In this document: piece after piece, positions 1-64,000 of the stretch | Layout of the letters: the number at the start of each line of letters is the position of its first letter | Numbering within the stretch: the stretch's first letter is position 1 | Assembly (NCBI RefSeq): GCF_003018255.1 | Contig: NZ_CP027440.1 | Direction: 5' to 3' (one strand) | From: Escherichia coli | GTDB taxonomy: Bacteria; Pseudomonadota; Gammaproteobacteria; Enterobacterales; Enterobacteriaceae | DNA: 64,000 nt | The notes under the pieces: generated by a model | What the model saw: only the letters and a program-made list of their open reading frames with translations | What the model was told of the DNA's origin: nothing | Databases searched by the model: none | Translations under genes and position numbers: made by a program

Positions 1-495
1 AAAACCCAGTTTGAAAAAGAAAAACTGGCTCAGGATCGCATTAAAACGAAAAATCAACTTGATGCAAACATTCAGCGCCTCAATTATTCACTCGACATTG
101 CCAACGCGGCAGGAATTAAAAAGCCCGTTTACAGTAATGGTCAGGCCGTTAAAGATGACCCCGATTTCTCTATTTCTCTCGGCGCAGACGGTATTGAACG
201 CAAACTGGAAATTGAAAAAGCGGTTACTGACGTTGCGGAACTGAACGGTGAATTACGTAATCGTCAGTATCTTGTTGAGCAGTTAACAAAAGCAAATATC
301 AACGATGTGAATTTTACGCCGTTTAAATATCAGTTAAGCCCGTCATTGCCAGTGAAAAAAGACGGTCCGGGTAAGGCGATTATTGTGATCCTTTCTGCGA
401 TGATCGGCGGGATGGTGGCTTGTGGTGGCGTGCTGTTGCGCTATGCGATGGCATCCAGAAAACAGGATGCCATGATAGCAGACCACTTAGTTTAA
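1..495 (+). CDS. fepE: FepE (Wzz-like chain-length regulator family), 3' portion only; 5' end lies upstream of the window
   Basis: Frame 1 is open from nt 1 to the stop at 493-495; C-terminal peptide ...ILSAMIGGMVACGGVLLRYAMASRKQDAMIADHLV with terminal TM segment; sits upstream of fepC as in the ent/fep cluster. Confidence 0.85.
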   Translation, partial: KTQFEKEKLAQDRIKTKNQLDANIQRLNYSLDIANAAGIKKPVYSNGQAVKDDPDFSISLGADGIERKLEIEKAVTDVAELNGELRNRQYLVEQLTKANINDVNFTPFKYQLSPSLPVKKDGPGKAIIVILSAMIGGMVACGGVLLRYAMASRKQDAMIADHLV

Positions 496-1307
496 CTATT
501 TGCGGTTGAAGGTGCCGTTCGTCCGAGCGGCACCACGAGCGGCGTTCCGGCAACCGGGTCGTCAATAATCATGCAGCGCAGACCATAAATGCGCTCGATC
601 AATTCAGCAGTGACAATCTCTTTCGGCGCTCCCTGAGCAACAATTTTCCCTTCCCGCAATGCAATCAAATGGCTGGCGTAACGACAGGCCTGATTAAGAT
701 CGTGCAGCACCGCCGCCAGGGTATAGCCTTTCTCGCGGTTCAGTTCGCTTAACAGTTCCAGGAGATCAATCTGATGACTGATATCCAGCCAGGTCGTGGG
801 TTCATCGAGCAGCATAATTGCCGTTTCCTGGGCCAGCACCATCGCGATCCACGCTCTCTGGCGTTGCCCACCGGAGAGGGTATCCACGCTTTGATCCGCC
901 AGATGGGTGATTCCCGTGGCCTGCATCGCTTTTGTGACGGCCTCTTCATCTTCTTTGCGCCAGCGGGTAAACAGCGGTTGATGCGGGTAACGCCCACGCG
1001 CCACCAGCTCCTGCACGGTGATATCTCCCGGCGTGGTGGCGTTTTGCGCCAACAGGCCAATCCGGCGGGCAACTTCTTTACTGGCGTAATGTTGAATGTG
1101 CTCACCATCCAGCCAGACATGCCCGTGAGCAGGCGTCATCAGGCGGCTTAAGGTACGCAGTAACGTGGATTTACCGCAGCCATTTGGCCCGATAATTGCC
1201 GTGAAGTGACCATCAGGTATTTCTACAGTCAGATTTTCCGCAACGGTATATTTGCCATATCCGAGGGTTAACTGTTCGCCACGCAAACGGGCTACTGATT
1301 CGGTCAT
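492..1307 (-). CDS. fepC: Ferric enterobactin ABC transporter ATPase
   Basis: 271-aa product starting MTESVARLRG; Walker A GPNGCGKST and ABC signature LSGGQRQR visible; track ORF (318 aa) extends 47 codons upstream, trimmed to recalled start. Confidence 0.93.
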   Translation of the reverse strand: MTESVARLRGEQLTLGYGKYTVAENLTVEIPDGHFTAIIGPNGCGKSTLLRTLSRLMTPAHGHVWLDGEHIQHYASKEVARRIGLLAQNATTPGDITVQELVARGRYPHQPLFTRWRKEDEEAVTKAMQATGITHLADQSVDTLSGGQRQRAWIAMVLAQETAIMLLDEPTTWLDISHQIDLLELLSELNREKGYTLAAVLHDLNQACRYASHLIALREGKIVAQGAPKEIVTAELIERIYGLRCMIIDDPVAGTPLVVPLGRTAPSTANS

Positions 1308-2296
1308 TTTTTGCGAGACTCCTGAATTAACAAGACGATAAGGTAAATACCGCCGAGGCTGACGGTAACGACGCCAACCGGAAGTTGATACGGCATAAAC
1401 AGTTGTTGGGCGCAGAGATCGGCCGCCAGCAGTAACAACGCCCCGCACAGCGCCGCCTGGGTCAGCCCCCAGCGAGCGGTGCCGCTAATGCGTCGGGCAA
1501 TGTGCGGCGCGACTAAAGCAATAAAGGAAATCGGCCCGGCAAGCGCTGTTGCCGCAGCGGTAAGCACCACTGCAACCAGCATCATTAACAGACGCGAACG
1601 TTCGACGCTGACGCCCAGCGCACACGCGGTATCATCGCCCATTTCCAGCAAGCGCATCCGGCGTACCAGTAAGGCGGCGGCAATTAGCATCAATATAATG
1701 ATGGGTGCGGAAGGCGAGGTTTTTGCCCACGTCAGGCCGTTGAGCGATCCGGCATTCCACAAACCTGCTGTTAGCGCCGTTTCTAAAGACGCTTTCAGCA
1801 ACAGCCAGGTATTAAAGGCCACCAGCATGGCGCGAACGCCGATGCCGATAATAATCAACCGAAAGGTGTCGATGCCGTTACGCCAGGCGAGCAGCCAGAC
1901 CAGCAGCGAGGTGACAATACCCCCCGCCATTGCTGCCAGCGCGATAGCCGTCAGATCCTGACCAAACAGCACCATCGCCACCAGTACGCCGCTCCATGCC
2001 CCGGTGTTAAAGCCCATTACGTCAGGGCTGCCGAGCGGGTTACGCATCAGCGACTGAAAAATCGCGCCGCTGACGCCCAGCGCCGCGCCAATCAACAGCG
2101 CCATCAGCACGCGTGGTAAACGCCATTCGGTGACCACCATCGTCATACTGCGCGGCGCATCGCCCATCAGCGCGGCGAATACCTGCGAGGTTTCCAGCGT
2201 GATGGCACCGCTGCGTAATCCCCAGATACCTGCAACCACACAGGCGGAAACCAGCAGCAAACAGGTGATAATTAATCGGCGAGAGACGTAAATCAT
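1304..2296 (-). CDS. fepG: Ferric enterobactin ABC transporter permease
   Basis: 330-aa polytopic membrane ORF; 4-nt overlap with fepC start; FecCD-type permease. Confidence 0.93.
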   Translation of the reverse strand: MIYVSRRLIITCLLLVSACVVAGIWGLRSGAITLETSQVFAALMGDAPRSMTMVVTEWRLPRVLMALLIGAALGVSGAIFQSLMRNPLGSPDVMGFNTGAWSGVLVAMVLFGQDLTAIALAAMAGGIVTSLLVWLLAWRNGIDTFRLIIIGIGVRAMLVAFNTWLLLKASLETALTAGLWNAGSLNGLTWAKTSPSAPIIILMLIAAALLVRRMRLLEMGDDTACALGVSVERSRLLMMLVAVVLTAAATALAGPISFIALVAPHIARRISGTARWGLTQAALCGALLLLAADLCAQQLFMPYQLPVGVVTVSLGGIYLIVLLIQESRKK

Positions 2297-3297
2297 GCGC
2301 CACCTCGCGTTTTACGTCGCACGAGGAAGATCAGCACCGGTGCACCAATAAACGCACTGACCACGGAAACTCGCAGTTCGCCGGGCACAATCACCCGCCC
2401 GATGATATCGGCAAACAGCAGCAGGGCAGGGGTGGCAAGTAGCGTGACGGGCAGCGACCAGCGATGATCTGCTCCAACCAACCAACGCGCCATATGCGGC
2501 ATCATCAGGCCAATAAAGGCAATCGGGCCAACTACCGCCGTCGCACTACCACAAAGCACGGTAATCGCCAGCAGACCAATCAACTGTGTGCGCGCCACGC
2601 GGCTGCCCAGCGCTGTCGCGGTGTCACTGCCGAGGCTTAAACTGTTCAGCGCGCGGCTCAGTAATAGCGCGGTTGCTCCGGCGATCAGCACCGGGATCAG
2701 CACAACTTTTAAGGTATATAGATTGCGAATATCCAGCGAACCGGCTTGCCAGAAACGCAGTTGATCGTAGACGTCAGGATTAAGCAGGGCGATGCCGCTG
2801 GTCAGCCCTTCCAGCACCGCCGCCAGCGCCACGCCCGCCAGGGTTAAACGCACCGGACTTAACTGCCCGCCGCCCTGGCTGCCGGTAAAGGCAACAATCA
2901 ACGAGGCCACCAGCGCCCCGGCGAAGGCCATCGCCAGTTGTTCCTGCGCGGATGAGTAACCAAACAGCGCCGCACCCAGCACAATGGCAAAGCTGGCTCC
3001 GGCGTTTACGCCAAGCAAGCCGGGGTCGGCAAGTGGGTTTCGGGTGAGGGTTTGCATTAACGCCCCGGCAAGCCCAAGCGCGCCGCCTGCCAGTAAACCG
3101 GCAAGGGTGCGCGGCAGCCGCGCGTCGAGCACGATGGTGCAGTCGGCGCTCTGGCAGGTGCCGGAGAGGGCCTCCAGCACTACGGAAGCGGGGAGTGATT
3201 TTGCCCCAATGAGCAGGCTTAATGCCGTCGCGATAATCAGTAATAACAGCAATCCGGGCACGGCAATGGCGCGTGTCACGGCAACAGAACCAGACAT
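2293..3297 (-). CDS. fepD: Ferric enterobactin ABC transporter permease
   Basis: Track ORF 338 aa (start 3309); recalled FepD starts MSGSVAVTRAIAV (334 aa), giving start 3297; 4-nt overlap with fepG; alternative start 3309 not excluded. Confidence 0.9.
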   Translation of the reverse strand: MSGSVAVTRAIAVPGLLLLLIIATALSLLIGAKSLPASVVLEALSGTCQSADCTIVLDARLPRTLAGLLAGGALGLAGALMQTLTRNPLADPGLLGVNAGASFAIVLGAALFGYSSAQEQLAMAFAGALVASLIVAFTGSQGGGQLSPVRLTLAGVALAAVLEGLTSGIALLNPDVYDQLRFWQAGSLDIRNLYTLKVVLIPVLIAGATALLLSRALNSLSLGSDTATALGSRVARTQLIGLLAITVLCGSATAVVGPIAFIGLMMPHMARWLVGADHRWSLPVTLLATPALLLFADIIGRVIVPGELRVSVVSAFIGAPVLIFLVRRKTRGGA

Positions 3298-3309
3298 ACG
3301 AACTTCCAT

Positions 3310-3328
3310 GATAATGAAATTAATTATC
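3310..3328. promoter_or_regulatory. Fur box in the divergent fepDGC / entS promoter region
   Basis: GATAATGAAATTAATTATC matches the 19-bp Fur consensus GATAATGATAATCATTATC at 16 of 19 positions; lies in the 98-110 nt spacer between fepD and entS. Confidence 0.65.
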
Positions 3329-3407
3329 GTTATCGATCTTATTTGGATATGTTAGCATGTGCAGCCTAAGAATAGGTATTTAAAATATTTGATGGCAAGG
3401 CATTGTA

Positions 3408-4658
3408 ATGAATAAACAATCCTGGCTGCTTAACCTCAGCCTGTTGAAAACGCACCCGGCGTTTCGCGCAGTATTCCTCGCTCGTTTTATCTCAATTGTG
3501 TCTCTGGGTTTGCTCGGCGTCGCGGTACCGGTGCAGATCCAGATAATGACGCATTCTACCTGGCAGGTGGGGCTTTCGGTGACGCTGACCGGCGGCGCGA
3601 TGTTTGTTGGCCTGATGGTCGGCGGTGTGCTGGCGGATCGCTATGAGCGCAAAAAAGTGATTTTGCTGGCGCGCGGCACCTGTGGCATTGGCTTCATTGG
3701 ACTGTGCCTTAATGCACTGCTGCCGGAGCCGTCATTGCTGGCAATCTATTTACTTGGTTTATGGGATGGTTTTTTCGCATCACTTGGCGTTACGGCGCTA
3801 CTGGCGGCGACACCAGCACTGGTAGGGCGTGAAAACTTAATGCAGGCCGGGGCGATCACCATGTTGACCGTGCGTCTGGGATCGGTGATTTCGCCCATGA
3901 TTGGCGGTTTACTGCTGGCGACTGGCGGTGTGGCCTGGAACTACGGGCTGGCGGCGGCGGGCACGTTTATTACCTTGCTACCGTTGTTAAGCCTTCCGGC
4001 GTTACCACCACCACCGCAGCCGCGTGAGCATCCGTTGAAATCATTACTGGCAGGATTTCGTTTTCTGCTCGCCAGCCCGCTGGTAGGAGGGATTGCGCTG
4101 TTGGGTGGTTTATTGACGATGGCGAGCGCGGTGCGGGTACTGTATCCGGCGCTGGCTGACAACTGGCAGATGTCGGCGGCACAGATTGGTTTTCTCTATG
4201 CGGCGATCCCGCTCGGCGCGGCTATTGGCGCGTTAACCAGCGGGAAGCTGGCACATAGCGCGCGACCAGGGTTATTGATGCTGCTCTCCACGCTGGGATC
4301 GTTCCTCGCCATTGGGCTGTTTGGCCTGATGCCGATGTGGATTTTAGGCGTGATTTGTCTGGCGCTATTCGGCTGGCTGAGCGCGGTCAGCTCGTTGCTG
4401 CAATACACAATGCTGCAAACGCAAACCCCGGAAGCGATGTTAGGGCGGATTAACGGTTTGTGGACGGCGCAAAACGTGACGGGCGATGCCATAGGCGCGG
4501 CGCTGTTAGGCGGTCTGGGAGCGATGATGACACCGGTTGCTTCCGCAAGCGCGAGCGGTTTTGGTTTGTTGATTATCGGCGTGTTGTTATTGCTGGTGCT
4601 GGTGGAGTTGCGGCGTTTTCGCCAGACGCCGCCGCAGGTGACAGCGTCCGACAGTTAA
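3408..4658 (+). CDS. entS: Enterobactin exporter, MFS family
   Basis: 416-aa polytopic ORF divergent from fepD with a Fur box between them; matches recalled EntS (YbdA). Confidence 0.93.
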
Positions 4659-4661
4659 TGC

Positions 4662-5618
4662 TTAAAACAGCGCCTTAAGTCGTTCCAGCACTTGCATGGC
4701 GCTGTAGTAATCCAGTCGGAACGTCTCGGTTCCCAGCGCATAAACCTGCTTGTTTTGTACTGCAGGCAGGTGCGCGAGCAGCGGATTGGCATAAATCGCA
4801 TCGGCATCTTTCTGATCACCGGCGAACAGGAATAGTGACTCGCCATTTAACCCTGCAGCCAGATTTTCCCCACCAAGCTGAATGATGTCATGGCGTTTAC
4901 CCTGGCTTTGGCTGGCATTTAACCCTGCGGGTAACTTCGCCAGCGTAAAGCCGAGTTGTTCCAGCATCTGCCCTTGTGCTGATTCCGGCGTCCAGAGATT
5001 GGCACTGTGTGCAGCGGCAGTATAGACAATGGCAGTGACCGGCTGCGGCGGTAATTTGATTTGCTCTTTCGCCGCCGCCAGTTGCTTATCAAACTGCGCA
5101 ATCCGCTCTGCCGCTTGTTTCTCATGCCCGGTAATTTCGCCAAGTTGCGTTAACAGCGCCTGCCAGCTTTTGTCGTCGTAATTGATGATTAATGTCGGGG
5201 CGATGGTGGAAAGCTGATCATACAGCGCCAGCGCCGAATCACCGCCGGTTGCGCTAATTAAAATCAGATCCGGCATTTGCGCGGCAACGGCTTCGGCGCT
5301 CGGTTCGCCGATATAGAGCCGTTGCAGTTTGCGTTCTTTCGCCACCTTGCTCCACTGGCGTAAAAAGCCCTGGTCATCCGCTACGCGGTTATTCGGCGTG
5401 GTCGCGCCGCTGGCGATCACCGGAGCATCAATCGCCAGCAGTGAGCCGGTCAGGGTGACGCTGGTGGAAACAATACGCTGCGGCTGGCTTTCTAGGGTAT
5501 GAGTGCCCCGGCTGTCAGTAATCTGACGCGGCCAGTCGGCAGCCTGAACTGCGGCTATTCCTGAAAGCAAAAGTCCTGTTAATAGAAGGGCGTTGCGGTA
5601 GAGCGGGGCGAGTCTCAC
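4662..5618 (-). CDS. fepB: Periplasmic ferric enterobactin binding protein
   Basis: 318-aa ORF with N-terminal signal peptide (..[10 protein letters not shown]); convergent with entS, divergent from entC. Confidence 0.93.
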
Positions 5619-5761
5619 AAGTCAGCTTCCTGTTATTAATGAAGTTAATGCTTCTCATTTTCATTGTAACCACAACCAGATGCAACCCCGAGTTGCAGAT
5701 TGCGTTACCTCAAGAGTTGACATAGTGCGCGTTTGCTTTTAGGTTAGCGACCGAAAATATA

Positions 5762-5782
5762 AATGATAATCATTATTAAAGC
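5762..5782. promoter_or_regulatory. Fur box in the divergent fepB / entCEBAH promoter region
   Basis: aaatGATAATCATTATtaaag contains the consensus core GATAATCATTAT exactly; ~25 nt upstream of the entC ATG. Confidence 0.7.
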
Positions 5783-5806
5783 CTTTATCATTTTGTGGAG
5801 GATGAT

Positions 5807-6982
<1,176 letters not shown>

Positions 6983-6991
6983 GGAGCGAGG

Positions 6992-8602
6992 ATGAGCATT
7001 CCATTTACCCGCTGGCCGGAAGAGTTTGCCCGTCGCTATCGGGAAAAAGGCTACTGGCAGGATTTGCCGCTGACCGACATTCTGACGCGACATGCTGCGA
7101 GTGACAGCATCGCGGTTATCGACGGCGAGCGGCAGTTGAGTTACCGGGAGCTGAATCAGGCGGCGGATAACCTCGCGTGTAGTTTACGCCGTCAGGGCAT
7201 TAAACCTGGTGAAACCGCGCTGGTACAACTGGGTAACGTCGCTGAACTTTACATTACCTTTTTCGCGCTGCTGAAACTGGGCGTTGCGCCGGTGCTGGCG
7301 CTGTTCAGCCATCAGCGTAGTGAACTGAACGCCTATGCCAGCCAGATTGAACCGGCGTTACTGATTGCCGATCGCCAACATGCGCTGTTTAGCGGGGATG
7401 ATTTTCTCAACACATTTGTTGCAGAGCATTCTTCCATTCGCGTGGTGCAACTGCACAACGACAGCGGTGAGCATAACTTGCAGGATGCGATTAACCATCC
7501 GGCTGGGGATTTTACTGCCACACCGTCACCTGCTGATGAAGTGGCCTATTTCCAGCTTTCCGGCGGCACCACCGGCACTCCGAAACTGATCCCGCGCACT
7601 CATAACGACTACTACTACAGCGTGCGTCGTAGCGTCGAGATTTGTCAGTTCACACAACAGACGCGCTACCTGTGCGCGATTCCGGCGGCTCATAACTACG
7701 CCATGAGTTCGCCGGGATCGTTGGGGGTATTTCTCGCTGGCGGCACTGTCGTTCTGGCTGCCGACCCCAGCGCCACGCTTTGCTTCCCATTGATTGAAAA
7801 ACATCAGGTCAACGTTACCGCGCTGGTGCCGCCCGCAGTCAGCCTGTGGTTGCAGGCACTGGCTGAAGGCGAAAGCCGGGCGCAGCTTGCCTCGCTGAAA
7901 CTGTTACAGGTCGGTGGTGCACGTCTTTCTGCCACGCTTGCGGCGCGTATTCCCGCAGAGATTGGCTGCCAGTTACAGCAGGTATTCGGCATGGCGGAAG
8001 GACTAGTGAACTACACCCGACTTGATGATAGCGCGGAGAAAATTATCCATACCCAGGGTTACCCAATGTGTCCGGACGATGAAGTGTGGGTTGCCGATGC
8101 CGAAGGAAATCCACTGCCGCAAGGGGAAGTTGGACGCCTGATGACCCGCGGTCCGTATACCTTCCGTGGCTATTACAAAAGCCCGCAGCACAATGCCAGC
8201 GCCTTTGATGCCAACGGTTTTTACTGTTCCGGCGATCTGATCTCTATTGATCCAGAGGGTTACATCACTGTGCAGGGGCGCGAGAAAGATCAGATCAACC
8301 GTGGCGGCGAGAAGATCGCTGCCGAAGAGATCGAAAACCTGCTGCTGCGCCATCCGGCGGTGATCTACGCCGCACTGGTGAGCATGGAAGATGAGCTGAT
8401 GGGCGAAAAAAGCTGTGCTTATCTGGTGGTAAAAGAGCCGCTGCGCGCGGTGCAGGTGCGTCGTTTCCTGCGTGAACAGGGTATTGCCGAATTTAAATTA
8501 CCGGATCGCGTGGAGTGTGTAGATTCACTTCCGCTGACGGCGGTCGGGAAAGTCGATAAAAAACAATTACGTCAGTGGCTGGCGTCACGCGCATCAGCCT
8601 GA
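6992..8602 (+). CDS. entE: 2,3-dihydroxybenzoate-AMP ligase
   Basis: 536-aa adenylate-forming enzyme; AMP-binding motif [10 protein letters not shown] present. Confidence 0.95.
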
Positions 8603-8615
8603 AGGAGAGAACACG

Positions 8616-9472
8616 ATGGCTATTCCAAAATTACAGGCTTACGCACTGCCGGAGTCTCACGATATTCCGCAGAATAAAGTCGACTGGGCCTTTGAACCGC
8701 AACGTGCCGCGTTGTTAATCCATGATATGCAGGACTATTTTGTCAGCTTCTGGGGCGAGAACTGCCCGATGATGGAGCAGGTGATCGCGAATATTGCGGC
8801 ACTACGCGACTACTGCAAACAGCACAATATCCCGGTTTATTACACCGCCCAGCCGAAAGAGCAGAGCGATGAAGATCGGGCGCTGTTGAATGATATGTGG
8901 GGGCCAGGCCTGACCCGTTCGCCGGAACAGCAAAAGGTGGTGGATCGCCTGACGCCAGATGCCGACGACACGGTGCTGGTGAAGTGGCGCTACAGCGCGT
9001 TTCATCGTTCCCCGCTGGAGCAAATGCTCAAAGAGAGTGGACGTAACCAGCTGATTATTACCGGGGTATATGCCCACATTGGCTGTATGACCACCGCAAC
9101 GGACGCATTTATGCGCGATATTAAACCGTTTATGGTGGCGGATGCGCTGGCCGATTTCAGCCGTGACGAGCATTTGATGTCGCTGAAATATGTGGCCGGA
9201 CGTTCTGGTCGGGTGGTGATGACCGAAGAATTGCTGCCAGCACCTATCCCCGCCAGCAAAGCGGCGCTGCGTGAGGTGATCCTGCCGTTGCTGGACGAGT
9301 CCGATGAACCGTTCGATGACGACAACCTGATCGACTACGGTCTGGATTCGGTGCGGATGATGGCGCTGGCGGCGCGCTGGCGCAAAGTGCATGGCGATAT
9401 CGACTTTGTCATGCTGGCGAAAAACCCGACCATCGACGCCTGGTGGAAGCTACTTTCCCGCGAGGTGAAATA

Positions 9473-9473
<1 letters not shown>
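8616..9473 (+). CDS. entB: Isochorismatase / aryl carrier protein
   Basis: 285-aa ORF; isochorismatase domain followed by carrier domain with GLDSV phosphopantetheine site. Confidence 0.95.
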
Positions 9474-10635
<1,162 letters not shown>

Positions 10636-10815
10636 ACCCGACAGAATTAAATGAGATTGCAGGAAAACTCGGTTAACGGAGTGATCGAGTTAACATTGTT
10701 AAGTTAAATATTGGTTTCAACTCCGATTTGCATGGTTGCTGTGTTGTTAAATTGTACAAAGATGTTATAGAAACAAAATGTAACATCTCTATGGACACGC
10801 ACACGGATAACAACT

Positions 10816-12921
10816 ATGAACAAATCAGGGAAATACCTCGTCTGGACAGTGCTCTCTGTAATGGGAGCATTTGCTCTGGGATACATTGCTTTAAATCGTG
10901 GGGAACAGATCAACGCGCTGTGGATTGTGGTGGCGTCGGTCTGTATCTATCTGATCGCTTACCGTTTTTATGGGCTGTATATCGCCAAAAATGTGCTGGC
11001 GGTTGACCCGACGCGTATGACGCCAGCGGTGCGCCATAACGACGGGCTGGACTATGTGCCGACGGACAAAAAAGTGCTGTTCGGTCACCATTTTGCGGCC
11101 ATTGCCGGAGCAGGTCCGTTGGTTGGGCCGGTACTGGCGGCGCAAATGGGTTACCTGCCAGGGATGATCTGGCTGCTCGCTGGGGTGGTTCTCGCCGGTG
11201 CGGTGCAGGATTTCATGGTGCTGTTTGTTTCTACGCGCCGCGATGGTCGCTCGCTGGGTGAGCTGGTCAAAGAAGAGATGGGGCCAACCGCCGGGGTGAT
11301 AGCGCTGGTGGCCTGCTTTATGATCATGGTCATTATCCTTGCCGTGCTGGCGATGATCGTGGTGAAAGCTCTGACCCATAGCCCGTGGGGAACGTATACC
11401 GTTGCGTTCACTATTCCGCTGGCGCTGTTTATGGGGATCTACCTGCGCTATCTGCGTCCGGGGCGTATTGGCGAAGTGTCGGTGATTGGCCTGGTGTTCC
11501 TGATTTTCGCCATTATCTCTGGCGGCTGGGTGGCAGAAAGTCCGACCTGGGCACCGTACTTTGACTTTACCGACGTGCAGCTGACCTGGATGCTGGTGGG
11601 TTACGGTTTTGTGGCGGCGGTGCTGCCGGTGTGGCTGCTGCTGGCTCCGCGTGACTACCTCTCAACCTTCCTGAAAATCGGGACTATCGTCGGTCTGGCG
11701 GTGGGCATTTTGATTATGCGCCCGACGCTGACCATGCCGGCACTGACCAAATTTGTTGATGGCACTGGCCCGGTATGGACCGGTAACCTGTTCCCGTTCC
11801 TGTTTATCACCATCGCCTGTGGCGCGGTGTCTGGCTTCCATGCACTGATCTCTTCCGGCACTACACCGAAGATGCTGGCGAACGAAGGGCAGGCGTGCTT
11901 TATCGGCTACGGTGGGATGTTGATGGAATCCTTCGTGGCGATTATGGCGCTGGTTTCCGCCTGTATCATCGATCCGGGTGTGTACTTCGCCATGAACAGC
12001 CCGATGGCGGTGCTGGCTCCGGCAGGGACGGCGGATGTGGTTGCTTCTGCCGCGCAGGTGGTGAGTAGCTGGGGCTTTGCGATTACCCCGGATACGCTAA
12101 ACCAGATTGCCAGCGAAGTGGGTGAACAGTCGATCATTTCCCGTGCGGGCGGTGCGCCGACCCTGGCGGTGGGGATGGCCTACATTCTGCACGGTGCGCT
12201 GGGCGGCATGATGGATGTGGCGTTCTGGTATCACTTCGCCATTCTGTTTGAAGCACTGTTTATTCTGACGGCGGTGGATGCAGGTACGCGTGCTGCGCGC
12301 TTTATGTTGCAGGATCTGCTGGGCGTGGTGTCTCCGGGCCTGAAACGGACCGATTCACTGCCTGCTAACCTGCTGGCAACGGCGCTGTGCGTGCTGGCGT
12401 GGGGCTACTTCCTGCATCAGGGCGTGGTCGATCCGCTGGGCGGTATTAACACCTTGTGGCCGCTGTTTGGTATTGCCAACCAGATGCTGGCAGGGATGGC
12501 GCTGATGCTCTGTGCTGTGGTGCTGTTCAAAATGAAACGTCAACGTTACGCCTGGGTGGCGCTGGTACCAACGGCCTGGCTGCTGATTTGTACCCTGACC
12601 GCAGGCTGGCAGAAAGCGTTTAGCCCGGATGCGAAAGTCGGCTTCCTGGCGATTGCTAACAAGTTCCAGGCAATGATCGACAGCGGCAATATTCCATCGC
12701 AGTATACTGAGTCACAGCTGGCGCAACTGGTGTTCAACAACCGTCTTGATGCCGGGTTAACCATCTTCTTTATGGTGGTCGTGGTGGTTCTGGCACTGTT
12801 CTCGATTAAGACGGCACTGGCGGCATTGAAAGAGCCGAAGCCAACGGCGAAAGAAACGCCATATGAGCCAATGCCGGAAAATGTCGAGGAGATCGTGGCG
12901 CAGGCAAAAGGCGCGCACTAA
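10816..12921 (+). CDS. cstA: Carbon starvation protein A (pyruvate/peptide transporter)
   Basis: 701-aa polytopic membrane ORF; matches recalled CstA. Confidence 0.94.
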   Translation: MNKSGKYLVWTVLSVMGAFALGYIALNRGEQINALWIVVASVCIYLIAYRFYGLYIAKNVLAVDPTRMTPAVRHNDGLDYVPTDKKVLFGHHFAAIAGAGPLVGPVLAAQMGYLPGMIWLLAGVVLAGAVQDFMVLFVSTRRDGRSLGELVKEEMGPTAGVIALVACFMIMVIILAVLAMIVVKALTHSPWGTYTVAFTIPLALFMGIYLRYLRPGRIGEVSVIGLVFLIFAIISGGWVAESPTWAPYFDFTDVQLTWMLVGYGFVAAVLPVWLLLAPRDYLSTFLKIGTIVGLAVGILIMRPTLTMPALTKFVDGTGPVWTGNLFPFLFITIACGAVSGFHALISSGTTPKMLANEGQACFIGYGGMLMESFVAIMALVSACIIDPGVYFAMNSPMAVLAPAGTADVVASAAQVVSSWGFAITPDTLNQIASEVGEQSIISRAGGAPTLAVGMAYILHGALGGMMDVAFWYHFAILFEALFILTAVDAGTRAARFMLQDLLGVVSPGLKRTDSLPANLLATALCVLAWGYFLHQGVVDPLGGINTLWPLFGIANQMLAGMALMLCAVVLFKMKRQRYAWVALVPTAWLLICTLTAGWQKAFSPDAKVGFLAIANKFQAMIDSGNIPSQYTESQLAQLVFNNRLDAGLTIFFMVVVVVLALFSIKTALAALKEPKPTAKETPYEPMPENVEEIVAQAKGAH

Positions 12922-12928
12922 AGTCAGA

Positions 12929-12971
12929 GTGAGGGGGGAATGTTGGCATAGTGCCGAGGGTTCCCCCTCAC
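12929..12971. repeat. GC-rich imperfect palindrome directly after the cstA stop
   Basis: GTGAGGGGGGAA ... 20 nt ... TTCCCCCTCAC, followed by a second G/C-tract hairpin (ccctctccccgatggggcgagggg); no T-run, so not a canonical terminator. Confidence 0.5.
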
Positions 12972-13025
12972 CCTAACCCTCTCCCCGATGGGGCGAGGGG
13001 ACTGACCGAGCGCGTTGATAGCATT

Positions 13026-13060
13026 TGTAGGCCGGATAAAGCGTTCACGCCGCATCCGGC
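13026..13060. repeat. REP (repetitive extragenic palindromic) element
   Basis: tgtaGGCCGGATAAAGCGTTCACGCCGCATCCGGCa in the cstA-ybdD spacer; matches the enterobacterial REP consensus GCCGGATGCGGCGTGAACGCnTTATCCGGCCTAC in reverse orientation. Confidence 0.75.
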
Positions 13061-13093
13061 ACTCTTTCAGCAACATGGTTAGCGGAGGCCAAG

Positions 13094-13291
13094 ATGTTTG
13101 ATTCACTGGCAAAAGCCGGAAAATATTTAGGTCAGGCGGCGAAGCTGATGATTGGTATGCCTGATTACGACAACTATGTCGAACATATGCGGGTTAACCA
13201 TCCCGATCAAACGCCGATGACCTACGAAGAGTTTTTCCGTGAGCGGCAGGACGCGCGCTACGGTGGAAAAGGCGGCGCGCGCTGCTGCTAA
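13094..13291 (+). CDS. ybdD: Small CstA-associated protein (DUF466 family)
   Basis: 65-aa [41 protein letters not shown]... downstream of cstA. Confidence 0.85.
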
Positions 13292-13300
13292 ATTGGTACG

Positions 13301-14389
13301 TCAGGCTTGAAACGATTCCACTTTTTCGAACGCTGCACGTAACGTATCTGGTGTCAGCGTGACCGGCAGGTAATGAATGGATTCCACCGGACGTAAGGTG
13401 TGGGCAATCACTTTGTCGATCTCCGCCTGATTATTGATATCCACTTCCAGCTCCGCCAGCGTAGTCGGCAGATGAAAACGCTGATACGCCTCTGTTAATT
13501 GCGCCAGCACATCATCCTGACCCAGCAAGGCGCTTTGCACCAGAATTCCGTAGGCGACTTTGGTGCCGTGGAGAAACTTCTCGGTTTGCGGCAAAACGGT
13601 CAGACCGTTATGCACGGCATGGGCCGCCGCCACACGCGTAAAACGATCGCCCAGACCACCGACCATCCCACCACCAGCAATAATAGCATCCACCACATCG
13701 CAAAATGATTGCGTTAACTGTTGTTTTTGCTGATCGCTCAGCGCCTGTTCGCTACTGTTTAACAAGACGTCGCGAATGGCCTGCGCATTATTGATCCCCA
13801 GCCGCACGGTTAGCGGCAACGTTTCTGGTTGCGGAGCCAGCACCACCGCTTCATACCATTTCGCCAGCGTGTCACCGATCCCCGCCAGCAGATATTCTTG
13901 CGGCGCATTGAGGATAATCTCTGGCTCCACCAGCACCATAAAATTGGCGTCGTCGAAAATCTCATAATGCAGCGCCTGTCCGGCATCGTTATACCAGACG
14001 GAGAGCGGTGTCCAGGCGGCGCAGGTGGCGGCGATCGTCGGAACGGCAACAAACGGCAGACCGAGACGGCGGGCGAGGGCTTTCGCGGTGTCGAGCAGTG
14101 CGCCGCCGCCGACGCCAATCACCACGCTGCGATCGTCACCGGACTCAGCCGCCAGTTGTTGTACATCGCTTTCGCTGCAATGGCCGCGAAACAAAATATG
14201 CTTTGCCCCTGGCAGTTCAAACGCTGGCGGAAGTTTTGTTTGCGCCGCAGCAATGGCGCGTTCGCCGTAGATCCACACCGCGCGAGAAAGTTGTTCATCA
14301 GTGAAAAAATCGTGCAGGTGATTGAAACTTCCGGGATGTGAAAAGTAGTTAGCCGGGCCGACGACCACGCGGATAGGATTGTGAGGCAT
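13301..14389 (-). CDS. ybdH: Iron-containing (glycerol-dehydrogenase-like) alcohol/hydroxycarboxylate dehydrogenase
   Basis: 362-aa ORF with GGG nucleotide-binding motif (VIGVGGGALLD); convergent with ybdD, 9-nt spacer. Confidence 0.9.
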   Translation of the reverse strand: MPHNPIRVVVGPANYFSHPGSFNHLHDFFTDEQLSRAVWIYGERAIAAAQTKLPPAFELPGAKHILFRGHCSESDVQQLAAESGDDRSVVIGVGGGALLDTAKALARRLGLPFVAVPTIAATCAAWTPLSVWYNDAGQALHYEIFDDANFMVLVEPEIILNAPQEYLLAGIGDTLAKWYEAVVLAPQPETLPLTVRLGINNAQAIRDVLLNSSEQALSDQQKQQLTQSFCDVVDAIIAGGGMVGGLGDRFTRVAAAHAVHNGLTVLPQTEKFLHGTKVAYGILVQSALLGQDDVLAQLTEAYQRFHLPTTLAELEVDINNQAEIDKVIAHTLRPVESIHYLPVTLTPDTLRAAFEKVESFQA

Positions 14390-14497
14390 GTTGTGTTGTC
14401 CTTATTGTTTTATTTAGACATCTAAACGTCTTGATTGCCAAATACTAGCATCGTGTTATAGTGCCTTCAACACGCAACTTCGTCAGGTACAATAAAA

Positions 14498-15658
14498 ATG
14501 ACAAATAACCCTCTGATTCCACAAAGCAAACTTCCACAACTTGGCACCACTATTTTCACCCGGATGAGCGCGCTGGCGCAGCAACACCAGGCCATTAACC
14601 TGTCGCAAGGCTTTCCTGATTTTGATGGTCCGCGCTATTTGCAGGAGCGGCTGGCGTACCATGTTGACCAGGGGGCAAACCAATACGCGCCTATGACTGG
14701 CGTACAGGCCTTGCGCGAGGCGATTGCTCAGAAAACGGAACGTCTGTATGGCTATCAACCGGATGCCGATAGCGATATCACCGTAACGGCAGGGGCGACG
14801 GAAGCGTTATATGCAGCGATTACCGCATTGGTGCGCAATGGTGATGAAGTGATCTGCTTTGATCCCAGCTATGACAGTTACGCGCCCGCCATCGCGCTTT
14901 CGGGGGGAATAGTGAAACGTATTGCACTGCAACCACCGCATTTTCGCGTGGACTGGCAGGAATTTGCCGCATTGTTAAGCGAGCGCACCCGACTGGTGAT
15001 CCTCAACACCCCGCATAACCCCAGTGCAACTGTCTGGCAGCAGGCTGATTTCGCCGCTTTGTGGCAGGCGATCGCCGGGCACGAGATTTTTGTCATTAGC
15101 GATGAAGTCTACGAGCACATCAATTTTTCACAACAGGGCCATGCCAGCGTGCTGGCGCATCCGCAATTGCGTGAGCGAGCGGTGGCGGTGTCATCGTTTG
15201 GCAAGACCTATCATATGACCGGCTGGAAAGTGGGTTATTGCGTTGCGCCTGCGCCCATCAGCGCCGAGATCCGCAAAGTGCATCAGTATCTGACCTTTTC
15301 GGTGAATACCCCGGCACAGTTGGCGCTTGCCGATATGCTACGTGCAGAACCTGAGCATTATCTTGCGTTACCGGACTTTTATCGCCAGAAACGCGATATT
15401 CTGGTGAATGCCTTAAGTGAGAGTCGGCTGGAGATTTTACCGTGCGAAGGTACATACTTTTTGCTGGTGGATTACAGCGCGGTTTCTTCGCTAGATGACG
15501 TTAAGTTTTGCCAGTGGCTGACGCGGGAGCACGGTGTAGCGGCGATCCCGCTGTCGGTATTTTGCGCCGATCCCTTCCCCCATAAACTGATTCGTCTCTG
15601 TTTTGCCAAGAAGGAATCGACGTTGCTGGCAGCAGCTGAACGCCTGCGCCAGCTGTAG
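14498..15658 (+). CDS. ybdL: PLP-dependent methionine aminotransferase
   Basis: 386-aa aminotransferase class I/II ORF; SFGKTYHMTGWKVGY PLP-lysine region. Confidence 0.92.
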   Translation: MTNNPLIPQSKLPQLGTTIFTRMSALAQQHQAINLSQGFPDFDGPRYLQERLAYHVDQGANQYAPMTGVQALREAIAQKTERLYGYQPDADSDITVTAGATEALYAAITALVRNGDEVICFDPSYDSYAPAIALSGGIVKRIALQPPHFRVDWQEFAALLSERTRLVILNTPHNPSATVWQQADFAALWQAIAGHEIFVISDEVYEHINFSQQGHASVLAHPQLRERAVAVSSFGKTYHMTGWKVGYCVAPAPISAEIRKVHQYLTFSVNTPAQLALADMLRAEPEHYLALPDFYRQKRDILVNALSESRLEILPCEGTYFLLVDYSAVSSLDDVKFCQWLTREHGVAAIPLSVFCADPFPHKLIRLCFAKKESTLLAAAERLRQL

Positions 15659-16288
15659 TTATTTGACAGTCCAGGCACGGGAATATTGACGGTCGGCAAA
15701 CAACTCTTGCAGGCCGTTAATTTGTTTCAGGCGCAGCACTTCGTCGCTGTCCATTCCCAGCTCTTTGCCAATTTTATTATCGTCCCATCCCAACTGGCTG
15801 AGTTCACGAACAATTTCGGACATGGCAGTGATTTGGTGGCGACCACGAGCGCGGTTATGACGAATAGTCGCGGCGATGCGTTGATTACGCGTACCTTCCA
15901 GACAGGTCACCGGCAAATAACCTTTTAAGCGTAATTTTAACGATGATGAGCCTTTACCAATTTCATGGCGGTGAAAACCATCCACGATTTCCAGGGCATT
16001 TTTATCCGTATGCGTGACCACAATGGGTTGGGTAAAACCATCTATTTCAATGGATTTTTTCAGCAGTTTTTTTTCGGGTGGTGCCACGTTGTTTGGGTTG
16101 TAATCATTAGGCATAAGTTGGCTGTTTTTAACCCACAGAACGCAATCCACTGGCTCTTCACGAAAGGGGCTAACCTGATGGATCGCCATGCGGATTTCAT
16201 TAATCGCTTTGATGCGATCATCTTCCGGCAAGCTGGCGAGAAATTGGGTTAAATCCTGCGTTAATCGTTGTTGCATAGTATCCCCCAT
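15659..16288 (-). CDS. ybdM: ParB/Srx-like nuclease-domain protein (IbrB-like)
   Basis: 209-aa ORF; overlaps ybdN stop by 28 nt; stop codon abuts ybdL stop head-to-head. Confidence 0.88.
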   Translation of the reverse strand: MGDTMQQRLTQDLTQFLASLPEDDRIKAINEIRMAIHQVSPFREEPVDCVLWVKNSQLMPNDYNPNNVAPPEKKLLKKSIEIDGFTQPIVVTHTDKNALEIVDGFHRHEIGKGSSSLKLRLKGYLPVTCLEGTRNQRIAATIRHNRARGRHQITAMSEIVRELSQLGWDDNKIGKELGMDSDEVLRLKQINGLQELFADRQYSRAWTVK

Positions 16289-17481
16289 TCCTGACGTTTT
16301 CCTTTTATCCGTTCGTTATAACGCTGATAGTTCTTCGCTTTCGTAGGACTAAATGATAATGCCCGGCACCAGTAATCGTTATTGAGTAAAACTTTGCATA
16401 TTCGCCGCCAGGAGGGGATATCTTTCGCGCCAATGTCCCCTTGCTGGGTTTGTGGAACTTCGATGCCTTTTTTCTGATACCAGTGCAAATAAATGGCGAT
16501 TTTATTGCGGTAATGCTCAGCTGTTTTTTCCGGCATGCTATTGAGCAGCAATAATGCATATTCTTGCCAGTCTAAATGTTCTGGCTTGAGGATTTTCCGA
16601 TGACCATAAAAATGATTATCATGTCCGGCGTAAATGCCGCCACTTTTTACCCCGCTGACTCGTGCGCACATAGCAGCCCAGCGATCCGGTTCGATAACGT
16701 GATAGAGCCATAATCCTTGCCGTTGCTCCGGGCCAAAAGGTTCGCAAATTCGCATATGACGCAGAGGAACGCCTGCCTGATACATTATATTATACAGTGG
16801 GTTACAGAGCTGTTGATGGTTAGCATACCAGGTCCAGATATCAGCCACTTTCCAGTCGTAGATGGGGTAAATGTACCAGCTATGACCGCCTGGTGCGGCG
16901 GTGGTCCAGGGCATATCATCGGCAAAACGTTGTTTATTTAAACTGGCGATGGCGACAAAACGGTTGTAGGACTCATCTGCACGGATGCCGATCATCATCG
17001 CCGCCGGACGTTTTTGTGAAAACCATTCAGCAAACTCACGCACAAATTGTTCGAAGGTCATGCCAGGCTGGTAAAAGGAGAAAAAGTCAGGATCGGTTAT
17101 CGCATCTTGCGGGGGCTGACGCACCCATTCGACATCAGGTTCCCAGCACTGCCATTCGGGTTGGTATTGAGAAAGGGAATTTTGCGTCGTAAGCGGGAGC
17201 GCAACCCAGTAAAACTCTTCGATGACATCGGCGTAAAACTCACGTAATGACTGAACATAGTTAATAGTGCATGAGAACTGCGCTTCCCAGTCGATAAACA
17301 AAACGCAGATTTTTTTGCCCATTTGTCGGGCAATTTCGGCTGTCAGATGCAGCATTAATCCGGAATCTTTACCACCCGAAAAAGAAACACAGATACGGGG
17401 TAGGGTATTAAGTGTCCAGGTAATACGTTCTTTTGCAGCTTCCAGAATATTCAGTGGAAGCGGGATTTTATAAATAGACAT
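16261..17481 (-). CDS. ybdN: PP-loop ATP pyrophosphatase / PAPS-reductase-family protein (IbrA-like)
   Basis: 406-aa ORF with PP-loop motif SFSGGKDS near the N-terminus. Confidence 0.88.
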   Translation of the reverse strand: MSIYKIPLPLNILEAAKERITWTLNTLPRICVSFSGGKDSGLMLHLTAEIARQMGKKICVLFIDWEAQFSCTINYVQSLREFYADVIEEFYWVALPLTTQNSLSQYQPEWQCWEPDVEWVRQPPQDAITDPDFFSFYQPGMTFEQFVREFAEWFSQKRPAAMMIGIRADESYNRFVAIASLNKQRFADDMPWTTAAPGGHSWYIYPIYDWKVADIWTWYANHQQLCNPLYNIMYQAGVPLRHMRICEPFGPEQRQGLWLYHVIEPDRWAAMCARVSGVKSGGIYAGHDNHFYGHRKILKPEHLDWQEYALLLLNSMPEKTAEHYRNKIAIYLHWYQKKGIEVPQTQQGDIGAKDIPSWRRICKVLLNNDYWCRALSFSPTKAKNYQRYNERIKGKRQEWGILCNND

Positions 17482-17627
17482 CTAAAAACGCTCTCTGAAC
17501 GTTACGGGGTGACTCGTGAGATGAATCCGCTAATTATAGGATAAACGAAGCAAGATAGAGCACATTATTTTATATTCACACAATGAATTAATTGATGCGT
17601 AATATATTATTTGTCAGTGGTAATGAA

Positions 17628-18530
17628 TCAGAAACTATCATTTAAACGATCTATGAATCGGGAGAAGACAAGGTTGTTCAACGAAGCCTTGTTATAGGAA
17701 ATATAAAGTTTAACCGCAGGAAGAGGTTGTTCTAGTTTTATTTCTTTTAACTTCAAAAAATCACGATGTAAATCGTACAGTTCGGTGGGCACAATGCCTA
17801 ATAAGTCAGTAACAGAAATGCTATTAATTATAGTCAACAAAGAAGAACTGCGAAATGAAACTTTACGGTTTATAAAACGTTCATCTATGTCCATTTGAAT
17901 TTCGTCAATCCCTGCTGATTTAGATATCAACAGGGTGAATTCTTCGGCGATAATTTGTTCATAGTTACTGGTATCAGTAATACGAGGATGTTTGTTGCTA
18001 CATATAAGGGAATTGCGAATAGTGTGTAACGGCATGCAGATGACAGAGCGACTAATTACTGGTTGCAGTGTAATTGCCAGGTCAGTTTTGCGTTGAACCA
18101 ACAGTTCTTCGGCATTTTCAGCTGAAAGCAGGATGTCATGGCATTCTATATCGATTGAAGTATCTTGTCTAAGACAGCGGATTAGCATGTTGTTATTAGT
18201 ACAAGAAATAAGCTGAGGACCGTAGATAATAAAATTTTTCTTTAGTTCAGACTTATTAACGATATTGATCGTTTGTTCAAGGCCTCTGAGATTTTTCTCA
18301 AGATGGTGATGCAGGTTTAACCCTGTTGTAGTCGGCGCGATACCTTTCCCTGAGCGAATGAATAACGGGTCATTAAATTGCGCACGTAAACGTTGTAATG
18401 ACTGACTAACAGCAGAGGGCGTTATATATAATGATTCTGCCGCTTTACTAATGCTGAGATGTTGATAAATACATTCAAATATGACCAGTAAATTGAGGTC
18501 AAATTTTTTTAGATCATAAAGATTAGCCAT
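17628..18530 (-). CDS. ybdO: LysR-family transcriptional regulator
   Basis: 300-aa product from MANLYDLKKFDLNLLVIFE... (HTH, GGAG SD 7 nt upstream); track ORF extends 12 codons upstream; gene is visibly AT-rich. Confidence 0.88.
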   Translation of the reverse strand: MANLYDLKKFDLNLLVIFECIYQHLSISKAAESLYITPSAVSQSLQRLRAQFNDPLFIRSGKGIAPTTTGLNLHHHLEKNLRGLEQTINIVNKSELKKNFIIYGPQLISCTNNNMLIRCLRQDTSIDIECHDILLSAENAEELLVQRKTDLAITLQPVISRSVICMPLHTIRNSLICSNKHPRITDTSNYEQIIAEEFTLLISKSAGIDEIQMDIDERFINRKVSFRSSSLLTIINSISVTDLLGIVPTELYDLHRDFLKLKEIKLEQPLPAVKLYISYNKASLNNLVFSRFIDRLNDSF

Positions 18531-18687
18531 AACATACTCCGTTGTATTGTCTCTTCCATAAATCATTCACTTGATCAATAATGTTTTTTGTATTTATATG
18601 TATTATGTTTTTCTGCTTAACTTTGGATTAAGATTTTCTAAAATAGCATAGCTGTCAGGTGGGTTACGAGCAATTCATGCGTTTTTA

Positions 18688-18723
18688 GGATGGTTGAAAA
18701 GCAAGGATATATTTCAACCATCC
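18688..18723. repeat. Perfect 12-bp inverted repeat with 12-nt spacer downstream of dsbG
   Basis: GGATGGTTGAAA-agcaaggatata-TTTCAACCATCC, 13 nt past the dsbG stop in the dsbG-ybdO spacer; no flanking U-run on either strand. Confidence 0.5.
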
Positions 18724-18735
18724 ATGAATTATCCT

Positions 18736-19482
18736 TTATTTATTCCCCATAATGATATTAAGCATTTTCTGATCGGGTAATCCGACGGCTTGTTGCAGGG
18801 TATTTTCCTTACTCATGTAATAGATAGCTGGTGTGACATTTGCCCCCAGATCGTCCATGAGTTTCTCGTTGTCGCTTAACACTTTCATTTGCTCTGTGCT
18901 TACGTTTGCAGGCACGCTTAGCTTAAGCTTGCCACCAGAGGCTTCATATTGTTGCCAGGTTTTTGCGGGATCTTTGGAGGCAAGAATTGCCGCTGCTGTC
19001 GCCGGGCTTTCTGGCTTGATAACCCCAACCAACAATGTTCTTAATTGCACTTTGCCAGAATCTACCCACGGACGAGCCTGCTGCCAGAATTGTTTACAAT
19101 ATGGGCAGAACGGATCGGCGAAGACGTAGACAATGACCGGCGCATCTTTTTTACCGTCGAGGAGCCAGTGGGATTGTTCCATCCGTTGCCACATTTCACG
19201 TCCGGCGGGTGCGTAAATTTCTTTTTCGATAAGCGTGTTACTCAGGTTTTCACCTTTTTCGTTGTACATGTAACCAGAGATAGCGTGCTTACCATCTGGA
19301 GTCAGGTAGATGGTGACGCCCATATCCTGATACTTACCGAGATAACCTTTCATTCCTCCAGGGGCATCGAACGTTTTGATGATTGTAATACCCTGTTTTT
19401 CAATCGCTTTTACTGGGGCAGGAAGTTCCTCTGCGAAGGCGATTGCAGGAAGCAGAGCCAGTAAAAGTATCTTTTTTAACAT
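18736..19482 (-). CDS. dsbG: Periplasmic disulfide isomerase/chaperone
   Basis: 248-aa product from [17 protein letters not shown] (signal peptide); CPYC thioredoxin motif present; track ORF extends 20 codons upstream. Confidence 0.93.
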
Positions 19483-19699
19483 TAATTTGTCCTTTTCAGT
19501 CAGTGCAAAAGTCGAGTAAAAGGCATAACCTATCACTGTCATAGGTAAGAGCTTAGATCAGGTGATTGCCCTTTGTTTATGAGGGTGTTGTAATCCATGT
19601 CGTTGTTGCATTTGTAAGGGCAACACCTCAGCCTGCAGGCAGGCGCTGAAGATACCAAAGGGTAGTTCAGATTACACGGTCACCTGGAAAGGGGGCCAT

Positions 19700-19853
19700 T
19701 TTACTTTTTATCGCCGCTGGCGGTGCAAAGTTCACAAAGTTGTCTTACGAAGGTTGTAAGGTAAAACTTATCGATTTGATAATGGAAACGCATTAGCCGA
19801 ATCGGCAAAAATTGGTTACCTTACATCTCATCGAAAACACGGAGGAAGTATAG
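19700..19853. promoter_or_regulatory. ahpC promoter region, expected site of OxyR control (exact operator not resolved)
   Basis: Position upstream of ahpC; ahpCF is a known OxyR regulon member; I could not pin an OxyR tetranucleotide array by eye, so only the region is given. Confidence 0.3.
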
Positions 19854-20417
19854 ATGTCCTTGATTAACACCAAAATTAAACCTTTTAAAAACCAGGCATT
19901 CAAAAACGGCGAATTCATCGAAATCACCGAAAAAGATACCGAAGGCCGCTGGAGCGTCTTCTTCTTCTACCCGGCTGACTTTACTTTCGTATGCCCGACC
20001 GAACTGGGTGACGTTGCTGACCATTACGAAGAATTGCAGAAACTGGGCGTAGACGTATACGCAGTATCTACCGATACTCACTTCACCCACAAAGCATGGC
20101 ACAGCAGCTCTGAAACCATCGCTAAAATCAAATATGCGATGATCGGCGACCCGACTGGCGCCCTGACCCGTAACTTCGACAACATGCGTGAAGATGAAGG
20201 TCTGGCTGACCGTGCGACCTTCGTTGTTGACCCGCAGGGTATCATCCAGGCAATCGAAGTTACCGCTGAAGGCATTGGCCGTGACGCGTCTGACCTGCTG
20301 CGTAAAATCAAAGCAGCACAGTACGTAGCTTCTCACCCAGGTGAAGTTTGCCCGGCTAAATGGAAAGAAGGTGAAGCAACTCTGGCTCCGTCTCTGGACC
20401 TGGTTGGTAAAATCTAA
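19854..20417 (+). CDS. ahpC: Alkyl hydroperoxide reductase, peroxiredoxin subunit C
   Basis: 187-aa 2-Cys peroxiredoxin (FTFVCPTEL peroxidatic Cys, resolving Cys in EVCPA). Confidence 0.97.
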
Positions 20418-20481
20418 ATTTCCTTTGTCTTTCGCGCTACTAACTCCGGCGCGAAATACTTCGGAAATTCACCTAATTCTT

Positions 20482-20506
20482 CGGGTGCTGCGGCACCCGA
20501 TTTTCT
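20482..20506 (+). terminator. Intercistronic attenuator-like hairpin between ahpC and ahpF
   Basis: CGGGTGC-tgcg-GCACCCG stem-loop followed by ATTTTCTT; a second hairpin (TTCGCGC / GCGCGAA) lies ~45 nt upstream. Confidence 0.45.
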
Positions 20507-20587
20507 TCCCCGCACCATGATGCAAGCTGCATCCAGGTAGCCGCAGAGGCCGCTTGCATGATGATGTTTAAAGCCCAGGAGATAAAC

Positions 20588-22153
20588 ATGCTCGACACAA
20601 ATATGAAAACTCAACTCAAGGCTTACCTTGAGAAATTGACCAAGCCTGTTGAGTTAATTGCCACGCTGGATGACAGCGCTAAATCGGCAGAAATCAAGGA
20701 ACTGTTGGCTGAAATCGCAGAACTGTCAGACAAAGTCACCTTTAAAGAAGATAACAGCTTGCCGGTGCGTAAGCCGTCTTTCCTGATCACCAACCCAGGT
20801 TCTAACCAGGGGCCACGTTTTGCAGGCTCCCCGCTGGGCCACGAGTTCACCTCGCTGGTACTGGCGTTGCTGTGGACCGGTGGTCATCCGTCGAAAGAAG
20901 CGCAGTCTCTGCTGGAGCAGATTCGCCATATTGACGGTGATTTTGAATTCGAAACCTATTACTCGCTCTCTTGCCACAACTGCCCGGATGTGGTGCAGGC
21001 GCTGAACCTGATGAGCGTACTGAACCCGCGTATTAAGCATACGGCAATTGACGGCGGCACCTTCCAGAACGAAATCACCGATCGCAACGTGATGGGCGTT
21101 CCGGCAGTGTTCGTAAACGGGAAAGAGTTTGGTCAGGGTCGCATGACGTTGACTGAAATCGTCGCCAAAATTGATACTGGTGCGGAAAAACGTGCGGCAG
21201 AAGAGCTGAACAAGCGTGATGCTTATGACGTATTAATCGTTGGTTCCGGCCCGGCGGGTGCAGCGGCAGCAATTTACTCCGCACGTAAAGGCATCCGTAC
21301 CGGTCTGATGGGCGAACGTTTTGGTGGTCAGATCCTCGATACCGTTGATATCGAAAACTATATTTCTGTACCGAAGACCGAAGGCCAGAAACTGGCAGGT
21401 GCGCTGAAAGTTCACGTTGATGAATACGACGTTGATGTGATCGACAGCCAGAGCGCCAGCAAACTGATCCCGGCAGCGGTTGAAGGTGGCCTGCATCAGA
21501 TTGAAACAGCTTCTGGCGCGGTACTGAAAGCACGCAGCATTATCGTGGCGACCGGTGCAAAATGGCGCAACATGAACGTTCCGGGCGAAGATCAGTATCG
21601 CACCAAAGGCGTGACCTACTGCCCGCACTGCGACGGCCCGCTGTTTAAAGGTAAACGCGTAGCGGTTATCGGCGGCGGTAACTCCGGCGTGGAAGCGGCA
21701 ATTGACCTGGCGGGTATCGTTGAGCACGTAACGCTGCTGGAATTTGCGCCAGAAATGAAAGCCGACCAGGTTCTGCAGGACAAACTGCGCAGCCTGAAAA
21801 ACGTCGACATTATTCTGAATGCGCAAACCACGGAAGTGAAAGGCGACGGTAGCAAAGTCGTAGGTCTGGAATATCGAGATCGTGTCAGCGGCGATATTCA
21901 CAACATCGAACTGGCCGGTATTTTCGTGCAGATTGGTCTGCTGCCGAACACCAACTGGCTGGAAGGCGCAGTCGAACGTAACCGCATGGGCGAGATTATC
22001 ATTGATGCGAAATGCGAAACCAACGTGAAAGGCGTGTTCGCAGCGGGTGACTGTACAACGGTTCCGTACAAGCAGATCATCATCGCCACTGGCGAAGGTG
22101 CCAAAGCCTCTCTGAGTGCTTTTGACTACCTGATTCGCACCAAAACTGCATAA
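20588..22153 (+). CDS. ahpF: Alkyl hydroperoxide reductase, flavoprotein subunit F
   Basis: 521-aa product from [11 protein letters not shown]; redox CHNC and CPHCDG motifs, FAD/NAD GxGxxG motifs; track ORF starts 10 codons upstream. Confidence 0.96.
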
Positions 22154-22183
22154 GAAGAAGTAAGATTCACCTGCAATTGCTTA

Positions 22184-22214
22184 GCCGCCGGGGTCAAACC
22201 TGGCGGCTTTTTTA
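22184..22214 (+). terminator. Intrinsic terminator downstream of ahpF
   Basis: GCCGCCggggtcaaacctGGCGGC stem followed by T7 run, 30 nt after the ahpF stop; a palindromic GC-rich segment preceded by an A5 run (22222-22258) may serve the convergent uspG. Confidence 0.7.
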
Positions 22215-22273
22215 TTGCATTAAAAAGCCCTGCAGGGATGGCTCCGGGCAGGGCGGGAGACTTATTCTGGCAA

Positions 22274-22702
22274 TTAACGCACAACCAGCACCGGCAAATT
22301 GGCGTGGCGGATCACGCTCGAGGCGTTAGAACCCAACAGATGAGTTGAAATTGATGGGTTACGCGAACCAATCACTACTACATCTGCATCAAGTTCTTTC
22401 GCTAACTCGTTAACTTCATCCCGCACACTACCAAAACGGACATGTTGCTTAATGCGGGAAGGATCGATGGTGAAGTGGCTGACCATCGTTTGCAGACGTT
22501 CTTCTGCTTCATGTTGCAGATGCTCTTCAAAACGACGTACATCAGCGGCAAAACGGTGCAGGCTCAGGCTGGCTGACCCCGGTAGTACGTGAAGTAGATG
22601 AATAACTCCGTCATCCTGGGCGAGGAATTCAGCGTGGCGAATCGCTTTGTCGCTCAATTCCATTTCGAAAACATCCACTGGCATGATGATTGTTTTGTAC
22701 AT
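22274..22702 (-). CDS. uspG: Universal stress protein G
   Basis: 142-aa product from [11 protein letters not shown]; track ORF extends 11 codons upstream. Confidence 0.92.
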
Positions 22703-22826
22703 AAGCATTCTCTCCTTGTTTTTGCATGTATGCATAACAGCACATTATTGGTTATGAATCTATAATTTGCGAGGCTGATTTGATCTGAATTTGCTATTGA
22801 GCTGGAAAATAAATAAAAACCAGGCG

Positions 22827-22916
22827 CTACCAGCGTTGTTCAAGGTATAGCACTGCAGCAACAATAATTGCTGCTATGAATATATAAAATGCAGTGATAC
22901 CGAGAGCTTCGCTCAT
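22827..22916 (-). CDS. Candidate 29-aa small hydrophobic (single-TM) protein, unannotated
   Basis: ATG..TAG ORF translating to MSEALGITAFYIFIAAIIVAAVLYLEQRW; below the 60-aa track cut-off; weak SD; coordinates +/-1 nt; no homology check possible. Confidence 0.3.
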   Translation of the reverse strand: MSEALGITAFYIFIAAIIVAAVLYLEQRW

Positions 22917-23058
22917 ATGAGGTTCCGCAGATGAATAGCCAGTTCAGATTAGAATGCTGCGCTTAAGAGCAAAATGATAAATCTGGTTGATATTTGAGCG
23001 GAAAGAGGATGCGAGTGCATCCTCTGGGCAAAGCGAGTTATCGCTTGTGCAGATGGGA

Positions 23059-23469
23059 TTAAAGCAGGTAGTCGCCAGCAGCTTCTGGCTGGTATTCGAG
23101 TTCCAGCACTTCAAGGTGGGTTGCAACGCCGCCCGGAAGTTCCCAGTGAATGGAATCGCCAACGCGCAGCCCCAGCAGTGCGGCACCTACCGGAGCCATA
23201 ACGGAAAGCTGAGTATTGCTGTCGGTCATTTTTGCCGGATACACCAGCGTGCGCACACGCACTTCGCCATCGCTAAGATTGCGGAATTTAACCCGGCTGT
23301 TCATTGTCACCACGTCGTGTGGCATCTCTTCTGGCGAACACATTTGGGCGCGATCCAACTCTGCGTTTAACGCGTCGGCGATTGGCAAACCAGCATAGGC
23401 GGGTTGCTCCAGCAGAATATCGATGCGTTCGGCATCCAGGTCGTTAATGATGATAGTTGGTCTGGACAT
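23059..23469 (-). CDS. rnk: Regulator of nucleoside diphosphate kinase (GreA/GreB-like)
   Basis: 136-aa ORF; matches recalled Rnk. Confidence 0.92.
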
Positions 23470-23698
23470 TTTTACTCCATGTCGTCGGTACTGCGAGTGT
23501 CGCAGATAAACATACCCAAAAGAAAACCCTCACCGTCAGGCGGCGAGGGTTTAACTCACATGATGATACTGACTGTTGCTCACTCTTTGAAGTGATTTGC
23601 GTCACATTCAGGGAATTCCTCAATGTAGCGCATTATGTATAAATCTTAATCGTCATGGTTTATGGAAGACGAATTAGCGTGTTTTGTAAATCAGAGGA

Positions 23699-24505
23699 TT
23701 AATAACCTGCTTTATCAATCACAAAGGTTTTGCCACAGTTGCCTGGGTGTGGTTGTGGCAAGAATGAGTTGGCAGAAAGCGGAGCGTTGATGGCGTCAGC
23801 TTTGATCGAGATCTGAATTTCAGTCAAATACGCAGGGTTACCCTGGCACGTTAGCTTAACTGCTTTCACGTTCTCTTTTCCCCAGCTTTTGGCAAAGGCG
23901 GCATCAAAGTCACGGCGGCTCACTGTTTTACCGTAGTTATCCGCAAGGAATTTTCCGGCTTCGCTCTCTTTAATTTCTTGATTCAGGCGTACCATCGTGC
24001 CGAAGTATGCGTCTGGATCAAAACCAAAGCAGGCACCGTGTTTGGCATATTCGTAGCGTTCCAGGCAGGAACGTCCGCCAGCTCCTGGCATGACTTCACT
24101 TAGTTTAGCGGCCGTTTCCAGTGATAACCCGGTTTCCGGCGATGAACACATTCGGCTGGCGCGCGCTTCTGGTAGATTCGGGATTGGGCGAGTAGCGCAA
24201 CCGAAGCGCATCCAGCGGCGTTCATCAACACCACGGGCAGCAACCGATTTAGGCAATCCTGGCCACAGACCATGTACGGTCAGAAAATCAGCTTTGTTGG
24301 TCGTTTCGGTTTGCAGGCGACATTCATCTCGTTCGTTACGATTTCGATCGTGTTGACTCTGGCAAAATCCGGTTTGCCAGGAGAGGGCCAGGACATAGCG
24401 ATCAAAATCGCCATACTGTTTTGCCTGCAACGCCACGGCGTTGGCAGAAGAGAAGGGAAGCAGAGAAACCGCGAGCAACGCGGCGTTACGCCAGAATGCT
24501 TTCAT
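23699..24505 (-). CDS. rna: Periplasmic ribonuclease I (RNase T2 family)
   Basis: 268-aa product from MKAFWRNAALLAVSLLPFSSANA (signal peptide); track ORF starts 6 codons upstream. Confidence 0.93.
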   Translation of the reverse strand: MKAFWRNAALLAVSLLPFSSANAVALQAKQYGDFDRYVLALSWQTGFCQSQHDRNRNERDECRLQTETTNKADFLTVHGLWPGLPKSVAARGVDERRWMRFGCATRPIPNLPEARASRMCSSPETGLSLETAAKLSEVMPGAGGRSCLERYEYAKHGACFGFDPDAYFGTMVRLNQEIKESEAGKFLADNYGKTVSRRDFDAAFAKSWGKENVKAVKLTCQGNPAYLTEIQISIKADAINAPLSANSFLPQPHPGNCGKTFVIDKAGY

Positions 24506-24553
24506 AATGGGTGTGGAACTCATACATACACTGAATATTATCTATTTAATCAT

Positions 24554-24587
24554 AAAAAAGCCCGCCAGGTGGGTTTACCTGGCGGGC
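24554..24587 (-). terminator. Intrinsic terminator downstream of citT
   Basis: 11-bp stem GCCCGCCAGGT / ACCTGGCGGGC with 6-nt loop, followed on the minus strand by a U6 run; lies between the citT stop and the rna start. Confidence 0.7.
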
Positions 24588-24618
24588 GTGATGATTTATT
24601 CAGCGTTTGGCGAACGTA

Positions 24619-26082
24619 TTAGTTCCACATGGCGAGAATCGGCCAGCCAACCAACAGCAACATAGAGATGTAAATCACCCCGAAGATTGCGCCAAGACGC
24701 CAGTAATCTTTTGATTTCACATAGCCACAGCCGTAAATAATCACCCCAGGACCGGTTGCATACGGCGTCAGACAGCCCATGATACCGATAGATAGCACCA
24801 GCAGGATACACAGTTGTTCCATTGGTACGCCCGGAATACCTTTACCGACGGCCAGAATAACCGGCAGCATGGTTGCGGTGTGCGCAGACAGGCTGGCAAA
24901 CAGGTAGTGTGCAAAGTAGAACACCAGAACCAGTACAATCACCGTTGCGTTTGGTGAGAATCCTTCCAGGTGCGTACTCATGGTATTGGCGAACCAGTCA
25001 ATAAAACCAGAACGAGTCAGGCCGTTAGCCATCACAACCAGAGTTGCCAGGTTGACCAGCGTGTTCCATGCGCTGTTATAGCGGGTAATGTCTTTCCACG
25101 GCACAACGTGCAGGGCCAGCATTAGCGAAACTGCCAGCAGACCAACCGCAGTAGCATTAATGACTTCACTGCCAAATACCCACAAACCTAAGCTGAGCAA
25201 TACAAGGCCAATCAGCGTCCACTCTCTGCGTGTCAGCGCACCCATGGTTTTTAGTTCATCACCCGCCCAGGTTGCCACTTCTTCACTGTGTGTGATTTCC
25301 GGTTTGTACAGCACGTAGGAAAGCCACGGCGCAATGATAAGCAAGATAACCCCAACCGGCAGGAAGCAGAGGAACCACTGCAACCAGCTAATCTGGATAC
25401 CGGCAATTTTGCTGACGAACTCCAGACCCAGCACGTTTGGTGCCGCACCGGTGACAAACATGGACGAACTCAGACTGGTACTAATGACCATCATCCACAT
25501 CAAATAGCCGCCAATACGACGCGCGGACGGATCGTTCGGGAATGATTTAAACAACGGCGGCAGGTTTTTAATGACCGGAAAAACCGTACCCCCGGTACGC
25601 GCGGTGTTGGACGGTGTAAACGGTGCCAGCAGAATGTCGATAATGACAATCGCATAACCCAACGTCAGCGTGCGTTTGCCCATGAATTTCACCAGGAAAA
25701 GGGCAATACGACGGCCTAACCCGGAAACTTCATACCCTAATGCAAAAATAAATGCGCCAAATACCAGCCATACCGTGGTGCTGGAAAAACCAGCCAGACC
25801 CCATTTCAGCGCCTGTTTTTGCGCATTAAACGCTGGGTCAGCTAATTCTTTGGCATCAAAGAGCAGGTAATTACTGCCAATAACGCAAATAGTAACCGCA
25901 ATAAAACTGATCGCCGTTGCCGGAATTGGCTCGAGGATCATGCCGACAATCATTGCCACAAACACTGCAAAGTAATGCCACGCCTGCGGCGGCATACCGT
26001 CAGGTACAGGGATAAGAAACATGACACCCATCACCACCAGGGGCGCCAATAATTTCCATATATTATCTTTTGCTAAAGACAT
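24619..26082 (-). CDS. citT: Citrate:succinate antiporter
   Basis: 487-aa polytopic membrane ORF at the distal end of the citCDEFXG-citT operon. Confidence 0.93.
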   Translation of the reverse strand: MSLAKDNIWKLLAPLVVMGVMFLIPVPDGMPPQAWHYFAVFVAMIVGMILEPIPATAISFIAVTICVIGSNYLLFDAKELADPAFNAQKQALKWGLAGFSSTTVWLVFGAFIFALGYEVSGLGRRIALFLVKFMGKRTLTLGYAIVIIDILLAPFTPSNTARTGGTVFPVIKNLPPLFKSFPNDPSARRIGGYLMWMMVISTSLSSSMFVTGAAPNVLGLEFVSKIAGIQISWLQWFLCFLPVGVILLIIAPWLSYVLYKPEITHSEEVATWAGDELKTMGALTRREWTLIGLVLLSLGLWVFGSEVINATAVGLLAVSLMLALHVVPWKDITRYNSAWNTLVNLATLVVMANGLTRSGFIDWFANTMSTHLEGFSPNATVIVLVLVFYFAHYLFASLSAHTATMLPVILAVGKGIPGVPMEQLCILLVLSIGIMGCLTPYATGPGVIIYGCGYVKSKDYWRLGAIFGVIYISMLLLVGWPILAMWN

Positions 26083-26132
26083 ACGGGTTCTCCGAAAATT
26101 AATATTTCCAAATTTATCAAGTGCTTAAATAA

Positions 26133-27537
<1,405 letters not shown>

Positions 27538-27540
27538 GGC

Positions 27541-29073
27541 TTATTCCTTCACCTGATGCACAACATCGATCACCGAGCCATCGCGGTAACGCACAACGGC
27601 AACGACGCGGTCGGTGAATTCAATCGGCTGTGGTTCACCGGTCAGCAGACGCGCACGTTCACGCAGCCACTCAATAGAAACCACTTTGATCCCCGCTTCC
27701 TGCAGACGTTCTGCCAGCTCCGGACGTGCCGGGTTAACAGCGATGCCGTGGTCTGTGACCAGAATATCGACACTGGAGCCCGGGGTGATGCAGGTCAGCA
27801 CGTTATCCACCAGCGTCGGAATACGACCGCGTACCAGCGGCGCGACGATGATGGAAAGCGCAGAAGAAATCGCGGTATCGCAGTGACCACCGGAAGCACC
27901 ACGCAGTACGCCGTCAGAGCCGGTCAGCACGTTAACGTTGAACTGGGTGTCAATTTCCAGCGCACTCAGTACCACCACGTCGAGACGATCAACCGATGCG
28001 CCTTTCGACCCCCAGTTAGCGTACTGGTTGGCGCTGATTTCGATGTGATTGGGGTTACGGGCCAGCGATTGCGCAGCATGGCTGTCAAAGCTCTGCACAT
28101 CCAGCAGTTTGCGGATCAGACCTTTTTCGTGCAGATCAACCATCGTTGCGGTAATACCGCCGAGGGCGAAGTCGGCGCGAATATCGCGGCTACGCATTTT
28201 GTCTTCCAGGAAACGGGTTACCGCCAGCGAAGCGCCGCCGGTGCCGGTCTGCATGGAGAAACCTTCTTTGAAGTAGCCAGAGTTAACAATCACATCCGCA
28301 GCGCTACGGGCAATAAGCAGTTCGCGCGGGTTAGTGGTCATACGGGTAGCACCAGCGCCGATTTTTGCAGCATCGCCAACGCGATCAACTTTGACGATCA
28401 GATCAACCTGATCTTGCTCAATGCTTGCCGGATTATGCGGATAAGGCAGCAGTTCTTCAGTGAGCATCACAACCTGTTTTGCGTTGTCGGCATCAACCAT
28501 TGCATAGCCGAGGGAGCCGCAGCAGGCTTTACCGGTGTAGCCGTTGGCATTGCCGAATTCATCACAGGACGGGACGCCGAGGAAAGCCACGTCGATATTC
28601 AGTTCGCCGCTCTGTACCAGATGCACACGTCCGCCGTGAGAGTGGATTTGCACCGGTTCCGCCAGCAGACCACGGGAGATCTCTTCCGCCAGCGGACCGC
28701 GCAGGCCGGAGGTATAAATGCGGGTAACCACGCCCTGGCGAATGTGTTCTACCAGCGGCGCATGGCAATCACTCAGGGAGCTGGAGGCCAGAGTCAGGTT
28801 TTTAAAGCCCATCTTCGCGATGACGTCCATCACCATATTGACGGTCAGGTCACCGCCACGGAAAGCGTGATGGAAGGAAACCGTCATGCCGTTCTGTAAA
28901 CCAGAGCGACGAATCGCTTCTTCCAGGTTGGCGCACAGTTTGCGATCTCGCGCTTTTTCAGCCTGGTAGGTTTGCTTTGGCGAGTTCTGGAAAGCGGCAA
29001 GATCGCATTCAGCGCGACGATTCCAGGCCGCTACCCGTTCTTGTCGTTGAGATTGTTCAATTTTCTGCGTCAT
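27541..29073 (-). CDS. citF: Citrate lyase alpha subunit (citrate CoA-transferase)
   Basis: 510-aa ORF; operon context. Confidence 0.94.
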   Translation of the reverse strand: MTQKIEQSQRQERVAAWNRRAECDLAAFQNSPKQTYQAEKARDRKLCANLEEAIRRSGLQNGMTVSFHHAFRGGDLTVNMVMDVIAKMGFKNLTLASSSLSDCHAPLVEHIRQGVVTRIYTSGLRGPLAEEISRGLLAEPVQIHSHGGRVHLVQSGELNIDVAFLGVPSCDEFGNANGYTGKACCGSLGYAMVDADNAKQVVMLTEELLPYPHNPASIEQDQVDLIVKVDRVGDAAKIGAGATRMTTNPRELLIARSAADVIVNSGYFKEGFSMQTGTGGASLAVTRFLEDKMRSRDIRADFALGGITATMVDLHEKGLIRKLLDVQSFDSHAAQSLARNPNHIEISANQYANWGSKGASVDRLDVVVLSALEIDTQFNVNVLTGSDGVLRGASGGHCDTAISSALSIIVAPLVRGRIPTLVDNVLTCITPGSSVDILVTDHGIAVNPARPELAERLQEAGIKVVSIEWLRERARLLTGEPQPIEFTDRVVAVVRYRDGSVIDVVHQVKE

Positions 29074-29083
29074 TTTGATTGCC

Positions 29084-29992
29084 TTATTCTTCGCGGATGC
29101 CGGAAAGTTCTGCGCGGGAGAGCACCAGACGGGCGCGATCGATAACCGGACCGTCCACCATCTTGCCGTTCAGGGAAACCACGCCGAGGCCTTCGCGAGC
29201 GGCGGCCTCGGCGGCTTCTACGACGCGGCGGGCGTGATCCACTTCTTTCTGAGTCGGTGCGTAGAGGTTGTGCAGCAGATCAATCTGACGCGGGTTGATC
29301 AGCGATTTGCCGTCAAAGCCCAGCTGTTTGATGTGGGCGGCTTCTTGCAGGAATCCGGCTTCGTTGTTAGCGTCGGAATAGACGGTATCGAACGCCTGAA
29401 TACCCGCAGAGCGCGCGGCCTGCAAAATGGAGCAGCGTGCGAACAGCAGTTCAGTTCCTTCCGGGGAGCGTTCTGTACGCAGGTTGCGCACATAGTCTTC
29501 TGCACCGAGGGCGATACCGATCAAACGCTCGGAAGCGTGAGCGATTTCCACTGCGCGGGTAATGCCCAGCGGAGATTCAATCGCTGCCAGCAGGCCGGTG
29601 CTGCCGGGTTCACGACCACAGGCTTTTTCGATGCGCAGGATCTCTTTTTCGATATCCAGAACATCCTGAGCGGTATCGGTTTTCGGCAGACGCACAACGT
29701 CCGCACCACCGCGAACGACGGCTTCCAGGTCGTTAACACCCCATTCGGAATCCAGCGCGTTTACACGCACAATGGTTTCAATATCGCGATACAGCGGATG
29801 TTGCAGCGCGTGGTAAACCATGCGGCGGGCTGTGTCTTTTTCACGCAATGCCACGGAGTCTTCGAGGTCAAACATCAGGGCATCAGCCGGGTAGATGAAT
29901 GAGTTGCTGACCATCGCGGCATTGGCACCAGGCACAAACAACATGCTGCGGCGGGTGCGAGTTTTACGTTGTTGCAGCGAAGCGGAAATCAT
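29084..29992 (-). CDS. citE: Citrate lyase beta subunit (citryl-CoA lyase)
   Basis: 302-aa product from [22 protein letters not shown]; 4-nt overlap with citD; track ORF starts 5 codons upstream. Confidence 0.93.
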
Positions 29993-30285
29993 TGGCAATC
30001 CTCCCATGGCAGAGCCGGGATACCGCTGGCGCGTGCCAGCAGGGCTTCCAGTCGTGCACGTAAAATGCAGTCCAGTGCGCCTTTGTCATCGACATTCAGC
30101 TGTACGCCGCGCACGTTGTAGCGGGCGAGAACGTCCAGAATGGTGGTGCGAATTGCATCGCCAAACTGTTTCTCAACGCTGCTGTTGATTTGCAGGTCGA
30201 TATCCTGCGTATCGAGTGGGGCGATGCGTATCATCACATCCCCAGACTCAAGGGTGCCTGCAACGGCGGGCTGGTTTATTTTCAT
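29989..30285 (-). CDS. citD: Citrate lyase gamma subunit (acyl carrier protein)
   Basis: 98-aa [23 protein letters not shown]... Confidence 0.93.
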
Positions 30286-30299
30286 TTTTCACCTGTTTC

Positions 30300-31358
30300 T
30301 CATGCGGGGGTCTTTTGACGAGCTGCCGCGTCCTGGCGGGAGTGCTCAAGCAGGTTCTGCAAATAATGCAGCGTGACTGCAGGGACCAGCGGCGCGATAG
30401 CCGTGAGATCGTTTTTCGCCAGCAGTTGACGTACCCGGGAAGCGGATATCGGCATCTCCTGGTAACGCAGCCGCTCAATTTCAACCAGTTCGATGGGCGG
30501 TGCGGAGATAGTCGGTGTTTCCAGCCAGTAGCGCATATCCTGGTTGTACTGGGCAGTAACGCGACAAAAGGGTTCAGTACCGACAAAGCGGTGAGTTACA
30601 CCCAGCGCGGGAGCGAGGTACTGACGGAAAATCTTCAGATCAATTTCGGTGTAACAATGGTTAATGACGCTCTGTTCTTTAATGAAGTAGCAAGGGAACG
30701 TAGCGCGGGAGATGATGTATTCGGAGCCGCGATGCACAGTCAGGCGTGGAATATCGGCGGTGCCTTTTAACACCAGATCCAGTCGGTCTTCATAGGGGAA
30801 GCGTGAAGAATCTTCTTTGACTAAAAACAGATGCAACCAGTCGCACTGTGCCGCAGCCTGTTGAATCAGATAACGGTGACCATTCGTAAAGGGATTGGCG
30901 TTCATCACAATGCAGCCAATCTTGTTCCCTGGATGACAAAATTTTTTCAGCGATTCGGCATAGCGTTTCAGTCGCGTGGCGCTGTTTTCCATCAGCACCA
31001 TCACGCCGGGTACGCTGGTCAGCGTGGAAAAACCGCACTGGCGGAACAGCGCCTCGTATTCGGTTTTGGTATAAATAAATAGATGCGTGCTGTGCCGCTC
31101 ATAGGCGAGGTTAATTAGCTCGGTGGCTAATGTCAGCGCCAGTCCTTCACCGCGAACGGATTCACTGATAGCAACGCATTTAATAATATTTCCGGCAATT
31201 CCACCGCACGCGATAAGCTTTTCATCGCGGGTTACGGTAATAAATACTTCGACTGTGGTGTCAACGCTCAAATCATTTTCATGCAGGAATTGGGCGATTT
31301 CCGCCATTTTTTTATTTTCTGAACGTTTTACACGGGTGAAAATATCATTGCCGAACAT
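30300..31358 (-). CDS. citC: [Citrate (pro-3S)-lyase] ligase
   Basis: 352-aa product from MFGNDIFTRVKRSENKKMAEI; track ORF extends 29 codons upstream. Confidence 0.92.
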   Translation of the reverse strand: MFGNDIFTRVKRSENKKMAEIAQFLHENDLSVDTTVEVFITVTRDEKLIACGGIAGNIIKCVAISESVRGEGLALTLATELINLAYERHSTHLFIYTKTEYEALFRQCGFSTLTSVPGVMVLMENSATRLKRYAESLKKFCHPGNKIGCIVMNANPFTNGHRYLIQQAAAQCDWLHLFLVKEDSSRFPYEDRLDLVLKGTADIPRLTVHRGSEYIISRATFPCYFIKEQSVINHCYTEIDLKIFRQYLAPALGVTHRFVGTEPFCRVTAQYNQDMRYWLETPTISAPPIELVEIERLRYQEMPISASRVRQLLAKNDLTAIAPLVPAVTLHYLQNLLEHSRQDAAARQKTPA

Positions 31359-31737
31359 AATAAATAGTATCCTGAAGGTGCATGTTGTTATCGATTTGCA
31401 ACAAATGTTGTTCGATGTTGCAAACTGATAACCTTTTATTTTCACTTGGGAGAAAGGGGGGCGATCGAGGTATATCTTTTTCTCCTTTCGCTATACATCC
31501 TAAGGAGTATTGCAGCGTGAAATTTTGATTTATTTCACATAGAGTTAGTGGTTTTTTATTTATTTAATGGTTTTAAGTTTTTTAATTAATGTAATTACGA
31601 AATGACCCGCAGGTTTAAGTGATTTAATTGATTTAATGAATAAAATTTGCCACGATTATATTTAATATCTATGTATTTTGATTCAACATTTTAATTACAT
31701 TCGTCAAAGAGGCTCGGGACAACCCGCAAGGAAAACA
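31359..31737. promoter_or_regulatory. AT-rich divergent control region between citC and dpiB
   Basis: 379-nt strongly AT-rich spacer between divergently transcribed citCDEFXG-citT and dpiBA; expected to hold both promoters and DpiA sites (sites not individually resolved). Confidence 0.4.
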
Positions 31738-33396
31738 ATGTTGCAGCTTAACGAGAATAAACAGTTTGCATTTTTCCAAAGACTGGCATTTCCGCTGCGT
31801 ATCTTTTTGCTGATTCTGGTGTTCTCAATATTTGTCATTGCAGCCCTGGCGCAATATTTTACGGCCAGTTTTGAGGACTATTTAACGCTTCATGTGCGCG
31901 ATATGGCAATGAATCAGGCAAAAATTATTGCTTCTAATGACAGTATCATCAGCGCAGTGAAAACGCGTGACTACAAGAGGCTGGCGACCATCGCTGATAA
32001 ATTACAAAGAGATACTGATTTCGATTATGTGGTGATTGGCGATCGGCACTCGATTCGTCTTTACCATCCTAATCCGGAGAAAATTGGTTATCCTATGCAG
32101 TTCACCAAACCGGGCGCGCTGGAGAAAGGGGAGAGCTACTTCATCACCGGGAAAGGGTCAATTGGCATGGCGATGCGTGCCAAAACGCCAATCTTTGATG
32201 ACGATGGAAAAGTCATCGGCGTGGTGTCGATTGGCTACCTGGTGAGTAAAATCGATAGCTGGCGGGCTGAGTTTTTATTACCGATGGCTGGCGTGTTTGT
32301 CGTGCTGTTAGGGATTCTGATGTTGCTGTCGTGGTTCCTGGCCGCGCATATCCGTCGGCAGATGATGGGCATGGAGCCAAAGCAAATCGCACGCGTGGTC
32401 CGTCAGCAAGAGGCGCTGTTTAGTTCGGTTTATGAAGGGCTCATTGCGGTGGATCCGCACGGTTACATTACCGCCATCAATCGTAACGCAAGAAAGATGC
32501 TGGGGCTGAGCTCCCCCGGACGGCAATGGTTGGGTAAACCCATTGCTGAAGTGGTCAGGCCCGCCGATTTCTTTACCGAACAGATTGATGAAAAACGTCA
32601 GGATGTGGTGGCGAACTTTAACGGTCTGAGCGTTATTGCCAACCGGGAAGCTATTCATTCTGGTGATGATTTGCTGGGGGCCATTATCAGCTTTCGTAGT
32701 AAAGACGAAATATCCACCCTCAATGCACAACTGACGCAAATTAAACAATACGTCGAGAGCCTGCGCACATTGCGACACGAGCATCTCAATTGGATGTCGA
32801 CGCTCAATGGTCTGTTGCAGATGAAAGAGTATGATCGCGTGTTGGCGATGGTGCAGGGGGAGTCTCAGGCCCAGCAACAGCTTATTGATAGCCTGCGCGA
32901 GGCGTTTGCCGATCGCCAGGTGGCGGGGCTGCTTTTTGGTAAAGTGCAGCGCGCCCGCGAACTGGGGCTAAAAATGGTCATCGTCCCCGGAAGTCAGCTT
33001 TCGCAACTGCCGCCAGGACTGGACAGCACCGAGTTTGCAGCCATTGTTGGCAATTTACTTGATAACGCCTTCGAAGCCAGCCTGCGTAGCGATGAAGGAA
33101 ACAAGATCGTTGAATTATTCCTCAGCGATGAAGGCGATGATGTGGTGATTGAAGTCGCCGATCAGGGCTGCGGCGTTCCAGAGTCTCTACGAGACAAAAT
33201 ATTTGAGCAGGGTGTCAGTACGCGTGCTGACGAGCCCGGCGAACATGGCATTGGGTTGTACTTGATTGCCAGCTACGTAACGCGCTGCGGTGGTGTTATC
33301 ACTCTCGAAGATAATGATCCCTGCGGTACCTTATTTTCAATCTATATTCCGAAAGTGAAACCTAATGACAGCTCCATTAACCCTATTGATCGTTGA
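31738..33396 (+). CDS. dpiB: Sensor histidine kinase of the citrate two-component system
   Basis: 552-aa product from MLQLNENKQFAFF; two TM segments flanking a periplasmic domain, PAS and HATPase regions (GIGLYL); also called citA; track ORF starts 20 codons upstream. Confidence 0.93.
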   Translation: MLQLNENKQFAFFQRLAFPLRIFLLILVFSIFVIAALAQYFTASFEDYLTLHVRDMAMNQAKIIASNDSIISAVKTRDYKRLATIADKLQRDTDFDYVVIGDRHSIRLYHPNPEKIGYPMQFTKPGALEKGESYFITGKGSIGMAMRAKTPIFDDDGKVIGVVSIGYLVSKIDSWRAEFLLPMAGVFVVLLGILMLLSWFLAAHIRRQMMGMEPKQIARVVRQQEALFSSVYEGLIAVDPHGYITAINRNARKMLGLSSPGRQWLGKPIAEVVRPADFFTEQIDEKRQDVVANFNGLSVIANREAIHSGDDLLGAIISFRSKDEISTLNAQLTQIKQYVESLRTLRHEHLNWMSTLNGLLQMKEYDRVLAMVQGESQAQQQLIDSLREAFADRQVAGLLFGKVQRARELGLKMVIVPGSQLSQLPPGLDSTEFAAIVGNLLDNAFEASLRSDEGNKIVELFLSDEGDDVVIEVADQGCGVPESLRDKIFEQGVSTRADEPGEHGIGLYLIASYVTRCGGVITLEDNDPCGTLFSIYIPKVKPNDSSINPIDR

Positions 33397-34045
33397 GGAC
33401 GAAACGCCGCTGGCAGAGATGCATGCGGAATATATTCGTCACATTTCCGGATTCAGTCAGATATTACTGGCGGGAAACCTGGCGCAGGCCCGAATGATGA
33501 TCGAGCGTTTTAAGCCGGGGCTAATCTTGCTTGATAACTATCTTCCTGACGGTAGAGGGATTAATTTACTGCATGAACTGGTGCAGGCGCATTATCCCGG
33601 CGACGTGGTGTTTACCACTGCAGCCAGTGATATGGAAACGGTGTCTGAAGCCGTACGTTGTGGTGTATTTGATTATCTCATTAAGCCAATTGCCTATGAA
33701 CGGCTGGGGCAAACGCTAACCCGTTTCCGCCAGCGTAAACATATGCTGGAAAGTATTGATAGCGCCAGCCAGAAGCAAATTGATGAGATGTTTAATGCCT
33801 ATGCTCGCGGTGAACCCAAAGACGAACTGCCGACCGGCATTGACCCCTTGACGCTAAACGCAGTGCGAAAACTGTTTAAAGAGCCTGGTGTGCAACATAC
33901 GGCAGAAACGGTGGCGCAGGCACTGACTATCAGCCGCACCACTGCCAGACGTTATCTTGAATATTGCGCCAGCCGCCATCTGATTATTGCTGAAATTGTT
34001 CACGGCAAAGTTGGCAGACCGCAACGCATATACCACAGTGGGTGA
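33365..34045 (+). CDS. dpiA: Response regulator of the citrate two-component system
   Basis: 226-aa ORF with receiver domain (LLIVEDE..., phospho-acceptor Asp in LILLDNYLPDG); overlaps dpiB by 32 nt; also called citB. Confidence 0.93.
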   Translation: MTAPLTLLIVEDETPLAEMHAEYIRHISGFSQILLAGNLAQARMMIERFKPGLILLDNYLPDGRGINLLHELVQAHYPGDVVFTTAASDMETVSEAVRCGVFDYLIKPIAYERLGQTLTRFRQRKHMLESIDSASQKQIDEMFNAYARGEPKDELPTGIDPLTLNAVRKLFKEPGVQHTAETVAQALTISRTTARRYLEYCASRHLIIAEIVHGKVGRPQRIYHSG

Positions 34046-34085
34046 CATGATAAAGCCGGAGGAAACTTGCCTCCGGCATGACTAT

Positions 34086-35471
34086 TTACTTGCCTGTGAC
34101 CGCGGCTGCCGTTCCTGGCACCATCAGCTCTGTAGCAACGATAACAATCACCAGCCCAACAAGCACCGGCACCGAGGTGCGTTTTACGACTTCAAATGGT
34201 GAGATTTTCGCCATCCCGGCAACCGCAACGACTACGCCAGAAACGGGTGACAGGGTACGGCCGAGGTTTGACGCCTGCAGCATTGGGATAGTCAAATACG
34301 CCGGGTTAATGCCGGAAGAGTGCGCCAGTTTCGGGATCATCTCAACAAACGCATAAAACGGCGCATTGCCTGAACCGGTCGTGACTGCCGCCAGCATTGT
34401 CAGGATCACCAATACCAGCATCAGGATGATGCTCGCCGAACCAAACGAGGTAGCGATAGAAATCAGACTTTGAATAAAGCCGATGGTGCTAAGCCCCTGA
34501 GCGAATACCCCAGCGGCAACCAGCAGCATCACCACGTTTGCAAATGCATCTGCCATCCCGCGATAAGCCACTTCCAGACCAGAGAAAACTTTCTGGGTAT
34601 TAAAGCTGCGGATGAACTCCAGAATGGAGGCAATCAGCATACAAATCACCAGAATAGTGATGATGTGTAATTGCGGACCCCATTTGCCGTCAAAAATCAG
34701 CACTCCGATGATCGGCGTGAACGGCAAAATGGCATAAAACGCAGGGGCAGTGGTGGTGATTTCACTGACATCTAACATTTCATGAGAGATGTGTTCTTTT
34801 TTATCCAGATAACGTTGCCAGAAGAAGTGGGCGATTGCCATGCCGATAATTGCAGCAATTGAGATAGGCAGCGTCGTTTTGAAGGCGAAGTCAATCAGCG
34901 ACATTTCGGAAGCCTGCGCCGCCAGCACCACATCCCCTGAAGTCGGTGCGAGAATAATCGCCGCCGGGGAGGCACAAATAGCAGCAGCTGCACCACGGCT
35001 GATACCAACGTTTACCATCACCGGAAACAGGGTTGCCATCAGCAAAACACCCAGACCGGTCGCGGAAGAGACGGCCAGAGACATCAGACAGGCGACAAAA
35101 TAGGCGGCAATCATCAGCAGGTAAGGGGAGTTAATATACTGCAATGGTTTTGACGCCAGCTTGACCACCATATCATTCGCGCCGATATGGGTCATGTAAG
35201 CGGCAAAGCCACACAGCATCATAATCATCATGCCGAGGTCGCCGCCGCGGCTCATTAGCAATATTTTAACGTATTCAACGATATCCGTGGCGCTGTAGCC
35301 TGTTGAAGTTTGGCTGGACGGTAACACTTTGTGCCCCATAATGGCACTGATAATCAGCAATAACAGGCCACCGACAAATAACACGCCAGTGGCAGAATAC
35401 CCTTTAATGATGTAGCGAGCTACACCCACAATAACCACAACCCCAATAAGGAGTTCAATGAATGTCAGCAT
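34086..35471 (-). CDS. dcuC: Anaerobic C4-dicarboxylate transporter
   Basis: 461-aa polytopic membrane ORF, uninterrupted. Confidence 0.93.
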   Translation of the reverse strand: MLTFIELLIGVVVIVGVARYIIKGYSATGVLFVGGLLLLIISAIMGHKVLPSSQTSTGYSATDIVEYVKILLMSRGGDLGMMIMMLCGFAAYMTHIGANDMVVKLASKPLQYINSPYLLMIAAYFVACLMSLAVSSATGLGVLLMATLFPVMVNVGISRGAAAAICASPAAIILAPTSGDVVLAAQASEMSLIDFAFKTTLPISIAAIIGMAIAHFFWQRYLDKKEHISHEMLDVSEITTTAPAFYAILPFTPIIGVLIFDGKWGPQLHIITILVICMLIASILEFIRSFNTQKVFSGLEVAYRGMADAFANVVMLLVAAGVFAQGLSTIGFIQSLISIATSFGSASIILMLVLVILTMLAAVTTGSGNAPFYAFVEMIPKLAHSSGINPAYLTIPMLQASNLGRTLSPVSGVVVAVAGMAKISPFEVVKRTSVPVLVGLVIVIVATELMVPGTAAAVTGK

Positions 35472-45420: not shown

Positions 45421-47322
45421 TTAATGGTCCTCCGCTGCGGCAACCGCTGGATTTTCCGCAGGCAGATCGGTGTTGTTATCACCCAGCATAATGTGGTCGA
45501 GGATCTGGCGCATCAGCGTACCAACCGCTGGACCCGCGCCACCGTTCTCCAGAATCATGGCGACAGCCACTTGCGGATTGTTGTATGGCGCAAAGGCAGT
45601 CATCAGTTTGTGGTCACGTAAACGCTCGGCAATTTTGTGCGCATTATAGGTTTCGTTCGCTTTCAGACCGAAGACCTGAGCTGTACCAGATTTCGCCGCA
45701 ATTTTGTACGGTGCGCTGGCAAAGTATTTATGCGCCGTACCGTTAGGGCGGTTAGCAACACCGTACATACCGTCTTTTGCTAGCTCCCAGTAACCGGAAT
45801 GAATATCGCCGACGGGCGGTTCATGCGGTTGTACCCATGGCACCTGTTTGCCGTCTTCGGCGGTGCTCATCAGCAAATGCGGAACCTTCACGATACCGTC
45901 ATTAATCAGGATCATCAGTGCCTTACTCATCTGGATTGGGGTCGCTGTCCAGTAACCCTGACCGATACCAACCGGAATGGTGTCACCCTGATACCACGGT
46001 TTTTTAAAGCGTTTCTGTTTCCATTCGCGGGTAGGCATGTTGCCGGAACGTTCTTCCGCCAGGTCGATACCGGTGTAATGACCATAACCGAATTTACCCA
46101 TCCATTCGGAGAGGCGATCGATCCCCATATCGTAGGCCACCTGATAGAAGAAGGTATCCGCAGATTCTTCCAGCGATCTTGTGACATTCAGACGCCCGTG
46201 GCCCCATTTTTTCCAGTCACGATAACGTTTTTCCGACCCTGGCAGTTGCCACCAGCCGGGGTCAAACAGCGTCGTATTGCGCGTGATCACCCCGGCACTC
46301 AATGCCGAAACCGCAACATAGGGTTTAACTGTAGACGCGGGAGGATAAACCCCCTGTGTGGCGCGGTTCACCAGCGGTGTATTCGGGTCGTTCAGCAAGG
46401 CGGAATAATCTTTGCTGGAGATACCGTCAACAAACAGGTTTGGGTCATAACTAGGCGTGGAAACCAGCGCCAACACCCCACCTGTACGCGGATCGGTGAC
46501 TACCACAGCTGCGCGGCTACCCGCCAGCAGCGTTTCAATATATTGCTGGAGTTTGAGATCCAGCGTCAGGTAAATATCGTGTCCGGCTTGCGGTGGTACT
46601 TCTTTTAACTGGCGGATAACACGCCCACGGTTGTTAACTTCAACCTCTTCATAACCGGTCTGACCGTGCAGCACGTCTTCATAGTAACGTTCAATGCCCA
46701 GCTTACCGATATCATGCGTTGCCGCATAGTTGGCCAGTTTGCCGTCATTATTCAGGCGTTCGACGTCTTTATCGTTGATTTTCGACACATAGCCGATGAC
46801 GTGGGTCAACGCCGAACCGTAAGGATAGTAACGACGTTTATAGCCTTTAACTTCAACACCCGGAAAACGGTACTGGTTGACGGCAAAGCGAGCTACTTGT
46901 ACTTCGGTCAGGTTAGTTTTCACCGGAATAGAGGTGAAACGGTGTGAACGTGCGCGCTCTTTTCGGAATGCCGCAATATCATCATCGGTCAGATCAACCA
47001 CGCTGCGCAAAGCGTCCAGCGTTTGCTGCACGTTATCGACTTTCTCCGGCATCATTTCTATCTGGTAGATAGTGCGGTTGAGAGCCAGAGGGATACCGTT
47101 ACGGTCGTAGATAATGCCGCGGCTGGGTGCGATAGGCACCAGCTTAATGCGGTTTTCATTAGAGCGGGTCTGGTAGTCGGTAAAGCGAACAATTTGCAGA
47201 TTATACAGGTTGGCGATAAGCACGCCGGTCAGCAGCAAAATCCCCAAAAAGGCGACCAGCGCCCGGCGCACAAACAGCGCGGACTCTGCCGTATAGTCGC
47301 GAAAAGAGTTCTGTAGTTTCAT
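45421..47322 (-). CDS. mrdA: Peptidoglycan D,D-transpeptidase PBP2
   Basis: 633-aa ORF with transpeptidase motifs STVKP and KSGTA. Confidence 0.95.
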
Positions 47323-47352
47323 CCGCTGCGTTTTCTACTCAAAGCTCACTTA

Positions 47353-47820
47353 TCACTCACGGTGATAAGGATGGTTGGTGGTGATGCTCCACGCCCGGTA
47401 CAGACTCTCTGCGACCAGCACGCGAACCAGCGGATGGGGAAGGGTAAGTGCCGACAGCGACCAGCTCTGCTCCGCCGCCGCTTTACAGGCAGGCGACAAC
47501 CCTTCAGGCCCGCCAATCAGTAGACTGACGTCGCGACCATCCAGCTTCCAGCGTTCCAGCTCAGCGGCTAACTGCGGCGTATCCCAGGGCTTGCCTGGAA
47601 TATCGAGGGTGACAATGCGGTTTTTGCCTGCGGCCGCCAACATCTGCTCACCCTCTTTGTCGAGTATGCGCTTGATGTCCGCATTCTTGCCGCGTTTTCC
47701 GGCCGGAATTTCAATCAGCTCGAAGGGCATATCTTTCGGAAAACGACGCAGGTACTCGGTAAAACCGGTTTGTACCCAGTCCGGCATTTTCGTTCCCACG
47801 GCGACAAGTTGCAGCTTCAC
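47353..47820 (-). CDS. rlmH: 23S rRNA (pseudouridine1915-N3)-methyltransferase
   Basis: 155-aa SPOUT-family ORF; also called ybeA. Confidence 0.93.
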
Positions 47821-47823
47821 GCA

Positions 47824-48159
<336 letters not shown>

Positions 48160-48400
48160 TCAAATAGATAAAAATGGTCTGTCAGTATACCTGAACCAGA
48201 GGCGATTTCGGGACAATTGTCGCCGAATCGGCTTTCGAAAGTGGGCTATCATCCCACCCCGCGCCGCAGATTGCATCGCCATTTTTGTAAAACAATTTCT
48301 ACAAAGTCGTGTCTGGCGGAAAAAGTCTGGCTGCGGAGAATATCAGCCTGCCCGGGGCTGTCAATGGTCGTTGCGGCTTACCCGTAAAAAAACAGAAAAG

Positions 48401-49012
48401 TCATGCATTCTCGACCCCGATGGCACGGCTATTGAGGACGCGTAGCGTCGCGAATTTTTGGTTGATATCAATGGCGCTCCAACACCCCTGGTCAACGCGG
48501 AAATGCCACATAGACTCGGCAGGCATGCCAATTAAACGAGCAATTAACAGACTCAGTACGCCCTGATGGCTGACGACTAAAATATTCTGATAGTGCTGAT
48601 ATTCACTAAGCCTTGCGATAAATCGTTCCACACGTTGCGAAAATGCCTGAAATCCTTCACCGTTCGTGGGGATAGCATGCTGCCAGTCATTGCACCACGC
48701 GCTATAGTTTTCGGCATCTTCTTGCATGAGGTCACGATGATGTCGCATCTCCCAGTCGCCAAAAAACATTTCATTGAGTTCAGGGATGATATGAACGGGG
48801 TGCTGGCGGTCACTAAGAACCAGTCGCGCGGTATGCTGTGCCCGTTCCAGTTCACTGCATAAAACCAGGTCAAAGGAAACATCATGTAGCAGCGTATGCA
48901 GATTTTGCGCTTGCTCAATACCGCGCGCGGTCAGGGGTGTGGGCGCATGACCGCTGTACAGACCATCGACATTCGCTTGCGTTTCACCATGACGAATTAA
49001 CCACAGTCGCAT
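48401..49012 (-). CDS. cobC: Histidine-phosphatase-family alpha-ribazole phosphatase
   Basis: 203-aa product from MRLWLIRHGETQANVDGLYSG (RHG motif); track ORF starts one Met upstream. Confidence 0.9.
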   Translation of the reverse strand: MRLWLIRHGETQANVDGLYSGHAPTPLTARGIEQAQNLHTLLHDVSFDLVLCSELERAQHTARLVLSDRQHPVHIIPELNEMFFGDWEMRHHRDLMQEDAENYSAWCNDWQHAIPTNGEGFQAFSQRVERFIARLSEYQHYQNILVVSHQGVLSLLIARLIGMPAESMWHFRVDQGCWSAIDINQKFATLRVLNSRAIGVENA

Positions 49013-49035
49013 CATGCCCTCCGTAACGACAGGTA

Positions 49036-49677
49036 TCAGCGATACAAGCCTTGTTGGTTAATGTAAGTCAGTACCGGTTCCGGTAATAAATCCTCACACG
49101 ATTCACCATTTTGCAAACGTTCGCGGATGATGGTCGCCGAGATGTTAAACCACGGCGTTTCAGCCAGATAAATTTTACCGGCAGGCTGAAGGTGAAGATC
49201 TTCCGGGTTATGTGTCAAATGATCCTCCAGCCATTGCTGATATTGTGGTTGTGCCATTTCAAGTGGGTAACCAGGACGCCGACAGACGATCAAATGTGCA
49301 TTGTCGAGTATCGTTTCGTATTCGTACCAGGTCGGAAAGGTCAGCAATGAATCCTGACCAATAATAAACGCCAGCGGCACGTCCGGTCCTTGCTCCTGCC
49401 GCCACTCTTTCAGTGTTTGCGCAGTGTAAGAGGGGGCATTGCGCTTTAGCTCGCGTTCATCAAGAGTAAATAATGGCTTGTCGGCAATCGCCAGTTCAAG
49501 CATGTGTTTACGCTGCATGCTGTTTGCTTCCGGCTGGGGACGATGCGGAGGAACATTATTAGGGATGATTGTGACCCGCGTCAGACCAATCAAATTCGCC
49601 AGCGTTTCCACGGGTTTAAGATGACCATAGTGCACCGGATCAAAGGTGCCGCCAAACAGAGCCTGTAAAGATTTCAT
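49036..49677 (-). CDS. nadD: Nicotinate-nucleotide adenylyltransferase
   Basis: 213-aa product from [20 protein letters not shown]; track ORF extends 21 codons upstream. Confidence 0.93.
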
Positions 49678-49678
49678 A

Positions 49679-50710
49679 TCAACCGTCGATAAATACGTCC
49701 GCCAGGGGTTTATGGCACAACAGAAGAGATAACCCTTCAAGCTCTGCCCACACTGACTGACCGTAATCTTGTTTGAGGGTGAGTTCCGTTCGTGTCAGGA
49801 GTTGCACGGCCTGACGTAACTGCGGATGGCTTAAGCGATTTAACGCCTCGCCCATCATGCCCCGGCGGTTCTGCCATACCCGATGCTTATCAAACAACGC
49901 ACGCAGTGGCATATGGGCAGACTGGCGTTTCAGGTTAACCAGTAACAACAGTTCACGTTGTAATGTGCGCAACAAAATAACCGGTTCGCTGCCTTCCAGA
50001 CGCAGTTGCTGAAGAATATGCAACGCGCGCTTACTTTTTCCCATCAACAAAGCATCAACCCAATGAAAAGGGGTGAAATGCGCGGCATCATTCACCGCCT
50101 GTTCAACGCGAGGTAATGTCAGTTTGCCGTCTGGCCAGAGTAGCGATAAACGCTCCAGTGCCTGAGCCAGCGCCAGCAGGTTACCTTCATAACAGTAGCA
50201 GAGCACCTGATTCGCCGCGTCATCCAGCTCTAAGTTGAGCTGTTTTGCGCGCACAGCAACCCAGCGGGGAAGCTGAGCCTGCTCCGGTGTCTGACAGGTC
50301 ACCTGCACGCTGCGATTCGCAAGAGCAGTAAACCAGGCGGCATTTTCTTGCGCTTTGCTTAATTTATTGCCGCGGACGATCAACAGCAGGTCGTCATGCA
50401 GAAGTCCGGTGAGTGTGAGAAGTTGTTCATTGATCGCCGCATTCGGTCCGTTTTCTGGTAACAACAGCAATAGCGTTTGTCGACTGGCAAACAGACTCAT
50501 GGCCTGGCATAACGAAAAGATCGCATTCCAGTCAGTGTTGGGATCAATGGAAAAAGTGTGGTGTTCTTCGAATCCTTGTACCGCAGCTACCTGACGAATA
50601 GCGTCCTGGCTTTCCTGCAATAACAGAGGATCGTTACCAAGTAAAAGATACGCCGCGCGCAGCCCTTCATTGAGCTGCGCGCGGAGTTGTTCCGGGTACA
50701 ACCGAATCAT
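49679..50710 (-). CDS. holA: DNA polymerase III delta subunit
   Basis: 343-aa ORF between lptE and nadD. Confidence 0.94.
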
Positions 50711-51291
50711 CAGTTACCCAGCGTGGTAGAGACGCGTGCAGGCGTTGCCGGAGTATCCGTTGTGGTCGACGTCTGTTCTTCGTCGGAACGAATATCCGCA
50801 GCACGGATGCTTGGCAGCTTACGAATCAGCTGTTCGGCAGCACGGTCGTACATCTCTTTTACGATCATGTCTTGTTCGTTATCTTTCGCTAACGCCATTT
50901 GCGGGTTATCGAAGAACGAACGGAAGACTTTGGCGCTAATCGGGTAGATGTCACGGCCGGGGATCAACACGGTCGCATTGACCGTCATGATCATCTGATA
51001 CTCTGCTGTTTGACCGTTACGGAATACCGATGCGGTATCTTTCGCGATGCTCACTTTACCCAAACGCAGGGATGGAACGTCCTTACGCGTGGTTTCTTTA
51101 TCAAGCAACTCGACACCATTTAGACGTAACTGGTTACGCACCGCACGGCTTAATGGCCCGTTCGGATCGCCTGAGTCCAGGATCATGACCTTCATAGTGG
51201 AAGGAACCTGCGTGGTATCACGCAGATGCCAGCCACACCCGGCGGTGATTAACACCGCCAGAGATAACAACAATGTTGCCAGATATCGCAC
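50710..51291 (-). CDS. lptE: LPS-assembly lipoprotein LptE
   Basis: 193-aa ORF with lipobox (ITAGC). Confidence 0.94.
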
Positions 51292-51305
51292 GCTTCCTCC
51301 CGCGC

Positions 51306-53888
51306 TTAGCCAACGACCAGATTGAGGAGTTTACCGGGTACGTAAATCACTTTACGCACGGTAACGCCATCAAGATATTTTGCTACCAGATGTTCCTGGC
51401 CAGCACGTTCGCGAACCTGTTCTTCCGTTGCGTCCACCGGAACGGTGATTTTTGCACGGACTTTACCGTTAACCTGCACCACGACCAGCGTGGAGTCTTC
51501 CACCATCGCTTTTTCGTCAGCAACCGGCCACGGCGCGTTGTCGATATCGCCTTCGCCTTTCAGTTCCTGCCACAGCGTGAAGCAGATGTGCGGGGTGAAC
51601 GGGTTAAGCATACGGACAACGGCCAGCAGTGCTTCCTGCATCAGGGCGCGGTCCTGCTCGCCATCGGTCGGTGCTTTCGCCAGTTTGTTCATCAGCTCCA
51701 TAATCGCCGCAATTGCGGTGTTGAAGGTCTGACGACGGCCGATATCATCGGTCACTTTAGCGATCGTTTTATGCACATCGCGACGCAGCGCTTTCTGATC
51801 TTCAGTCAGCGCATCAACGTTCAGTGCCGCAACATCACCTTTCGCTGTGTGCTCGTAAACCAGTTTCCAGACACGTTTCAGGAAGCGGTTAGCCCCTTCC
51901 ACGCCGGATTCCTGCCATTCGAGAGTCATATCAGCCGGAGAAGCAAACATCATAAACAGACGAACGGTGTCCGCGCCGTAACGTTCAACCATCACCTGCG
52001 GGTCGATACCGTTGTTCTTCGACTTGGACATTTTGCTCATGCCGGTATAAACCAGTTCATGGCCTGCCGCATCTTTCGCTTTCACGATACGGCCTTTCTC
52101 GTCACGTTCAACGATAGCATCAACCGGGGAAACCCAGTTACGTTCGCCGTTTTCGCCAACATAGTAGAAGGCATCTGCCAGCACCATACCCTGACACAGC
52201 AACTGTTTTGCTGGTTCGTCAGAGTTCACCATGCCTGCATCACGCATCAGTTTGTGGAAGAAGCGGAAGTAGAGCAGGTGCATAATGGCGTGTTCGATAC
52301 CACCAATGTAGATATCCACCGGCAGCCAGTAGTTAGCCGCTTTGGAATCCAGCATACCTTCTTTGTACTCCGGGCAAGTGTAGCGCGCATAGTACCAGGA
52401 GGACTCCATAAAGGTGTCGAAAGTGTCGGTTTCACGCAGCGCTGGCATACCGTTAACGGTAGTTTTTGCCCACTCCGGATCTGCTTTAATCGGGCTGGTA
52501 ATGCCGTCCATCACCACATCTTCCGGCAGGATCACCGGCAGCTGGTCGTCCGGGGTCGGCATTACGGTACCGTCTTCCAGCGTCACCATCGGAATCGGCG
52601 CGCCCCAGTAACGCTGACGAGAAACACCCCAGTCGCGCAGGCGGTAGTTCACTTTACGCTCGCCAACGCCCATCGCAGTCAGTTTATCGGCGATGGCGTT
52701 GAAGGCCGCTTCATGGTCAAGACCGTTGAACTCGCCAGAGTTGAACAGCACGCCTTTTTCAGTCAGGGCTTGCTGAGAAAGATCTGGCTCAGAGCCGTCA
52801 GCTGCCAGGATAACCGGTTTGATGTTCAGGCCGTATTTAGAGGCAAACTCGTAGTCGCGCTGGTCGTGACCCGGAACCGCCATAACTGCGCCCGTGCCGT
52901 ATTCCATCAATACGAAGTTTGCTGCCCAAACGGGAATTTCTTCGCCCGTTAATGGGTGAACCGCTTTAAAGCCAGTATCGACGCCTTTTTTCTCCATCGT
53001 CGCCATTTCAGCTTCGGCAACTTTGGTGTTACGGCATTCGTCAATAAAGGCGGCCAGTTCAGGATTATTTTCCGCCGCTTTCTGTGCCAGCGGATGACCC
53101 GCAGCCACCGCCAGGTAGGTACAACCCATAAAGGTGTCCGGGCGGGTAGTGTAAACGGTCAGCGTGTTGTCATAGTCGTTAACGTTGAAGGTGATTTCCA
53201 CGCCTTCGGAACGACCGATCCAGTTACGCTGCATGGTTTTAACGGTGTCTGGCCAGTGATCCAGTTTATCCAGATCGTTGAGCAGCTCGTCAGCGTAAGC
53301 GGTGATTTTGATAAACCATTGCGGGATCTCTTTACGCTCAACTTTGGTATCGCAGCGCCAGCAGCAGCCGTCGATAACTTGTTCGTTCGCCAGTACGGTC
53401 TGGTCGTTCGGGCACCAGTTGACTGCAGAAGTCTTCTTATATACCAGGCCTTTTTTATACAGCTCGGTGAAGAATTTCTGTTCCCAACGGTAGTATTCCG
53501 GCGTACAGGTTGCCAGCTCGCGGCTCCAGTCATAACCAAAGCCCAGCATTTTGAGCTGGTTTTTCATGTACGCGATGTTGTCGTACGTCCACGGTGCCGG
53601 TGCGGTGTTGTTTTTCACCGCCGCGCCTTCCGCAGGCAGACCAAACGCGTCCCAGCCGATCGGCTGCAGGACGTTTTTGCCCAGCATACGCTGGTAGCGG
53701 GCGATCACGTCACCGATGGTGTAGTTACGTACGTGGCCCATGTGTAGTCGACCAGAAGGATAGGGAAGCATAGACAGGCAGTAATACTTCTCTTTGCTCT
53801 CGTCTTCGGTTACTTCAAATGTGCGCTTCTCATCCCAATGAAGCTGTACTTTGGATTCTATCTCTTCCGGGCGGTATTGCTCTTGCAT
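51306..53888 (-). CDS. leuS: Leucyl-tRNA synthetase
   Basis: 860-aa product from [18 protein letters not shown] and KMSKS motifs present; track ORF extends 47 codons upstream. Confidence 0.96.
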
Positions 53889-54122
53889 GGCAGCCAGTGG
53901 TCCTGTTTTCAATACGGCTACAAATGTAGCGTTGAGGTGGTTTTTCAGATCCGCATAGCATAGCCCAAACGTCCGCGTCAAAACAGCCTTTCGCGCACTC
54001 GACGTTGAAATGATGCCCGGATTATTCATACATTAATTTACAGAGTTTGTGGGCGTATTAGCAAAGCAAGGAACAAAGAACGTCTATTATTATAGTCAGT
54101 TAACGACCCGGGAGATGAAACG

Positions 54123-54605
54123 ATGAACAAGGTTGCTCAATATTACCGTGAACTGGTCGCGTCACTGAGCGAACGCCTGCGCAATGGCGAACGTGATATC
54201 GACGCACTGGTGGAACAGGCGCGCGAGCGCGTAATAAAAACAGGGGAGTTAACGCGAACCGAGGTCGATGAGCTGACGCGAGCTGTCAGACGTGACCTGG
54301 AAGAGTTCGCCATGAGCTATGAAGAGAGCCTGAAAGAAGAATCTGACAGCGTCTTTATGCGGGTGATTAAAGAAAGCTTGTGGCAGGAGCTGGCAGACAT
54401 CACCGATAAAACGCAGCTTGAATGGCGCGAAGTTTTCCAGGACCTCAATCATCACGGGGTTTATCACAGCGGAGAAGTGGTAGGGCTGGGAAATCTGGTC
54501 TGCGAGAAATGTCACTTCCATCTCCCGATCTATACACCGGAAGTGCTGACGCTATGCCCGAAATGTGGTCATGATCAGTTCCAGAGACGTCCGTTCGAGC
54601 CGTAA
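54123..54605 (+). CDS. ybeL: DUF1451 family protein with C-terminal zinc-ribbon-like CxxC pairs
   Basis: 160-aa ORF; CEKCH ... CPKCGH near the C-terminus. Confidence 0.9.
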   Translation: MNKVAQYYRELVASLSERLRNGERDIDALVEQARERVIKTGELTRTEVDELTRAVRRDLEEFAMSYEESLKEESDSVFMRVIKESLWQELADITDKTQLEWREVFQDLNHHGVYHSGEVVGLGNLVCEKCHFHLPIYTPEVLTLCPKCGHDQFQRRPFEP

Positions 54606-54649
54606 TGAAATGAGTGGTGCCGGATGGCGTGATGTCATCCGGTGAGTGA

Positions 54650-55585
54650 TTAAGCGTAAAATTTCAGACGATCAGCCAGTAAATCAACAAAGCCCTGACG
54701 ATCAACATCGACCATTACGGTGGCATTCGGTTTATTGCCAGTCAGATAATAATAATCAACAACCGTCATACCCTGGGTATATTTCCCTTGTGTTTCCACG
54801 CCAACCCAGCGCTCAACAGTGGTAAACAACTCCGGTTTCAACAGCCAGGCGATGGTGCATGGGTCATGCAGTGGTGCGCCGACAAAGCCCCATTTTTCGT
54901 CTTTATGATATTCGAGGAAGAAATCCAGCAGTTCGGCAACAATGGTTGAAACAGGGTTGCCAATCGCGCGGAAACGCTCAGTGTCTTCAACGTGGATTTG
55001 TGCTTTGTGAGTAACATCCAGACCGGCCATCACCACCGGAATTCCTGACTGGAAGACAATTTCTGCCGCTTCCGGGTCAACGTAAATATTAAATTCAGCC
55101 GCAGGCGTCCAGTTACCAAGCCCCATTGCGCCGCCCATAATCACGATACGGGCAATTTTGCTATGCAGTTCCGGGTGGCTATTGAGCAGCAAGGCAACGT
55201 TAGTTTGCGGTCCGGTTGAAACAATGGTGATAGGTTCCTCACTTTCACACAGCGTTTTCGCCATCAGCTCCACCGCCGTACAGTTTTGCGGTGCGAACGT
55301 CGGTTCCGGTAATGCCGGGCCGTCGAGACCGCTTTCGCCGTGCACATTGTCCGCAATAATCAAATTACGCATTAACGGTTTTACCGCGCCGCCTGCTACC
55401 GGAATATCGGTGCGATTAAGCAAGGTCAGCATACGCAGAACATTGCGTAAGGTTTTTTCTGGTGTCTGGTTTCCGGCGGAAGACGTAATTGCTTTGACAT
55501 CAAGCTCTGGTGAGGCGAGGGCAAGAACTATTGCGATAGCGTCGTCATGACCTGGGTCGCAATCTAACAGAATTGGCAGTGCCAT
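54650..55585 (-). CDS. rihA: Pyrimidine-specific ribonucleoside hydrolase
   Basis: 311-aa product from [19 protein letters not shown] (DxDxxxDD motif); track ORF extends 11 codons upstream. Confidence 0.93.
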
Positions 55586-55702
55586 TGTTGCTCCTTGTTG
55601 TGTGCTTCTTTGCGACAAGGGTACCGCTAGGATGTAACAGATACGAGGAGCGAAACGATAAAGCGTGAGATGGCGCGCACTTGGGTATGCGCGCCAGAGT
55701 GA

Positions 55703-56428
55703 TTAATGCAGGATTTTCGCGAGGAAGTCTTTTGCGCGGTCCGATTTCGGATCATCGAAGAAAGCGTCTTTCGGCGAGTCTTCGACAATTTTACCCTCGT
55801 CCATAAAGATCACCCGATTCGCCACTTTACGGGCAAAGCCCATTTCGTGGGTCACCACCATCATGGTCATTCCTTCGTTCGCCAGTTCCACCATCACGTC
55901 CAGCACTTCGTTGATCATCTCCGGATCCAGCGCCGATGTCGGTTCGTCGAACAGCATGGCAATAGGATCCATACACAATGCGCGAGCGATCGCCACACGC
56001 TGCTGCTGACCGCCGGAAAGCTGCGCCGGAAACTTATTGGCATGTGCGGAAAGCCCGACGCGCTCCAGCAATTTCAATGCTTTTTCACGAGCCGGCGCTT
56101 TATCGCGTTTAAGCACTTTCACCTGCGCCAGGGTCAGGTTTTCGATAATCGACAGATGAGGGAACAGCTCGAAATGCTGGAATACCATCCCGACGCGGGA
56201 ACGCAGCTTTGCCAGATCGGTTTTCTTGTCGTTAACCACGATGCCATCGACGGTGATTTCACCTTGCTGCACCGGTTCGAGGCCGTTGACGGTTTTAATC
56301 AGCGTTGATTTGCCGGAACCAGACGGGCCGCAAACCACCACCACTTCGCCTTTTTTCACTTCGGTTGAGCAGTCGGTCAGCACCTGAAAGTGACCATACC
56401 ATTTTGAAACATTTTTCAGGGTAATCAT
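55703..56428 (-). CDS. gltL: Glutamate/aspartate ABC transporter ATPase
   Basis: 241-aa ORF; Walker [10 protein letters not shown], signature LSGGQQQR. Confidence 0.95.
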
Positions 56429-57102
56429 TATGCTGTCCTTCTTTTCAAGTAGCTGACCAACAACGACGCGCTAAGGCTAATAACGAAATAAACAAATCCG
56501 GCAAACAGGATCATCTCAACCTGCGTACCATCACGCTCACCAATGGTTGAAGCGGTACGGAAGAAATCGGCCAGAGATAACACATACACCAGCGAGGTAT
56601 CCTGGAACAGTACGATGCCCTGAGTGAGCAGCAGCGGCACCATCGCGCGGAAAGCCTGCGGCAGAATAATCAGTTTCATCGACTGCCAGTGAGTCATCCC
56701 CAACGCCAGCGCGGCGCTCGACTGACCACGGGAAATACTTTGAATACCGGCACGGATAATCTCTGAATAGTAGGCCGCTTCAAACATCGAAAACGCCACC
56801 ATTGCCGAAATTAAACGGATATCATTTTTTGGCGATAATCCCAGCACGTTTTGCAGAAATCCCGGCACAATCAGGTAAAACCACAGCAAAACCATGACTA
56901 AAGGAATCGAGCGGAATACGTTAACATAGGCTTTGGCAAACCACGCAACAGGCGCAAAGCTGGACAAGCGCATCACCGCCAGCATGGTGCCCCACAAAAT
57001 ACCAATCACCACTGCCGTGACGGTGATTTTCAGCGTGATCACCAGCCCGTCGAGCAGATATGGCAGGGAAGGAACAATGGAACTCCAGTCAAACTCGTAC
57101 AT
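56428..57102 (-). CDS. gltK: Glutamate/aspartate ABC transporter permease
   Basis: 224-aa membrane ORF; 1-nt overlap with gltL. Confidence 0.94.
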
Positions 57103-57842
57103 TATTTGCCCCCCATGTTGCCGGGCAGACGAACTTTACGTTCAACCAGCGTCATCACCAGCATGATAAAAGCGTTAATCAATACATACGCCAGCGTGAT
57201 GGCGGTAAACGACTCCCAGGCGTGGGCCGAGTAATCGAGCAATTTACCCGCCTGCGCCGCCATATCCACCAGACCGATAGTCGAGGCGATGGCGGAGTTT
57301 TTCACCAGGTTCATCATCTCTGAGGTCATCGGCGGGACGATAACGCGATAAGCATTAGGCAGCAGTACGTAGCGGTAAGCCTGCGGTAGCGTCAGACCCA
57401 TCGCCAGCGCGGCATTTTTTTGCCCACGCGGCAGCGACTGAATAGCGGCGCGTACCTGTTCGCAAACACGGGCGGCGGTAAACAGCCCCAGGCAGAGCAT
57501 GGATGAAAGGAAAAACTGAATATTGGGATCCAGCTCTGCCTTAAACCACATGCCGATTTTCTCTGGCAGCAGCTCCGGGATCACCAGGTACCAGGTAAAG
57601 AATTGCACAATCAACGGCACGTTGCGGAACAGTTCGACATACAACGTACCCAGACCGGAGAGAAAACGGTTTGGAACGGTACGTAAAATGCCGAAAAATG
57701 AACCGACGAGGAAAGCGATAATCCAGGCGCAGATCGACAAAGCGATCGTCACCTGAAAACCACTCCAGATCCAACCAAGATAGGTGGTGTTGCCGAACGG
57801 GGCTTGTTGTAAAAAAATACCCCAGTTCCAGTCTATAGACAT
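57102..57842 (-). CDS. gltJ: Glutamate/aspartate ABC transporter permease
   Basis: 246-aa membrane ORF; 1-nt overlap with gltK. Confidence 0.94.
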
Positions 57843-57855
57843 AAATCTACTCCAG

Positions 57856-58011
57856 AAAAAAGAGGGTAGCAGCGTTAACTGCTACCCTCGAAGATTGTTA
57901 CCCAGCGTATTGCGGTTTTCAGGCCCGATGGGGAACGACCACCAGGCGTATAGTCTGTCCGTGCTACGTAACAATCGAGAGGGCTGGAATTTCCGCCCCT
58001 GGTTCTTGTAA
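57856..58011 (-). ncRNA. sroC: SroC-like sRNA derived from the gltI-gltJ spacer
   Basis: 169-nt gltI-gltJ spacer ends, on the minus strand, in an 11-bp GC stem (57862-57872 / 57879-57889) followed by a U6 run; SroC is known to be processed from this spacer; 5' end not determinable here. Confidence 0.5.
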
Positions 58012-58920
58012 TTAGTTCAGTGCCTTGTCATTCGGTTCTTTGAACAGTGCTTTCATTTCGTCTGACAGTTCGAAATTCATGTTCAGGTTTTTCGGCGGAA
58101 TTGGATTTTTGAACCACTTATCAAACCATTTTTCCGCTTCACCGGAGGTCTGCACCTGAGCGATGGTATCATCCATCAGCTTTTTGAACTGCGGATCGTC
58201 TTTACGCAACATGCAACCATAGGCTTCCTGAGACTGCGGCTTGCCGACGATTTCCCAGTTGTCTGGTTTCTTCGCTTTCGCACGTTCACCGGCCAGCAGA
58301 GCATCATCCATCATAAAGGCAACGGCACGACCGCTTTCCAGGGTACGGAAAGAGTCACCGTGATCTTTGGCGCTGATGATGCGCATATTCATTTTTTGCT
58401 CTTCATTCAGTTTGTTGAGCAAAACTTCAGAGGTGGTGCCGGAAGTGACGACTACGGCTTTGCCTTTCAGGTCGGCAAAATCTTTGATATCGCCGCCCTT
58501 TTTGGTCAGCAGGCGCGTACCGACCACGAAAATAGTGTCAGAGAAAGCCGCCTGTTTTTGGCGTTCGGCATTGTTGGTGGTAGAACCGCATTCAAAATCG
58601 AAAGTGCCGTTTTGCAGCAGTGGAATACGGTTTTGTGAGGTGATCGGAATCAATTTCACCTGTAAGTCTGGTTTGTTGAGTTTCTTTTTCACTGCTTCAA
58701 CAATGGCGTTGGAGTAATCCTGCGAGTAGCCCACCACTTTTTGCTGATTGTCGTAATAAGAGAAAGGTACTGAAGATTCACGGTGACCGACGACAATCAC
58801 GCCGTTTTTGGCGATTTTGTCCAGCGTACTGCCTGCTGCCGGGGCGGCGTCATCTGCCTGTGCCAGTCCTGCGGAAAGCGCCAGGGCCAGGATTGCTGTG
58901 GCAGGTTTACGTAATTGCAT
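58012..58920 (-). CDS. gltI: Periplasmic glutamate/aspartate binding protein
   Basis: 302-aa product from MQLRKPATAILALALSAGLAQA (signal peptide); track ORF extends 25 codons upstream through the 5' UTR. Confidence 0.94.
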   Translation of the reverse strand: MQLRKPATAILALALSAGLAQADDAAPAAGSTLDKIAKNGVIVVGHRESSVPFSYYDNQQKVVGYSQDYSNAIVEAVKKKLNKPDLQVKLIPITSQNRIPLLQNGTFDFECGSTTNNAERQKQAAFSDTIFVVGTRLLTKKGGDIKDFADLKGKAVVVTSGTTSEVLLNKLNEEQKMNMRIISAKDHGDSFRTLESGRAVAFMMDDALLAGERAKAKKPDNWEIVGKPQSQEAYGCMLRKDDPQFKKLMDDTIAQVQTSGEAEKWFDKWFKNPIPPKNLNMNFELSDEMKALFKEPNDKALN

Positions 58921-58962
58921 ATCCAACTCCTTTATCTTCTGCGTTAAGAACGCATGGATACC

Positions 58963-58986
58963 CGTTGTGAGTGTTTGTGTTGTTAT
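58963..58986 (-). promoter_or_regulatory. C/A-rich element in the gltI 5' UTR, the type of site bound by GcvB sRNA
   Basis: Minus-strand sequence AUAACAACACAAACACUCACAACG lies ~45-65 nt upstream of the gltI start; gltI is a documented GcvB target. Confidence 0.5.
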
Positions 58987-59374
58987 CATCTGCAACTTTA
59001 TTGTGCAGTGTTGTGCTTGTTAGGTAACATTTAGTTTGGCTAAATGTAAAGATATTGCTGTTTTATTGTTTGTTTTTGCGAGATGCGCCGCACCATTCCG
59101 AAGCAAAATTCTTAAATCGCACCTTTTTGGTGCTACCGCTGATTTGTGGTGGTGCAACCCGGTTGCGTCGCGGCTGATTTCATTGCTTACACAGTAAATA
59201 AAGCAACTTACATGCCAAAAAATACTTATAGGTGAATTAATTACGATTGTAATGTTAGGCTGAAATAGTCATATTTCGGACAGGGTTATCTTTTCGGCAT
59301 GGGACGTTTGCCGGGATGATAACTGCACACGGGAAAAATGCTTTTTACCTGTCTTTTCAAGGAAGAATCACCTT

Positions 59375-61252
59375 ATGTCTGCATCTTCGGTTAAGCCGTT
59401 AAATGTTCAATTACCCGCAATAACCCTTATCCTTTTTGCGCTCTGTGTTGGGATATTTTGTTACCTCGCACAATGGATGAGTTATGAAGAAGTCGATCAA
59501 TCCGCACTTATCCATCTCGGTGCTAACGTTGCTTCTCTCACGTTGTCGGGTGAATCCTGGCGCTTATTGAGCAGTGTCTTTCTGCACAGCAGTGTTTCTC
59601 ATTTGCTGATGAATATGTTTGCACTCCTGGTGGTGGGGGGAGCGGTGGAACGTATTCTGGGGAAATGGCGACTCCTGATTATCTTGTTATTCTCCGGCAT
59701 CTTTGGTGGGCTGATCAGCGCCTGTTATGCGTTACGCGAAAGTGAGCAGATAGTCATCAGCGTTGGGGCATCCGGGGCAATTATGGGAATAGCGGGCGCT
59801 GCGATAGCAACACAGCTTTCTTCAGGTGCGGGTACACACCATAAAAACCAGCGGCGAGTATTTTCTCTGTTGGGTATGGTGGCGCTGACACTGTTGTATG
59901 GTGCCCGGCAAGCAGGAATAGATAACGCTTGCCACATTGGCGGCCTGATTGCGGGGGGCGCGTTGGGTTGGCTGAGTGCGCGTTTAGTTGGGCAAAATCG
60001 GCTCGTTACGGAAGGCGGGATTATTGTTGCGGTCACTCTTCTTCTGACCGGGACTATCTGGTTTGTGCAGCAGCAGATTGATGAATCAGTTTTACAGGTC
60101 AGGCAAAGCCTGCGTGAAGCGTTTTATCCGCAGGAGATTGAACAAGAGCGACGACAAAAAAAGCAGCAGTTAGTGGAGGAGCGCAACGCCCTCAGGGAAA
60201 CATTATCCGCTCCGGTAAGTCGTGAGCAGGCCAGTGGTGATTTACTCGCTGAGATTGCCGATATCCATGATATGGCGATCAGTCGGGATGGTAATACGTT
60301 GTATGCCGCAATTGAAAACACCAACAGCATTGTTGTTTTCGACCTCGGACAAAAGAAAATCCTGCATACCTTTACAGCGCCCATAGCGAAAGAAAAGTCA
60401 GTCAAACATTGTGGTGGCTGTAAAGATCAGGGCGTCAGATCGCTGGCATTAAGCCTGGATGAAAAGTTGATTTATGCGACTTCATTTGAAGCGAATGCAG
60501 TATCGGTCATTAACGTGGCGACGGGGGAGATTATTCAGTCGATTACCACCGGCGCCCATCCTGACAGCCTTATCCTCTCGCGTGATGGCACAAAAGCCTG
60601 GGTGATGAATCGCACCAGTAATAGTGTGTCAGCCATTGATCTGGTGACTTATCAGCATGTGACGGATATCCCGCTGGAGAAATACGACGGGACGGGGACG
60701 AGCGGTAAACCAGGCGCCTGGGTTATGGCACTTTCCCCGGATGAAAAAACATTGTTGATACCCGGTATGGTCAGAGGCGACATTGTACGCATCAATACCA
60801 TCACGCATCAGAAAGAAGACTTTCCCACAGGTGATGCGCGTGGTATCGTTTCTGCGATGGGATTCCGACCAAAAAATGGCGAGATTATTTTTGCCGATAG
60901 CCAGGGGATTTCACGTATAAGCGTAGGGGATCAACAAGCCAGCATTATGACGCAATGGTGTAGCAGGAGCGTTTATTCCGTTGAGGGTATTAGCCCGGAC
61001 GGTCAATATTTAGCGTTGGTGTCATATGGCCTGCAAGGTTATGTCATCCTGCTCAATATTAATGCCGGGCAGATTATTGGCGTTTATCCTGCCAGCTACG
61101 TTAATCACCTTCGTTTTTCAGCGGATGGTAGAAAGATATTTGTTATGGCGAAGAACAGGTTAATCCAAATGGACAGGACGCGCTCGCTTGATCCGCAGGC
61201 AATTATTCGGCATCCCCAATATGGCGATGTGGCTTGTATCCCTGAACCGTAA
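59375..61252 (+). CDS. Rhomboid-family intramembrane serine protease (seven predicted TM segments) fused to a C-terminal ~7-bladed YVTN-type beta-propeller
   Basis: 625-aa ORF with AAGGAAG SD ~10 nt upstream; rhomboid signatures WR (62-63), H71-x4-H76-x3-N80, GASGA with Ser133 (nt 59771-59773), H187 in CHIGGLIAGG (nt 59933-59935), seventh hydrophobic segment ~211-230; charged linker, then repeated ~40-aa blade-like segments. Confidence 0.85.
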   Translation: MSASSVKPLNVQLPAITLILFALCVGIFCYLAQWMSYEEVDQSALIHLGANVASLTLSGESWRLLSSVFLHSSVSHLLMNMFALLVVGGAVERILGKWRLLIILLFSGIFGGLISACYALRESEQIVISVGASGAIMGIAGAAIATQLSSGAGTHHKNQRRVFSLLGMVALTLLYGARQAGIDNACHIGGLIAGGALGWLSARLVGQNRLVTEGGIIVAVTLLLTGTIWFVQQQIDESVLQVRQSLREAFYPQEIEQERRQKKQQLVEERNALRETLSAPVSREQASGDLLAEIADIHDMAISRDGNTLYAAIENTNSIVVFDLGQKKILHTFTAPIAKEKSVKHCGGCKDQGVRSLALSLDEKLIYATSFEANAVSVINVATGEIIQSITTGAHPDSLILSRDGTKAWVMNRTSNSVSAIDLVTYQHVTDIPLEKYDGTGTSGKPGAWVMALSPDEKTLLIPGMVRGDIVRINTITHQKEDFPTGDARGIVSAMGFRPKNGEIIFADSQGISRISVGDQQASIMTQWCSRSVYSVEGISPDGQYLALVSYGLQGYVILLNINAGQIIGVYPASYVNHLRFSADGRKIFVMAKNRLIQMDRTRSLDPQAIIRHPQYGDVACIPEP

Positions 61253-61253
61253 G

Positions 61254-61278
61254 AAAAAAGGGCATGATAATCATGCCC
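61254..61278 (-). terminator. Intrinsic terminator downstream of lnt
   Basis: GGGCATGA-taa-TCATGCCC stem followed on the minus strand by a U6 run; begins 2 nt after the rhomboid-fusion stop on the plus strand, where no T-run follows. Confidence 0.6.
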
Positions 61279-61329
61279 CACAACTCAATGAGAAAGTATG
61301 TTTTGTTCATGCCGGATACATCAGGCACA

Positions 61330-62868
61330 TTAATGTTTACGTGCTCGCAGACTCATCAGCACAGCTGCAAAACCAAACAGTGCCGTCAGCACCCACAGCG
61401 GCCAGTTGCCGGTACGTGCGTACGGTGTGAGTCCGGTAGTCGGCGTCACGTTAGTGGTTAACACCTCGCGGGTGAACTGCGGGATCATCGCCTGAATCTC
61501 ACCCTGCGGGCCAATCACCGCCGTAATGCCGTTGTTGGTGCTGCGCAACAGTGGGCGCGCCAGCTCCAGCGCACGCATTCGCGCCATCTGGAAGTGCTGC
61601 CATGGACCAATAGACTTACCAAACCACGCATCGTTGGAGATAGTCAGCAGATAGTCGGTATCCGGGCGGAAGTTATCGCGCACTTGCTCGCCGAGAATGA
61701 TTTCGTAGCAAATGGCCGCAGTAAGTTGAATGCCATTCAACGACAGCGGTGGCTGAATATATGGTCCGCGGCTGAATGAAGACATCGGCAAATCAAAGAA
61801 CGGTGCTAACGGACGCAGTATCGACTCCAGTGGGACAAACTCGCCAAACGGCACCAGATGGTTTTTGTTATAGCGATCGGCTGATTCATAGCTGTACGGT
61901 GCGCCTTTACCCAGTGTGATGATGGTGTTGTAGGTATCGTAGCGGTTCTGTTTATTGAGACGCGCGTCGACAATCCCGGTGACCAGCGAGCTCCCTTTAT
62001 CGCGCAACTCACCGTCCAGAGCTTTGAGGAACGGTTGCTGATTAATTTCCAGATCGGTTATCGCCGACTCCGGCCAGATAATCAACGATGATTTGCCCAT
62101 CAGCGGTGCCGTTGCGTTGTAGTATATCTTCAGCGTATTAAGTAGCTGGTCTCCGTCCCATTTCAGCGATTGCGGAATATCGCCCTGAACCATCGAAACC
62201 TGAATAGTTTTTTCCGGTTGCGGGGTAAACCACTGGATGTAACGCAGCGGGAAGGGAAGGGCAAACAGCACGACGGCCACCACCAGCGGACGCCAGTTGC
62301 GTTTGACCAACGCCAGTGCCAGCAGGCCGCTAACCATCATCAGCAGGAAGTTAATGGCTTCCACGCCCATTATCGGTGCCAGCCCTTTTAACGGGCCATC
62401 AATCTGGCTATAGCCGAACTGTAACCACGGGAAGCCTGTTAGTACCCAACCGCGCAGAAACTCGGTCACTTGCCAGAGAGCAGGGGCGGCAATCGCCACG
62501 CGCAGCCAGGTGGTTTTCGGCCACAGACGCGACAGCACGCCAGCAAACAGTCCGGTATACAGCGACAAATACGCCGCCAGCAGTACCACCAGGAAGATGT
62601 TAACCGGGCCAGGCATTCCGCCAAAGGTCGCGATGCTGACATAGACCCAGTTAATACCGCTGCCAAAGAGGCCAAATCCCCAGCAAAAGCCAATAGCGGC
62701 AGACTGGAGTGGACGGCGGTTAAAGGTCAACGCCTGAAGCCCCATCAGCGAAATAATCGCCGCAGGCCAGACGTCGTAAGGAGAGAAGGCCAGCGTTCCG
62801 CAGGCACCGAATAATAACGCCAGCAGCAGGCGAATGCGCTGGCGTTCAATTAATGAGGCAAAAGCCAT
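61330..62868 (-). CDS. lnt: Apolipoprotein N-acyltransferase
   Basis: 512-aa ORF, N-terminal polytopic region plus C-terminal nitrilase-like domain. Confidence 0.95.
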
Positions 62869-62892
62869 GTAGTTATCTATCCAGTTTCGGTT

Positions 62893-63771
62893 TTATTCAT
62901 CCAGCTTCGGCTGGGGTGAGTCATCCGGGATTTTGACATGAACCTGAATAATACGCCGACTGTCGGCCATCGCCACTTTGAACTGGTAACCGTCGATGTC
63001 GATGGTTTCGCCACGCGCCGGAAGATGCCCAAATGCCTGCATCACCAGACCACCGATAGTGTCAACCTCTTCATCGCTAAAGTGGGTGCCGAACGCTTCG
63101 TTGAAGTCTTCAATAGAAGCCAGTGCGCGCACGGTCCAGGTATGACGACTCAGCTGACGGAAGTCGATATCATCTTCTTCGTCATACTCGTCTTCAATCT
63201 CACCAACAATCAGTTCCAGGATGTCTTCAATGGTCACCAGACCGGAAACCCCACCGAATTCGTCAATGACGATCGCCATGTGGTAACGCTGAGAGCGAAA
63301 CTCTTTCAGCATCCGGTCTACGCGCTTACTTTCAGGAACGACAACCGCCTGACGTAACACTTTGTCCATGCTGAAGGCTTCAGCATCGCTGCGCATAAAC
63401 GGCAGCAAGTCTTTCGCCATCAGAATCCCTTCAATGTGATCTTTGTCTTCGCTAATCACCGGGAAACGTGAGTGGGCGGACTCGATGATGACATCAAGGC
63501 ATTCGTCCAGCGTCTGGTTGCGTTTCAGGGTAATCATCTGGGAGCGGGGGATCATGATGTCGCGAACGCGTTGGTCTGCGATGTCCATCACCCCTTCGAG
63601 CATATCGCGCGTATCTTCGTCGATAAGGTCGTTCTGCCCGGAATCACGGATCAGCGCCAGCAGTTCGTCACGGTTTTTCGGTTCACCGTGGAAAAGTTGG
63701 CTGAGTAACAGGGAGAAAAATCCCTTCTTGTTGCTTATCGTGTCACTACTGTGTGAATTGTCGTCGCTCAT
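62893..63771 (-). CDS. corC: CBS-domain Mg/Co efflux-associated protein
   Basis: 292-aa ORF downstream of ybeY; also called ybeX. Confidence 0.94.
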
Positions 63772-63860
63772 GGCGTCGTATGGGTTCTCATGTTAGTTAA
63801 TCAAAACGCCGTCGTTAATCACCAACGGCGGGGACGTCTGCCAGTCAAATGCCTGGCAAA

Positions 63861-64000
63861 TTATTCTTTCTCGGCAATGTACGGATCCTCATAGCCCAGA
63901 GCAAGCATAATCTCTGTTTCGATGGCTTCCATTTCTTCTGCTTCGTCATCTTCGATGTGATCGTAACCTAACAAATGCAGACTGCCGTGCACCACCATAT
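63861..64000 (-). CDS. ybeY: Endoribonuclease YbeY, 3' portion only; start lies beyond the window end
   Basis: Minus-strand frame open to the window edge; C-terminus ...[38 protein letters not shown] with metal-binding HxxGYDH motif. Confidence 0.88.

Follow-up and report, generated by a model that had tools for sequence, protein, structure and literature searches.

The cstA-ybdD spacer and its predicted structures

The window, that is the whole stretch of 64,000 nt analysed here, belongs to an Escherichia coli chromosome (contig NZ_CP027440.1) and contains the ent genes, cstA, ybdD, hcxA/ybdH and ybdL. The region of interest is the spacer between the stop codon of cstA (12921) and the start of ybdD (13094), for which an initial annotation of the window had given a length of 172 nt, a figure borne out by the coordinates of the two ORFs. 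The features of the locus are the following:

10816..12921, + strand: cstA coding sequence, 701 aa, pyruvate/peptide transporter, stop codon TAA at 12919-12921 (ORF list and RefSeq annotation of matching genomes)
12926..12974, + strand: hairpin 1, starting 7 nt 3′ of the cstA stop (fold and allele alignments)
12960..13014, − strand (G-rich consensus strand): BoxC element (PIT, TMECO type A, HPG1), about 55 bp by family homology (TMECO consensus match)
12977..12999, + strand: hairpin 2, the BoxC core palindrome, CCCTCTCCCC-GAT-GGGGCGAGGG (fold and pattern search)
13010, + strand: equivalent of the RNA 3′ end at MG1655 632098(+), after ...GGGGCGAGGGGACTGACCGAG, placed by sequence identity
13027..13060, − strand: single REP element of the Y type, GCCGGATGCGGCGTGAACGCTTTATCCGGCCTAC (consensus match and fold)
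13084..13088, + strand: ybdD Shine-Dalgarno motif GGAGG, 5 nt before the ATG, in an unstructured stretch and kept in all Escherichia alleles
13094..13291, + strand: ybdD coding sequence, 65 aa, PF04328 / YbdD-YjiX family (ORF list and RefSeq annotation)
14389 to 13301, − strand: hcxA, convergent with ybdD, from which it is separated by a gap of only 9 nt without a terminator

Folded as the + strand RNA, the whole spacer reaches −77.8 kcal/mol (z = −3.6). Folding had been proposed in the initial annotation as a check on its reading of the spacer, and it yielded three strong hairpins, of −30.5, −17.2 and −16.1 kcal/mol. In hairpin 1, the outer stem pairs a G-tract at 12929-12939 with a C-tract at 12961-12971 over 11 bp, including one G·U; the G/C palindrome of about 11 bp that had been described at this place is thus real, except that its loop measures 21 nt rather than 20 and is itself structured, holding a 6-bp hairpin of its own (12943-12948 / 12952-12957). 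The complete 49-nt hairpin 1 unit (12926-12974; −30.5 kcal/mol, z = −5.0) was not matched by any of 200 shuffled sequences. The second G/C hairpin of the initial annotation was likewise recovered by folding, at 12977-12999 (hairpin 2; −17.2 kcal/mol, z = −3.3), and a pattern search gave 0 expected occurrences by chance. The third hairpin is that of the REP element (−16.1 kcal/mol, z = −2.7). On the 3′ side the three stems are followed by CCTAAC, ACTGAC and ACTCTTTC, respectively; that is, none shows the U-run expected of an intrinsic terminator, as had been stated earlier, and a consensus scan of positions 12700-13500 found 0 terminator-like sites, i.e. a stem followed by a T-run.

No sigma-70-like promoter was found by consensus scan in 12700-13500 either. 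On reading the sequence, a TTGATA hexamer at 13015-13020 was considered as the mark of a ybdD promoter within the spacer and rejected, as it is not accompanied by an acceptable −10 box at 16-18 nt. A 43-aa ORF starting with GTG (12951-13082) was also rejected as a gene; it crosses both the BoxC element and the REP, and is wrecked by indels in other alleles. Scanning the spacer against Rfam gave no family at its gathering score, and the sub-threshold matches to mir-423, antizyme and HDV are chance matches due to the GC palindromes.

A local hairpin fused to a BoxC element and followed by a Y-type REP

The spacer consists of a local hairpin found throughout Escherichia just past the cstA stop codon, fused to one BoxC element, and then of a Y-type REP. 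The BoxC repeat described in the 1990s is the same as the PIT element of Hoyne and Maher (2000/2002) and as the TMECO motif, according to Holder et al. (2015; PMC4666352), whose consensus is made up of three 9-nt blocks, CCCTCNCCC-N3-6-GGGNGAGGG-N3-GGGNGAGGG. The window contains a single exact match to this consensus, CCCTCGCCCCATCGGGGAGAGGGTTAGGGTGAGGG at 12965-12999(−), with 0 expected in shuffled sequences. TMECOs are typed by their second loop (TTA in type A, CCG in type B), and the loop of the window copy reads TTA, making it a type A element. Furthermore, its 21-nt core, GGGAGAGGGTTAGGGTGAGGG, is the core of HPG1, the G-quadruplex/hairpin motif of Kaplan et al. (2016; PMC5100583), and Table 1 of that paper lists HPG1 no. 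19 at cstA/ybdD, MG1655 632058(−). The identity of the BoxC element at this locus is therefore already known, since its K-12 orthologue has been catalogued. The K-12 copy is absent from the 23-member K-12 table of Holder et al. because a single C-to-T change breaks the third TMECO block.

To delimit the element, the spacer copy was compared with nine other K-12 type A copies, from eight other MG1655 loci. Homology extends from TTCCCC to the tail GGGGACyGnyCGAGC, corresponding to about 12960-13014 in the window, with flanks in common with the hrpB, lldD, ygfF, alx, zntA, adk, fabI and fepB copies of MG1655, and the resulting length of about 55 bp fits the 56 bp quoted for BoxC (PMC2267715). A search of 5,426 complete E. 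coli genomes at E ≤ 1e-3 recovered the 81-nt BoxC region (12926-13006) in 5,399 of them, with a median of 14 and a maximum of 25 places in each, which identifies it as a dispersed repeat. A ubiquitous repeat was among the findings that the initial annotation had itself named as speaking against its reading, and the dispersed BoxC/PIT/TMECO family is such a repeat; a view of the palindromes as a ybdD element specific to this locus is not supported. The window copy is a regular family member in its exact consensus, TTA second loop, flanks of about 55 bp, intergenic location between two coding sequences, multi-copy nature and presence or absence depending on the strain. What sets it apart from the family is a fusion, on the 5′ side, with a G-tract arm that is local and older: the first C-block of BoxC serves at once as the 3′ arm of hairpin 1 and so closes the 49-nt hairpin. 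The 5′ arm, GTGAGGGGGG, has the part that falls to the last G-block of the type B partner in the inverted BoxC pairs located at hrpB-mrcB, ygfF-gcvP and alx-sstT in K-12. The fused hairpin thus looks like the central hairpin of type B/type A inverted pairs at other K-12 loci, with the difference that a complete left partner is missing. The core of hairpin 1 is present in all Escherichia alleles examined, including those of E. albertii and E. whittamii; covariation was uninformative, with 0 compensatory pairs and only G-C to G-U changes among 12 Escherichia sequences.

According to Holder et al., Hoyne and Maher's tests revealed neither promoter nor terminator activity for PIT/BoxC, and no function has ever been assigned to the repeat (PMC4666352). 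The folds computed here cover Watson-Crick pairing. Oligonucleotides of the consensus G-rich strand do form structures in vitro, either an intrastrand triplex (PMC4666352) or a G-quadruplex/hairpin (PMC5100583), and the window copy matches the motif. The element might then act at the DNA level, with its G-rich (−) strand switching between a triplex or G-quadruplex and a hairpin or duplex, and so regulate transcription or promote rearrangement; the rearrangement of the spacer between strains is in line with the instability reported at TMECO sites. However, DMS footprinting in vivo did not reveal a triplex, and the double-stranded form is an ordinary duplex (PMC4666352). Moreover, the K-12 copy is still at the same place although its third G-block is mutated, and the G-rich strand is the template strand of cstA. 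The cstA mRNA therefore carries the C-rich strand, which can form plain hairpins only, and neither a quadruplex nor a triplex can arise in the cstA-ybdD mRNA. Altogether, a role based on such DNA structures appears improbable to us.

The REP element at 13027-13060(−) matches 33 of the 34 specified positions of the Y-type consensus, which we take to be the imperfect palindrome GCCKGATGCGRCGY-N5-YCTTATCMGGCCTAC, with 0 such matches expected by chance. REPs are a family with hundreds of extragenic copies per genome; of the 5,426 E. coli genomes, 5,425 contain at least 40 places that match a 43-nt query taken around the REP, and the REP recognised in the initial annotation is well confirmed. In the clusters known as BIMEs, at least two REPs alternate in orientation and are joined by conserved linkers; no second REP was found within the spacer or nearby, so the present element is a single unit. 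The one meaningful sub-threshold Rfam match is to naRNA4, a family derived from REPs; it is partial and scores 32.2 bits, the gathering score being 59.5 (E = 0.0013). The naRNA4 model represents a pair of REPs, and the spacer has just one. The element thus resembles other REPs in its consensus, its imperfect palindrome, its copy number and its location in a transcribed spacer downstream of a gene, and differs from them in being single, outside any BIME, and in lacking an RNA 3′ end at the REP in the published MG1655 data.

Variation of the spacer among strains and species

A 772-nt query covering the end of cstA, the spacer, ybdD and the end of hcxA matched 5,419 of 5,426 E. coli genomes over varied spans, and alignment of representatives defined four allele classes:

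Class 1: spacer of 172, 181 or 182 nt with hairpin 1, BoxC and REP (window, O157:H7, MG1655)
Class 2: spacer of 142 or 153 nt with BoxC, without REP
Class 3: spacer of 127 nt with hairpin 1 and REP, without the 3′ part of BoxC
Class 4: spacer of 112 nt with neither BoxC nor REP (e.g. Nissle 1917)

Class 1 is the most frequent, with about 68% (3,693 of 5,426 genomes; 27 of 40 evenly spaced rows), while about 10% of the genomes have one element only and about 22% neither BoxC nor REP. The arrangement of class 3 is also that of E. albertii, E. whittamii and Escherichia sp. MOD1. In class 4, a shorter hairpin 1 is accompanied by a second hairpin, GCCCTC-TTAATTCAG-GAGGGC followed by ATTTGTATT, and this second hairpin is homologous in position to that of Citrobacter and Salmonella described below. 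Smaller differences exist as well: GAATGTTGGC is duplicated in the hairpin 1 loop of K-12 and O157. In MG1655 the loop duplication measures 10 nt, and several substitutions further separate this allele from that of the window, one of them turning a C of the hairpin 1 3′ arm into T. B2-type alleles retain the BoxC-tail-like CCGAGCGTGTTGAT, which is missing in E. albertii, E. whittamii and Escherichia sp. MOD1; this remnant suggests that BoxC may have been deleted within Escherichia.

The coming and going of BoxC and REP between strains indicates that the two elements are dispensable passengers and do not constitute a dedicated regulator of ybdD. The main rival to the interpretation favoured below goes further and holds that they are neutral or selfish passengers, which landed in a tolerant site or were copied into it by recombination. 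Expression of cstA and ybdD would then not be measurably affected, and the weak RNA 3′ end in the spacer would be an incidental decay intermediate. In its favour, the presence/absence polymorphism goes along with an identical YbdD protein (WP_000460431.1) under six non-K-12 E. coli alleles that were fetched (MG1655 YbdD is annotated under another accession). The same kind of turnover is seen between fepB and entC, where MG1655 has a 186-bp BoxC pair that is missing from the window, in agreement with the TMECO counts of 1 to 29 among E. coli strains and the high variability around TMECO sites reported by Holder et al. (PMC4666352), who also saw no preference of the elements for a class of gene or a position and no regulatory activity. 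These observations have to be weighed against the conservation of hairpins in other species and against the published transcript data, both presented below, and we consider strict neutrality possible, though doubtful.

The polymorphism also bears on the strongest version of the initial reading, namely that the nested palindromes form a locus-specific cis-regulator tuning ybdD translation. The structures would lie within the 5′ UTR of ybdD on a read-through transcript, and some hairpin is conserved at this position. On the other hand, the sequence is that of a dispersed repeat, and about 22-32% of E. coli genomes lack it. Furthermore, the ybdD ribosome-binding region (13061-13110) is unstructured, with a fold z-score of +0.9, and 23 nt separate the Shine-Dalgarno motif from the end of the nearest upstream hairpin, that of the REP, so nothing points to translational control of ybdD. 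We therefore regard this possibility as very improbable.

For comparison with other species, 80 loci were retrieved on the basis of YbdD, with one genome per species, including 73 non-Escherichia species that have both genes. In these 73 species the cstA-ybdD spacer is usually 47-63 nt long, and 70 of them, that is all those with a spacer of at least 47 nt, have a hairpin of −16 kcal/mol or stronger; the median fold z-score of the whole spacer is −3.3, and 86% of the values lie below −2. No hairpin occurs in the three species with spacers of 14-20 nt, showing that a hairpin is not obligatory between cstA and ybdD. The hairpin sequences are unrelated between lineages: they are of the CCCTCTCC/GGAGAGGG types in Citrobacter, Salmonella and Kosakonia, REP-like (GCCGGGTGGCGC...GCGCTTACCCGGC) in Enterobacter, Lelliottia and Leclercia, and of the AACCCGGCC types in Kluyvera, and Atlantibacter has clear terminators such as ACTCCCCGGC...GCCGGGGAGTTTTT. 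In the paralogous pair btsT-yjiX of MG1655, the 49-nt spacer contains a terminator-like hairpin, AGCCCCGC-TTCG-GCGGGGCT, followed by TTGTTCTT. All these hairpins share with those of the window their position in the gap between the transporter gene and the PF04328 gene, their equal strength and their GC-rich composition. They differ in being single, 20-45 nt long and often followed by a T-run, which gives them the look of terminators, whereas the window spacer has three U-less structures made of repeats. That 70 of 73 other species, and the paralogous pair as well, have kept a strong hairpin here speaks against neutral passengers.

BoxC itself also recurs. An exact TMECO was found in the cstA-ybdD spacer of 11 of the 73 non-Escherichia species, singly or as inverted pairs (in Enterobacter, Leclercia, Lelliottia, Cedecea, Phytobacter, Pluralibacter and Pseudocitrobacter), and the BoxC core hairpin, CCCTCNCCC-N3-6-GGGNGAGGG, in that of 20 of the 73, with neither TMECO nor core hairpin outside the spacer in the approximately 3 kb fetched per locus. 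The published density of at most 143 TMECO copies per genome (PMC4666352) predicts a chance occupancy of about 1-4% for any given spacer, a comparison in which the species are non-independent and the expectation derives from published densities rather than from the genomes' own counts. The occurrence of exact TMECOs in the same spacer again speaks against neutrality. A more far-reaching proposal would be that the gap between a CstA-type transporter gene and its PF04328 partner is selected for a strong RNA stem-loop setting the ratio of the two products, and that BoxC, together with REP, has been recruited there repeatedly; we put this forward as a speculation that we think unlikely as it stands.

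Transcript ends and the possible role of the spacer

In the Term-seq data of Adams et al. (2021; PMC7815308) for MG1655, whose spacer allele differs from that of the window, there is one + strand 3′ end within the spacer, at 632098, seen in LB at OD600 2.0 (stationary phase) only. By coordinate mapping this end lies 10-11 nt 3′ of hairpin 2, in the BoxC tail; that is, it falls where a block of exonucleases by hairpin 2 would place it, which speaks against purely neutral passengers. It is a weak end, with 1,686 reads as compared with 10^4-10^6 for strong ends, and no 3′ end is reported after the REP. Using cells treated or not with bicyclomycin, the same study mapped a + strand Rho termination region at 632836(+), about 450 nt past the ybdD stop (score 8.4, p = 1e-17). 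This location of + strand Rho termination, only past ybdD, is consistent with read-through of cstA transcription into ybdD. On the other hand, RegulonDB, as cited in PMC5100583, lists cstA and ybdD as separate single-gene units.

The − strand has to be considered too. Transcripts reading through from hcxA, antisense to ybdD, could be ended or stabilised at the REP and BoxC hairpins, given that ybdD-hcxA has been described as a convergent excludon (PMC12288877), that the whole spacer folds better as the − strand (−79.0 kcal/mol, z = −5.3), and that a Rho region at 631994(−) is located just after the − strand crossing of REP and BoxC (PMC7815308). The Rho signal at the latter position is weak, however (score 4.5, p = 8e-6), and no − strand 3′ end is reported in the spacer by the MG1655 Term-seq data. 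In addition, a palindrome within the 3′ end of ybdD (13245-13289; −23.2 kcal/mol) is nearer to hcxA and would be the first to protect such transcripts. A service to the opposite strand seems improbable, and this reading, like those invoking DNA structures or translational control of ybdD, is less likely than both the neutral-passenger reading and the one developed in the following paragraph.

The spacer is pieced together from intergenic repeats of kinds already known in enterobacteria, and we think it probable that these act as U-less RNA barriers to exonucleases. Dar and Sorek (2018; PMC6061677) found that Rho-terminated E. coli transcripts are trimmed by PNPase and RNase II back to stem-loops that lack a U-tract, REPs being among them; cstA and ybdD have no entries in the supplements of the 2018 PLoS Genetics paper by Dar. 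The cstA-ybdD structures resemble these protective stem-loops in being stable and U-less, in having Rho termination further downstream and in the 3′ end located a few nt past a stem. They differ in that their protective role is putative, that they are internal to a likely two-gene transcript rather than placed after the last gene, and that the 3′ end is weak. By this scheme, the cstA transcript, carrying the C-rich BoxC strand, would fold into three consecutive stable stem-loops without U-tracts, through which RNA polymerase would read into ybdD to be stopped by Rho only beyond that gene. Exonucleases working in the 3′-to-5′ direction would then trim the RNA back to the stem-loops and leave a protected cstA 3′ end just past the BoxC hairpin, which could uncouple the mRNA levels of cstA and ybdD. 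REPs are classic mRNA stabilisers, e.g. at malE-malF, and a barrier role in the present spacer would be an instance of the generic job of such REP-type stabiliser hairpins. The BoxC and REP structures may thereby have taken over from a simple intercistronic hairpin ancestral to the gene pair; in most of the other Enterobacteriaceae, and at btsT-yjiX, a simple and often terminator-like hairpin may do the same job. Hairpin 1, which begins 7 nt past the cstA stop, might in addition interfere with the termination of CstA translation, by analogy with the REPs within about 15 nt of stop codons reported by Liang and Deutscher. Both read-through into ybdD and a function in mRNA stability are plausible. 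The initial annotation had suggested that the structures may modulate either mRNA stability or translation of the small downstream gene; the first of these fits the MG1655 3′ end at 632098, and nothing points to the second, the ybdD ribosome-binding region being unstructured.

The structures of the cstA-ybdD spacer are thus real and at the same time ordinary, being polymorphic known repeats. As discoveries they have little value, given that descriptions of the two repeat families go back to the 1980s-90s and that the K-12 BoxC copy had already been tabulated. The result is of use for annotation, in that the spacer should be labelled BoxC plus REP and not as a candidate riboregulator, and in that the differences in its length among strains (112 to 182 nt) reflect repeat turnover. 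The four natural E. coli alleles also make up a ready series for studying the effects of BoxC and REP on the decay of a two-gene mRNA. If the repeated recruitment of BoxC to this gap were true, it would represent the first demonstrable function of BoxC, or else mean that BoxC was born from, or homes to, terminator-like hairpins. The wider interest lies in the persistence of a strong hairpin, and in the recurrence of BoxC-type hairpins, between a transporter gene and its small partner across the Enterobacteriaceae.

Presence and absence of BoxC elements

An exact match to the BoxC (TMECO) motif, as a single copy or as inverted pairs, was found in the cstA-ybdD spacer of 11 of the 73 non-Escherichia species that carry both genes (comparison loci L018, L021, L038, L041, L047, L060, L064, L067, L068, L073 and L074). 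In Leclercia and Enterobacter, the BoxC element beside a REP-like hairpin is present or absent between close relatives. Within the window, the fepB-entC intergenic region is a second case, after the cstA-ybdD spacer, of BoxC presence and absence. Comparison with MG1655 revealed that a 186-bp segment is missing in the window strain at about 5640-5650; in MG1655 this segment contains an inverted BoxC/TMECO pair, composed of a type A and a degenerate type B element. The Rfam scan of the window returned four matches at or above the gathering score:

19616-19709, plus strand: STnc70 sRNA
23515-23623, minus strand: rnk leader
36602-37050, plus strand: cspA-type thermoregulator
57854-58016, minus strand: sroC sRNA

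Allelic differences in the cstA-ybdD spacer

Allele alignment revealed a 10-nt tandem duplication in the loop of hairpin 1, the structure just past the cstA stop codon. K-12 and O157:H7, like some further alleles, have this duplication; the window lacks it:

MG1655 locus 2518-2537, versus window 12938-12948: 10-nt tandem duplication, GAATGTTGGC

The 3′ arm of the K-12 hairpin 1 also carries a C-to-T change, with which pairing in the plus-strand RNA survives only as G·U. A small ORF extending across the repeats was considered as a gene:

12951-13082, plus strand: 43-aa ORF with a GTG start, spanning BoxC and REP

This ORF is most likely spurious; indels break it in other E. coli alleles.

The paralogous pair and the ybdD-hcxA junction

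In MG1655, the spacer of the paralogous btsT-yjiX pair contains a terminator-like hairpin, AGCCCCGC-TTCG-GCGGGGCT, followed by TTGTTCTT:

MG1655 btsT-yjiX locus 81-129, minus strand: 49-nt spacer with the terminator-like hairpin

The gene-hairpin-small gene layout is therefore common to cstA-ybdD and btsT-yjiX. Separately, a YbdD with 98% identity to that of E. coli was found on a contig of 465 nt that bears the label Streptomyces sp. DH24, almost certainly an enterobacterial contamination of that assembly.

A strong GC palindrome lies inside the 3′ end of ybdD, ending 2 nt short of the last nucleotide of the stop codon:

13245-13289, plus strand: GC palindrome GACGCGCGC...GCGCGCGCTGC, -23.2 kcal/mol

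The convergent ybdD and hcxA genes, published as an excludon (PMC12288877), are separated by a gap of 9 nt without a terminator, and the palindrome could therefore act as a bidirectional protective stem-loop common to both transcripts.

Follow-up and report, generated by a model that had tools for sequence, protein, structure and literature searches.

Results

The ybdL and ybdM coding regions meet at touching stop codons

Where do the transcripts of two convergent genes end when no DNA lies between the coding regions? This question is raised by ybdL and ybdM in the window, the whole 64,000-nucleotide stretch of Escherichia coli DNA analyzed here. The two genes are on opposite strands with their 3′ ends facing each other, as seen in both the open reading frames (ORFs) and the RefSeq annotation (Table 1). 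The letters across the junction read CAG CTG TAG / TTA TTT GAC on the plus strand, where the slash marks the boundary. Sequence, ORF list and RefSeq all agreed that the ybdL TAG abuts the reverse complement of the ybdM stop codon, as a sequence-only reading of this DNA had proposed. In the RefSeq annotation of the best-matching strain, E. coli 104, no nucleotide separates the two genes either, and the same holds for a K-12 derivative. Strain 104 was 100% identical to the window over positions 14400-17600 and 99.2–99.4% identical over the full length; gene coordinates were therefore re-derived on the window itself. YbdL matched the Pfam family Aminotran_1_2 at 2e-58, and ybdM shares 28 nt with ybdN (16261-17481). 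The same reading had called ybdM-ybdN an AT-rich module, which is mildly so (44–52% GC, compared to 51–56% for ybdL), whereas the clearly AT-rich part is citR with its flanks (31–40% GC).

Table 1. Coordinates of the coding regions, junctions and candidate RNA features in the window
Feature	Position	Strand	Description and basis
ybdL CDS	14498..15658	+	386 aa, methionine-oxo-acid transaminase; ORF list, RefSeq annotation, Pfam
ybdL stop codon TAG	15656-15658	+	Sequence read and ORF list
ybdM CDS	15659..16288	-	209 aa, IbrB-like / ParB_N-like; ORF list, RefSeq, domain search
ybdM stop codon TAA	15659-15661	-	Read as TTA on the + strand; sequence read and ORF list
ybdL/ybdM junction	15656..15661		TAG/TTA, two stop codons touching, spacer 0 nt; sequence read
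entS CDS	3408..4658	+	
fepB CDS	4662..5618	-	
entS/fepB junction	4656..4664		entS stop TAA, 3-nt spacer tgc (4659-4661), fepB stop (TTA); ORFs and sequence
ybdD CDS	13094..13291	+	
hcxA (ybdH) CDS	13301..14389	-	
ybdD/hcxA junction	13289..13303		ybdD stop TAA, 9-nt spacer attggtacg (13292-13300), hcxA stop (TCA)
fepE(wzz)/fepC convergent pair	492..495		4-nt overlap (TTAA); annotation and sequence
Hairpin A	15685..15721	+	ATTGACGGTCGGCAAACAACTCTTGCAGGCCGTTAAT; ~-16 kcal/mol, two G.U pairs; ybdL-sense RNA fold; candidate terminator stem for ybdL (intrinsic, embedded in ybdM)
U-rich tail	15719..15730	+	AATTTGTTTCAG; antisense to ybdM codons L-K-Q-I
Hairpin B	15625..15653		GCTGGCAGCAG...CTGCGCCAGC; -16 to -21 kcal/mol on either strand; last ybdL codons; lineage-restricted
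Hairpin C	15567..15622	-	Long; on the ybdM-sense RNA directly after the stop codon; z = -5.7 vs dinucleotide shuffles; no U tract
C-rich, G-poor stretch	15737..15814	+	ybdL read-through RNA; C 33%, G 14%, C/G 2.4; composition only
C>G stretch	15386..15541	-	RNA leaving ybdM into ybdL antisense; C/G 1.5-1.75; composition only

The zero spacer is conserved

Besides E. coli, 46 species from ~11 genera have ybdM beside ybdL, and the spacer is zero in 44 of them. In these 44 species, YbdL and YbdM each stopped at the same residue position and the stops touched, so that an annotation artefact from a wrongly placed stop was excluded. Both stop codons varied among TAA, TAG and TGA while the spacer stayed at 0, and YbdM identity fell to ~60% across the species compared. 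At the neighbouring ybdD/hcxA junction, 15 of the same loci had spacers of 8 to 191 nt, and three Pseudocitrobacter had one of 859 nt. The zero spacer of ybdL/ybdM is an ancient arrangement that is kept by constraint. The C-termini of both proteins would be needed, and a spacer of zero length would leave just one position tolerating an insertion or deletion. Coding constraint alone suffices as an explanation for this conservation.

The sequence-only reading had named entS/fepB and ybdD/hcxA as two other tight convergent pairs. Both are real, with the 3-nt and 9-nt spacers claimed for them, as calculated from the ORF coordinates, but a fourth pair, fepE/fepC, had been missed. Spacers of the 10 convergent CDS pairs in the window were −4, 0, 3, 9, 40, 44, 53, 77, 100 and 120 nt, such that four of the ten were ≤9 nt. 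Two arbitrary 50-kb segments of K-12 contributed eight further pairs (18 in all), three of which had overlapping CDS (−25, −86 and −4). Tight convergent junctions are common in E. coli, and the ybdL/ybdM layout is no rarity beyond what chance would give. At the transcript level, overlap was reported in 276 of 370 convergent operons (75%), with a mean of 286 nt (Conway et al. 2014).

Transcripts overlap at the junction in K-12

With a 0-nt spacer, any 3′ UTR of ybdL or ybdM must overlap the other gene. Overlapping transcripts of this pair are already known and published for MG1655: ybdL-ybdM, entS-fepB and ybdD-hcxA are all among the 165 convergent pairs with overlapping transcription listed with ExcludonFinder (Sanmartin et al. 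2025; PMC12288877), where listing meant overlapping transcription, as coverage overlap only, in at least 50% of 58 MG1655 RNA-seq samples. The expectation that transcripts cross all three junctions was thereby borne out in K-12. For ybdD/hcxA, it was borne out directly by a Rho-dependent termination region at 632,836 (+), a position antisense to hcxA and ~447 nt into it (supplementary file 2 of Adams et al. 2021), and by p19-captured double-stranded RNA, one cluster of which was annotated as a 522-nt convergent overlap (Huang et al. 2020). The supplementary file of Adams et al. named no Rho region for ybdL or ybdM. In the wild type, ybdM antisense amounted to 4.0 RPM and ybdL sense to 11.2 RPM (Huang et al. 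2020, Table S1c); per kb, the antisense was ~two thirds of the sense, in a table whose strand column is unreliable for several neighbouring genes. Antisense at this density over ybdM suggests that termination at the hairpin described below is inefficient at best.

A conserved hairpin and U tract lie inside ybdM

The sequence-only reading had concluded that the junction leaves no room for terminators. This presumes that terminators are intergenic, and it was overstated: a conserved hairpin with a U-rich tract was found in the 3′ coding end of ybdM, on the ybdL-sense strand. The stem (hairpin A) is located 27–63 nt past the ybdL stop, within the last ~25 codons of ybdM, and the hairpin and tract together occupy 15685-15730, which is 27–72 nt inside ybdM. 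The tail gave a TransTermHP-style score of −3.9 for TTGTTTCAG..., and of −3.9 or −2.5 for UUGUUUCAG / AAUUUGUUU, depending on where the stem end was set. The tract is interrupted (UUGUUUCAG) and weaker than those of the canonical terminators of the window, such as 22183-22208 and 24560-24587.

In the window alone, a standard promoter/terminator scan found no terminator at the junction; its only hairpin was at 15536-15554, upstream inside ybdL, and hits of this kind were no more frequent than in shuffled sequence. Rfam matched no known RNA family at the junction. Since the standard scan disallows bulged stems, a looser hairpin-plus-tail scan was written, which had a background of ~0.7 matches per kb per strand at loose thresholds. 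Matches of equal or better energy than hairpin A occurred at ~0.17 per kb per strand in the window, many of them inside genes. Because of this background, the single-genome evidence for hairpin A as a terminator was weak.

Besides the window, 39 of the 46 other species with ybdM had a hairpin with a T-rich tail, at +29..+61 or, in some lineages, at +9/+16..+57-58. The native fold ranged from −14 to −25 kcal/mol in most species, compared to −5 to −12 for synonymous-codon randomisations. Over 47 sequences (the window and 46 species), the median p was 0.01, with p≤0.05 in 66% and p = 0.01 in the window; these p-values come from related species and are hence not independent of each other. Along ybdL-ybdM, only the site of hairpin A gave z-scores that were negative consistently over 7 genera, with a stronger signal on the plus strand. 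As to the pairing itself, 83.6% of stem cells were paired, compared to 17–57% when the partner columns were slid. Covariation was thin, with only two base pairs changed on both sides, and the shuffle control ignores phylogeny. The tail was conserved as (A/G)AT(T/C)TG(C/T)TT in alignment A2. About a dozen of the species without ybdMN instead have, in the ~60 nt that follow the ybdL stop, a hairpin with a T tract, most clearly Kosakonia (+8..+30, −17 kcal/mol, TTATTT). These comparisons suggest that hairpin A and its U tract are probably an embedded terminator of ybdL.

Published 3′-end maps were also searched. The curated Term-seq tables of Adams et al. (2021) contained no 3′ end named ybdL or ybdM and none at 634,6xx-635,1xx, which at such low expression amounts to an absence of data. 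Likewise, no ybdL or ybdM entries were found among the mapped 3′ ends in the readable tables of Adams 2021, SMRT-Cappable-seq, TERMITe, Dar & Sorek 2018, Conway 2014 and a 3′-seq meta-analysis.

Other structures and rut-like composition near the junction

Two further hairpins were considered and set aside. Hairpin B, followed on the plus strand by TGTAGTTATTTG, which spans both stops, would have been a terminator right on the junction, but it was not conserved beyond Escherichia and a few other species, with p≤0.05 in only 21% of species, and was rejected as a general mechanism. Hairpin C was likewise rejected as a ybdM terminator, given that it has no U tract and weak cross-species support (p≤0.05 in 34% of species, median p 0.10); it is possibly a structure that protects the 3′ end or causes pausing. 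The ybdM side showed no recognisable intrinsic terminator. Downstream of both stops, the RNA contains stretches richer in C than in G, whose composition is compatible with rut-like sites suited to Rho loading.

Discussion

We consider it fairly probable that ybdL and ybdM are an ordinary convergent overlapping pair, in which the ybdL terminator is embedded in ybdM, polymerases that escape it are stopped by Rho, and interference is small. In this arrangement, ybdL and the ybdNM operon are convergent transcription units whose coding regions meet without a spacer, and the 3′ untranslated end of each mRNA lies inside the other gene because there is no intergenic DNA. From the ybdL side, RNA polymerase would proceed 27–72 nt into ybdM and terminate at hairpin A. 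Polymerases escaping the hairpin would produce untranslated antisense RNA across ybdM and would probably be halted by Rho. Transcripts of ybdNM, normally repressed by CitR, would enter ybdL as antisense, where Rho or head-on polymerases probably bring them to an end. Given the weak transcription of the two units, any interference between them is likely to be slight.

Alternatively, termination may be purely factor-dependent and diffuse. Both transcripts would then continue into the facing gene up to the point where Rho or a collision with an oncoming polymerase stops them, and hairpin A would be incidental, or would only block trimming by 3′ exonucleases and so set the stable end of the ybdL mRNA. 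We regard this as a serious but clearly less probable account. It fits with the weak U tract, the failure of any intrinsic terminator at the junction to pass the standard scan, the substantial antisense signal over the whole of ybdM, the Rho-dependent region documented at the neighbouring ybdD/hcxA junction and the C-rich, G-poor stretches after both stops. Moreover, collision-assisted bidirectional termination needs a stem-loop only and no canonical terminator. However, a T-rich tract follows the hairpin in most genera, and the hairpin is kept through alternative pairings and beats its synonymous-codon controls, which would be unexpected if it were incidental. A role as a trimming barrier fits these same data, such that this account is only partly separable from that of an embedded terminator.

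The mechanisms invoked on both sides have known counterparts. Rho is known to suppress antisense read-through, including in ybdH/hcxA (Adams et al. 2021); the resemblance lies in untranslated antisense RNA that enters a convergent gene and in C-rich, G-poor stretches downstream, but this was documented for the ybdD/hcxA junction and not for ybdL/ybdM. Overlapping bidirectional terminators (Ju et al. 2019; Wang et al. 2022, preprint) are similar in having a stem-loop where a convergent pair meets and no canonical terminator in one direction. They have been described between convergent genes and are most effective for highly expressed pairs, whereas ybdL/ybdM is weakly expressed and has no intergenic DNA. 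By analogy, collision-assisted termination may possibly contribute at ybdL/ybdM. For 146 of the 165 E. coli convergent excludons, "overlapping terminators" inside the neighbouring convergent gene have been predicted. In comparison with these overlapping intrinsic terminators, the candidate hairpin A has an internal mismatch, two G.U pairs and an interrupted U tract, and is coding over its whole length on the other strand.

The pair is a convergent excludon in the descriptive sense. As in the convergent excludons and overlapping convergent operons of K-12 (concept of Sesto et al. 2013; Conway et al. 2014; Sanmartin et al. 2025), opposite-strand neighbours a short distance apart have overlapping 3′ transcript ends, and the 0-nt spacer is at the extreme of a class with a reported mean of 95 nt. 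The concept implies reciprocal regulation, however, and for ybdL/ybdM the overlap alone is on record. A functional excludon would mean that the zero spacer and the embedded terminator were selected since ybdL and ybdNM are transcribed in a mutually exclusive manner, owing to colliding polymerases, to cutting of the RNA duplex by RNase III, or to both, which would couple an aminotransferase to the CitR-controlled ybdNM module. The presence of the pair on the published list is in line with this, as is a zero spacer that is strictly conserved over ~11 genera while the neighbouring spacer drifts. Nevertheless, we judge it improbable. The list rests on coverage overlap, coding constraint by itself explains the conserved spacer, and p19-captured double-stranded RNA over ybdL and ybdM was low, at 0.9–9.6 RPM compared to 270–600 for hcxA (Huang et al. 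2020). In addition, deletion of citR (ybdO) raised ybdN by log2 5.5 and ybdM by log2 2.5, yet ybdL was absent from the listed differentially expressed genes (PMC9068703), and collisions should be rare between two weakly expressed units. The transcriptional interference suggested by the sequence-only reading is only a possibility. The strongest version, a selected dual-coding unit in which a ybdL terminator runs antisense through the last ~25 ybdM codons and makes a true excludon of the YbdL aminotransferase against the CitR-repressed, IbrA/IbrB-like YbdNM, has in our view only a slim chance of being right. Such a unit would be more than 100 million years old, as estimated from the Escherichia-Klebsiella-Enterobacter divergence.

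Least tenable is the reading that the conserved palindrome acts as DNA, as a site for the ParB-like YbdM or another regulator, or as a stability element of the ybdNM mRNA, and not in the ybdL transcript. ParB-family proteins often bind palindromes in or near their own genes, and YbdM has a ParB_N-like region, but we regard this reading as very improbable and rejected the DNA-site form, on the grounds that the plus-strand RNA was the more stable in 36 of 47 sequences, that the stem depends on G.U pairs, which turn into A.C mismatches in the opposite strand and have no complementarity at the DNA level, that the element on the minus strand sits in translated RNA, and that the 3′ arm, retained in Kluyvera and Pseudocitrobacter, pairs there with another 5′ arm (GGCCTGTG) at a different distance, which suits an RNA fold and not a fixed DNA site.

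The conservation of the zero spacer in 44 of 46 species and the conserved hairpin with a U tract inside ybdM are additions to the published work. The locus has little importance beyond annotation. It is a textbook case of how a convergent neighbour can harbour the 3′ UTR and terminator of a bacterial gene. If reciprocal regulation were true, a broad-specificity aminotransferase would be tied to the uncharacterised, IbrAB-like YbdNM module, although nothing now points there. The junction illustrates that an absence of intergenic space need not mean an absence of a terminator. A hairpin that is kept across genera and also encodes YbdM residues would be a small example of dual constraint, for protein on one strand and for RNA structure on the other, and the ybdL/ybdM junction may serve as a test case for embedded terminators.

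Convergent gene ends in the window

The ORF list placed the stop codons of ybdL and ybdM directly against each other. The junction reads CGC CAG CTG TAG/TTA TTT GAC AGT and the two ORFs end at 15658 (+) and 15659 (-), so the spacer is zero, as the sequence-only reading had stated. The spacers that it gave for two other pairs, 3 nt ('tgc') at entS/fepB and 9 nt at ybdD/hcxA, were likewise recovered. The region 14400-17600 was found in 5,420 of 5,426 complete E. coli genomes, with 100% identity to strain 104 and about 95% to K-12. In the RefSeq annotations of strain 104 and of a K-12 derivative the two genes abut in the same way; the K-12 junction is CTT TAG/CTA TTT AAC, with TAG as the ybdM stop. 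Since the whole window is only 99.2-99.4% identical to strain 104, the gene ends were re-mapped in the window itself.

Coordinates of the genes, hairpins and RNA elements in the window
Feature	Position	Strand	Remark
entS	3408-4658	+	
fepB	4662-5618	-	
fepB 3' hairpin	4667-4705	-	-14.8 kcal/mol
ybdD	13094-13291	+	
hcxA (ybdH)	13301-14389	-	
ybdL	14498-15658	+	stop TAG, 15656-15658
ybdM	15659-16288	-	stop TAA, reverse-complemented at 15659-15661
ybdM and ybdN	15662-17481	-	28-nt overlap
Hairpin A	15685-15721	+	-16 kcal/mol
Hairpins past ybdM stop	15653-15625, 15622-15567	-	
STnc70 sRNA	19616-19709	+	Rfam, over gathering score
rnk leader	23515-23623	-	Rfam, over gathering score
cspA-type thermoregulator, upstream of cspE	36602-37050	+	Rfam, over gathering score
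ybeF (seemingly truncated)	~39927-40483		deletion point ~39953-39960
sroC sRNA	57854-58016	-	Rfam, over gathering score

Ten convergent CDS pairs were present in the window, with spacers of -4, 0, 3, 9, 40, 44, 53, 77, 100, and 120 nt. The pair with the 4-nt overlap, fepE (wzz)/fepC, shares TTAA at 492-495 between both stops and is a fourth tight pair, absent from the earlier list. Two arbitrary 50-kb segments of a K-12 genome held eight convergent pairs (530, 146, -25, -86, -4, 95, 406, and 55 nt). Thus, 5 of these 18 pairs, a small sample, had no spacer or overlapped, and the zero spacer at ybdL/ybdM is not unusual. At entS/fepB, the hairpin in the last fepB codons is followed by TTTAAGCATTAACTG across the fepB and entS stops and may be a fepB terminator overlapping that junction.

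YbdL belongs to the class I/II aminotransferases. YbdM is IbrB-like, with a ParB_N-like region scoring under the Pfam cut-off, and YbdN carries a PAPS-reductase domain and DUF3440, with weak similarity to DndC and BrxP; the overlapping ybdM and ybdN form an IbrA/IbrB-like pair. The ybdM-ybdN module had been called AT-rich, a description that fits mainly citR (ybdO), which encodes a LysR-type regulator, because GC is 31-40% in citR and its flanks versus 44-52% in ybdM-ybdN (51-56% in ybdL). An Rfam search returned no family at the ybdL/ybdM junction. Elsewhere in the window, ybeF lacks a 403-bp segment found in strain 104, whose ybeF measures 954 nt, and only 118-aa and 126-aa ORFs are left between lipA and lipB.

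Conservation of the zero spacer

A scan that took a single genome for each YbdL-bearing species returned 80 loci. In 46 of them ybdM was convergent and directly downstream of ybdL, and in 44 of these 46 the spacer was exactly 0, although YbdM identity fell to about 60% and both stops varied among TAA, TAG, and TGA. The zero-spacer genera were Escherichia, Salmonella, Citrobacter, Enterobacter, Klebsiella, Raoultella, Kluyvera, Lelliottia, Pseudocitrobacter, Superficieibacter, Huaxiibacter, and other Enterobacteriaceae. Only two Citrobacter species deviated, with a 13-nt insertion, TGACG(T/C)GATTTCG, between the stops (loci L018 and L048, 4662-4674). In contrast, the ybdD/hcxA spacer drifted in the same loci (L005-L056): it was 8-9 nt in Escherichia only, and 11-191 nt in Citrobacter, 35 nt in Salmonella, and 859 nt in Pseudocitrobacter. 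Passive retention is the simplest reading of the ybdL/ybdM spacer, because both C-termini are constrained and a zero spacer leaves a single harmless insertion position. In E. coli WP4-S18-ESBL-08 (L087, 5260-6625), IS1A stands in place of most of ybdM, all of ybdN, and part of citR; an 81-nt ybdM 3' stub, including the conserved hairpin described below, is kept beside ybdL.

A terminator-like hairpin embedded in ybdM

A standard promoter/terminator scan returned no terminator at the junction. The earlier argument that the abutting stops leave no room for terminators did not hold, however: local folding revealed a ybdL-sense hairpin (hairpin A, candidate stem of an embedded ybdL intrinsic terminator) followed by TTGTTTCAG. 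Hairpin and tail lie 27-72 nt beyond the ybdL stop, within the last ~25 ybdM codons, and a hairpin with a T-rich tail occurred at the same site in 39 of 46 other ybdM-bearing species. As a control, synonymous codons were re-sampled with each locus's own codon usage. Most species had native fold energies of -14 to -25 kcal/mol, versus -5 to -12 kcal/mol for the randomized sequences; over 47 sequences (the window and 46 species), the median p was 0.01, and 66% reached p ≤ 0.05. In a sliding scan along ybdL and ybdM in seven genera, + strand z-scores were consistently negative at the hairpin (-1.9, -3.3, -1.7, -3.4, -1.7, -4.0, and -0.7) and nowhere else, the signal being weaker on the - strand.

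In the cross-species alignment over the hairpin, 83.6% of stem cells were paired versus 17-57% with partners slid by 1-3 columns. One stem pair is C-G in 19 sequences and U-A in 18, and in K. pneumoniae an A-U pair has changed to G-C. Beyond these there is little covariation, which is no surprise where the partner of a wobble position is a second codon position. In Kluyvera and Pseudocitrobacter the 3' arm CAGGCC is retained but pairs with another 5' arm, GGCCTGTG, further upstream. In 36 of 47 sequences the + strand RNA folded more stably than its - strand counterpart (mean -18.8 versus -15.1 kcal/mol; paired Wilcoxon p 2e-6, not phylogeny-corrected). This asymmetry favors a function as RNA in the ybdL transcript over one in ybdM mRNA or as a DNA site. 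About a dozen species without ybdMN also have a hairpin and T tract within ~60 nt past the ybdL stop, most clearly Kosakonia (+8 to +30, -17 kcal/mol, then TTATTT). Together, this evidence for selection marks hairpin A as a conserved terminator-like element antisense to ybdM. However, a loose scan of the window gave about 0.17 matches per kb per strand with an energy equal to or better than that of hairpin A, its U tract is interrupted, the tables of Adams et al. 2021 map no RNA 3' end at it, and the antisense reads over ybdM point to considerable read-through.

Overlapping transcripts and their likely fate

ExcludonFinder (Sanmartin et al., NAR 2025, PMC12288877) reported 165 convergent pairs whose transcripts overlap in 50% or more of 58 MG1655 RNA-seq samples. 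As ybdL-ybdM is listed, along with entS-fepB and ybdD-hcxA, the overlap predicted from the sequence alone is borne out; TransTermHP predicted overlapping terminators for 146 of the 165. Conway et al. 2014 (PMC4161252) found overlap in 276 of 370 convergent operons, averaging 286 nt. At ybdD/ybdH, Huang et al. 2020 (PMC7373196) captured a double-stranded RNA cluster with p19 at the 3' ends (annotated as a 522-nt convergent overlap), and Adams et al. 2021 (PMC7815308, supplementary file 2) placed a Rho termination region antisense to ybdH at 632,836 (+ strand; score 8.4, p 1e-17), which we mapped 447 nt inside hcxA.

Downstream of the ybdM stop, two hairpins could form in the - strand RNA (z = -5.7 for the pair), both lacking a U tract and weakly supported across species. 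C-rich, G-poor stretches follow both stops, with C/G of 2.4 at 15737-15814 (+ strand RNA) and 1.5-1.75 at 15541-15386 (- strand RNA). Because of these stretches and the Rho region at the neighboring junction, Rho-dependent termination is the most likely fate of untranslated antisense read-through; polymerase collisions possibly contribute.

Wild-type sense/antisense levels were 11.2/1.9 RPM for ybdL and 9.4/4.0 RPM for ybdM, and captured double-stranded RNA was low over both (0.9-9.6 RPM; PMC7373196 gene-level tables), values that are indicative only because the 'Strand' column of Table S1c is wrong for several neighboring genes (ybdH, ybdN, ahpC, fepC, and ybdA). CitR represses ybdNM, and citR deletion raised ybdN by log2 5.5 and ybdM by log2 2.5, with ybdL absent from the changed-gene list and the rest of the text (PMC9068703). 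These rises amount to about 45-fold and only about 6-fold; the lower ybdM value could arise if antisense reads from ybdL raise the baseline of ybdM. Any transcriptional interference between ybdL and ybdM would probably be weak. The arrangement itself is already known, as an annotated layout and a listed excludon pair (a gene pair with overlapping transcripts). The present analysis extends this modestly, in that the zero spacer is very deeply conserved and a conserved terminator-like hairpin lies antisense within ybdM.

Follow-up and report, generated by a model that had tools for sequence, protein, structure and literature searches.

The ybdN-ybdM gene pair of Escherichia coli: a putative silent chromosomal copy of the IbrA/IbrB-type two-gene module of phages and plasmids

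Background

The genes ybdN and ybdM are among the conserved genes of Escherichia coli K-12 without an assigned function, and their locus raises the question of what a PP-loop enzyme and a ParB-like protein encoded by overlapping genes do together. We analysed the locus within a stretch of 64,000 nucleotides, here called the window. A preliminary description of this DNA had placed ybdM, ybdN and ybdO in an AT-rich islet of horizontal origin and had suggested for the gene pair a relationship to IbrA/IbrB and a modification or defence-related role, which is still hypothetical. The locus is known from earlier publications, which cover its annotation, silencing and regulator. New here is the tight linkage of IbrA-like and IbrB-like genes across bacterial phyla, phages and plasmids, often together with a SNF2-type helicase. 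Our tentative reading is that ybdN-ybdM is a copy of this phage and plasmid module which became fixed in the chromosome and is normally silent.

Results and discussion

Layout, conservation and base composition of the locus

The E. coli chromosome carries ybdM, ybdN and citR (ybdO) on the minus strand, at the coordinates that had been described (Table 1), and the neighbours of the ybdN-ybdM pair in the window are ybdL, citR and dsbG. The order ahpF-ahpC-dsbG-citR-ybdN-ybdM-ybdL is identical in Escherichia, Citrobacter and Pseudocitrobacter, and the part from citR to ybdL is also kept in Superficieibacter. The islet is old, with a synteny common to at least four enterobacterial genera, and any horizontal transfer must be ancient because the block order is shared among them. 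Out of 5,426 E. coli genomes, 5,317 have the ybdN-ybdM locus. Between E. coli alleles, dN/dS is 0.03-0.05 for ybdN and ybdM, and therefore both genes are maintained.

Table 1. Features of the ybdM-ybdN-citR region, with positions in the window
Feature	Position	Strand	Basis or remark
ybdM CDS as annotated (209 aa)	15659..16288	-	ParB-like protein gene
YbdM C-terminal helix-turn-helix domain	15701..15832	-	
YbdM motif RHNRARG	15842..15862	-	invariant across the family
YbdM motif DGFHR (ParB/Srx GxxR phosphate-binding, G-x-H-R variant)	15968..15982	-	family conservation; alignment with Noc/ParB GERR
YbdM box NDYNPN (equivalent of ParB box I)	16091..16108	-	N57, N60, P61 and N62 invariant in 29 IbrB-family sequences
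Overlap of ybdN stop and ybdM start	16261..16288	-	28 nt from the annotated start, 16 nt (16261-16276) from the probable conserved one
ybdN CDS (406 aa)	16261..17481	-	ORF and RefSeq annotation; Pfam PAPS_reduct 6e-14, DUF3440 5e-23; phrog_2302 3e-76; dN/dS 0.053
DUF3440 region of YbdN, residues ~237-383, all-alpha domain	16333..16773	-	
YbdN PP-loop motif SFSGGKDS, residues 33-40	17362..17385	-	translation; family conservation
citR-ybdN spacer, GC 0.34, TATAAT at 17533-17538	17482..17627	-	composition, alignment, sequence
citR (ybdO) CDS, 300 aa, LysR-type regulator	17628..18530	-	NCBIfam CitR match; annotation; GC
citR promoter region, GC 0.31	18531..18735	-	composition; TSS and H-NS elements from PMC4720273
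Candidate CitR operator CTTAA-N7-TTAAG (LysR T-N11-A type)	18616..18632	-	footprint alignment, sequence

Against a window mean of 0.515, the GC content is 0.366 in citR, 0.342 in the ybdN-citR spacer and 0.308 in the citR-dsbG spacer, with 0.464 in ybdN and 0.467 in ybdM. The most AT-rich of the 57 long ORFs in the window is citR (GC z -3.7; codon-usage z -2.4). The z of ybdN and ybdM is about -1.4, comparable to dsbG (-1.6). Strong AT-richness is thus limited to citR and its spacers, and ybdN and ybdM are no more deviant than dsbG. The GC of 30-42% counted by hand in the preliminary description holds for ybdO and, within ybdN, for the first ~250 nt but not for the whole gene. Likewise, the calculation of GC and codon usage that it had proposed sets citR apart from the other ORFs and finds ybdN and ybdM similar in GC to dsbG. 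A horizontal origin deduced from an AT-rich islet can be kept for citR, which Higashi et al. 2016 treat as a horizontally transferred, H-NS-bound gene (PMC4720273); ybdN-ybdM is just mildly GC-poor and has shared synteny. With only citR strongly deviant, and with the locus syntenic in four genera and present in nearly all E. coli genomes, this is not a recently acquired genomic island.

The junction of ybdN and ybdM depends on the start codon of ybdM. With the annotated ATG at 16288 the overlap is 28 nt, as had been described. In Citrobacter and Intestinirhabdus, the YbdM orthologues are 205 aa long and begin at the position corresponding to Met5 (ATG 16274-16276), and a 16-nt overlap is also found in plasmid paralogues and a metagenomic homologue (loci L008, L011 and L012). 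Because orthologues and paralogues start at this position, the conserved start is probably Met5, which would give 205 aa and a 16-nt overlap. Overlapping or abutting stop and start codons are the rule for the pair across phyla, so the coupled expression of ybdN and ybdM that had been proposed is plausible.

CitR and the silencing of ybdN-ybdM

The assignment of ybdO as a LysR-type regulator is confirmed by the CitR equivalog model NF047710 (453.7 bits, cut-off 400) and by the Pfam domains HTH_1 (1.8e-18) and LysR_substrate (7.2e-11). Published work describes silencing by H-NS, a rapid diversification of ybdO, and the binding of CitR together with derepression of ybdN-ybdM (PMC9068703, PMC4720273, PMC9141747). 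The ChIP of YbdO that had been suggested is likewise available, with a ChIP-exo peak and a predicted site upstream of citR-ybdN-ybdM, and both ybdN and ybdM are derepressed in a citR mutant (PMC9068703). Part of this derepression of ybdN might come from transcription reading through from a resistance cassette, as the strain construction is not stated. The transcription start of citR is 106-107 nt upstream of its ATG (PMC4720273), which we converted to about 18636-18637. The candidate operator CTTAA-N7-TTAAG is conserved between E. coli alleles and in most Citrobacter, and it may correspond to the published site.

Identity in the citR-ybdN spacer is just 69% between the two allele classes of E. 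coli, and an alignment between genera was not possible. Consensus promoter and terminator sites were no more numerous than in shuffled sequence. EcoCyc predicts an FNR site in the ybdN spacer (quoted in PMC9068703), which was not evident by eye. As to a parS-like loading site, a search of 15500-18800 for inverted repeats with arms within 40 nt found just a dsbG-proximal hairpin.

According to the published experiments, ybdN-ybdM is kept off by CitR together with H-NS silencing of the AT-rich citR region. Such a natural off-switch would be the reason why a phenotype has never been seen for ybdN-ybdM. Deletion or overexpression of ybdM had fitness effects of just 1-10%, and YbdM was called 'completely uncharacterized' in 2022 (PMC8764527), in line with the uncharacterised status given to the pair before.

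YbdN, a PP-loop enzyme

YbdN consists of an N-terminal PAPS-reductase-like PP-loop domain followed by a C-terminal DUF3440. The PP-loop SFSGGKDS had been noticed before and is confirmed by the translation and the profile matches in Table 1. Across 50 family members there is no variation at G37, K38 and S40, while S35, G36 and D39 are conserved in at least 90%. Further invariant residues are D64, E66, S171 and D214; G165, R167 and E170 of a GxRxDES motif as well as D209 and W210 reach at least 90%. YbdN retains the canonical ATP-pyrophosphatase PP-loop, of the ATP-type SGGKDS.

Searches against PDB chains by sequence gave weak matches for YbdN, the best to FAD synthase (4.5e-4), and the YbdN profile matched CysD (2e-10), FAD synthase (3e-9) and also PAPS/APS reductases and LarE. 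The nearest solved relatives are thus adenylyl-transferring or AMP-handling enzymes; no close structure for YbdN or YbdM was found in the PDB sequence and profile searches. Among 150 representatives of the family no domain fusion with an informative extra domain was detected. We rejected the longer YbdN-family proteins as true fusions, as they appear to be read-through or assembly chimeras.

The annotation of YbdN, like the 'viral cysH' assumption of virome studies, implies a true PAPS reductase or sulfate-activation enzyme. In favour are the RefSeq product name, the Pfam PAPS_reduct match and the Cys-regulon genes, which are up 2-2.8 log2 in the citR mutant with derepressed ybdN (PMC9068703). 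CysH, CysD and FAD synthase share the fold family of the catalytic domain with YbdN, CysD and FAD synthase being the best solved relatives. However, YbdN scores 4-7 fold under the cut-offs of the CysH models (TIGR02057 35.4/254.2 bits; NF002537 34.1/154; TIGR00434 24.4/165.1) and is far below those of CysD, and it differs from CysH and CysD by the extra DUF3440 and by a DNA-binding partner. CysH has its catalytic C-terminal cysteine in an ECGLH-type motif. This cysteine has no invariant counterpart in the YbdN family, in which no cysteine is invariant at all, neither in 50 nor in 203 sequences. Cysteine is found in the 203 sequences at position 94 in 84%, 372 in 86%, 362 in 69% and 246 in 44%, in shifting combinations; E. 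coli YbdN has C112, C246, C362 and C372, and an alanine at position 94. Together with the ATP-type PP-loop and the obligatory pairing with a ParB/HTH DNA-binding protein, the low scores and the lack of an invariant catalytic cysteine make a role in sulfur metabolism very improbable.

The commonest precedent for PP-loop enzymes is an action on tRNA. YbdN could accordingly be a TilS/TtcA/ThiI-like modifier of tRNA or rRNA which adenylates the carbonyl of a base, while YbdM, as a subunit, confers specificity or regulates, and altered tRNA could shift the expression of prophage genes. There is a weak match to the TilS N-terminus (1.2e-4), but it is restricted to the PP-loop, and no RNA-binding domain (THUMP, PUA or TilS C-domain) was found in the profile matches. 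The HTH of the partner YbdM is of a DNA type, and SNF2 translocases acting on DNA occur together with the pair. We regard RNA modification as improbable.

YbdM, a ParB/sulfiredoxin-fold protein with a helix-turn-helix domain

The ParB-like nature of YbdM is borne out by a KorB/sulfiredoxin-like fold with a GxxR-type phosphate-binding motif, followed by an HTH, so that the domain assignments made earlier hold for both proteins under profile and structure comparison. Three ParB-type boxes are invariant in 29 homologues. In DGFHR (205-aa numbering, as for the other boxes), D99, G100 and R103 are invariant and H102 is conserved in at least 90%. Among PDB chains, Noc was matched with 1.8e-3 by sequence and 1.7e-6 by profile. 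The next-best PHROG and PADLOC matches are ParB N-domains fused to DNA methyltransferases. A sulfiredoxin-type repair of the nearby peroxiredoxin AhpC, suggested by fold and gene neighbourhood, was rejected as a role for YbdM. Srx has the catalytic motif GCHR, and DGFHR lacks its cysteine; furthermore, no pairing with ahpCF was observed outside enterobacteria.

The top structural match of YbdM is KorB, which has the identical architecture of ParB N-domain and HTH. YbdN and YbdM could thus form a transcriptional co-activator or anti-silencing complex without any covalent modification, in which YbdM, as a KorB/VirB-like nucleotide-gated clamp or spreader of the ParB type, remodels H-NS-silenced DNA and YbdN is an accessory ATPase. 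The ybdN-ybdM locus itself lies within H-NS-silenced DNA (PMC4720273). Yet the CTP-binding boxes of ParB, Noc, KorB and VirB clamps (GERRxRA and QPR) are not present in YbdM, where DGFHR replaces the arginine pair of GERR and NPN replaces QPR. YbdM is also short with ~205 aa, compared with 334-358 aa for the KorB and ParB proteins of E. coli plasmids, and is paired with an enzyme instead of a ParA/KorA-type partner. Nor would this reading explain the need for an invariant PP-loop enzyme, often with a SNF2 helicase, across phyla and lytic phages, and we consider it rather unlikely.

The IbrA/IbrB family and its carriers

The relationship to IbrA/IbrB suggested in the preliminary description is supported by the RefSeq product name of YbdM, 'IbrB-like domain-containing protein', and by plasmid paralogues with the same architecture. 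As in IbrA/IbrB of E. coli ECOR-9 and its plasmid and island paralogues, a gene for PAPS_reduct and DUF3440 is followed by a co-oriented, overlapping or abutting gene for ParB_N and HTH, and these paralogues share the 16-nt overlap with the conserved form of ybdN-ybdM. The plasmid copies, carried by IncF plasmids in E. coli and by virulence plasmids in Klebsiella, have 58% identity with YbdN. In contrast to these paralogues, ybdN-ybdM is a chromosomal copy that belongs to the core, has conserved synteny and is controlled by CitR and H-NS. The 50%-identical homologue of locus L008 had no counterpart in E. coli genomes. Sandt et al. 2002 reportedly found that IbrAB activates prophage eib genes, and this is to our knowledge the sole phenotype known for the family. 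This activation would fit a regulator equally well, a point against DNA modification.

Of 76 genome loci (Proteobacteria, Verrucomicrobiota, Bacteroidota, Firmicutes and a Heimdallarchaeote), 67 have the IbrB-like gene directly downstream of the IbrA-like gene; among 78 viral contigs, 69 have it no more than 3 kb away. Most pairs show a small overlap or a small gap, roughly between -15 and +28 nt. A scan of viral contigs for close relatives with YbdN alone yielded one fragment. The module is abundant on plasmids and in phage genomes, including virulent ones. Plasmid-borne relatives include those of E. coli IncF and Klebsiella virulence plasmids; others were found on pathogenicity islands, and many gut and dairy phages carry one as well.

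In 18 genome loci a SNF2-type helicase gene lies immediately upstream of the ibrA-like gene. In 22 viral loci it is located nearby, and it also occurs in phages of Lactobacillus and of Streptococcus, for instance in the SNF2-IbrA-IbrB trio gp26-28 of Streptococcus phage CHPC1148. It is composed of Pfam SNF2-rel_dom and Helicase_C, with a C-terminus similar to ZorD, DpdE and DrmD in PADLOC. The helicase is absent at the E. coli ybdN-ybdM locus. Two families of ~140-aa ORFs upstream of ibrA-like genes had no match in Pfam, PHROG, NCBIfam or PADLOC, and comparing one family with the other by hhalign showed that they are unrelated (probability 0.7%). Besides IbrB, SNF2 and the small ORFs, no recurrent partner was found in 160 loci; ClpB, MCP, MATE, histidine kinase, PFOR and aldo-keto reductase were rejected as housekeeping genes of related genomes. 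In phages, the neighbours of the module include helicases, DNA methyltransferases, an annealing protein and another ParB-like gene.

Comparison with DNA modification and defence systems

The combination of YbdM and YbdN resembles the DndB/DndC pair of phosphorothioation, in which a ParB/Srx-fold protein with a G-x-H-R motif (DGQHR in DndB) is paired with a PAPS-reductase-like PP-loop ATP pyrophosphatase (DndC). DndB is a regulator of the ParB superfamily (PMC12839542). Nevertheless, YbdN reaches only 22.9 bits with the DndC model TIGR03183 (cut-off 290.4) and matches the PADLOC DndC (1.5e-5) over ~100 residues only, and for YbdM there was no DndB, DGQHR or DpdB match in NCBIfam (E<=0.01) or PADLOC (E<=0.1). 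The cysteine pattern of the YbdN family is not fixed, with candidate ligands for a 4Fe-4S cluster of the DndC type in the shifting combinations given above. DUF3440 is particular to the YbdN family, and the Dnd partners DndA/IscS, DndD and DndE as well as a restriction module are absent at the locus.

The three-gene version of the module shares its logic of an enzyme, a ParB-like NTPase and a SNF2-type helicase with the Dpd 7-deazaguanine modification, where DpdA needs the ParB-like ATPase DpdB and SNF2-type helicases such as DpdE are part of the cluster (PMC12839542). The helicase adjoining ibrA-like genes matches DpdE models at 2e-19. In contrast to Dpd, there is no tRNA-guanine transglycosylase and there are no preQ0 genes, the catalytic partner is a PP-loop enzyme and the E. 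coli copy has no helicase.

Host anti-phage defence, based on modification or abortive, on an old defence islet has some arguments on its side, namely the weak similarity of YbdN to segments of DndC and BrxP, the SNF2 helicases of the partner type known in Zorya, Dpd and DISARM, and the AT-rich, H-NS-silenced surroundings (PMC4720273). But PADLOC 2.0 matched no defence system model, with fragments only (MTase_II 6.6e-4, DndC 1.5e-5, BrxP 1.3e-4), and the locus has no restriction or effector partner. Its near-universal, syntenic presence in E. coli is also unlike typical variable defence islands. A mobile-element function fits better than host defence because the carriers are mostly phages, virulent ones included, and plasmids, and we hold a defence role to be doubtful at best.

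A possible DNA-directed modification module

We tentatively favour the reading that ybdN-ybdM came from mobile elements, is silent in E. coli and encodes a module for ATP-dependent modification directed at DNA. The folds, motifs and gene linkage of the pair are described above; its DNA target and chemistry we infer. YbdM, with its ParB/sulfiredoxin-fold nucleotide-binding domain and HTH, would bind DNA and recruit or activate YbdN. With its PP-loop, YbdN would cleave ATP and adenylylate a target that is part of the DNA or adjacent to it, thereby activating this target for substitution, and the outcome would be a covalent modification of DNA or of DNA ends. In the three-gene versions of many phages and bacteria, the SNF2-type translocase may move the complex along DNA. 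A DNA-directed role is favoured because of the ParB and HTH partner, the SNF2 helicase and the location in phage early regions with methyltransferases. Counting against it, no E. coli DNA modification is attributed to ybdN or ybdM, DUF3440 has no recognisable DNA-binding fold, and YbdN stays below every DndC, BrxP and other defence or modification model.

A bolder, rather unlikely extension is that the IbrA/IbrB pair, with or without SNF2, is a widespread phage and plasmid machine which places a novel covalent mark on the base or backbone of DNA, shielding the element from restriction or relieving silencing. The DUF3440 'viral cysH' would then be the same enzyme, and enterobacteria would keep a domesticated copy locked by H-NS and CitR. 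Experimental handles are the invariant PP-loop, DGFHR and RHNRARG, the corrected ybdM start, the optional SNF2 partner and the CitR/H-NS off-switch. Thousands of 'viral cysH' genes in gut viromes are counted as sulfur metabolism. If the module modifies DNA, the reading of these genes in virome studies would change, and it would represent a new chemistry in the epigenetic conflict between phages and their hosts.

Locus and annotation

The three ORFs of the locus and their RefSeq annotation agree with the gene coordinates of the preliminary description, with ybdL on one side and dsbG-ahpCF on the other; the longest citR ORF extends to 18566. The region 15400-18800 is 100% identical to that of strain 104 (NZ_CP029164) and is present in 5422 out of 5426 complete E. 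coli genomes. The 28-nt overlap between ybdM and ybdN noted earlier holds for the annotated ybdM start, the ATG at 16288, but not for the conserved start. Judging from the sequence, the latter is probably the ATG at 16274-16276, because the YbdM orthologues of Citrobacter and Intestinirhabdus are 205 aa long, with a first residue equivalent to Met5, and because the overlap with the partner gene is 16 nt in the plasmid paralogues and in one metagenomic homologue. A GGGGGA stretch lies about 5 bases upstream of this ATG.

Features of the locus and of related loci (nucleotide identity is to a K-12-like strain)
Feature	Coordinates	Strand	Description	GC	Identity
ybdM	15659-16288	minus	ORF; RefSeq 'IbrB-like domain-containing protein'	0.467	
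ybdN	16261-17481	minus	ORF; RefSeq 'phosphoadenosine phosphosulfate reductase'	0.464	
ybdN-citR spacer				0.342	69%
citR (formerly ybdO)	17628-18530	minus	ORF; RefSeq 'DNA-binding transcriptional repressor CitR'	0.366	80%
citR-dsbG spacer				0.308	78%
CTTAA-N7-TTAAG inverted repeat	18616-18632		LysR T-N11-A type; closely follows the published ybdO TSS		
Flanking genes					95-100%
Whole window				0.515	
Upstream ORF of ~140 aa, homologous locus L040	7569-7997		with relatives		
Upstream ORF of ~140 aa, viral contig L096	7570-7992		with relatives		

The stops of the convergent genes ybdL and ybdM abut at 15656-15661 (TAG at 15656-15658 and, on the complement, TAA at 15659-15661), leaving no room for a terminator, and the pair has been catalogued as a convergent excludon (PMC12288877). 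Directly past the dsbG stop codon, at 18688-18723, lies a perfect 12-nt inverted repeat, GGATGGTTGAAA / TTTCAACCATCC, with a 12-nt loop, which the K-12-like allele retains and Citrobacter has in recognisable form; presumably it is the terminator hairpin of dsbG. The ahpC-ahpF spacer (20418-20557) lacks about 74 nt of the K-12-like strain (~170 versus 244 nt), the difference probably being a repetitive extragenic element that only one of the two strains carries. The longest dsbG ORF (18736-19542, 268 aa) runs 20 codons beyond the annotated DsbG (248 aa, start 19482) and was discarded as an ORF-finder artefact.

Composition and age of the locus

The locus had been described as an AT-rich islet of horizontal origin. 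Set against the window's 57 long ORFs, citR lies at the extreme end (GC z -3.7, codon-usage z -2.4), whereas ybdN and ybdM have a GC z of about -1.4, a deviation not above that of dsbG (-1.6). The AT-rich islet really consists of citR and the spacers (GC 0.308-0.366), so the observation was real but partly overstated for ybdNM.

With each species represented by one genome, the gene order ahpF-ahpC-dsbG-citR-ybdN-ybdM-ybdL-hcxA-cstA is common to Escherichia, Citrobacter and Pseudocitrobacter, and the citR-ybdN-ybdM-ybdL core is also found in Superficieibacter. In all syntenic genera citR lies ~4-16 GC points (typically ~10) under ybdN, ybdM and the flanks, and ybdNM lie a few GC points under the flanking genes. 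YbdN identity is 81-84% for the orthologues of Salmonella and Citrobacter and ~73-76% for those of Klebsiella and Enterobacter. A comparison of two E. coli lineages gives a dN/dS of 0.034 (ybdM) and 0.053 (ybdN). With this synteny and low dN/dS, ybdNM are old, maintained genes and not a recent island; for citR a horizontal origin is the published reading, and any transfer would be ancient.

The citR regulator and its alleles

CitR exceeds the curated NCBIfam cut-off with 453.7 versus 400 bits. For Higashi et al. 2016, ybdO exemplifies a horizontally transferred, H-NS-bound gene whose substitution rate among E. coli strains is exceptionally high; they show its repression by H-NS and map the TSS to 106-107 nt before the ATG (PMC4720273). 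Two discrete classes of the citR segment occur in E. coli: 1773 genomes match the window at 90% identity or better, 3556 at ~78%, and just 23 fall at 80-90%. The diverged segment lies in 17300-18800 and includes both flanking spacers. Between the alleles citR has a dS of 1.95, against 0.1-0.25 in the neighbours, and a dN/dS of 0.034, and the N-terminal ~110 residues are identical, the DNA-binding domain included. The CitR proteins of E. albertii and E. marmotae are equidistant outgroups, ~76-79% identical to both classes. Higashi et al. had already reported this diversification, whose cause may be faster mutation under H-NS, old alleles held in balance or import. The CTTAA-N7-TTAAG box has been kept in the two E. 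coli alleles and in most Citrobacter, although the spacer around it diverges, and by its sequence it is a candidate CitR auto-operator.

A ChIP check of YbdO, which had been proposed for the ybdN promoter, is already published: Rodionova et al. 2022, who renamed YbdO as CitR, report a ChIP-exo peak upstream of citR-ybdNM (PMC9068703). In their citR mutant ybdN rises by 5.5 log2 (45-fold) and ybdM by 2.5 log2; cassette read-through may contribute to this, the strain construction being undescribed in the text of that paper. Elsewhere in the literature YbdO appears as an activator of K1 capsule genes and as a repressor of oxidative-stress genes in APEC.

The Cys-regulon genes cysDNC, cysJI, cysAWU and tcyP are also up by 1.8-2.8 log2 in the K-12 citR mutant (PMC9068703 Table 1), a rise that could be unrelated or could hint at a YbdN activity drawing on sulfur or adenylyl-sulfate pools.

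The YbdN (IbrA) family

YbdN is a PP-loop protein, as had been proposed, with SFSGGKDS at residues 33-40 (nt 17362-17385) and Pfam matches to PAPS_reduct (6e-14), DUF3440 (5e-23) and, weakly, the PP-loop family ATP_bind_3. The IbrA family is compact: 1.84 billion proteins yield 219 representative clusters at E<=1e-30. Across 50 diverse members, G37, K38 and S40 of the PP-loop (YbdN numbering) are invariant and S35, G36 and D39 are at least 90% conserved. D64, E66 and D214 are likewise invariant, and so is S171 of a GxRxDES motif; G165, R167 and E170 of that motif reach at least 90%, as do D209 and W210, and several tryptophans are conserved. The best solved relatives of the family profile, all distant, are CysD, FAD synthase, PAPS/APS reductases and LarE, and YbdN scores below the curated cut-offs for CysH (4-7 fold) and for CysD and DndC (more than tenfold). 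DUF3440 is confidently predicted to be a helical domain (pLDDT 84) and has no match in the PDB.

No cysteine is invariant among 203 IbrA sequences. Cysteine occurs at position 94 in 84%, at 372 in 86%, at 362 in 69% and at 246 in 44%, in shifting combinations; enterobacterial YbdN proteins have Ala at 94 and Cys at 112 and 246, and E. coli YbdN has A94 but C112, C246, C362 and C372. Such a pattern could reflect a metal or Fe-S site with migrating ligands.

The YbdM (IbrB) family

The ParB-like relationship claimed for YbdM is weak in Pfam (ParB_N, 2.8e-4) and strong in PHROG (4e-69), and the C-terminal third resembles sigma region 4, LuxR-type and KorB DNA-binding helix-turn-helix domains. Conservation in this family is unusually high, with 41-51% identity between YbdM and the more distant homologues in Firmicutes, Bacteroidota and other phyla, versus ~30-35% for YbdN. 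Little or no variation is seen in the motifs N-x-YNPN, DG[F/Y]HR, RHNRARG-x-H and LGM-x-x-[D/E]E-x-x-R-x-x-Q. Aligned with Noc/ParB, YbdM has DGFHR in place of GERR and NPN in place of QPR. We take its G-x-H-R to be closer to the ATP-using members (sulfiredoxin GCHR, DndB DGQHR) than to the CTP clamps.

Gene linkage across genomes, phages and plasmids

Of 76 genome loci, which come from many phyla and include one of a Heimdallarchaeote, 67 have an IbrB-like gene directly after the IbrA-like gene; the two mostly overlap slightly or stand a short distance apart (roughly -15 to +28 nt). In viral contigs (L093-L172) an IbrB-like gene lies within 3 kb in 69 out of 78, downstream in 36 and upstream in 17. 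In virome studies 'CysH' with a DUF3440 domain is counted among the auxiliary metabolic genes for sulfur (bioRxiv 10.1101/2021.01.05.425418), a reading that is doubtful because of this ParB-like pairing and the failed CysH criteria; we give sulfur metabolism smaller weight for YbdNM on the same grounds. The phage neighbours are early-region genes (methyltransferases, helicases, annealing protein, integrase), and Arthrobacter phage Salgado has the order ParB-like, PAPS reductase, ParB-like, methyltransferase.

A minimal SNF2-type helicase of ~415 aa (Pfam SNF2-rel_dom and Helicase_C, with a C-terminus like ZorD, DpdE and DrmD) lies directly upstream in 18 genome loci, often with a 4-nt ATGA start/stop overlap, and near the ibrA-like gene in 22 viral loci; it also occurs in Streptococcus phage CHPC1148, Lactobacillus phage AQ113 and one metagenomic contig. 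E. coli ybdNM has no helicase partner. The upstream position is occupied in 13 Bacteroidales loci and 23 viral contigs by two mutually unrelated families of ~140-aa ORFs, neither with any family match, whose products may be alternative third subunits. The three-gene form with SNF2 was seen as an operon in the homologous loci L004, L005, L010 and L030 and in 36 further loci of phages and bacteria.

Kinship with IbrA/IbrB is reflected in the RefSeq name 'IbrB-like' and in YbdN paralogues of 58% identity on Klebsiella virulence plasmids, where they lie between fecIRA and iroBCD, and on IncF plasmids of E. coli, where an autotransporter is close by (loci L011 and L012; hits H44-H67). Shigella virulence plasmids carry only fragments. 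The CFT073 'YbdM' paralogue c2484 is pathogen-specific and expressed in the urine of UTI patients (PMC2978726).

Function of the pair

An ATP-dependent activity that acts on DNA is suggested by three things: an intact PP-loop ATP pyrophosphatase is obligatorily paired with a ParB/Srx and HTH protein, an SNF2 translocase is frequently present, and the module lives on phages and plasmids. We tentatively read this activity as DNA modification, which is possible rather than probable. A less likely alternative, a non-covalent regulator or anti-silencing complex, has the support of the KorB-like fold of YbdM and of what is reportedly the sole phenotype of IbrAB, but leaves the conserved enzyme YbdN unexplained. 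RNA modification is given smaller weight, and so is host defence, which lacks PADLOC support and sits poorly with a locus that is near-universal and syntenic in E. coli. The earlier proposal of a modification or defence role was a reasonable hypothesis, and its modification part is strengthened though not proven by the gene contexts.

In their logic two known systems come nearest to YbdNM: DndB/DndC, a pair drawn from the same two superfamilies, and DpdA/DpdB/DpdE, in which a modifying enzyme works with a ParB-like ATPase and SNF2 helicases (PMC12839542). YbdNM qualifies as a member of neither and is therefore filed only as an IbrA/IbrB-type module. We found no published biochemical function for YbdN, YbdM, IbrA or IbrB, in line with the earlier remark that the pair is uncharacterised; YbdM, 29-fold up in cells with a CTX-M-15 plasmid, was itself termed 'completely uncharacterized' (PMC8764527).

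The ybdN-ybdM-citR locus was already known, and what is new here is the evidence on family, motifs and gene linkage. The module is very widespread on mobile elements.

Follow-up and report, generated by a model that had tools for sequence, protein, structure and literature searches.

The genes dsbG and ybdO (citR) are neighbours on the minus strand of the 64,000-nucleotide stretch of Escherichia coli DNA analysed here (contig NZ_CP027440.1, referred to below as the window), and the intergenic sequence between them carries a perfect inverted repeat, the ybdO promoter and a predicted regulator box (Table 1). The arms of the repeat, GGATGGTTGAAA and TTTCAACCATCC, are 100% complementary to each other over 12 bp and are separated by a 12-nt spacer. 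In the direction of dsbG transcription, the stop codon TAA is followed by 12 nt (18735-18724), the stem begins at the 13th nucleotide past the stop, and 157 nt on the same strand lie between the hairpin and the ybdO ATG. The original prediction, which had described a perfect 12-bp inverted repeat with a 12-nt gap, 13 nt past the dsbG stop, was exact in this geometry, and it was also right that no U-run follows on either strand. The tails beyond the stem, TAAAAACGC on the minus strand and ATGAATTAT on the plus strand, contain no T-run, and a consensus terminator scan called no terminator at the hairpin. As RNA, the minus-strand tail reads UAAAAA(A/C)GC, with 1 U in 9 nt.

The 36-nt hairpin RNA of the minus strand folds with an energy of -16.2 kcal/mol, compared with -4.3 ± 2.2 kcal/mol for shuffled sequences (z = -5.4), and consists of 12 perfect pairs, 5 of which are G-C, closing a loop of 12 nt. 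To estimate how often such a structure would arise by chance, inverted repeats with perfectly paired arms of 12 bp or more and a loop of 3-20 nt were counted in the 64-kb window and in its dinucleotide shuffles. They occurred at two places in the window, against a shuffle mean of 0.095, and thus the repeat downstream of dsbG is not a chance occurrence. The other place, 38693-38722 (AAAAAACCCGCTTCAAAAAGCGGGTTTTTT), looks like a canonical bidirectional intrinsic terminator, since it is built of an A-run, a stem and a T-run. No second copy of the arm or of the hairpin was present within the window. An Rfam scan of 18300-19000, with E-values up to 10, returned chance matches only, the best of which (E = 0.81, a plastid 3′ UTR model) was far under the gathering threshold, and RefSeq has no annotation at the hairpin site in E. 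coli genomes. A possible outer helix, AATTCATG/CATGAATT, pairing 18672-18679 with 18723-18730, also folds in silico. It was not counted as part of the element, because it is broken by E. coli variants, does not occur in Escherichia sp. E1V33 or Citrobacter, and has the mapped 3′ end described below inside its 3′ arm.

In K-12, ybdO transcription starts 107 nt upstream of the ATG (PMC4720273), which corresponds to window position ~18634 when mapped through an alignment of E. coli alleles (A1). The hairpin therefore lies at -54 to -89 from this start, centred at about -71, and the dsbG 3′ end at about -44. No recognisable -35 element accompanies the extended -10 of the promoter, and Escherichia and Citrobacter share the conserved motif GTGCTATTTTAG. 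The predicted CitR (YbdO) box, CTTAA-N7-TTAAG (CTTAACTTTGGATTAAG), comes from phylogenetic footprinting (PMC9068703, supplementary Fig. S2). It is a palindrome distinct from the repeat and lies at the very beginning of the ybdO transcript (+2 to +18), a placement that is consistent with autorepression; ybdO/citR, a gene of the LysR family, has been reported to be autoregulated. The intergenic order is thus the dsbG 3′ end, the extended -10 promoter of ybdO, and the predicted CitR box. The consensus promoter scan also marked a promoter-like site on the plus strand (TTAACT-16-TAAAAT, 18617-18644), which points to the hairpin and overlaps the ybdO start region. RNA from this site would be antisense to the dsbG 3′ end, and it is probably a spurious promoter of the kind common in AT-rich, H-NS-bound DNA.

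Table 1. Features of the dsbG-ybdO intergenic region and the flanking genes, in window positions.
Feature	Position	Strand	Basis
dsbG CDS, 248 aa, stop TAA 18738-18736	18736..19482	-	RefSeq annotation of identical strain
dsbG mRNA 3′ stem-loop (RNA 5′ arm 18723-18712, 3′ arm 18699-18688)	18688..18723	-	Fold, covariation, G·U count
Hairpin loop	18700..18711	-	Variable among E. coli alleles in alignment A1, arms invariant
Window equivalent of K-12 primary dsbG 3′ terminus; dominant position 18678	18678..18686	-	PMC10687069 and counting from stop codon
Outer-helix 3′ half, putative, weakly supported; partner 18723-18730	18672..18679	-	Repeat search and fold
ybdO/citR promoter, extended -10 TGcTATTTT, start ~18634	18640..18648	-	PMC4720273 start and A1 mapping
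Predicted CitR (YbdO) box CTTAA-N7-TTAAG	18616..18632	.	PMC9068703 Fig. S2, matched to sequence
ybdO (citR) CDS, next gene downstream, ATG at 18530	17628..18530	-	RefSeq annotation of identical strain

Of 5426 complete E. coli genomes, 5353 carry the hairpin, with a median of one site each. A search for the same palindrome elsewhere in the genome had been proposed as a check, and no further occurrence came to light, either in these genomes or in the window. The arms are essentially invariant across the 5353 genomes, despite surrounding intergenic DNA that differs by up to 18% between alleles. Indeed, the dsbG-ybdO intergenic region falls into several allele classes that are only ~82% identical, which agrees with the view of Higashi et al. 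2016, who selected ybdO as a gene that was horizontally acquired, is bound by H-NS and diverges fast (PMC4720273). In alignment A1, the arms and ~21 nt on the ybdO side are nearly invariant, and the 12-nt loop varies.

The strict invariance of these ~21 nt within E. coli is a residual oddity of the locus. The block, TAAAAA(A/C)GCATGAATTGCTCG on the minus strand (18666-18687), lies directly 3′ of the hairpin and is the same in all E. coli allele classes, with neighbouring sequence that diverges. Relative to the ybdO start, it spans -33 to -53, and the mapped 3′ end of dsbG falls within it. The constraint on it could come from an UP or -35 region, from a pause or rut signal, or from a regulator site. 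The adjoining spacer between the block and the ybdO -10 (18650-18665) exists in E. coli as two unrelated haplotypes, TAGCTGTCAGGTGGGTTAC and CAGCCACTTAGGGCAGAGC; the possibility that one is an inversion of the other was tested, and it is not.

About 70 complete E. coli genomes are without the hairpin. In one of them, strain LB19b, an IS1A copy (positions 2248-2979 of locus L011) sits directly after, and slightly into, the dsbG 3′ end, and the hairpin, ybdO and part of ybdN have been removed. In strains EC2257 and Ec-042-T20-MAC, ybdO/citR is annotated as frameshifted or truncated, and the upstream hairpin is intact.

For comparison across genera, a DsbG scan with one genome per species yielded 69 loci. 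Nearly all of them had a stable hairpin, with a dG of at most -11 kcal/mol, that started 1-23 nt past the dsbG stop, in Escherichia, Citrobacter, Pseudocitrobacter, Klebsiella, Raoultella, Kosakonia, Pectobacterium and other genera, with a sequence that was wholly different between genera. In two Citrobacter loci (L025 and L026), ybdO is absent and ybdN directly follows dsbG, and the hairpin is kept there as well. Salmonella enterica arizonae and diarizonae have a GC-rich, REP-like palindrome, GCCCGATA..GCTTATCGGGC, at ~35-65 nt past the dsbG stop in place of the Escherichia/Citrobacter-type hairpin, and their dsbG-ybdO spacer is ~110 nt longer.

A set of 26 sequences from Escherichia, Citrobacter and Pseudocitrobacter was aligned with plain MAFFT, without structural guidance (alignment A2). 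From this alignment RNAalifold returned a 9-bp core, in which 7 of the 9 pairs showed compensatory double changes. The covariation score was 0.372, compared with 0.226 ± 0.017 for shuffles, none of which reached 0.372 in 500 trials, and it fell to at most 0.18 when the pairing partners were slid by 1-3 columns. Escherichia sp. E1V33, for example, has arms GGATAACTGAAA/TTTCAGTTATCC, which hold three compensated pairs relative to E. coli. One-sided changes were unequal between the strands, with 11 G·U cells and 1 A·C cell when read as dsbG-sense RNA, although such cell counts overstate the number of independent events because the A2 sequences are related, and we estimate ~7 distinct wobble events, taken as combinations of lineage and position. 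When only the hairpin was folded, the dsbG sense exceeded the antisense in stability by a mean of 1.1 kcal/mol, whereas sense and antisense energies of 75-nt segments gave a mixed outcome, since flanking sequence dominates at that length. The shifts in half-site sequence and the strand asymmetry are each explained by an RNA helix that forms in the dsbG sense, while a DNA operator would conserve its half-sites and would not distinguish the strands. The alignments show selection for pairing in the dsbG-sense RNA, and the hairpin goes with dsbG rather than with the ybdO promoter.

A U-rich run follows the stem in Pectobacterium, Leclercia, Silvania, Enterobacter sp. kpr-6 and Citrobacter youngae, so that in those lineages the structure is a canonical intrinsic terminator. 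In Escherichia, all 14 sequences have at most 3 T among the 9 nt after the stem. The earlier statement that the repeat does not look like a canonical intrinsic terminator therefore holds for Escherichia, where the U-tract is missing, but it does not carry over to the positional counterparts in several other genera.

Mapping of the dsbG mRNA 3′ end had also been named as a check, and a published dataset for K-12 MG1655 supplies it. Bar et al. 2023 list a "Primary" dsbG terminus at NC_000913.3 position 637769 on the minus strand, with a peak at 637769-637777, a signal of 1.0 and a rank of 20 (PMC10687069, Supplementary Data 3; Supplementary Data 2 gives 637770). The fold that these authors report at the terminus is .....(((((((((((..............)))))))))))... 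with -15.2 kcal/mol and a longest U-run of 2, and the 3′ UTR is given as 59 nt in Supplementary Data 4 (PMC10687069). After calibration of the sequence columns on the thrL and thrC terminators of the same table, the dsbG end reads ...CCAUCCUAAAAAAGCA|U, and K-12 position 637769, counted from the stop codon, is window position 18678. Thus the K-12 steady-state dsbG transcript ends 10 nt past the last stem pair and 58 nt past the stop. The mapping rests on the supplementary tables of this one paper (PMC10687069), and our literature search on the dsbG 3′ end found no relevant Term-seq report beyond them. The parts examined of the Term-seq files of Adams et al. 2021 contain neither a dsbG entry nor coordinates of a dsbG 3′ end, and the parts examined of the TERMITe supplement contain no entry for this site.

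Taking the fold, the covariation and the mapped terminus together, we conclude with a probability of roughly 90% that the repeat encodes the 3′-terminal stem-loop of the dsbG mRNA, transcribed from the minus strand of the window. The original prediction had left the choice between a dimeric regulator operator and an RNA processing or stability stem. The RNA stem is what the evidence bears out, through covariation, G·U pairs confined largely to the sense strand, and a 3′ end 10 nt on, and the operator is not, for reasons given below.

As to how the end is formed, the Escherichia stem most likely does not release RNA polymerase on its own, since no U-run follows it. Transcription probably continues into the AT-rich, H-NS-bound ybdO leader, where Rho would end it, and 3′-to-5′ exonucleases (PNPase, RNase II) would then trim the transcript back and halt at the stem. 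The stem would fix a precise 3′ end, shield the dsbG mRNA from decay and mark a boundary just upstream of the silenced ybdO promoter. This course of events is modelled on the findings of Dar and Sorek 2018, who reported that Rho-dependent E. coli transcripts end just past stable stem-loops without U-rich tails, with Rho stopping transcription at scattered points further on and PNPase and RNase II shortening the RNA to the stem (PMC6061677). The dsbG hairpin resembles that class in several respects: the steady-state 3′ end is precise and comes right after a stable stem-loop, this stem-loop has neither an A-tract before it nor a U-rich tail behind it, it is like intrinsic terminators in energy and stem size, and related genera carry a version with a U-run. 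It departs from the class in a loop (12 nt) that is larger than typical and in a downstream C-over-G bias that is only mild, and for dsbG the Rho and trimming steps are deduced by analogy. The same authors predicted that terminator type switches in evolution through gain or loss of U content (PMC6061677), and the presence of a U-run after the stem in some genera and its absence in Escherichia match such a switch. RNase II stalls 5-7 nt before duplexes (PMC10240344), with which the dsbG peak at 2-10 nt past the stem is roughly consistent. We put the complete mechanism, with Rho-dependent termination downstream followed by exonuclease trimming to the stem, at slightly better than even odds. The 80 nt downstream of the stem contain 16 C, 11 G, 33 A and 20 T, which is a mild C-over-G bias in an A-rich sequence with no obvious rut site, and windows beyond these 80 nt show no such bias. 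Our literature search returned no bicyclomycin or rho-mutant result covering the dsbG 3′ site. With a downstream bias this weak and a Rho step deduced by analogy, a weak intrinsic terminator stays a serious rival.

Efficient intrinsic release by E. coli RNA polymerase needs a U-rich tract, and the dsbG tail, with 1 U in 9 nt, does not provide one. It could nevertheless be that the hairpin, perhaps with NusA or NusG, stops the polymerase as a weak or non-canonical intrinsic terminator, in which case the end at +10 would be the true point of termination. A 3′ end 10 nt past the stem is compatible with weak intrinsic release too, and the mapped end is both sharp and near the stem. In addition, an origin from an intrinsic terminator is suggested by the canonical terminators that occupy this position in other genera, and Dar and Sorek considered that sites of this type may be inefficient intrinsic terminators with Rho as a backup (PMC6061677). 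The likeness to a canonical intrinsic terminator extends to the position of the hairpin a few nucleotides past the stop, with the transcript ending just after it, but Escherichia lacks the defining U-rich tract of 7-8 nt directly behind the stem, only 5 of the 12 pairs are G-C, a loop of 12 nt and an upper stem rich in A/U pairs count against it, and the consensus terminator scan was empty. We consider release by the hairpin itself unlikely, though well worth keeping in mind.

A second possibility is that the element has a dual role, in which the RNA ends and protects the dsbG message and the same sequence, as DNA or by terminating transcription, takes part in the silencing of ybdO by H-NS and Rho. 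This idea draws on the unusual invariance of the hairpin and the next 21 nt in a fast-diverging region, on a dsbG 3′ end that falls at -44 relative to the ybdO start, and on an overlap with the H-NS-dependent URE. The URE was mapped to -250 to -176 from the ybdO ATG, and its deletion relieves H-NS repression (PMC4720273); in the window it covers the distal arm and part of the loop. We regard such a double function as improbable. If it were true, dsbG transcription, which is induced by OxyR, could modulate ybdO expression.

In another reading, the repeat acts mainly at the DNA level, as a part of the URE such as a nucleation or bridging site for H-NS. The relief of repression on deletion of the URE speaks for it, yet ~55 bp from the end of the dsbG coding region and AT-rich DNA lie in the URE as well, and the published deletions do not separate the repeat from them. 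H-NS favours AT-rich, curved DNA and not a GGATGG/CCATCC palindrome. A DNA element of this kind would also leave unexplained the covariation and the retention of the hairpin where ybdO is lacking, and we think it very improbable as a main role, and a secondary one at most.

It is hardly credible that the repeat serves as the operator of a dimeric regulator, be it CitR/YbdO, OxyR or some other protein, which would act on the ybdO promoter from a centre at about -71. A site at -54 to -89 is typical of upstream regulators, the invariance of the arms within E. coli amid diverging surroundings would suit a binding site, and a CitR ChIP-exo peak upstream of citR has been reported. The repeat shares with LysR-type operators (T-N11-A; CitR box) a palindromic form and a location ahead of a gene of the LysR family. 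However, it differs from the CitR box in sequence, spacing and location, the box being predicted at the ybdO start, and it differs from LysR-type operators in covarying like RNA and in being independent of the presence of ybdO, as the Citrobacter loci without this gene indicate. Its half-sites are not conserved between genera, and a tolerance of G·U-type changes on one strand only would be meaningless for a DNA site. Moreover, the ybdO promoter fragment L3, which begins at -176 from the ATG and so cuts the repeat in half, is fully active in an hns mutant (PMC4720273). Nothing in these promoter data calls for a protein bound at the repeat. The palindrome is also single-copy in E. coli, and therefore no regulon is defined by it.

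That the palindrome arose by chance or belongs to a dispersed family such as REP/BIME is effectively refuted by its covariation across genera, the shuffle expectation and the single-copy count, and nothing specific speaks for it other than the REP-like palindrome that holds this position in the two Salmonella subspecies. The dsbG repeat does resemble REP/BIME elements, which stabilise upstream mRNA, in being an intergenic palindrome at a gene end that is able to block 3′ exonucleases, but it occurs once, lacks the REP consensus and is A/T-richer. A 3′UTR-derived, Hfq-binding small RNA was also considered and rejected, as the U-tail of a Rho-independent terminator is absent at the dsbG hairpin; our literature search found nothing that links dsbG to a 3′UTR-derived small RNA or to Hfq.

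We believe that the 3′-terminal stem-loop of dsbG is an ordinary mRNA 3′ hairpin, which belongs to the group of U-less protective 3′ stem-loops of E. coli mRNAs. The dsbG 3′ end and its fold are already contained in one supplementary table (PMC10687069), and the element itself has been neither described nor annotated. A function can now be given to a highly conserved palindrome of the dsbG-ybdO/citR interval that had carried no annotation, and it can be struck from the candidate operators; beyond annotation, this has little import. The intergenic layout may help studies of the silencing of ybdO by H-NS. In the wider family, the locus offers a clean example of a 3′ hairpin that is kept across Enterobacterales while the U-run behind it is gained or lost, that is, of the switch between intrinsic and factor-dependent termination proposed by Dar and Sorek 2018.

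Follow-up and report, generated by a model that had tools for sequence, protein, structure and literature searches.

The ahpC–ahpF spacer of Escherichia coli is modular: a polymorphic ERIC remnant, a terminator-type hairpin and an RNase III site

Introduction

In Escherichia coli, hydrogen peroxide at low levels is scavenged mainly by AhpCF, the subunits of which are required in unequal amounts; AhpC is a decamer, AhpF a dimer (as cited in PMC5371410). How can two adjacent cistrons supply them at different doses? We analyzed this question in a 64,000-nt stretch of E. coli DNA (contig NZ_CP027440.1, in the following called the window). Here, the ahpC stop codon ends at 20417 and the ahpF ATG begins at 20588, leaving a spacer of 170 nt (20418–20587), a length that an original prediction on this DNA had given correctly. 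The same prediction had proposed that inverted repeats in the spacer hold AhpF below AhpC levels, either by partial termination or by translational attenuation.

Layout and folding of the spacer

The operon has dsbG upstream on the opposite strand and uspG and rnk downstream. The window is 100% identical to E. coli (strain 104), and at least 80% of a 401-nt region spanning the spacer was found in 5421 of 5426 complete E. coli genomes. The features of the locus are compiled in Table 1.

Table 1 Features of the ahpC–ahpF locus, with positions in the window
Feature	Position	Strand	Basis
ahpC CDS, 187 aa, upstream cistron	19854–20417	+	ORF list; RefSeq annotation of identical or near-identical E. 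coli loci
Hairpin 1, ERIC/IRU repeat with an internal deletion that fuses both ends of a 127-nt element	20418–20468	+	Fold; K-12 allele; copies
Hairpin 2, intrinsic-terminator-type, UCGGGUGC-UGCG-GCACCCGA (20481–20500) and U-tract AUUUUCUU (20500–20507)	20481–20507	+	Scan; fold; Term-seq; TRS; covariation
Hairpin 3, imperfect duplex of about 19 bp with RNase III cut at 20530	20516–20563	+	Fold; published site; EPEC 3′ end; conserved arms
ahpF Shine-Dalgarno AGGAG (20577–20581) and ATG (20588–20590)	20577–20590	+	Sequence; RefSeq ahpF starts
ahpF CDS, 521 aa, downstream cistron	20588–22153	+	ORF list; translation starts MLDTNMK
Operon-final intrinsic terminator after ahpF, 10-bp stem and UUUUUUA	22183–22218	+	Terminator scan; TRS

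All three predicted inverted repeats were found in the sequence where they had been placed, i.e., TTCGCGC (20431–20437) with GCGCGAA (20449–20455), CGGGTGC (20482–20488) with GCACCCG (20493–20499) followed by ATTTTCTT (20500–20507), and ATGCAAGC (20520–20527) with GCTTGCAT (20552–20559). These repeats are the cores of bigger hairpins, which we number hairpin 1 (20418–20468), hairpin 2 (20481–20500, 8 bp) and hairpin 3 (20516–20563, about 19 bp), respectively. Folding energies were compared with those of dinucleotide shuffles (200 for the whole spacer and for hairpin 3). The whole spacer reached a z-score of −4.16, and none of 200 shuffles folded equally well. For the single hairpins we obtained −18.8 kcal/mol and z −4.99 (hairpin 1), −16.6 kcal/mol and z −5.80 (hairpin 2), and about −21 kcal/mol and z −2.74 (hairpin 3, equalled by 3 of 200 shuffles). 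In partition-function folds, the arms of hairpins 2 and 3 had P(unpaired) ≤ 0.04 in all contexts tried that contained both arms. A scan of 19500–22500 with the Rfam 15 covariance models gave no match within 20418–20587, even at E ≤ 10. The three hairpins are thus real; each belongs to an already documented kind of element, and the spacer is modular.

The ahpF ribosome-binding site lies outside the hairpins

The third stem had been described as flanking the ahpF ribosome-binding region. What it encloses is a loop at 20528–20551, and hairpin 3 ends 14 nt before the AGGAG at 20577–20581. Probably the site was misplaced because the first in-frame ATG, at 20558, had been taken as the start codon. 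RefSeq AhpF (521 aa) starts at 20588 and not at 20558; outside Escherichia, ATGs upstream of the ahpF start are out of frame or have a stop codon next. An N-terminally extended AhpF beginning at 20558 was accordingly ruled out by frame and stop-codon analysis across genera.

In translational attenuation, spacer structure would mask the ahpF ribosome-binding site and directly lower AhpF translation. A weak stem, AUGUUUA/UAAACAU (20564–20589), does overlap the ahpF start codon, and in one folding context the mean P(unpaired) of the Shine-Dalgarno sequence was 0.23. The remaining contexts gave 0.62–0.80, however. As predicted accessibility (partition function) was hence inconsistent over the three contexts, i.e., 0.23–0.80, we reject masking as a supported mechanism. 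Moreover, the Shine-Dalgarno sequence is outside hairpin 3 as well as the other two hairpins, and the sole stem touching it folds no better than shuffled sequences (−3.4 kcal/mol, z −0.44) and is not conserved in other genera. The stable, conserved helix on the Shine-Dalgarno sequence or start codon that characterizes an attenuator sequestering the ribosome-binding site was not found in the spacer. We therefore regard attenuation as highly improbable.

Hairpin 2 coincides with a mapped 3′ end of ahpC

A promoter scan found no sigma-70-like promoter in the spacer (20418–20587), which leaves an internal ahpF promoter without support and makes ahpF dependent on read-through. Hairpin 2 combines a GC-rich stem-loop, i.e., an 8-bp stem with six GC pairs and a 4-nt loop, with the U-rich tract AUUUUCUU that follows it, although this tract is interrupted (UUUUCUU).

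Term-seq had been named as a check for an ahpC-only transcript, and published data contain such 3′ ends in three growth conditions. In the curated set of Adams et al. 2021, they map to MG1655 639668 (LB OD 0.4, M63) and 639670 (LB OD 2.0) (PMC7815308). These positions correspond to 20503 and 20505 in the window, the third U and the C of AUUUUC, respectively, and lie inside the hairpin 2 U-tract. An independent TRS terminus at 639664–639679 (R-bar 0.987–0.993) is classed, within the transcription unit, as an alternative primary terminus of ahpC (PMC10687069). All of these ends were determined in K-12, the sequence of which is identical to that of the window here. No Rho-termination region is listed near them in the published data. 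The TERMITe supplements have no ahpC entry, and in the RtcR paper ahpC appears only as a deletion mutant. With an ahpC-only 3′ end from both Term-seq and TRS at a terminator-like hairpin, the partial termination that had been predicted is supported.

Across 22 Enterobacterales, 94.9% of the cells in the hairpin 2 alignment were paired, and four of the eight pairs carried compensatory changes, as for example in CGGCUGC/GCAGCCG and CGGAUGC/GCAUCCG. None of 500 shuffles matched this, and slid registers used as control paired at just 30–44%. These compensatory changes across Enterobacterales argue that hairpin 2 is kept by selection. Pantoea, Erwinia, Providencia, Brenneria and Arsenophonus have short spacers of 68–79 nt in which a hairpin of this type is the sole structure, followed by 6–8 U and located 38–47 nt before ahpF. 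Among 69 proteobacterial ahpC–ahpF spacers, the shortest of which has 68 nt, 44 contained a terminator-like hairpin compared with 7–16 in shuffled spacers.

Hairpin 3 contains a published RNase III site

Hairpin 3 forms an imperfect RNA duplex of about two helical turns (about 19 pairs). An RNase III site between ahpC and ahpF, verified in vitro, has been reported at 639695 on NC_000913.3 (Gordon et al. 2017, PMC5371410). Mapped through the MG1655 locus (L004), this is position 20530 in the window, within the 5′ arm of hairpin 3. In the same work, RNase III cleavage lengthened the half-life of ahpC mRNA, to about 14 min in the wild type versus about 6 min in an rnc mutant, while ahpF mRNA stability was unchanged (PMC5371410). 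Hairpin 3 is therefore not merely similar to the RNase III intercistronic sites known from ahpC–ahpF, pflB–pflA and yajQ (PMC5371410) but is the published ahpC–ahpF site itself. The difference is in the surrounding spacer, as the window has a 170-nt allele and the experiments used the 244-nt allele of K-12; the hairpin 3 sequence is identical in both. A condition-dependent 3′ terminus has moreover been mapped at 570458 in EPEC E2348/69 (PMC10687069), a strain that carries the 170-nt allele of the window. It is equivalent to 20560, i.e., one base past the 8-bp core stem and at the foot of the hairpin.

The range of hairpin 3 is restricted to the group of Escherichia, Citrobacter, Enterobacter, Leclercia and Superficieibacter. 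Across these genera its arms are 85–93% identical to E. coli, compared with 64–78% at synonymous sites and 29–74% in the apical loop. In a covariation analysis of 12 sequences, no hairpin 3 pair had changed on both sides (covariation term −0.13), and a few pairs are broken in single genera. The conservation could hence reflect a sequence-specific role and not structure alone; the hairpin 3 structure is supported by the enzymology and by the conservation of the arms next to a loop that varies, and only by these. A small ORF within hairpin 3 (MMQAASR*, from 20518) was ruled out because it is not conserved in other genera.

Hairpin 1 is a labile ERIC remnant

A variant alignment of E. coli spacers revealed three alleles, with 170 nt (window), 244 nt (K-12 MG1655) and 128 nt (O157:H7). 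They occur in 2113, 1764 and 1112 of the 5426 complete genomes, respectively. The 244-nt allele has about 74 extra nt within the loop of hairpin 1, and the 128-nt allele is devoid of hairpin 1. As all three alleles are common among E. coli genomes, hairpin 1 is dispensable.

ERIC/IRU elements are 127-bp imperfect palindromes that are co-transcribed with neighbouring genes and can affect mRNA stability (Delihas 2008, PMC2229807). In Yersinia, an ERIC makes the transcripts upstream of it less stable, in a manner that depends on the orientation of the element (De Gregorio 2005, summarised in PMC2229807). The stretch of K-12 that runs from the ahpC stop codon to GGAAAU has exactly the ERIC/IRU form, i.e., a 127-nt imperfect palindrome (−44.6 kcal/mol) that is intergenic and co-transcribed. 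It matches the ERIC-PCR primers ERIC1R and ERIC2 at 20 of 22 and 21 of 22 positions, respectively, and occurs in multiple copies (median 8, maximum 15 places per E. coli genome). Presence or absence and length polymorphism between strains, as seen at the ahpC–ahpF spacer, is likewise a feature of ERIC/IRU elements. The window retains the two ends of the element, which pair in the core stem UUUCGCGC/GCGCGAAA and the outer stem AUUUCC/GGAAAU of hairpin 1. In contrast to the K-12 copy, that of the window has 51 nt and is internally deleted; the ERIC core targeted by ERIC1R and ERIC2 had no match anywhere in the window. With the full element in the K-12 allele, we conclude that the window element is a deletion derivative rather than a full ERIC member. 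Internally deleted ERIC forms are reportedly described by Wilson & Sharp 2006. Our literature search found no paper connecting ERIC with ahpC.

The arms that form hairpin 1 also align with the ERIC copy between rpsB and tsf. In E. coli KS-NP019 this copy (L086 401–517) is 78% identical to the ahpC–ahpF copy and likewise lies between operon cistrons.

Full ERIC copies occupy the equivalent site in Citrobacter werkmanii, an Enterobacter sp., Superficieibacter and a MAG; in further genera this slot is nearly empty or filled by REP-like sequences. The ahpC 3′ UTR seems to be a place where small repeats repeatedly land or decay. Two loci from other Enterobacteriaceae (L012 1765–1865, L015 1765–1815) have REP/BIME-like palindromes, GCCGGATG...CCGGCCTAC, between the ahpC stop codon and the terminator. 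They recall the REP/BIME intercistronic 3′ stabilizers, which are repetitive palindromes in the same stop-to-terminator slot, whereas the E. coli element is an ERIC and the window spacer is without REP consensus. In Citrobacter sp. FP75 (L009) the slot is reduced to a 15-nt palindrome, AATTCGCTGCGAATT, resembling the outermost ends of the ERIC copy in Citrobacter.

A weaker K-12 TRS terminus lies at 639587–639595 (peak 639591, R-bar 0.50) (PMC10687069), just past the central ERIC stem-loop; the deleted allele of the window has no equivalent site. From this position, a full ERIC copy also generates or stalls an RNA 3′ end. We conclude that hairpin 1 is an evolutionarily labile, polymorphic repeat remnant and not a dedicated regulatory hairpin or designed part. 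At most, it is an extra 3′ stability element.

Might all three hairpins be neutral remains of repetitive elements, in a spacer that is not essential? For hairpin 1 this is true, given an ERIC remnant with three E. coli alleles and REP-like or other inserts in its slot elsewhere. Hairpins 2 and 3, however, were found in no fewer than 5421 of the 5426 E. coli genomes, exceed synonymous sites in conservation across genera, and fall on RNA ends and a cleavage site that have been mapped. For these two, absence of function is already refuted by the mapped 3′ ends and the RNase III data, and for the spacer as a whole we give such a reading hardly any credence.

RNase III processing and probable termination between ahpC and ahpF

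Term-seq does not discriminate termination from trimming, and the RNase III site lies 27 nt downstream of the hairpin 2 ends. Processing could therefore account for part or even all of the ends at 20503 and 20505. It is conceivable that all transcripts are ahpCF, that RNase III cuts them in hairpin 3, with RNase E perhaps cutting further downstream, and that exonucleases then trim to hairpin 2, which would act as a protective barrier and cause no termination. The in vitro verified site so close to these ends, which stabilizes ahpC mRNA, is in line with such an exclusive role of processing, and so is the interrupted U-tract. Further 3′ ends at hairpin feet, i.e., at the K-12 ERIC core (639591) and at EPEC hairpin 3, show the pattern expected from exonuclease stalling. 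Nevertheless, hairpin 2 and its U-run are conserved with compensatory changes also in genera that have no hairpin 3, and the 6–8 uninterrupted U found there make it a canonical terminator. Furthermore, the rnc mutant still contains ahpC mRNA, with a half-life of 6 min. We consider it unlikely that processing is the only source of the ahpC 3′ end. From anatomy and conservation, we infer that factor-independent termination at hairpin 2, and not only trimming, may produce this end.

Hairpin 2 shares with leaky intra-operon terminators a GC-rich hairpin and U-run between two cistrons, a mapped 3′ end, and an upstream product, here AhpC, that is required in excess. It differs in that the ahpC–ahpF 3′ end may arise partly from processing. 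Internal terminators setting stoichiometry have been described for sdhCDAB-sucABCD (cited by Conway et al. 2014, PMC4161252), and ABC-transporter operons contain internal terminators too (PMC9045158).

We hence propose, as the probable explanation, that the spacer is a three-module post-transcriptional uncoupler, by which one OxyR-controlled promoter yields far more ahpC than ahpF message. RNA polymerase that has started at the ahpC promoters would reach hairpin 2 with its 8-bp GC-rich stem and imperfect U-tract, AUUUUCUU, where judging from anatomy and conservation a fraction of the transcripts would terminate and the remainder read into ahpF. In the K-12 literature, the dominant RNA 3′ end of the locus is the one in the hairpin 2 U-tract (20503/20505). 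RNase III, as published, cuts the read-through ahpCF RNA inside hairpin 3 at 20530, with ahpC stabilized and ahpF unchanged. After this cut, 3′ exonucleases may trim the ahpC fragment back to hairpin 2, so that terminated and processed molecules would converge on one stable, hairpin-capped ahpC mRNA. AhpF would be translated only from the read-through or processed fraction, with its Shine-Dalgarno sequence unsequestered. Hairpin 1, finally, consists of fused ERIC ends lodged in the ahpC 3′ UTR; depending on the E. coli lineage, the element is full, deleted or absent. The experimental data behind this mechanism are from K-12 (244-nt allele) or EPEC rather than from the strain of the window.

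A leaky terminator together with RNase III uncoupling of the message halves thus offers a way from one promoter to unequal doses. Every component is already documented, with experimental mapping of each piece in K-12, and the finding is an ordinary one that was known before. The value of our analysis is mainly correct filing, and in addition the assignment of the first hairpin as a polymorphic repeat remnant outside the regulatory design. Compared with the original prediction, partial termination stands and translational attenuation falls, and it had missed that hairpin 1 is an ERIC remnant and hairpin 3 an RNase III site (PMC5371410).

Possible consequences of spacer variation

Beyond this mechanism, the three spacer alleles might create a natural expression polymorphism, hairpin 3 might act as a regulated switch, or both; taken jointly, we find this decidedly doubtful. 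Each allele is present in 20–39% of E. coli genomes and may cause ahpC mRNA stability and AhpC dosage to differ between lineages. Hairpin 3, the arms of which are near-invariant across Enterobacteriaceae genera, may not be just a passive substrate of RNase III. It could be under regulation, i.e., bind a protein or small RNA or be cleaved in a condition-dependent manner, and retune AhpC:AhpF under stress. The condition-dependent EPEC 3′ end at the hairpin 3 foot hints at such regulation.

Further observations at the locus

In the E. coli DH5alpha record NZ_CP045741.1 (L001 560–600), the 3′ arm of hairpin 2 is missing, and with it the whole of hairpin 3, the Shine-Dalgarno sequence and the opening codons of ahpF. 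A second, small deletion lies within ahpF, and the annotated AhpF protein differs. These deletions could be a genuine laboratory-strain lesion or an assembly error.

In the dsbG–ahpC intergenic region, positions 19616–19709 (+) of the window match Rfam STnc70 (RF02069) with 44.1 bits (gathering score 40). A Term-seq 3′ end at MG1655 638796 (+), 149 nt 5′ of ahpC (PMC7815308), corresponds to about 19705 and to the end of the STnc70 match. This element resembles a small RNA or an attenuated leader, placed 5′ of ahpC and on the same strand.

At the other end of the operon, the primary TRS terminus of ahpF maps to MG1655 641374–641384 (about 22209–22219 in the window) with an R-bar of 0.997–1.0 (PMC10687069). 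The ahpF terminator (22183–22218, +) is near the 3′ end of the convergent uspG, and TRS termini on the two strands lie within about 10 nt of one another, at 641374–641384 (+) and 641382–641391 (−) (PMC10687069). This suggests that the ahpF and uspG ends form a shared convergent terminator region.

Follow-up and report, generated by a model that had tools for sequence, protein, structure and literature searches.

The 356-bp interval between uspG and rnk in this E. coli genome contains no ybdR. It is likely the native, and probably the ancestral, arrangement of Escherichia rather than a deletion scar, with the longer K-12 block being a divergent allele exchanged by homologous recombination. The ybdR-less interval is an ordinary accessory-gene polymorphism that concerns about a third of E. 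coli and is already visible in RefSeq annotation. Because it is a common and already annotated lineage polymorphism, the absence of ybdR is not novel, and it matters little that short-form strains do without YbdR, an uncharacterised accessory Zn-dependent NAD(P) oxidoreductase. The value of the comparison is corrective, in that K-12 would not be the ancestral template here and the gap reads as intact intergenic DNA that carries a real small-protein gene, yldA, instead of a scar. What is 'missing relative to K-12' is often something gained or replaced in K-12.

Layout and contents of the interval

The window (the whole 64-kb stretch of DNA that was analysed) carries uspG and rnk between ahpCF and rna-citT, and the features of the region are collected in Table 1. 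UspG matches NF012000 over its full length with 313 bits, passing the equivalog cut-off of 189, and is annotated as such in the near-identical strain 104. Rnk likewise matches NF004396 over its full length (202 bits; equivalog cut-off 109) and is WP_000089731.1, the identical protein being present in K-12. The gap between them spans 22703-23058, in exact agreement with the earlier note, and its longest open reading frames are no more than 34 aa when overlaps with the flanking genes are set aside. An Rfam search of 22100-23700 returned the rnk leader outside the gap and otherwise sub-threshold noise, with nothing above threshold inside the gap. A terminator-like hairpin called at 23552-23524 lies inside this RF01771 leader.

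Table 1. Features of the uspG-rnk interval and of its neighbours, in positions of the window
Feature	Position	Strand	Basis
ahpC	19854-20417	plus	
ahpF	20558-22153	plus	
uspG, universal stress protein G, 142 aa	22274-22702	minus	ORF list and NCBIfam NF012000
uspG RBS (AAGGAGAG) and conserved proximal upstream block, ~85 nt	22703-22787	minus	11-taxon alignment
Variable AT-rich spacer, yldA stop to conserved uspG upstream block	22788-22826	minus	Sequences downstream of the yldA stop, 29 loci
yldA, 29-aa small membrane protein MSEALGITAFYIFIAAIIVAAVLYLEQRW, Escherichia short-form allele	22827-22916	minus	NF041476 and RefSeq
rnk-yldA spacer, including the yldA translation start region	22917-23003	minus	blastn and MAFFT against K-12
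Two stem-loops just 3' of the rnk stop	23004-23050 (23028-23050 and 23004-23025)	minus	RNA fold
rnk, regulator of nucleoside diphosphate kinase, 136 aa	23059-23469	minus	ORF and NF004396
rnk leader, enterobacterial (Rfam RF01771), upstream of rnk	23515-23623	minus	124.9 bits, E = 1.2e-24
rna	23699-24523	minus	
citT	24619-26082	minus	

The rnk-proximal hairpin mentioned in the earlier note is real and consists of two stem-loops, which as a pair fold at -24.2 kcal/mol (z = -6.0) and are equalled by none of 200 shuffled sequences. The second stem-loop reads GAGGAUGC-ACUC-GCAUCCUC and is followed by UUUCC; it is a likely candidate for the intrinsic terminator of rnk. As a candidate terminator it combines very stable hairpins, kept across genera, with a tail of only UUUCC, and a consensus terminator scan made no call on it. 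The motif GAGGATGC...GCATCCTCTTTCC is present in every enterobacterial interval inspected, and both stem-loops are identical between the two E. coli haplotypes.

The small open reading frame that had been noted in the gap is yldA. Its product scores 59 bits against NF041476, for which the cut-off is 45, and covers model positions 1-29 of 29. The protein is RefSeq WP_001287361.1 in strains 104, 042, IAI39 and SMS-3-5, and the K-12 allele of yldA is a named small protein in a small-protein survey (PMC6001520). YldA also reaches 30 bits against NF041475, the model for the small membrane protein YoaI, which is under the cut-off of that model; on this similarity the two proteins appear to be related. 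The stretch 22827-22998, which includes the whole of yldA, is 95% identical to two non-coli Escherichia loci and 88% identical to E. albertii.

Between the yldA stop and uspG, the variable spacer has no stable fold (z = 0.13) and is not matched by nhmmer profiles of the 3' or the 5' end of ybdR; the equivalent position is the site of ybdR in ybdR-bearing genomes. The GC content of 22703-22826 is 34.7%. The uspG-proximal part is conserved, with a mean column identity of 77% in an 11-taxon alignment of the uspG upstream region and near-invariant blocks in the last ~85 nt. This block is common to other Escherichia and to many Citrobacter (hereafter 'type W'), whereas it cannot be aligned to the K-12 uspG-ybdR intergenic region past ~17 nt and has no blastn match there. 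It is presumed to hold a putative uspG promoter and 5'UTR. The promoter role is presumed from conservation, because a consensus sigma-70 promoter and terminator scan found nothing inside the gap.

Absence of ybdR and alignment to K-12

In K-12 MG1655 the uspG-rnk gap is 1,689 bp and holds both ybdR and yldA, so that the gene order given in the earlier note agrees with the MG1655 annotation and the K-12 interval is not equally short. There, ybdR (1,239 bp, plus strand, annotated as a zinc-dependent alcohol dehydrogenase) lies between uspG and yldA/rnk, and the 29-codon yldA is convergent with it, 3 bp beyond its end. The same note was right that ybdR is missing from the window. The 356-bp gap has no dehydrogenase-like frame, and no YbdR-like open reading frame of ~412 codons stands in the slot. 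Searching the whole 64-kb window with K-12 YbdR by tblastn gave no match at E<=0.01, and the uspG-rnk gap yielded chance-level scraps only (best E = 0.35). In the literature YbdR figures in stress transcriptomes only (PMC5105897, PMC7913699, PMC10100675), and ybdR-yldA is listed as a convergent excludon, with transcription overlap, in K-12 (PMC12288877).

Around the gap, the K-12 locus (b0607-b0610 region) resembles the window closely: ahpCF, uspG, rnk, rna and citT occur in the same order and orientation, the rnk hairpins are identical, and a 29-codon yldA lies ~140 bp downstream of rnk. K-12 differs in having the convergent ybdR together with a 220-bp uspG-ybdR intergenic region, and in the sequence of the parts that the two loci share. 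By sensitive blastn, homology ends at ~22716-22720, ~17 nt upstream of the uspG ATG, and resumes at ~22987-23000, which is the right-hand boundary of the K-12-divergent segment. The 266 bp in between (22721-22986, yldA included) have no significant nucleotide similarity to ~1,600 bp of K-12 (locus L002 1890-3489), and a MAFFT alignment produces short chance islands strewn across the region. Between the two alleles of yldA, 41 of 90 nt (46% of sites) and 14 of 29 aa are different. Even the first ~10-36 nt of uspG in the window carry 'type W' synonymous variants, K-12 being of the other type.

Aligning the interval to K-12, from which the earlier note expected deletion endpoints, therefore gave no clean endpoints, the flanks of the window not being collinear up to a single junction. 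Nor was residual ybdR coding or promoter sequence found. Two nhmmer profiles built from 23 taxa, one of the ybdR 3' end and one of the ybdR 5' end with the uspG-ybdR intergenic region, gave no hit at E<=100, either in the window or among the remaining Escherichia short forms. As a positive control, the same profile detects a 54-nt ybdR 3' remnant in Enterobacter asburiae TN152 with E = 1.3e-11. Like the window, TN152 (locus L056 ~1056-1124, compared with L026) is missing ybdR between yldA and uspG. In contrast to the window, it is a true deletion: its flanks are collinear with those of a ybdR-bearing E. asburiae up to one junction, and a 54-nt piece from the 3' end of ybdR survives. The window has neither feature. 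Genuine ybdR deletions thus do occur in this slot.

A clean and recent loss of ybdR in this strain or clone, starting from a K-12-like ancestor, would account for the size difference of 1,689 against 356 bp and for nothing else that we observed. It is opposed by the missing collinear junction, by yldA and uspG 5' flanks of a different allelic type, and by an identical structure in 1,818 genomes, in several phylogroups and in other Escherichia species, and we regard it as very improbable. The earlier note had left the choice between a strain lacking the gene and a clean deletion: the absence holds, and the clean deletion is contradicted by the want of a junction or remnant, by a state that is not strain-specific and by graded divergence.

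The MAFFT alignment also suggested two 'ybdR fragments' in the window, 22744-22765 (ybdR codons ~56-64, at 18/22) and 22722-22743 (the ybdR start), neither of which is significant by blastn or profile. K-12 contains a 40-nt imperfect inverted repeat, 70% complementary, with arms at L002 1879-1918 (uspG-proximal upstream) and 2248-2287; its ybdR arm corresponds to codons ~52-65, the region of the GHE zinc-ligand motif. The spurious 'ybdR remnant' matches in the window arise because the motif belongs to an imperfect palindrome that is also found upstream of K-12 uspG. Direct or inverted repeats that would mark a mobile element or target-site duplication at K-12 ybdR were looked for, and only chance-level short repeats were found.

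Distribution of the short and long forms

Within E. coli, we scored the short form by a 298-bp core of the gap in 5,426 complete genomes. The short form was present in 1,818 of these and ybdR in 3,605. The two are mutually exclusive save for one suspect assembly, and they jointly cover 5,422 of the 5,426 genomes, that is, all genomes matching the region. Strains 042, IAI39, SMS-3-5, ATCC 25922 and O25:H4 were checked directly and have the short form; K-12, O111, O104:H4 and O157:H7 have ybdR. By their established phylogroup assignments, which we take as given, the short-form strains belong to B2, D and F and the ybdR-bearing ones to A, B1 and E, this spread being that of the reference strains checked, with phylogroup D represented by strain 042 alone. 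Among these reference strains, the locus could be used as a simple marker to tell the lineages B2, D and F from A, B1 and E.

An assembly or sequencing artefact that collapsed the region has a negligible chance of being the explanation. One public genome, HH97, does carry a noisy chimeric allele, yet nothing of the kind is seen in the window, which matches an independent complete genome at 99.9% identity over 1.6 kb; the short form also recurs in 1,818 complete genomes. The HH97 allele (NZ_CP116409.1, locus L083 2656-3323) is a unique third allele, in which K-12-type uspG is followed by ~190 bp of ybdR 5' sequence, ~70 bp of short-form-like spacer and K-12-type yldA. Its ybdR 5' piece is annotated as a frameshifted pseudogene, and its yldA is extended to 46 codons. 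We considered HH97 as a 'missing link' and rejected it: 34 of its 59 substitutions relative to K-12 are to C, indels are many, and identity to K-12 is 100% over the final 65 nt ahead of the junction. The allele is probably an assembly artefact or chimera and not an evolutionary intermediate.

Outside E. coli, a scan for Rnk in species-representative genomes returned 80 loci, E. fergusonii and the GTDB E. coli representative not being among them. E. albertii and two other non-coli Escherichia have an interval of 353-355 bp made of the same parts, with a YldA that is identical or one residue off. Taken together with 042, IAI39 and SMS-3-5, these intervals measure 353-356 bp and diverge from that of the window by 1-13% nt. 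They differ from it by ordinary point changes only, with some having different mosaic alleles in the 3' half of uspG. Over the 356 bp there are 4 mismatches to E. coli D and F strains, ~21-26 to non-coli Escherichia and ~45 to E. albertii. The divergence of the interval is in step with species distance, which makes the short form an orthologous arrangement passed on vertically throughout the genus.

The yldA alleles give the same picture at finer scale. The window yldA differs from those of other short-form Escherichia by 2-6 nt. The 6 nt that separate it from E. albertii are all synonymous; so are the differences in one of the non-coli species, and the other has a single amino-acid change. 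K-12 yldA is more distant from the window allele than that of every Citrobacter compared (22-36 nt), and in these nucleotide comparisons it lies far beyond the variation seen among all Escherichia short forms.

Two allelic types emerge. 'Type K', defined by the yldA, uspG start and upstream region of K-12, groups with C. koseri, C. amalonaticus, C. sedlakii, Salmonella and Enterobacter, and 'type W', that of the window, groups with the remaining Escherichia, with Citrobacter sp. R56, NCU1 and Awk 4, and with the C. freundii complex. In these type W Citrobacter the RBS and the upstream block next to uspG are homologous to those of the window. YldA of R56, NCU1 and Awk 4 is identical at 20-22 of 29 residues, and nucleotide identity is ~72% over 170 bp. 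The C. freundii complex differs in being without yldA too, with intervals of 183-205 bp, and the divergence of Citrobacter is of genus level.

Across the Enterobacteriaceae the slot takes four states. Neither yldA nor ybdR stands between rnk and uspG in Kosakonia, Kluyvera and the C. freundii complex (~150-200 bp). The order rnk-yldA-uspG (~350-400 bp) is that of the Escherichia short form, Lelliottia, Phytobacter and some Enterobacter and Citrobacter. The order rnk-yldA-ybdR-uspG (~1.65-1.8 kb) is found in K-12, C. sedlakii and many Enterobacter, and rnk-ybdR-uspG without yldA (~1.5 kb) in Salmonella, E. hormaechei and Leclercia. Short-form genomes from at least five further genera have 110-140 bp between the yldA stop and the uspG start, and their uspG-proximal ~85 nt are homologous to those of ybdR-bearing relatives. 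With such like spacing and homology of the ~85 nt, ybdR therefore occupies one fixed slot. The presence of yldA is itself patchy across the family and independent of that of ybdR, Salmonella and E. hormaechei having ybdR without yldA.

Origin of the two arrangements

We propose that E. coli carries two old allelic versions of the slot. The short 'type W' would comprise rnk, its putative terminator, yldA, the uspG control region and uspG, all on the minus strand, and the long 'type K' would bring a very different yldA, a convergent ybdR and a different uspG upstream region. Homologous recombination may have swapped whole blocks, with the conserved uspG and rnk flanks as anchors and with ends near uspG codons ~3-12 on one side and ~60 bp downstream of rnk on the other. 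On the Escherichia tree the short form is the more parsimonious ancestral state, because it is found in the outgroups and in B2/D/F and the long form in A/B1/E only; the ybdR-bearing block would then have come into E. coli, for the first time or again, in the common ancestor of A/B1/E. Both the direction, a gain in the K-12 lineage rather than a loss here, and the recombination mechanism are what we infer from these patterns.

K-12 ybdR has ~79.5% nucleotide identity to Salmonella and C. sedlakii, which have the closest orthologues sampled, and the corresponding values of its neighbours are 81-82% for rnk and 77-79% for uspG. A recent donor of the K-12 ybdR block was sought among 23 ybdR-bearing species, none of which is closer than ~80% nt. 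This divergence of K-12 ybdR, equal to that of rnk and uspG, counts against a recent import.

This equality with vertically inherited neighbours would also be expected if an ancestor, of Escherichia or of Escherichia together with the type W Citrobacter, had possessed ybdR and lost it once, all trace having since decayed, and if K-12 types had retained it, as a polymorphism of long standing, or re-imported it. Such an ancient deletion accords with the occurrence of ybdR at ~80% nt identity in the same slot of Salmonella, C. sedlakii, the Enterobacter cloacae complex and others, with the demonstrable deletion in TN152, and with the character of the spacer at 22788-22826, which is AT-rich and poorly conserved as decayed DNA would be. 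Multiple losses of ybdR do occur, because its presence is patchy across the Enterobacteriaceae and one loss is seen directly in TN152. However, neither tblastn nor the nhmmer profiles detected a ybdR remnant, and the 110-140 bp spacing is alike in several genera, unlike the outcome of independent deletions. An ancient deletion further requires that alleles differing at 46% of yldA sites coexisted through several speciations, or else an extra re-import. We consider it unlikely, though it deserves some weight. Under either history, gain in the K-12 lineage or ancient loss, the lineage of the window has not gone through a recent loss of ybdR that began from a K-12-like state.

The proposed exchange of old alleles may bear on the regulation of the neighbouring genes. 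All three genes of the short form, rnk, yldA and uspG, point the same way, without the convergent ybdR-yldA overlap reported for K-12; given this orientation and the different uspG upstream region, expression of yldA and uspG may be wired differently in the two forms. It is conceivable, though we think it improbable, that the divergent alleles of yldA, the uspG promoter and, where present, ybdR have been kept by selection as a trans-species polymorphism in Escherichia and Citrobacter, as opposed to reflecting a neutral history of recombination. If that were true, UspG and YldA would be wired differently, a convergent excludon standing against a co-directional rnk-yldA-uspG arrangement that allows read-through, and B2/D/F strains would differ from A/B1/E strains in stress regulation.

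Of 9,047 region-matching places in the E. coli collection, 6 are on plasmids. In strain MSB1_9D, a 300-kb record that is not the main chromosome (NZ_LR890350.1, 98573-99199) carries an rnk homologue 81% identical to the chromosomal gene.

By its pattern of sequence differences, uspG is itself a recombination mosaic. In a patch at 22331-22430 (codons ~92-124), 18 of 100 nt differ from K-12 against a background of ~1-2%, and a second stretch at 22251-22300 was also noted. Escherichia have a minimum of three or four deeply divergent alleles here, and these do not track the presence of ybdR: in the patch, K-12 has 92% identity to one short-form non-coli Escherichia and the window 91% to another. 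The 3' end of uspG in IAI39 is yet another allele.

Follow-up and report, generated by a model that had tools for sequence, protein, structure and literature searches.

A divergent haplotype of the small membrane protein gene yldA between rnk and uspG in Escherichia coli, and its relationship to YoaI

The rnk–yldA–uspG locus

The window, that is, the whole stretch of 64 000 nucleotides of an Escherichia coli contig that was analysed, contains a short open reading frame (ORF) on the minus strand at 22827–22916, which runs from an ATG start codon through 29 codons to a TAG stop codon, and specifies the 29-residue peptide MSEALGITAFYIFIAAIIVAAVLYLEQRW, as read from both the ORF list and the sequence itself. 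The surrounding region is that of E. coli ahpF, uspG, rnk and rna. Two genes on the same strand delimit the spacer in which it lies: rnk (23059–23469, minus strand), the upstream neighbour, which is constant in every lineage, and uspG (22274–22702, minus strand), the co-directional downstream neighbour, which begins 124 nt after the stop codon of the ORF. A first-pass annotation, made from the sequence alone, had described the position, strand, start and stop codons and peptide in these same terms, and its location in the uspG–rnk spacer, ∼140 nt past rnk, corresponds to a measured gap of 142 nt between the rnk stop codon and the ATG. The Shine–Dalgarno (SD) sequence, which had been given as a weak GGA, is indeed weak: it reads GGAA at 22923–22926 (minus strand), 6 nt upstream of the ATG, and is invariant in the six lineage-A sequences (lineage A being that of the allele in the window). 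The same-strand order of rnk and the ORF, here identified as yldA (see below), recurs with a spacing of ∼130–140 nt in every locus read, these being from E. albertii, Escherichia sp., two Citrobacter, K-12, and the metagenomic loci L009, L011 and L013 (set L003–L007, L009, L011 and L013).

Two observations concern the flanking genes. Upstream of rnk, the Rfam family RF01771, the enterobacterial rnk leader, is matched over its full length at 23515–23623 (minus strand; 124.9 bits, E = 1e-24), and this match overlaps a terminator-like hairpin at 23524–23552. The mechanical ORF of uspG spans 22274–22735 (minus strand; 153 aa), with an upstream ATG at 22735; the annotated start at 22702 (142 aa), which has a strong AAGGAGA SD, is conserved in Citrobacter.

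Identity of the ORF as yldA

The ORF had been put forward as unannotated, a label that holds only for a gene track with a 60-aa cut-off: in NZ_CP029164, RefSeq/PGAP names an identical ORF yldA (WP_001287361.1, 'small membrane protein YldA'). The peptide scores 59 bits against the NCBIfam equivalog model for YldA, NF041476, for which the cutoff is 45, and residues 1–29 align to profile positions 1–29. Against the Pfam YldA-like family, PF23689.1, it scores 22.9 bits over residues 1–27 (E = 9e-5), which is under the gathering threshold of 27; K-12 YldA reaches 73.6 bits on the same model, and this version of the family appears to be weighted to the K-12 lineage. At least 1000 contigs carry the exact sequence of the window peptide under the name YldA, and the same 90% cluster holds near-identical members from E. 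coli, E. marmotae, E. albertii and unclassified Escherichia. The gene is, therefore, already catalogued, having been named, modelled and annotated; we designate the coding sequence at 22827–22916 the lineage-A allele of yldA on the combined basis of the ORF list, RefSeq and NCBIfam.

Synthesis of the protein has been demonstrated for the K-12 allele, to which the window-type allele is 52% identical: K-12 YldA (MAEAFYILIGFLIMAAIIVMAVLYLENHS) is one of 36 small proteins detected by VanOrsdel 2018 (PMC6001520), where YldA-SPA was visualized by immunoblotting of LB cultures of MG1655 carrying a chromosomal SPA tag. In a study of the anaerobic NaF transcriptome, yldA is present in the clustered gene table, apparently before the 'Downregulated genes' heading (PMC10100675). 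Neither this paper nor that listing the convergent excludons of MG1655 (PMC12288877; see below) addresses YldA function, and YldA is not mentioned in the main text of a low-Mg2+ small-protein study.

Coding constraint and conservation

The pattern of substitution is that of a protein-coding sequence. There are six synonymous and no nonsynonymous changes between the window yldA and that of E. albertii, and dN/dS values of 0.12–0.17 were obtained against two Citrobacter species (overall range 0–0.2); across six lineage-A sequences, the variable columns are distributed 4/5/17 over the three codon positions. Window and Citrobacter are 76% identical within the ORF, a figure that falls to 61% for the 5′ flanking sequence and to 58% for the 3′ flanking sequence, the latter not being conserved. 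The frame, length, start and stop of yldA are kept across genera. Conservation of the frame with synonymous bias in related genomes, the check that the first-pass annotation had proposed, thus gave a clearly positive result.

An exhaustive profile search of 1.84 billion representative proteins, the alignment for which was led by a 33-aa database entry (P0028), returned 52 matches at E ≤ 1e-3, many of them exactly 29 aa long, with the family consensus M.E.L.I.L.FL...AIIV.AVLYLE[RQNK][HR]W. This search corrects a strict peptide-pattern scan of genome contigs, which recovered five loci only and underestimated the spread of the family. In all 15 divergent members, each of 29 codons, M1, E3, A16, A21, V22, L23, L25 and E26 are invariant, and the window peptide has all eight of these residues; by contrast with the C-terminal positions among them, the N-terminal half of the helix is free to vary. 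We consider it very likely that 22827–22916 is a genuine yldA gene, the product of which is a small membrane protein. The first reading is borne out to this extent: a real small-protein gene was recognizable from the sequence alone.

The rnk–yldA spacer

Two hairpins are predicted by folding of the minus strand between rnk and yldA. The first (23028–23050) directly follows the rnk stop codon. The second, the rnk 3′ hairpin (23004–23025), consists of a 9-bp stem (AGAGGAUGC/GCAUCCUCU) closed by a 4-nt loop; the hairpin is followed by UUU only. It had been described as terminator-like; the stem and loop are real, but the T-run is too short and a consensus scan makes no terminator call. The hairpin is probably a leaky terminator or a 3′-end stabilizer between rnk and yldA, and it may be more than a terminator. 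Because the U-tract comprises only three residues and no terminator is called, production of yldA mRNA by read-through from rnk is plausible.

The stem of this hairpin (GAGGATGC/GCATCCTC) is invariant in eight of the eight lineages examined, the loops and flanks being different. In an alignment of six sequences, likewise, the stem is constant and the loop varies. It is invariant rather than covarying, even though the flanking spacers are otherwise at shuffle-level identity. We also considered the palindrome as a repeated operator-like motif, and rejected this, as it is unique in the window.

Closer to yldA, the spacer contains a conserved non-coding block, AAATATCAACCAGATTTATCATT (22973–22995, minus strand; consensus AAATATCAACCArATTTATCATT), which is near-invariant from E. 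coli to Citrobacter within surroundings that are ∼61% identical. It is confined to lineage A and is missing from the K-12-type spacer. The block includes a −10-like TATCAT that is not accompanied by a −35 element, and a consensus scan of the rnk–yldA spacer found no sigma-70 promoter at threshold. Between yldA and uspG, no terminator is recognizable by consensus scan or by folding. Transcription of yldA would most likely arise from read-through of the U-poor rnk hairpin, or else start at a weak promoter within the conserved block, and in the window haplotype it may run on into uspG.

The predicted fold of the window leader is indistinguishable from those of shuffled sequences (z −0.54), whereas in the K-12 leader both the SD and the AUG are predicted to be paired (z −1.9). 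For lineage A, RNAalifold pairs CGCUCA (∼22992–22997, after the rnk hairpin) with UGAGCG (22910–22915, overlapping the yldA start codon); the Citrobacter counterpart, CAGUUA/UGGCUG, is compensatory, although this amounts to one independent lineage comparison only, and in the single-sequence fold another anti-SD pairing is favoured. A helix that would sequester the SD, UUCCGC/GCGGAA, was discarded as a candidate: it is seen in the single-sequence fold only, RNAalifold picks another helix, and the leader fold is not above shuffles.

Two haplotypes in E. coli

Alignment to K-12 BW25113 delimits a haplotype-variable segment at 22705–23001, which comprises the uspG upstream region, yldA and the yldA leader. 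To the right of this segment, rnk is identical to that of K-12 at 410 of 411 nt, and the rnk 3′ hairpin is also identical; leftwards, the alignment ends from ∼23001, and the start codon of uspG marks the left boundary. The K-12 gene order is uspG (leftward), ybdR (rightward), yldA (leftward) and rnk (leftward), with ∼1.6 kb in the variable interval; the BW25113 stretch to compare with 22334–23001 is 1373–3000 of the corresponding locus (L002). The uspG gene is itself mosaic relative to K-12: its overall identity is 92.8%, but falls to 80% in a block at 22334–22393. The K-12 and window alleles of yldA share 55% identity at the DNA level and 52% at the protein level.

The form seen in the window, i.e. 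without ybdR, is present in 1815 of 5422 complete E. coli genomes (∼33%), as judged by a megablast search of a set of 5,426 with 22650–23150; K-12-type genomes, including BW25113 and O157:H7, match this query from 22998 rightwards only. Architectures with and without ybdR are both found outside Escherichia too. Identity between the 5′ leaders of the K-12 and window forms is 0.53 (shuffled sequences give 0.49 ± 0.03), whereas across genera the K-12 leader is 0.66 identical to that of a C. koseri-like locus (L010), and the window leader is 0.67 identical to that of Citrobacter R56. The window allele of yldA is 76% identical to that of Citrobacter sp. R56, to which it is closer than to that of K-12. 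Since the leaders are near shuffle level within E. coli and yet more similar to those of other genera, we infer that two deeply divergent inter-genus lineages of the rnk–yldA unit coexist in E. coli.

Roughly one-third of complete E. coli genomes, together with E. albertii, E. marmotae and the cryptic clades, have a YldA that shares just over half of its residues with the K-12 protein, preceded by another leader and set among other neighbours, whereas the experimental knowledge of YldA all comes from the K-12 allele.

A 4-kb metagenome scaffold in ENA (L009) contains, at 2703–2906, a 67-aa ORF (P0031) in which both yldA lineages are fused: the first 19 codons of a window-type yldA are followed by a K-12-type leader and a complete K-12 yldA, and then by ybdR. 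The junction is found in none of the 5,426 complete E. coli genomes and on this one metagenome scaffold only. We considered P0031 as a tandem-duplication intermediate between the haplotypes and rejected it on these grounds; it is either a rare recombinant or a mis-assembly (assembly chimera).

Relationship to YoaI

With the NCBIfam model for YoaI, NF041475, the score of the window peptide is 30 bits (E 4e-7), which is below the cutoff of 45. E. coli YoaI and the window YldA can be aligned ungapped at an offset of +5, such that they share their C-terminal end and agree at 11 of 29 residues. With an HMM built from 15 YldA sequences, YoaI scores 14.7 bits, a value that was reached by none of 20,000 full shuffles; shuffling of the hydrophobic core of YoaI alone reached it in 22 of 20,000 trials, and part of the similarity could, therefore, reflect constraints common to short transmembrane (TM) helices. 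The YldA profile also matches P0055, a Cedecea protein to which NCBI gives the name YoaI, and P0061, both of which have a precomputed PF23689 assignment. Each of their genes is flanked by a DUF441 gene on one side and a convergent tRNA_edit gene on the other, which corresponds to the yeaL/yeaK location of yoaI in E. coli: yoaI is found between yeaK and yeaL in K-12, L014 and L015, whereas the window ORF is found between rnk and uspG. A homology search seeded with the 45-aa Cedecea YoaI returned that sequence alone. Given that syntenic YoaI orthologues match the YldA profile and carry PF23689, and taking into account the scores with the YoaI model and the YldA HMM, the comparisons indicate that YldA and YoaI are paralogous, and that the window YldA is a paralogue of YoaI and not a member of that family.

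In YoaI, Ser26, Val27 and Glu31 are invariant, and Glu31 has been placed in the cytoplasmic tail; its replacement in the E31A and E31Q variants abolishes both EnvZ binding and omrB activation, and overexpression of YoaI prolongs the lag phase (Vellappan et al., PMC11429745). These three residues align with Ala21, Val22 and Glu26 of YldA, all of which are invariant in YldA, the serine being replaced by alanine.

The two genes also resemble one another in their K-12 surroundings: yoaI (10336–10440 of L008) abuts the convergent yeaK with a 0-nt gap, and yldA (2835–2924 of L002) abuts the convergent ybdR with a 3-nt gap, and both ybdR–yldA and yeaK–yoaI are among the listed convergent excludons of MG1655 (PMC12288877). 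In the window haplotype, yldA is without a convergent arrangement.

Protein anatomy and proposed mechanism

Residues 4–25 of YldA form an uncharged stretch of 22 residues, for which the best 19-residue window has a mean Kyte–Doolittle hydropathy of 2.67. The protein is essentially one TM helix (residues 4–25), with a short acidic N-terminus (Glu3) and the tail Glu26-Gln-Arg-Trp; the earlier description of a small membrane protein with a single TM helix and a charged C-terminal tail is in keeping with this. YldA would insert into the inner membrane with its N-terminus out and its C-terminus in, because most tails in the family, of the form LE[RK][HR]W, fit the positive-inside rule, and Glu31 of YoaI is cytoplasmic. 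In this orientation, it may bind to a larger protein of the inner membrane by way of the invariant C-terminal half-helix, in the cytoplasmic leaflet, and the juxtamembrane glutamate (Ala16, Ala21, Val22, Leu23, Leu25 and Glu26). YoaI, which binds and activates the sensor kinase EnvZ through Glu31, would serve as the model.

By this analogy, YldA may cross the membrane once and modulate a larger membrane protein, an interpretation for which we regard the odds as about even. A sensor kinase would be the leading candidate for the putative partner, although the kinase is a tentative choice, appreciably less secure than the modulator role itself. The paralogy with YoaI nevertheless gives YldA a testable hypothesis, namely, Glu26-dependent binding of a sensor kinase. 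More speculatively, and in our view rather improbably, E. coli might keep two ancient yldA haplotypes that differ in partner specificity or regulation, YldA and YoaI both being kinase-tuning peptides with a juxtamembrane glutamate. If this were true, strains with the window form would differ from K-12 in how an input to membrane signalling is wired.

Alternative explanations

The alternative that survives best is that YldA is an accessory or stabilizing subunit of a transporter or enzyme complex, in the manner of CydX, KdpF or AcrZ, rather than a signalling modulator. Small membrane proteins have several target classes, as reviewed in PMC12648545. The anatomy of such subunits is alike, in that they have a single TM helix and fewer than 50 residues, and the one-sided conservation of the YldA helix denotes a specific protein contact that would fit either class of partner. 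However, the genes for small proteins of this kind usually belong to the operon of the complex in question, whereas the constant neighbour of yldA is rnk, which encodes a soluble RNA-polymerase-binding factor, and no gene for a membrane complex is adjacent; furthermore, YoaI, the only characterized homologue, targets a sensor kinase. On balance, we judge a subunit role to be unlikely, but it is the most serious competitor.

The first-pass annotation had likened the peptide to type I toxins, in which case it would depolarize the membrane and its translation would be blocked by an antisense RNA and by mRNA structure. Its size and shape fit (29 aa and one TM helix), and the dimensions of TisB are similar. 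The weak SD is also compatible with such a system, as are the predicted pairing of the SD and AUG in the K-12 leader, the potential base-pairing of the lineage-A CGCUCA to the start codon, for which Citrobacter has compensatory changes, and the prolonged lag phase on overexpression of the paralogue YoaI. Set against this, Rfam gave no RNA at the ORF or opposite to it with E ≤ 1, bar a chance sub-threshold snoRNA match, and the opposite strand over the ORF is without a promoter- or terminator-like site; an antisense RNA antitoxin was thus found neither with Rfam nor in the consensus signal scan, although a novel sRNA that does not have consensus signals would escape both. The window leader folds no better than its shuffles, and yldA is single-copy and syntenic, being neither patchy nor multicopy in its distribution. 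Moreover, expression from the native locus in LB is sufficient for the K-12 protein to accumulate, the conservation is focused on specific residues of one half-helix and the glutamate rather than on overall hydrophobicity, and the homology is to a kinase-modulating peptide, YoaI. A type I toxin is, therefore, not supported by these data, and we consider it very unlikely.

Marginally less probable again is a regulatory upstream ORF, of which the translation and not the peptide would matter, for instance through the coupling of rnk read-through to uspG expression. In its favour, yldA of the window shares its strand with both rnk and uspG, which flank it; the hairpin before it is U-poor, and no terminator follows it. 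However, purifying selection on the amino-acid sequence is strong, a stable tagged protein is made from the K-12 allele, and in both the K-12 form and L011, uspG is separated from yldA by ybdR, which converges on yldA, and the 29 codons are still retained.

The weakest reading, a chance ORF in a non-coding spacer, which had been allowed for at the outset, has a negligible probability: it would fit the weak SD and the dozens of ORFs of 20–50 aa in the same 3 kb, which place a length of 29 aa, taken alone, within chance expectation, but it is rejected because yldA keeps its frame, length, start and stop from genus to genus, with synonymous bias (no nonsynonymous change relative to E. albertii) and the cutoff of the curated YldA model is exceeded, and the K-12 orthologue is translated (PMC6001520).

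Comparison with known systems

Of the systems with which the window YldA can be compared, the closest is K-12 YldA (UniProt YLDA_ECOLI), a b-numbered small protein that belongs to the same NF041476 family, is likewise 29 aa long, and is encoded ∼140 nt after rnk and beyond the same hairpin; the invariant Met1, Glu3, Ala16, Ala21, Val22, Leu23, Leu25 and Glu26 are present in both. They differ in the tail, which is EQRW in the window protein and ENHS in K-12 YldA, in what lies downstream, namely, the convergent ybdR in K-12 and uspG on the same strand in the window, and in the leader, that of K-12 yldA being unrelated to that of the window, with identity at shuffle level.

YoaI similarly has a single TM helix, and Glu3, Val22 and Glu26 of YldA coincide with its Glu8, Val27 and Glu31. 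It is, however, 34 aa long as a result of five extra N-terminal residues, and is encoded at the yeaK/yeaL locus, whereas YldA has 29 residues and is encoded at the rnk locus; PhoB regulation and the binding and activation of EnvZ are features of YoaI.

The type I toxins TisB, IbsC, ShoB, DinQ, ZorO and Hok have in common with YldA their length and a hydrophobic single helix. Unlike them, YldA has no antisense partner that could be found and is not associated with repeats or multiple copies, and the K-12 protein is detectable without stress.

The interpretation that we prefer, in which YldA would modulate a larger membrane protein as a single-pass peptide, has its counterpart in the small kinase modulators, such as MgrB, which acts on PhoQ (PMC12648545): these are single-pass inner-membrane peptides that contact a larger membrane protein, and by analogy they provide a working model for YldA.
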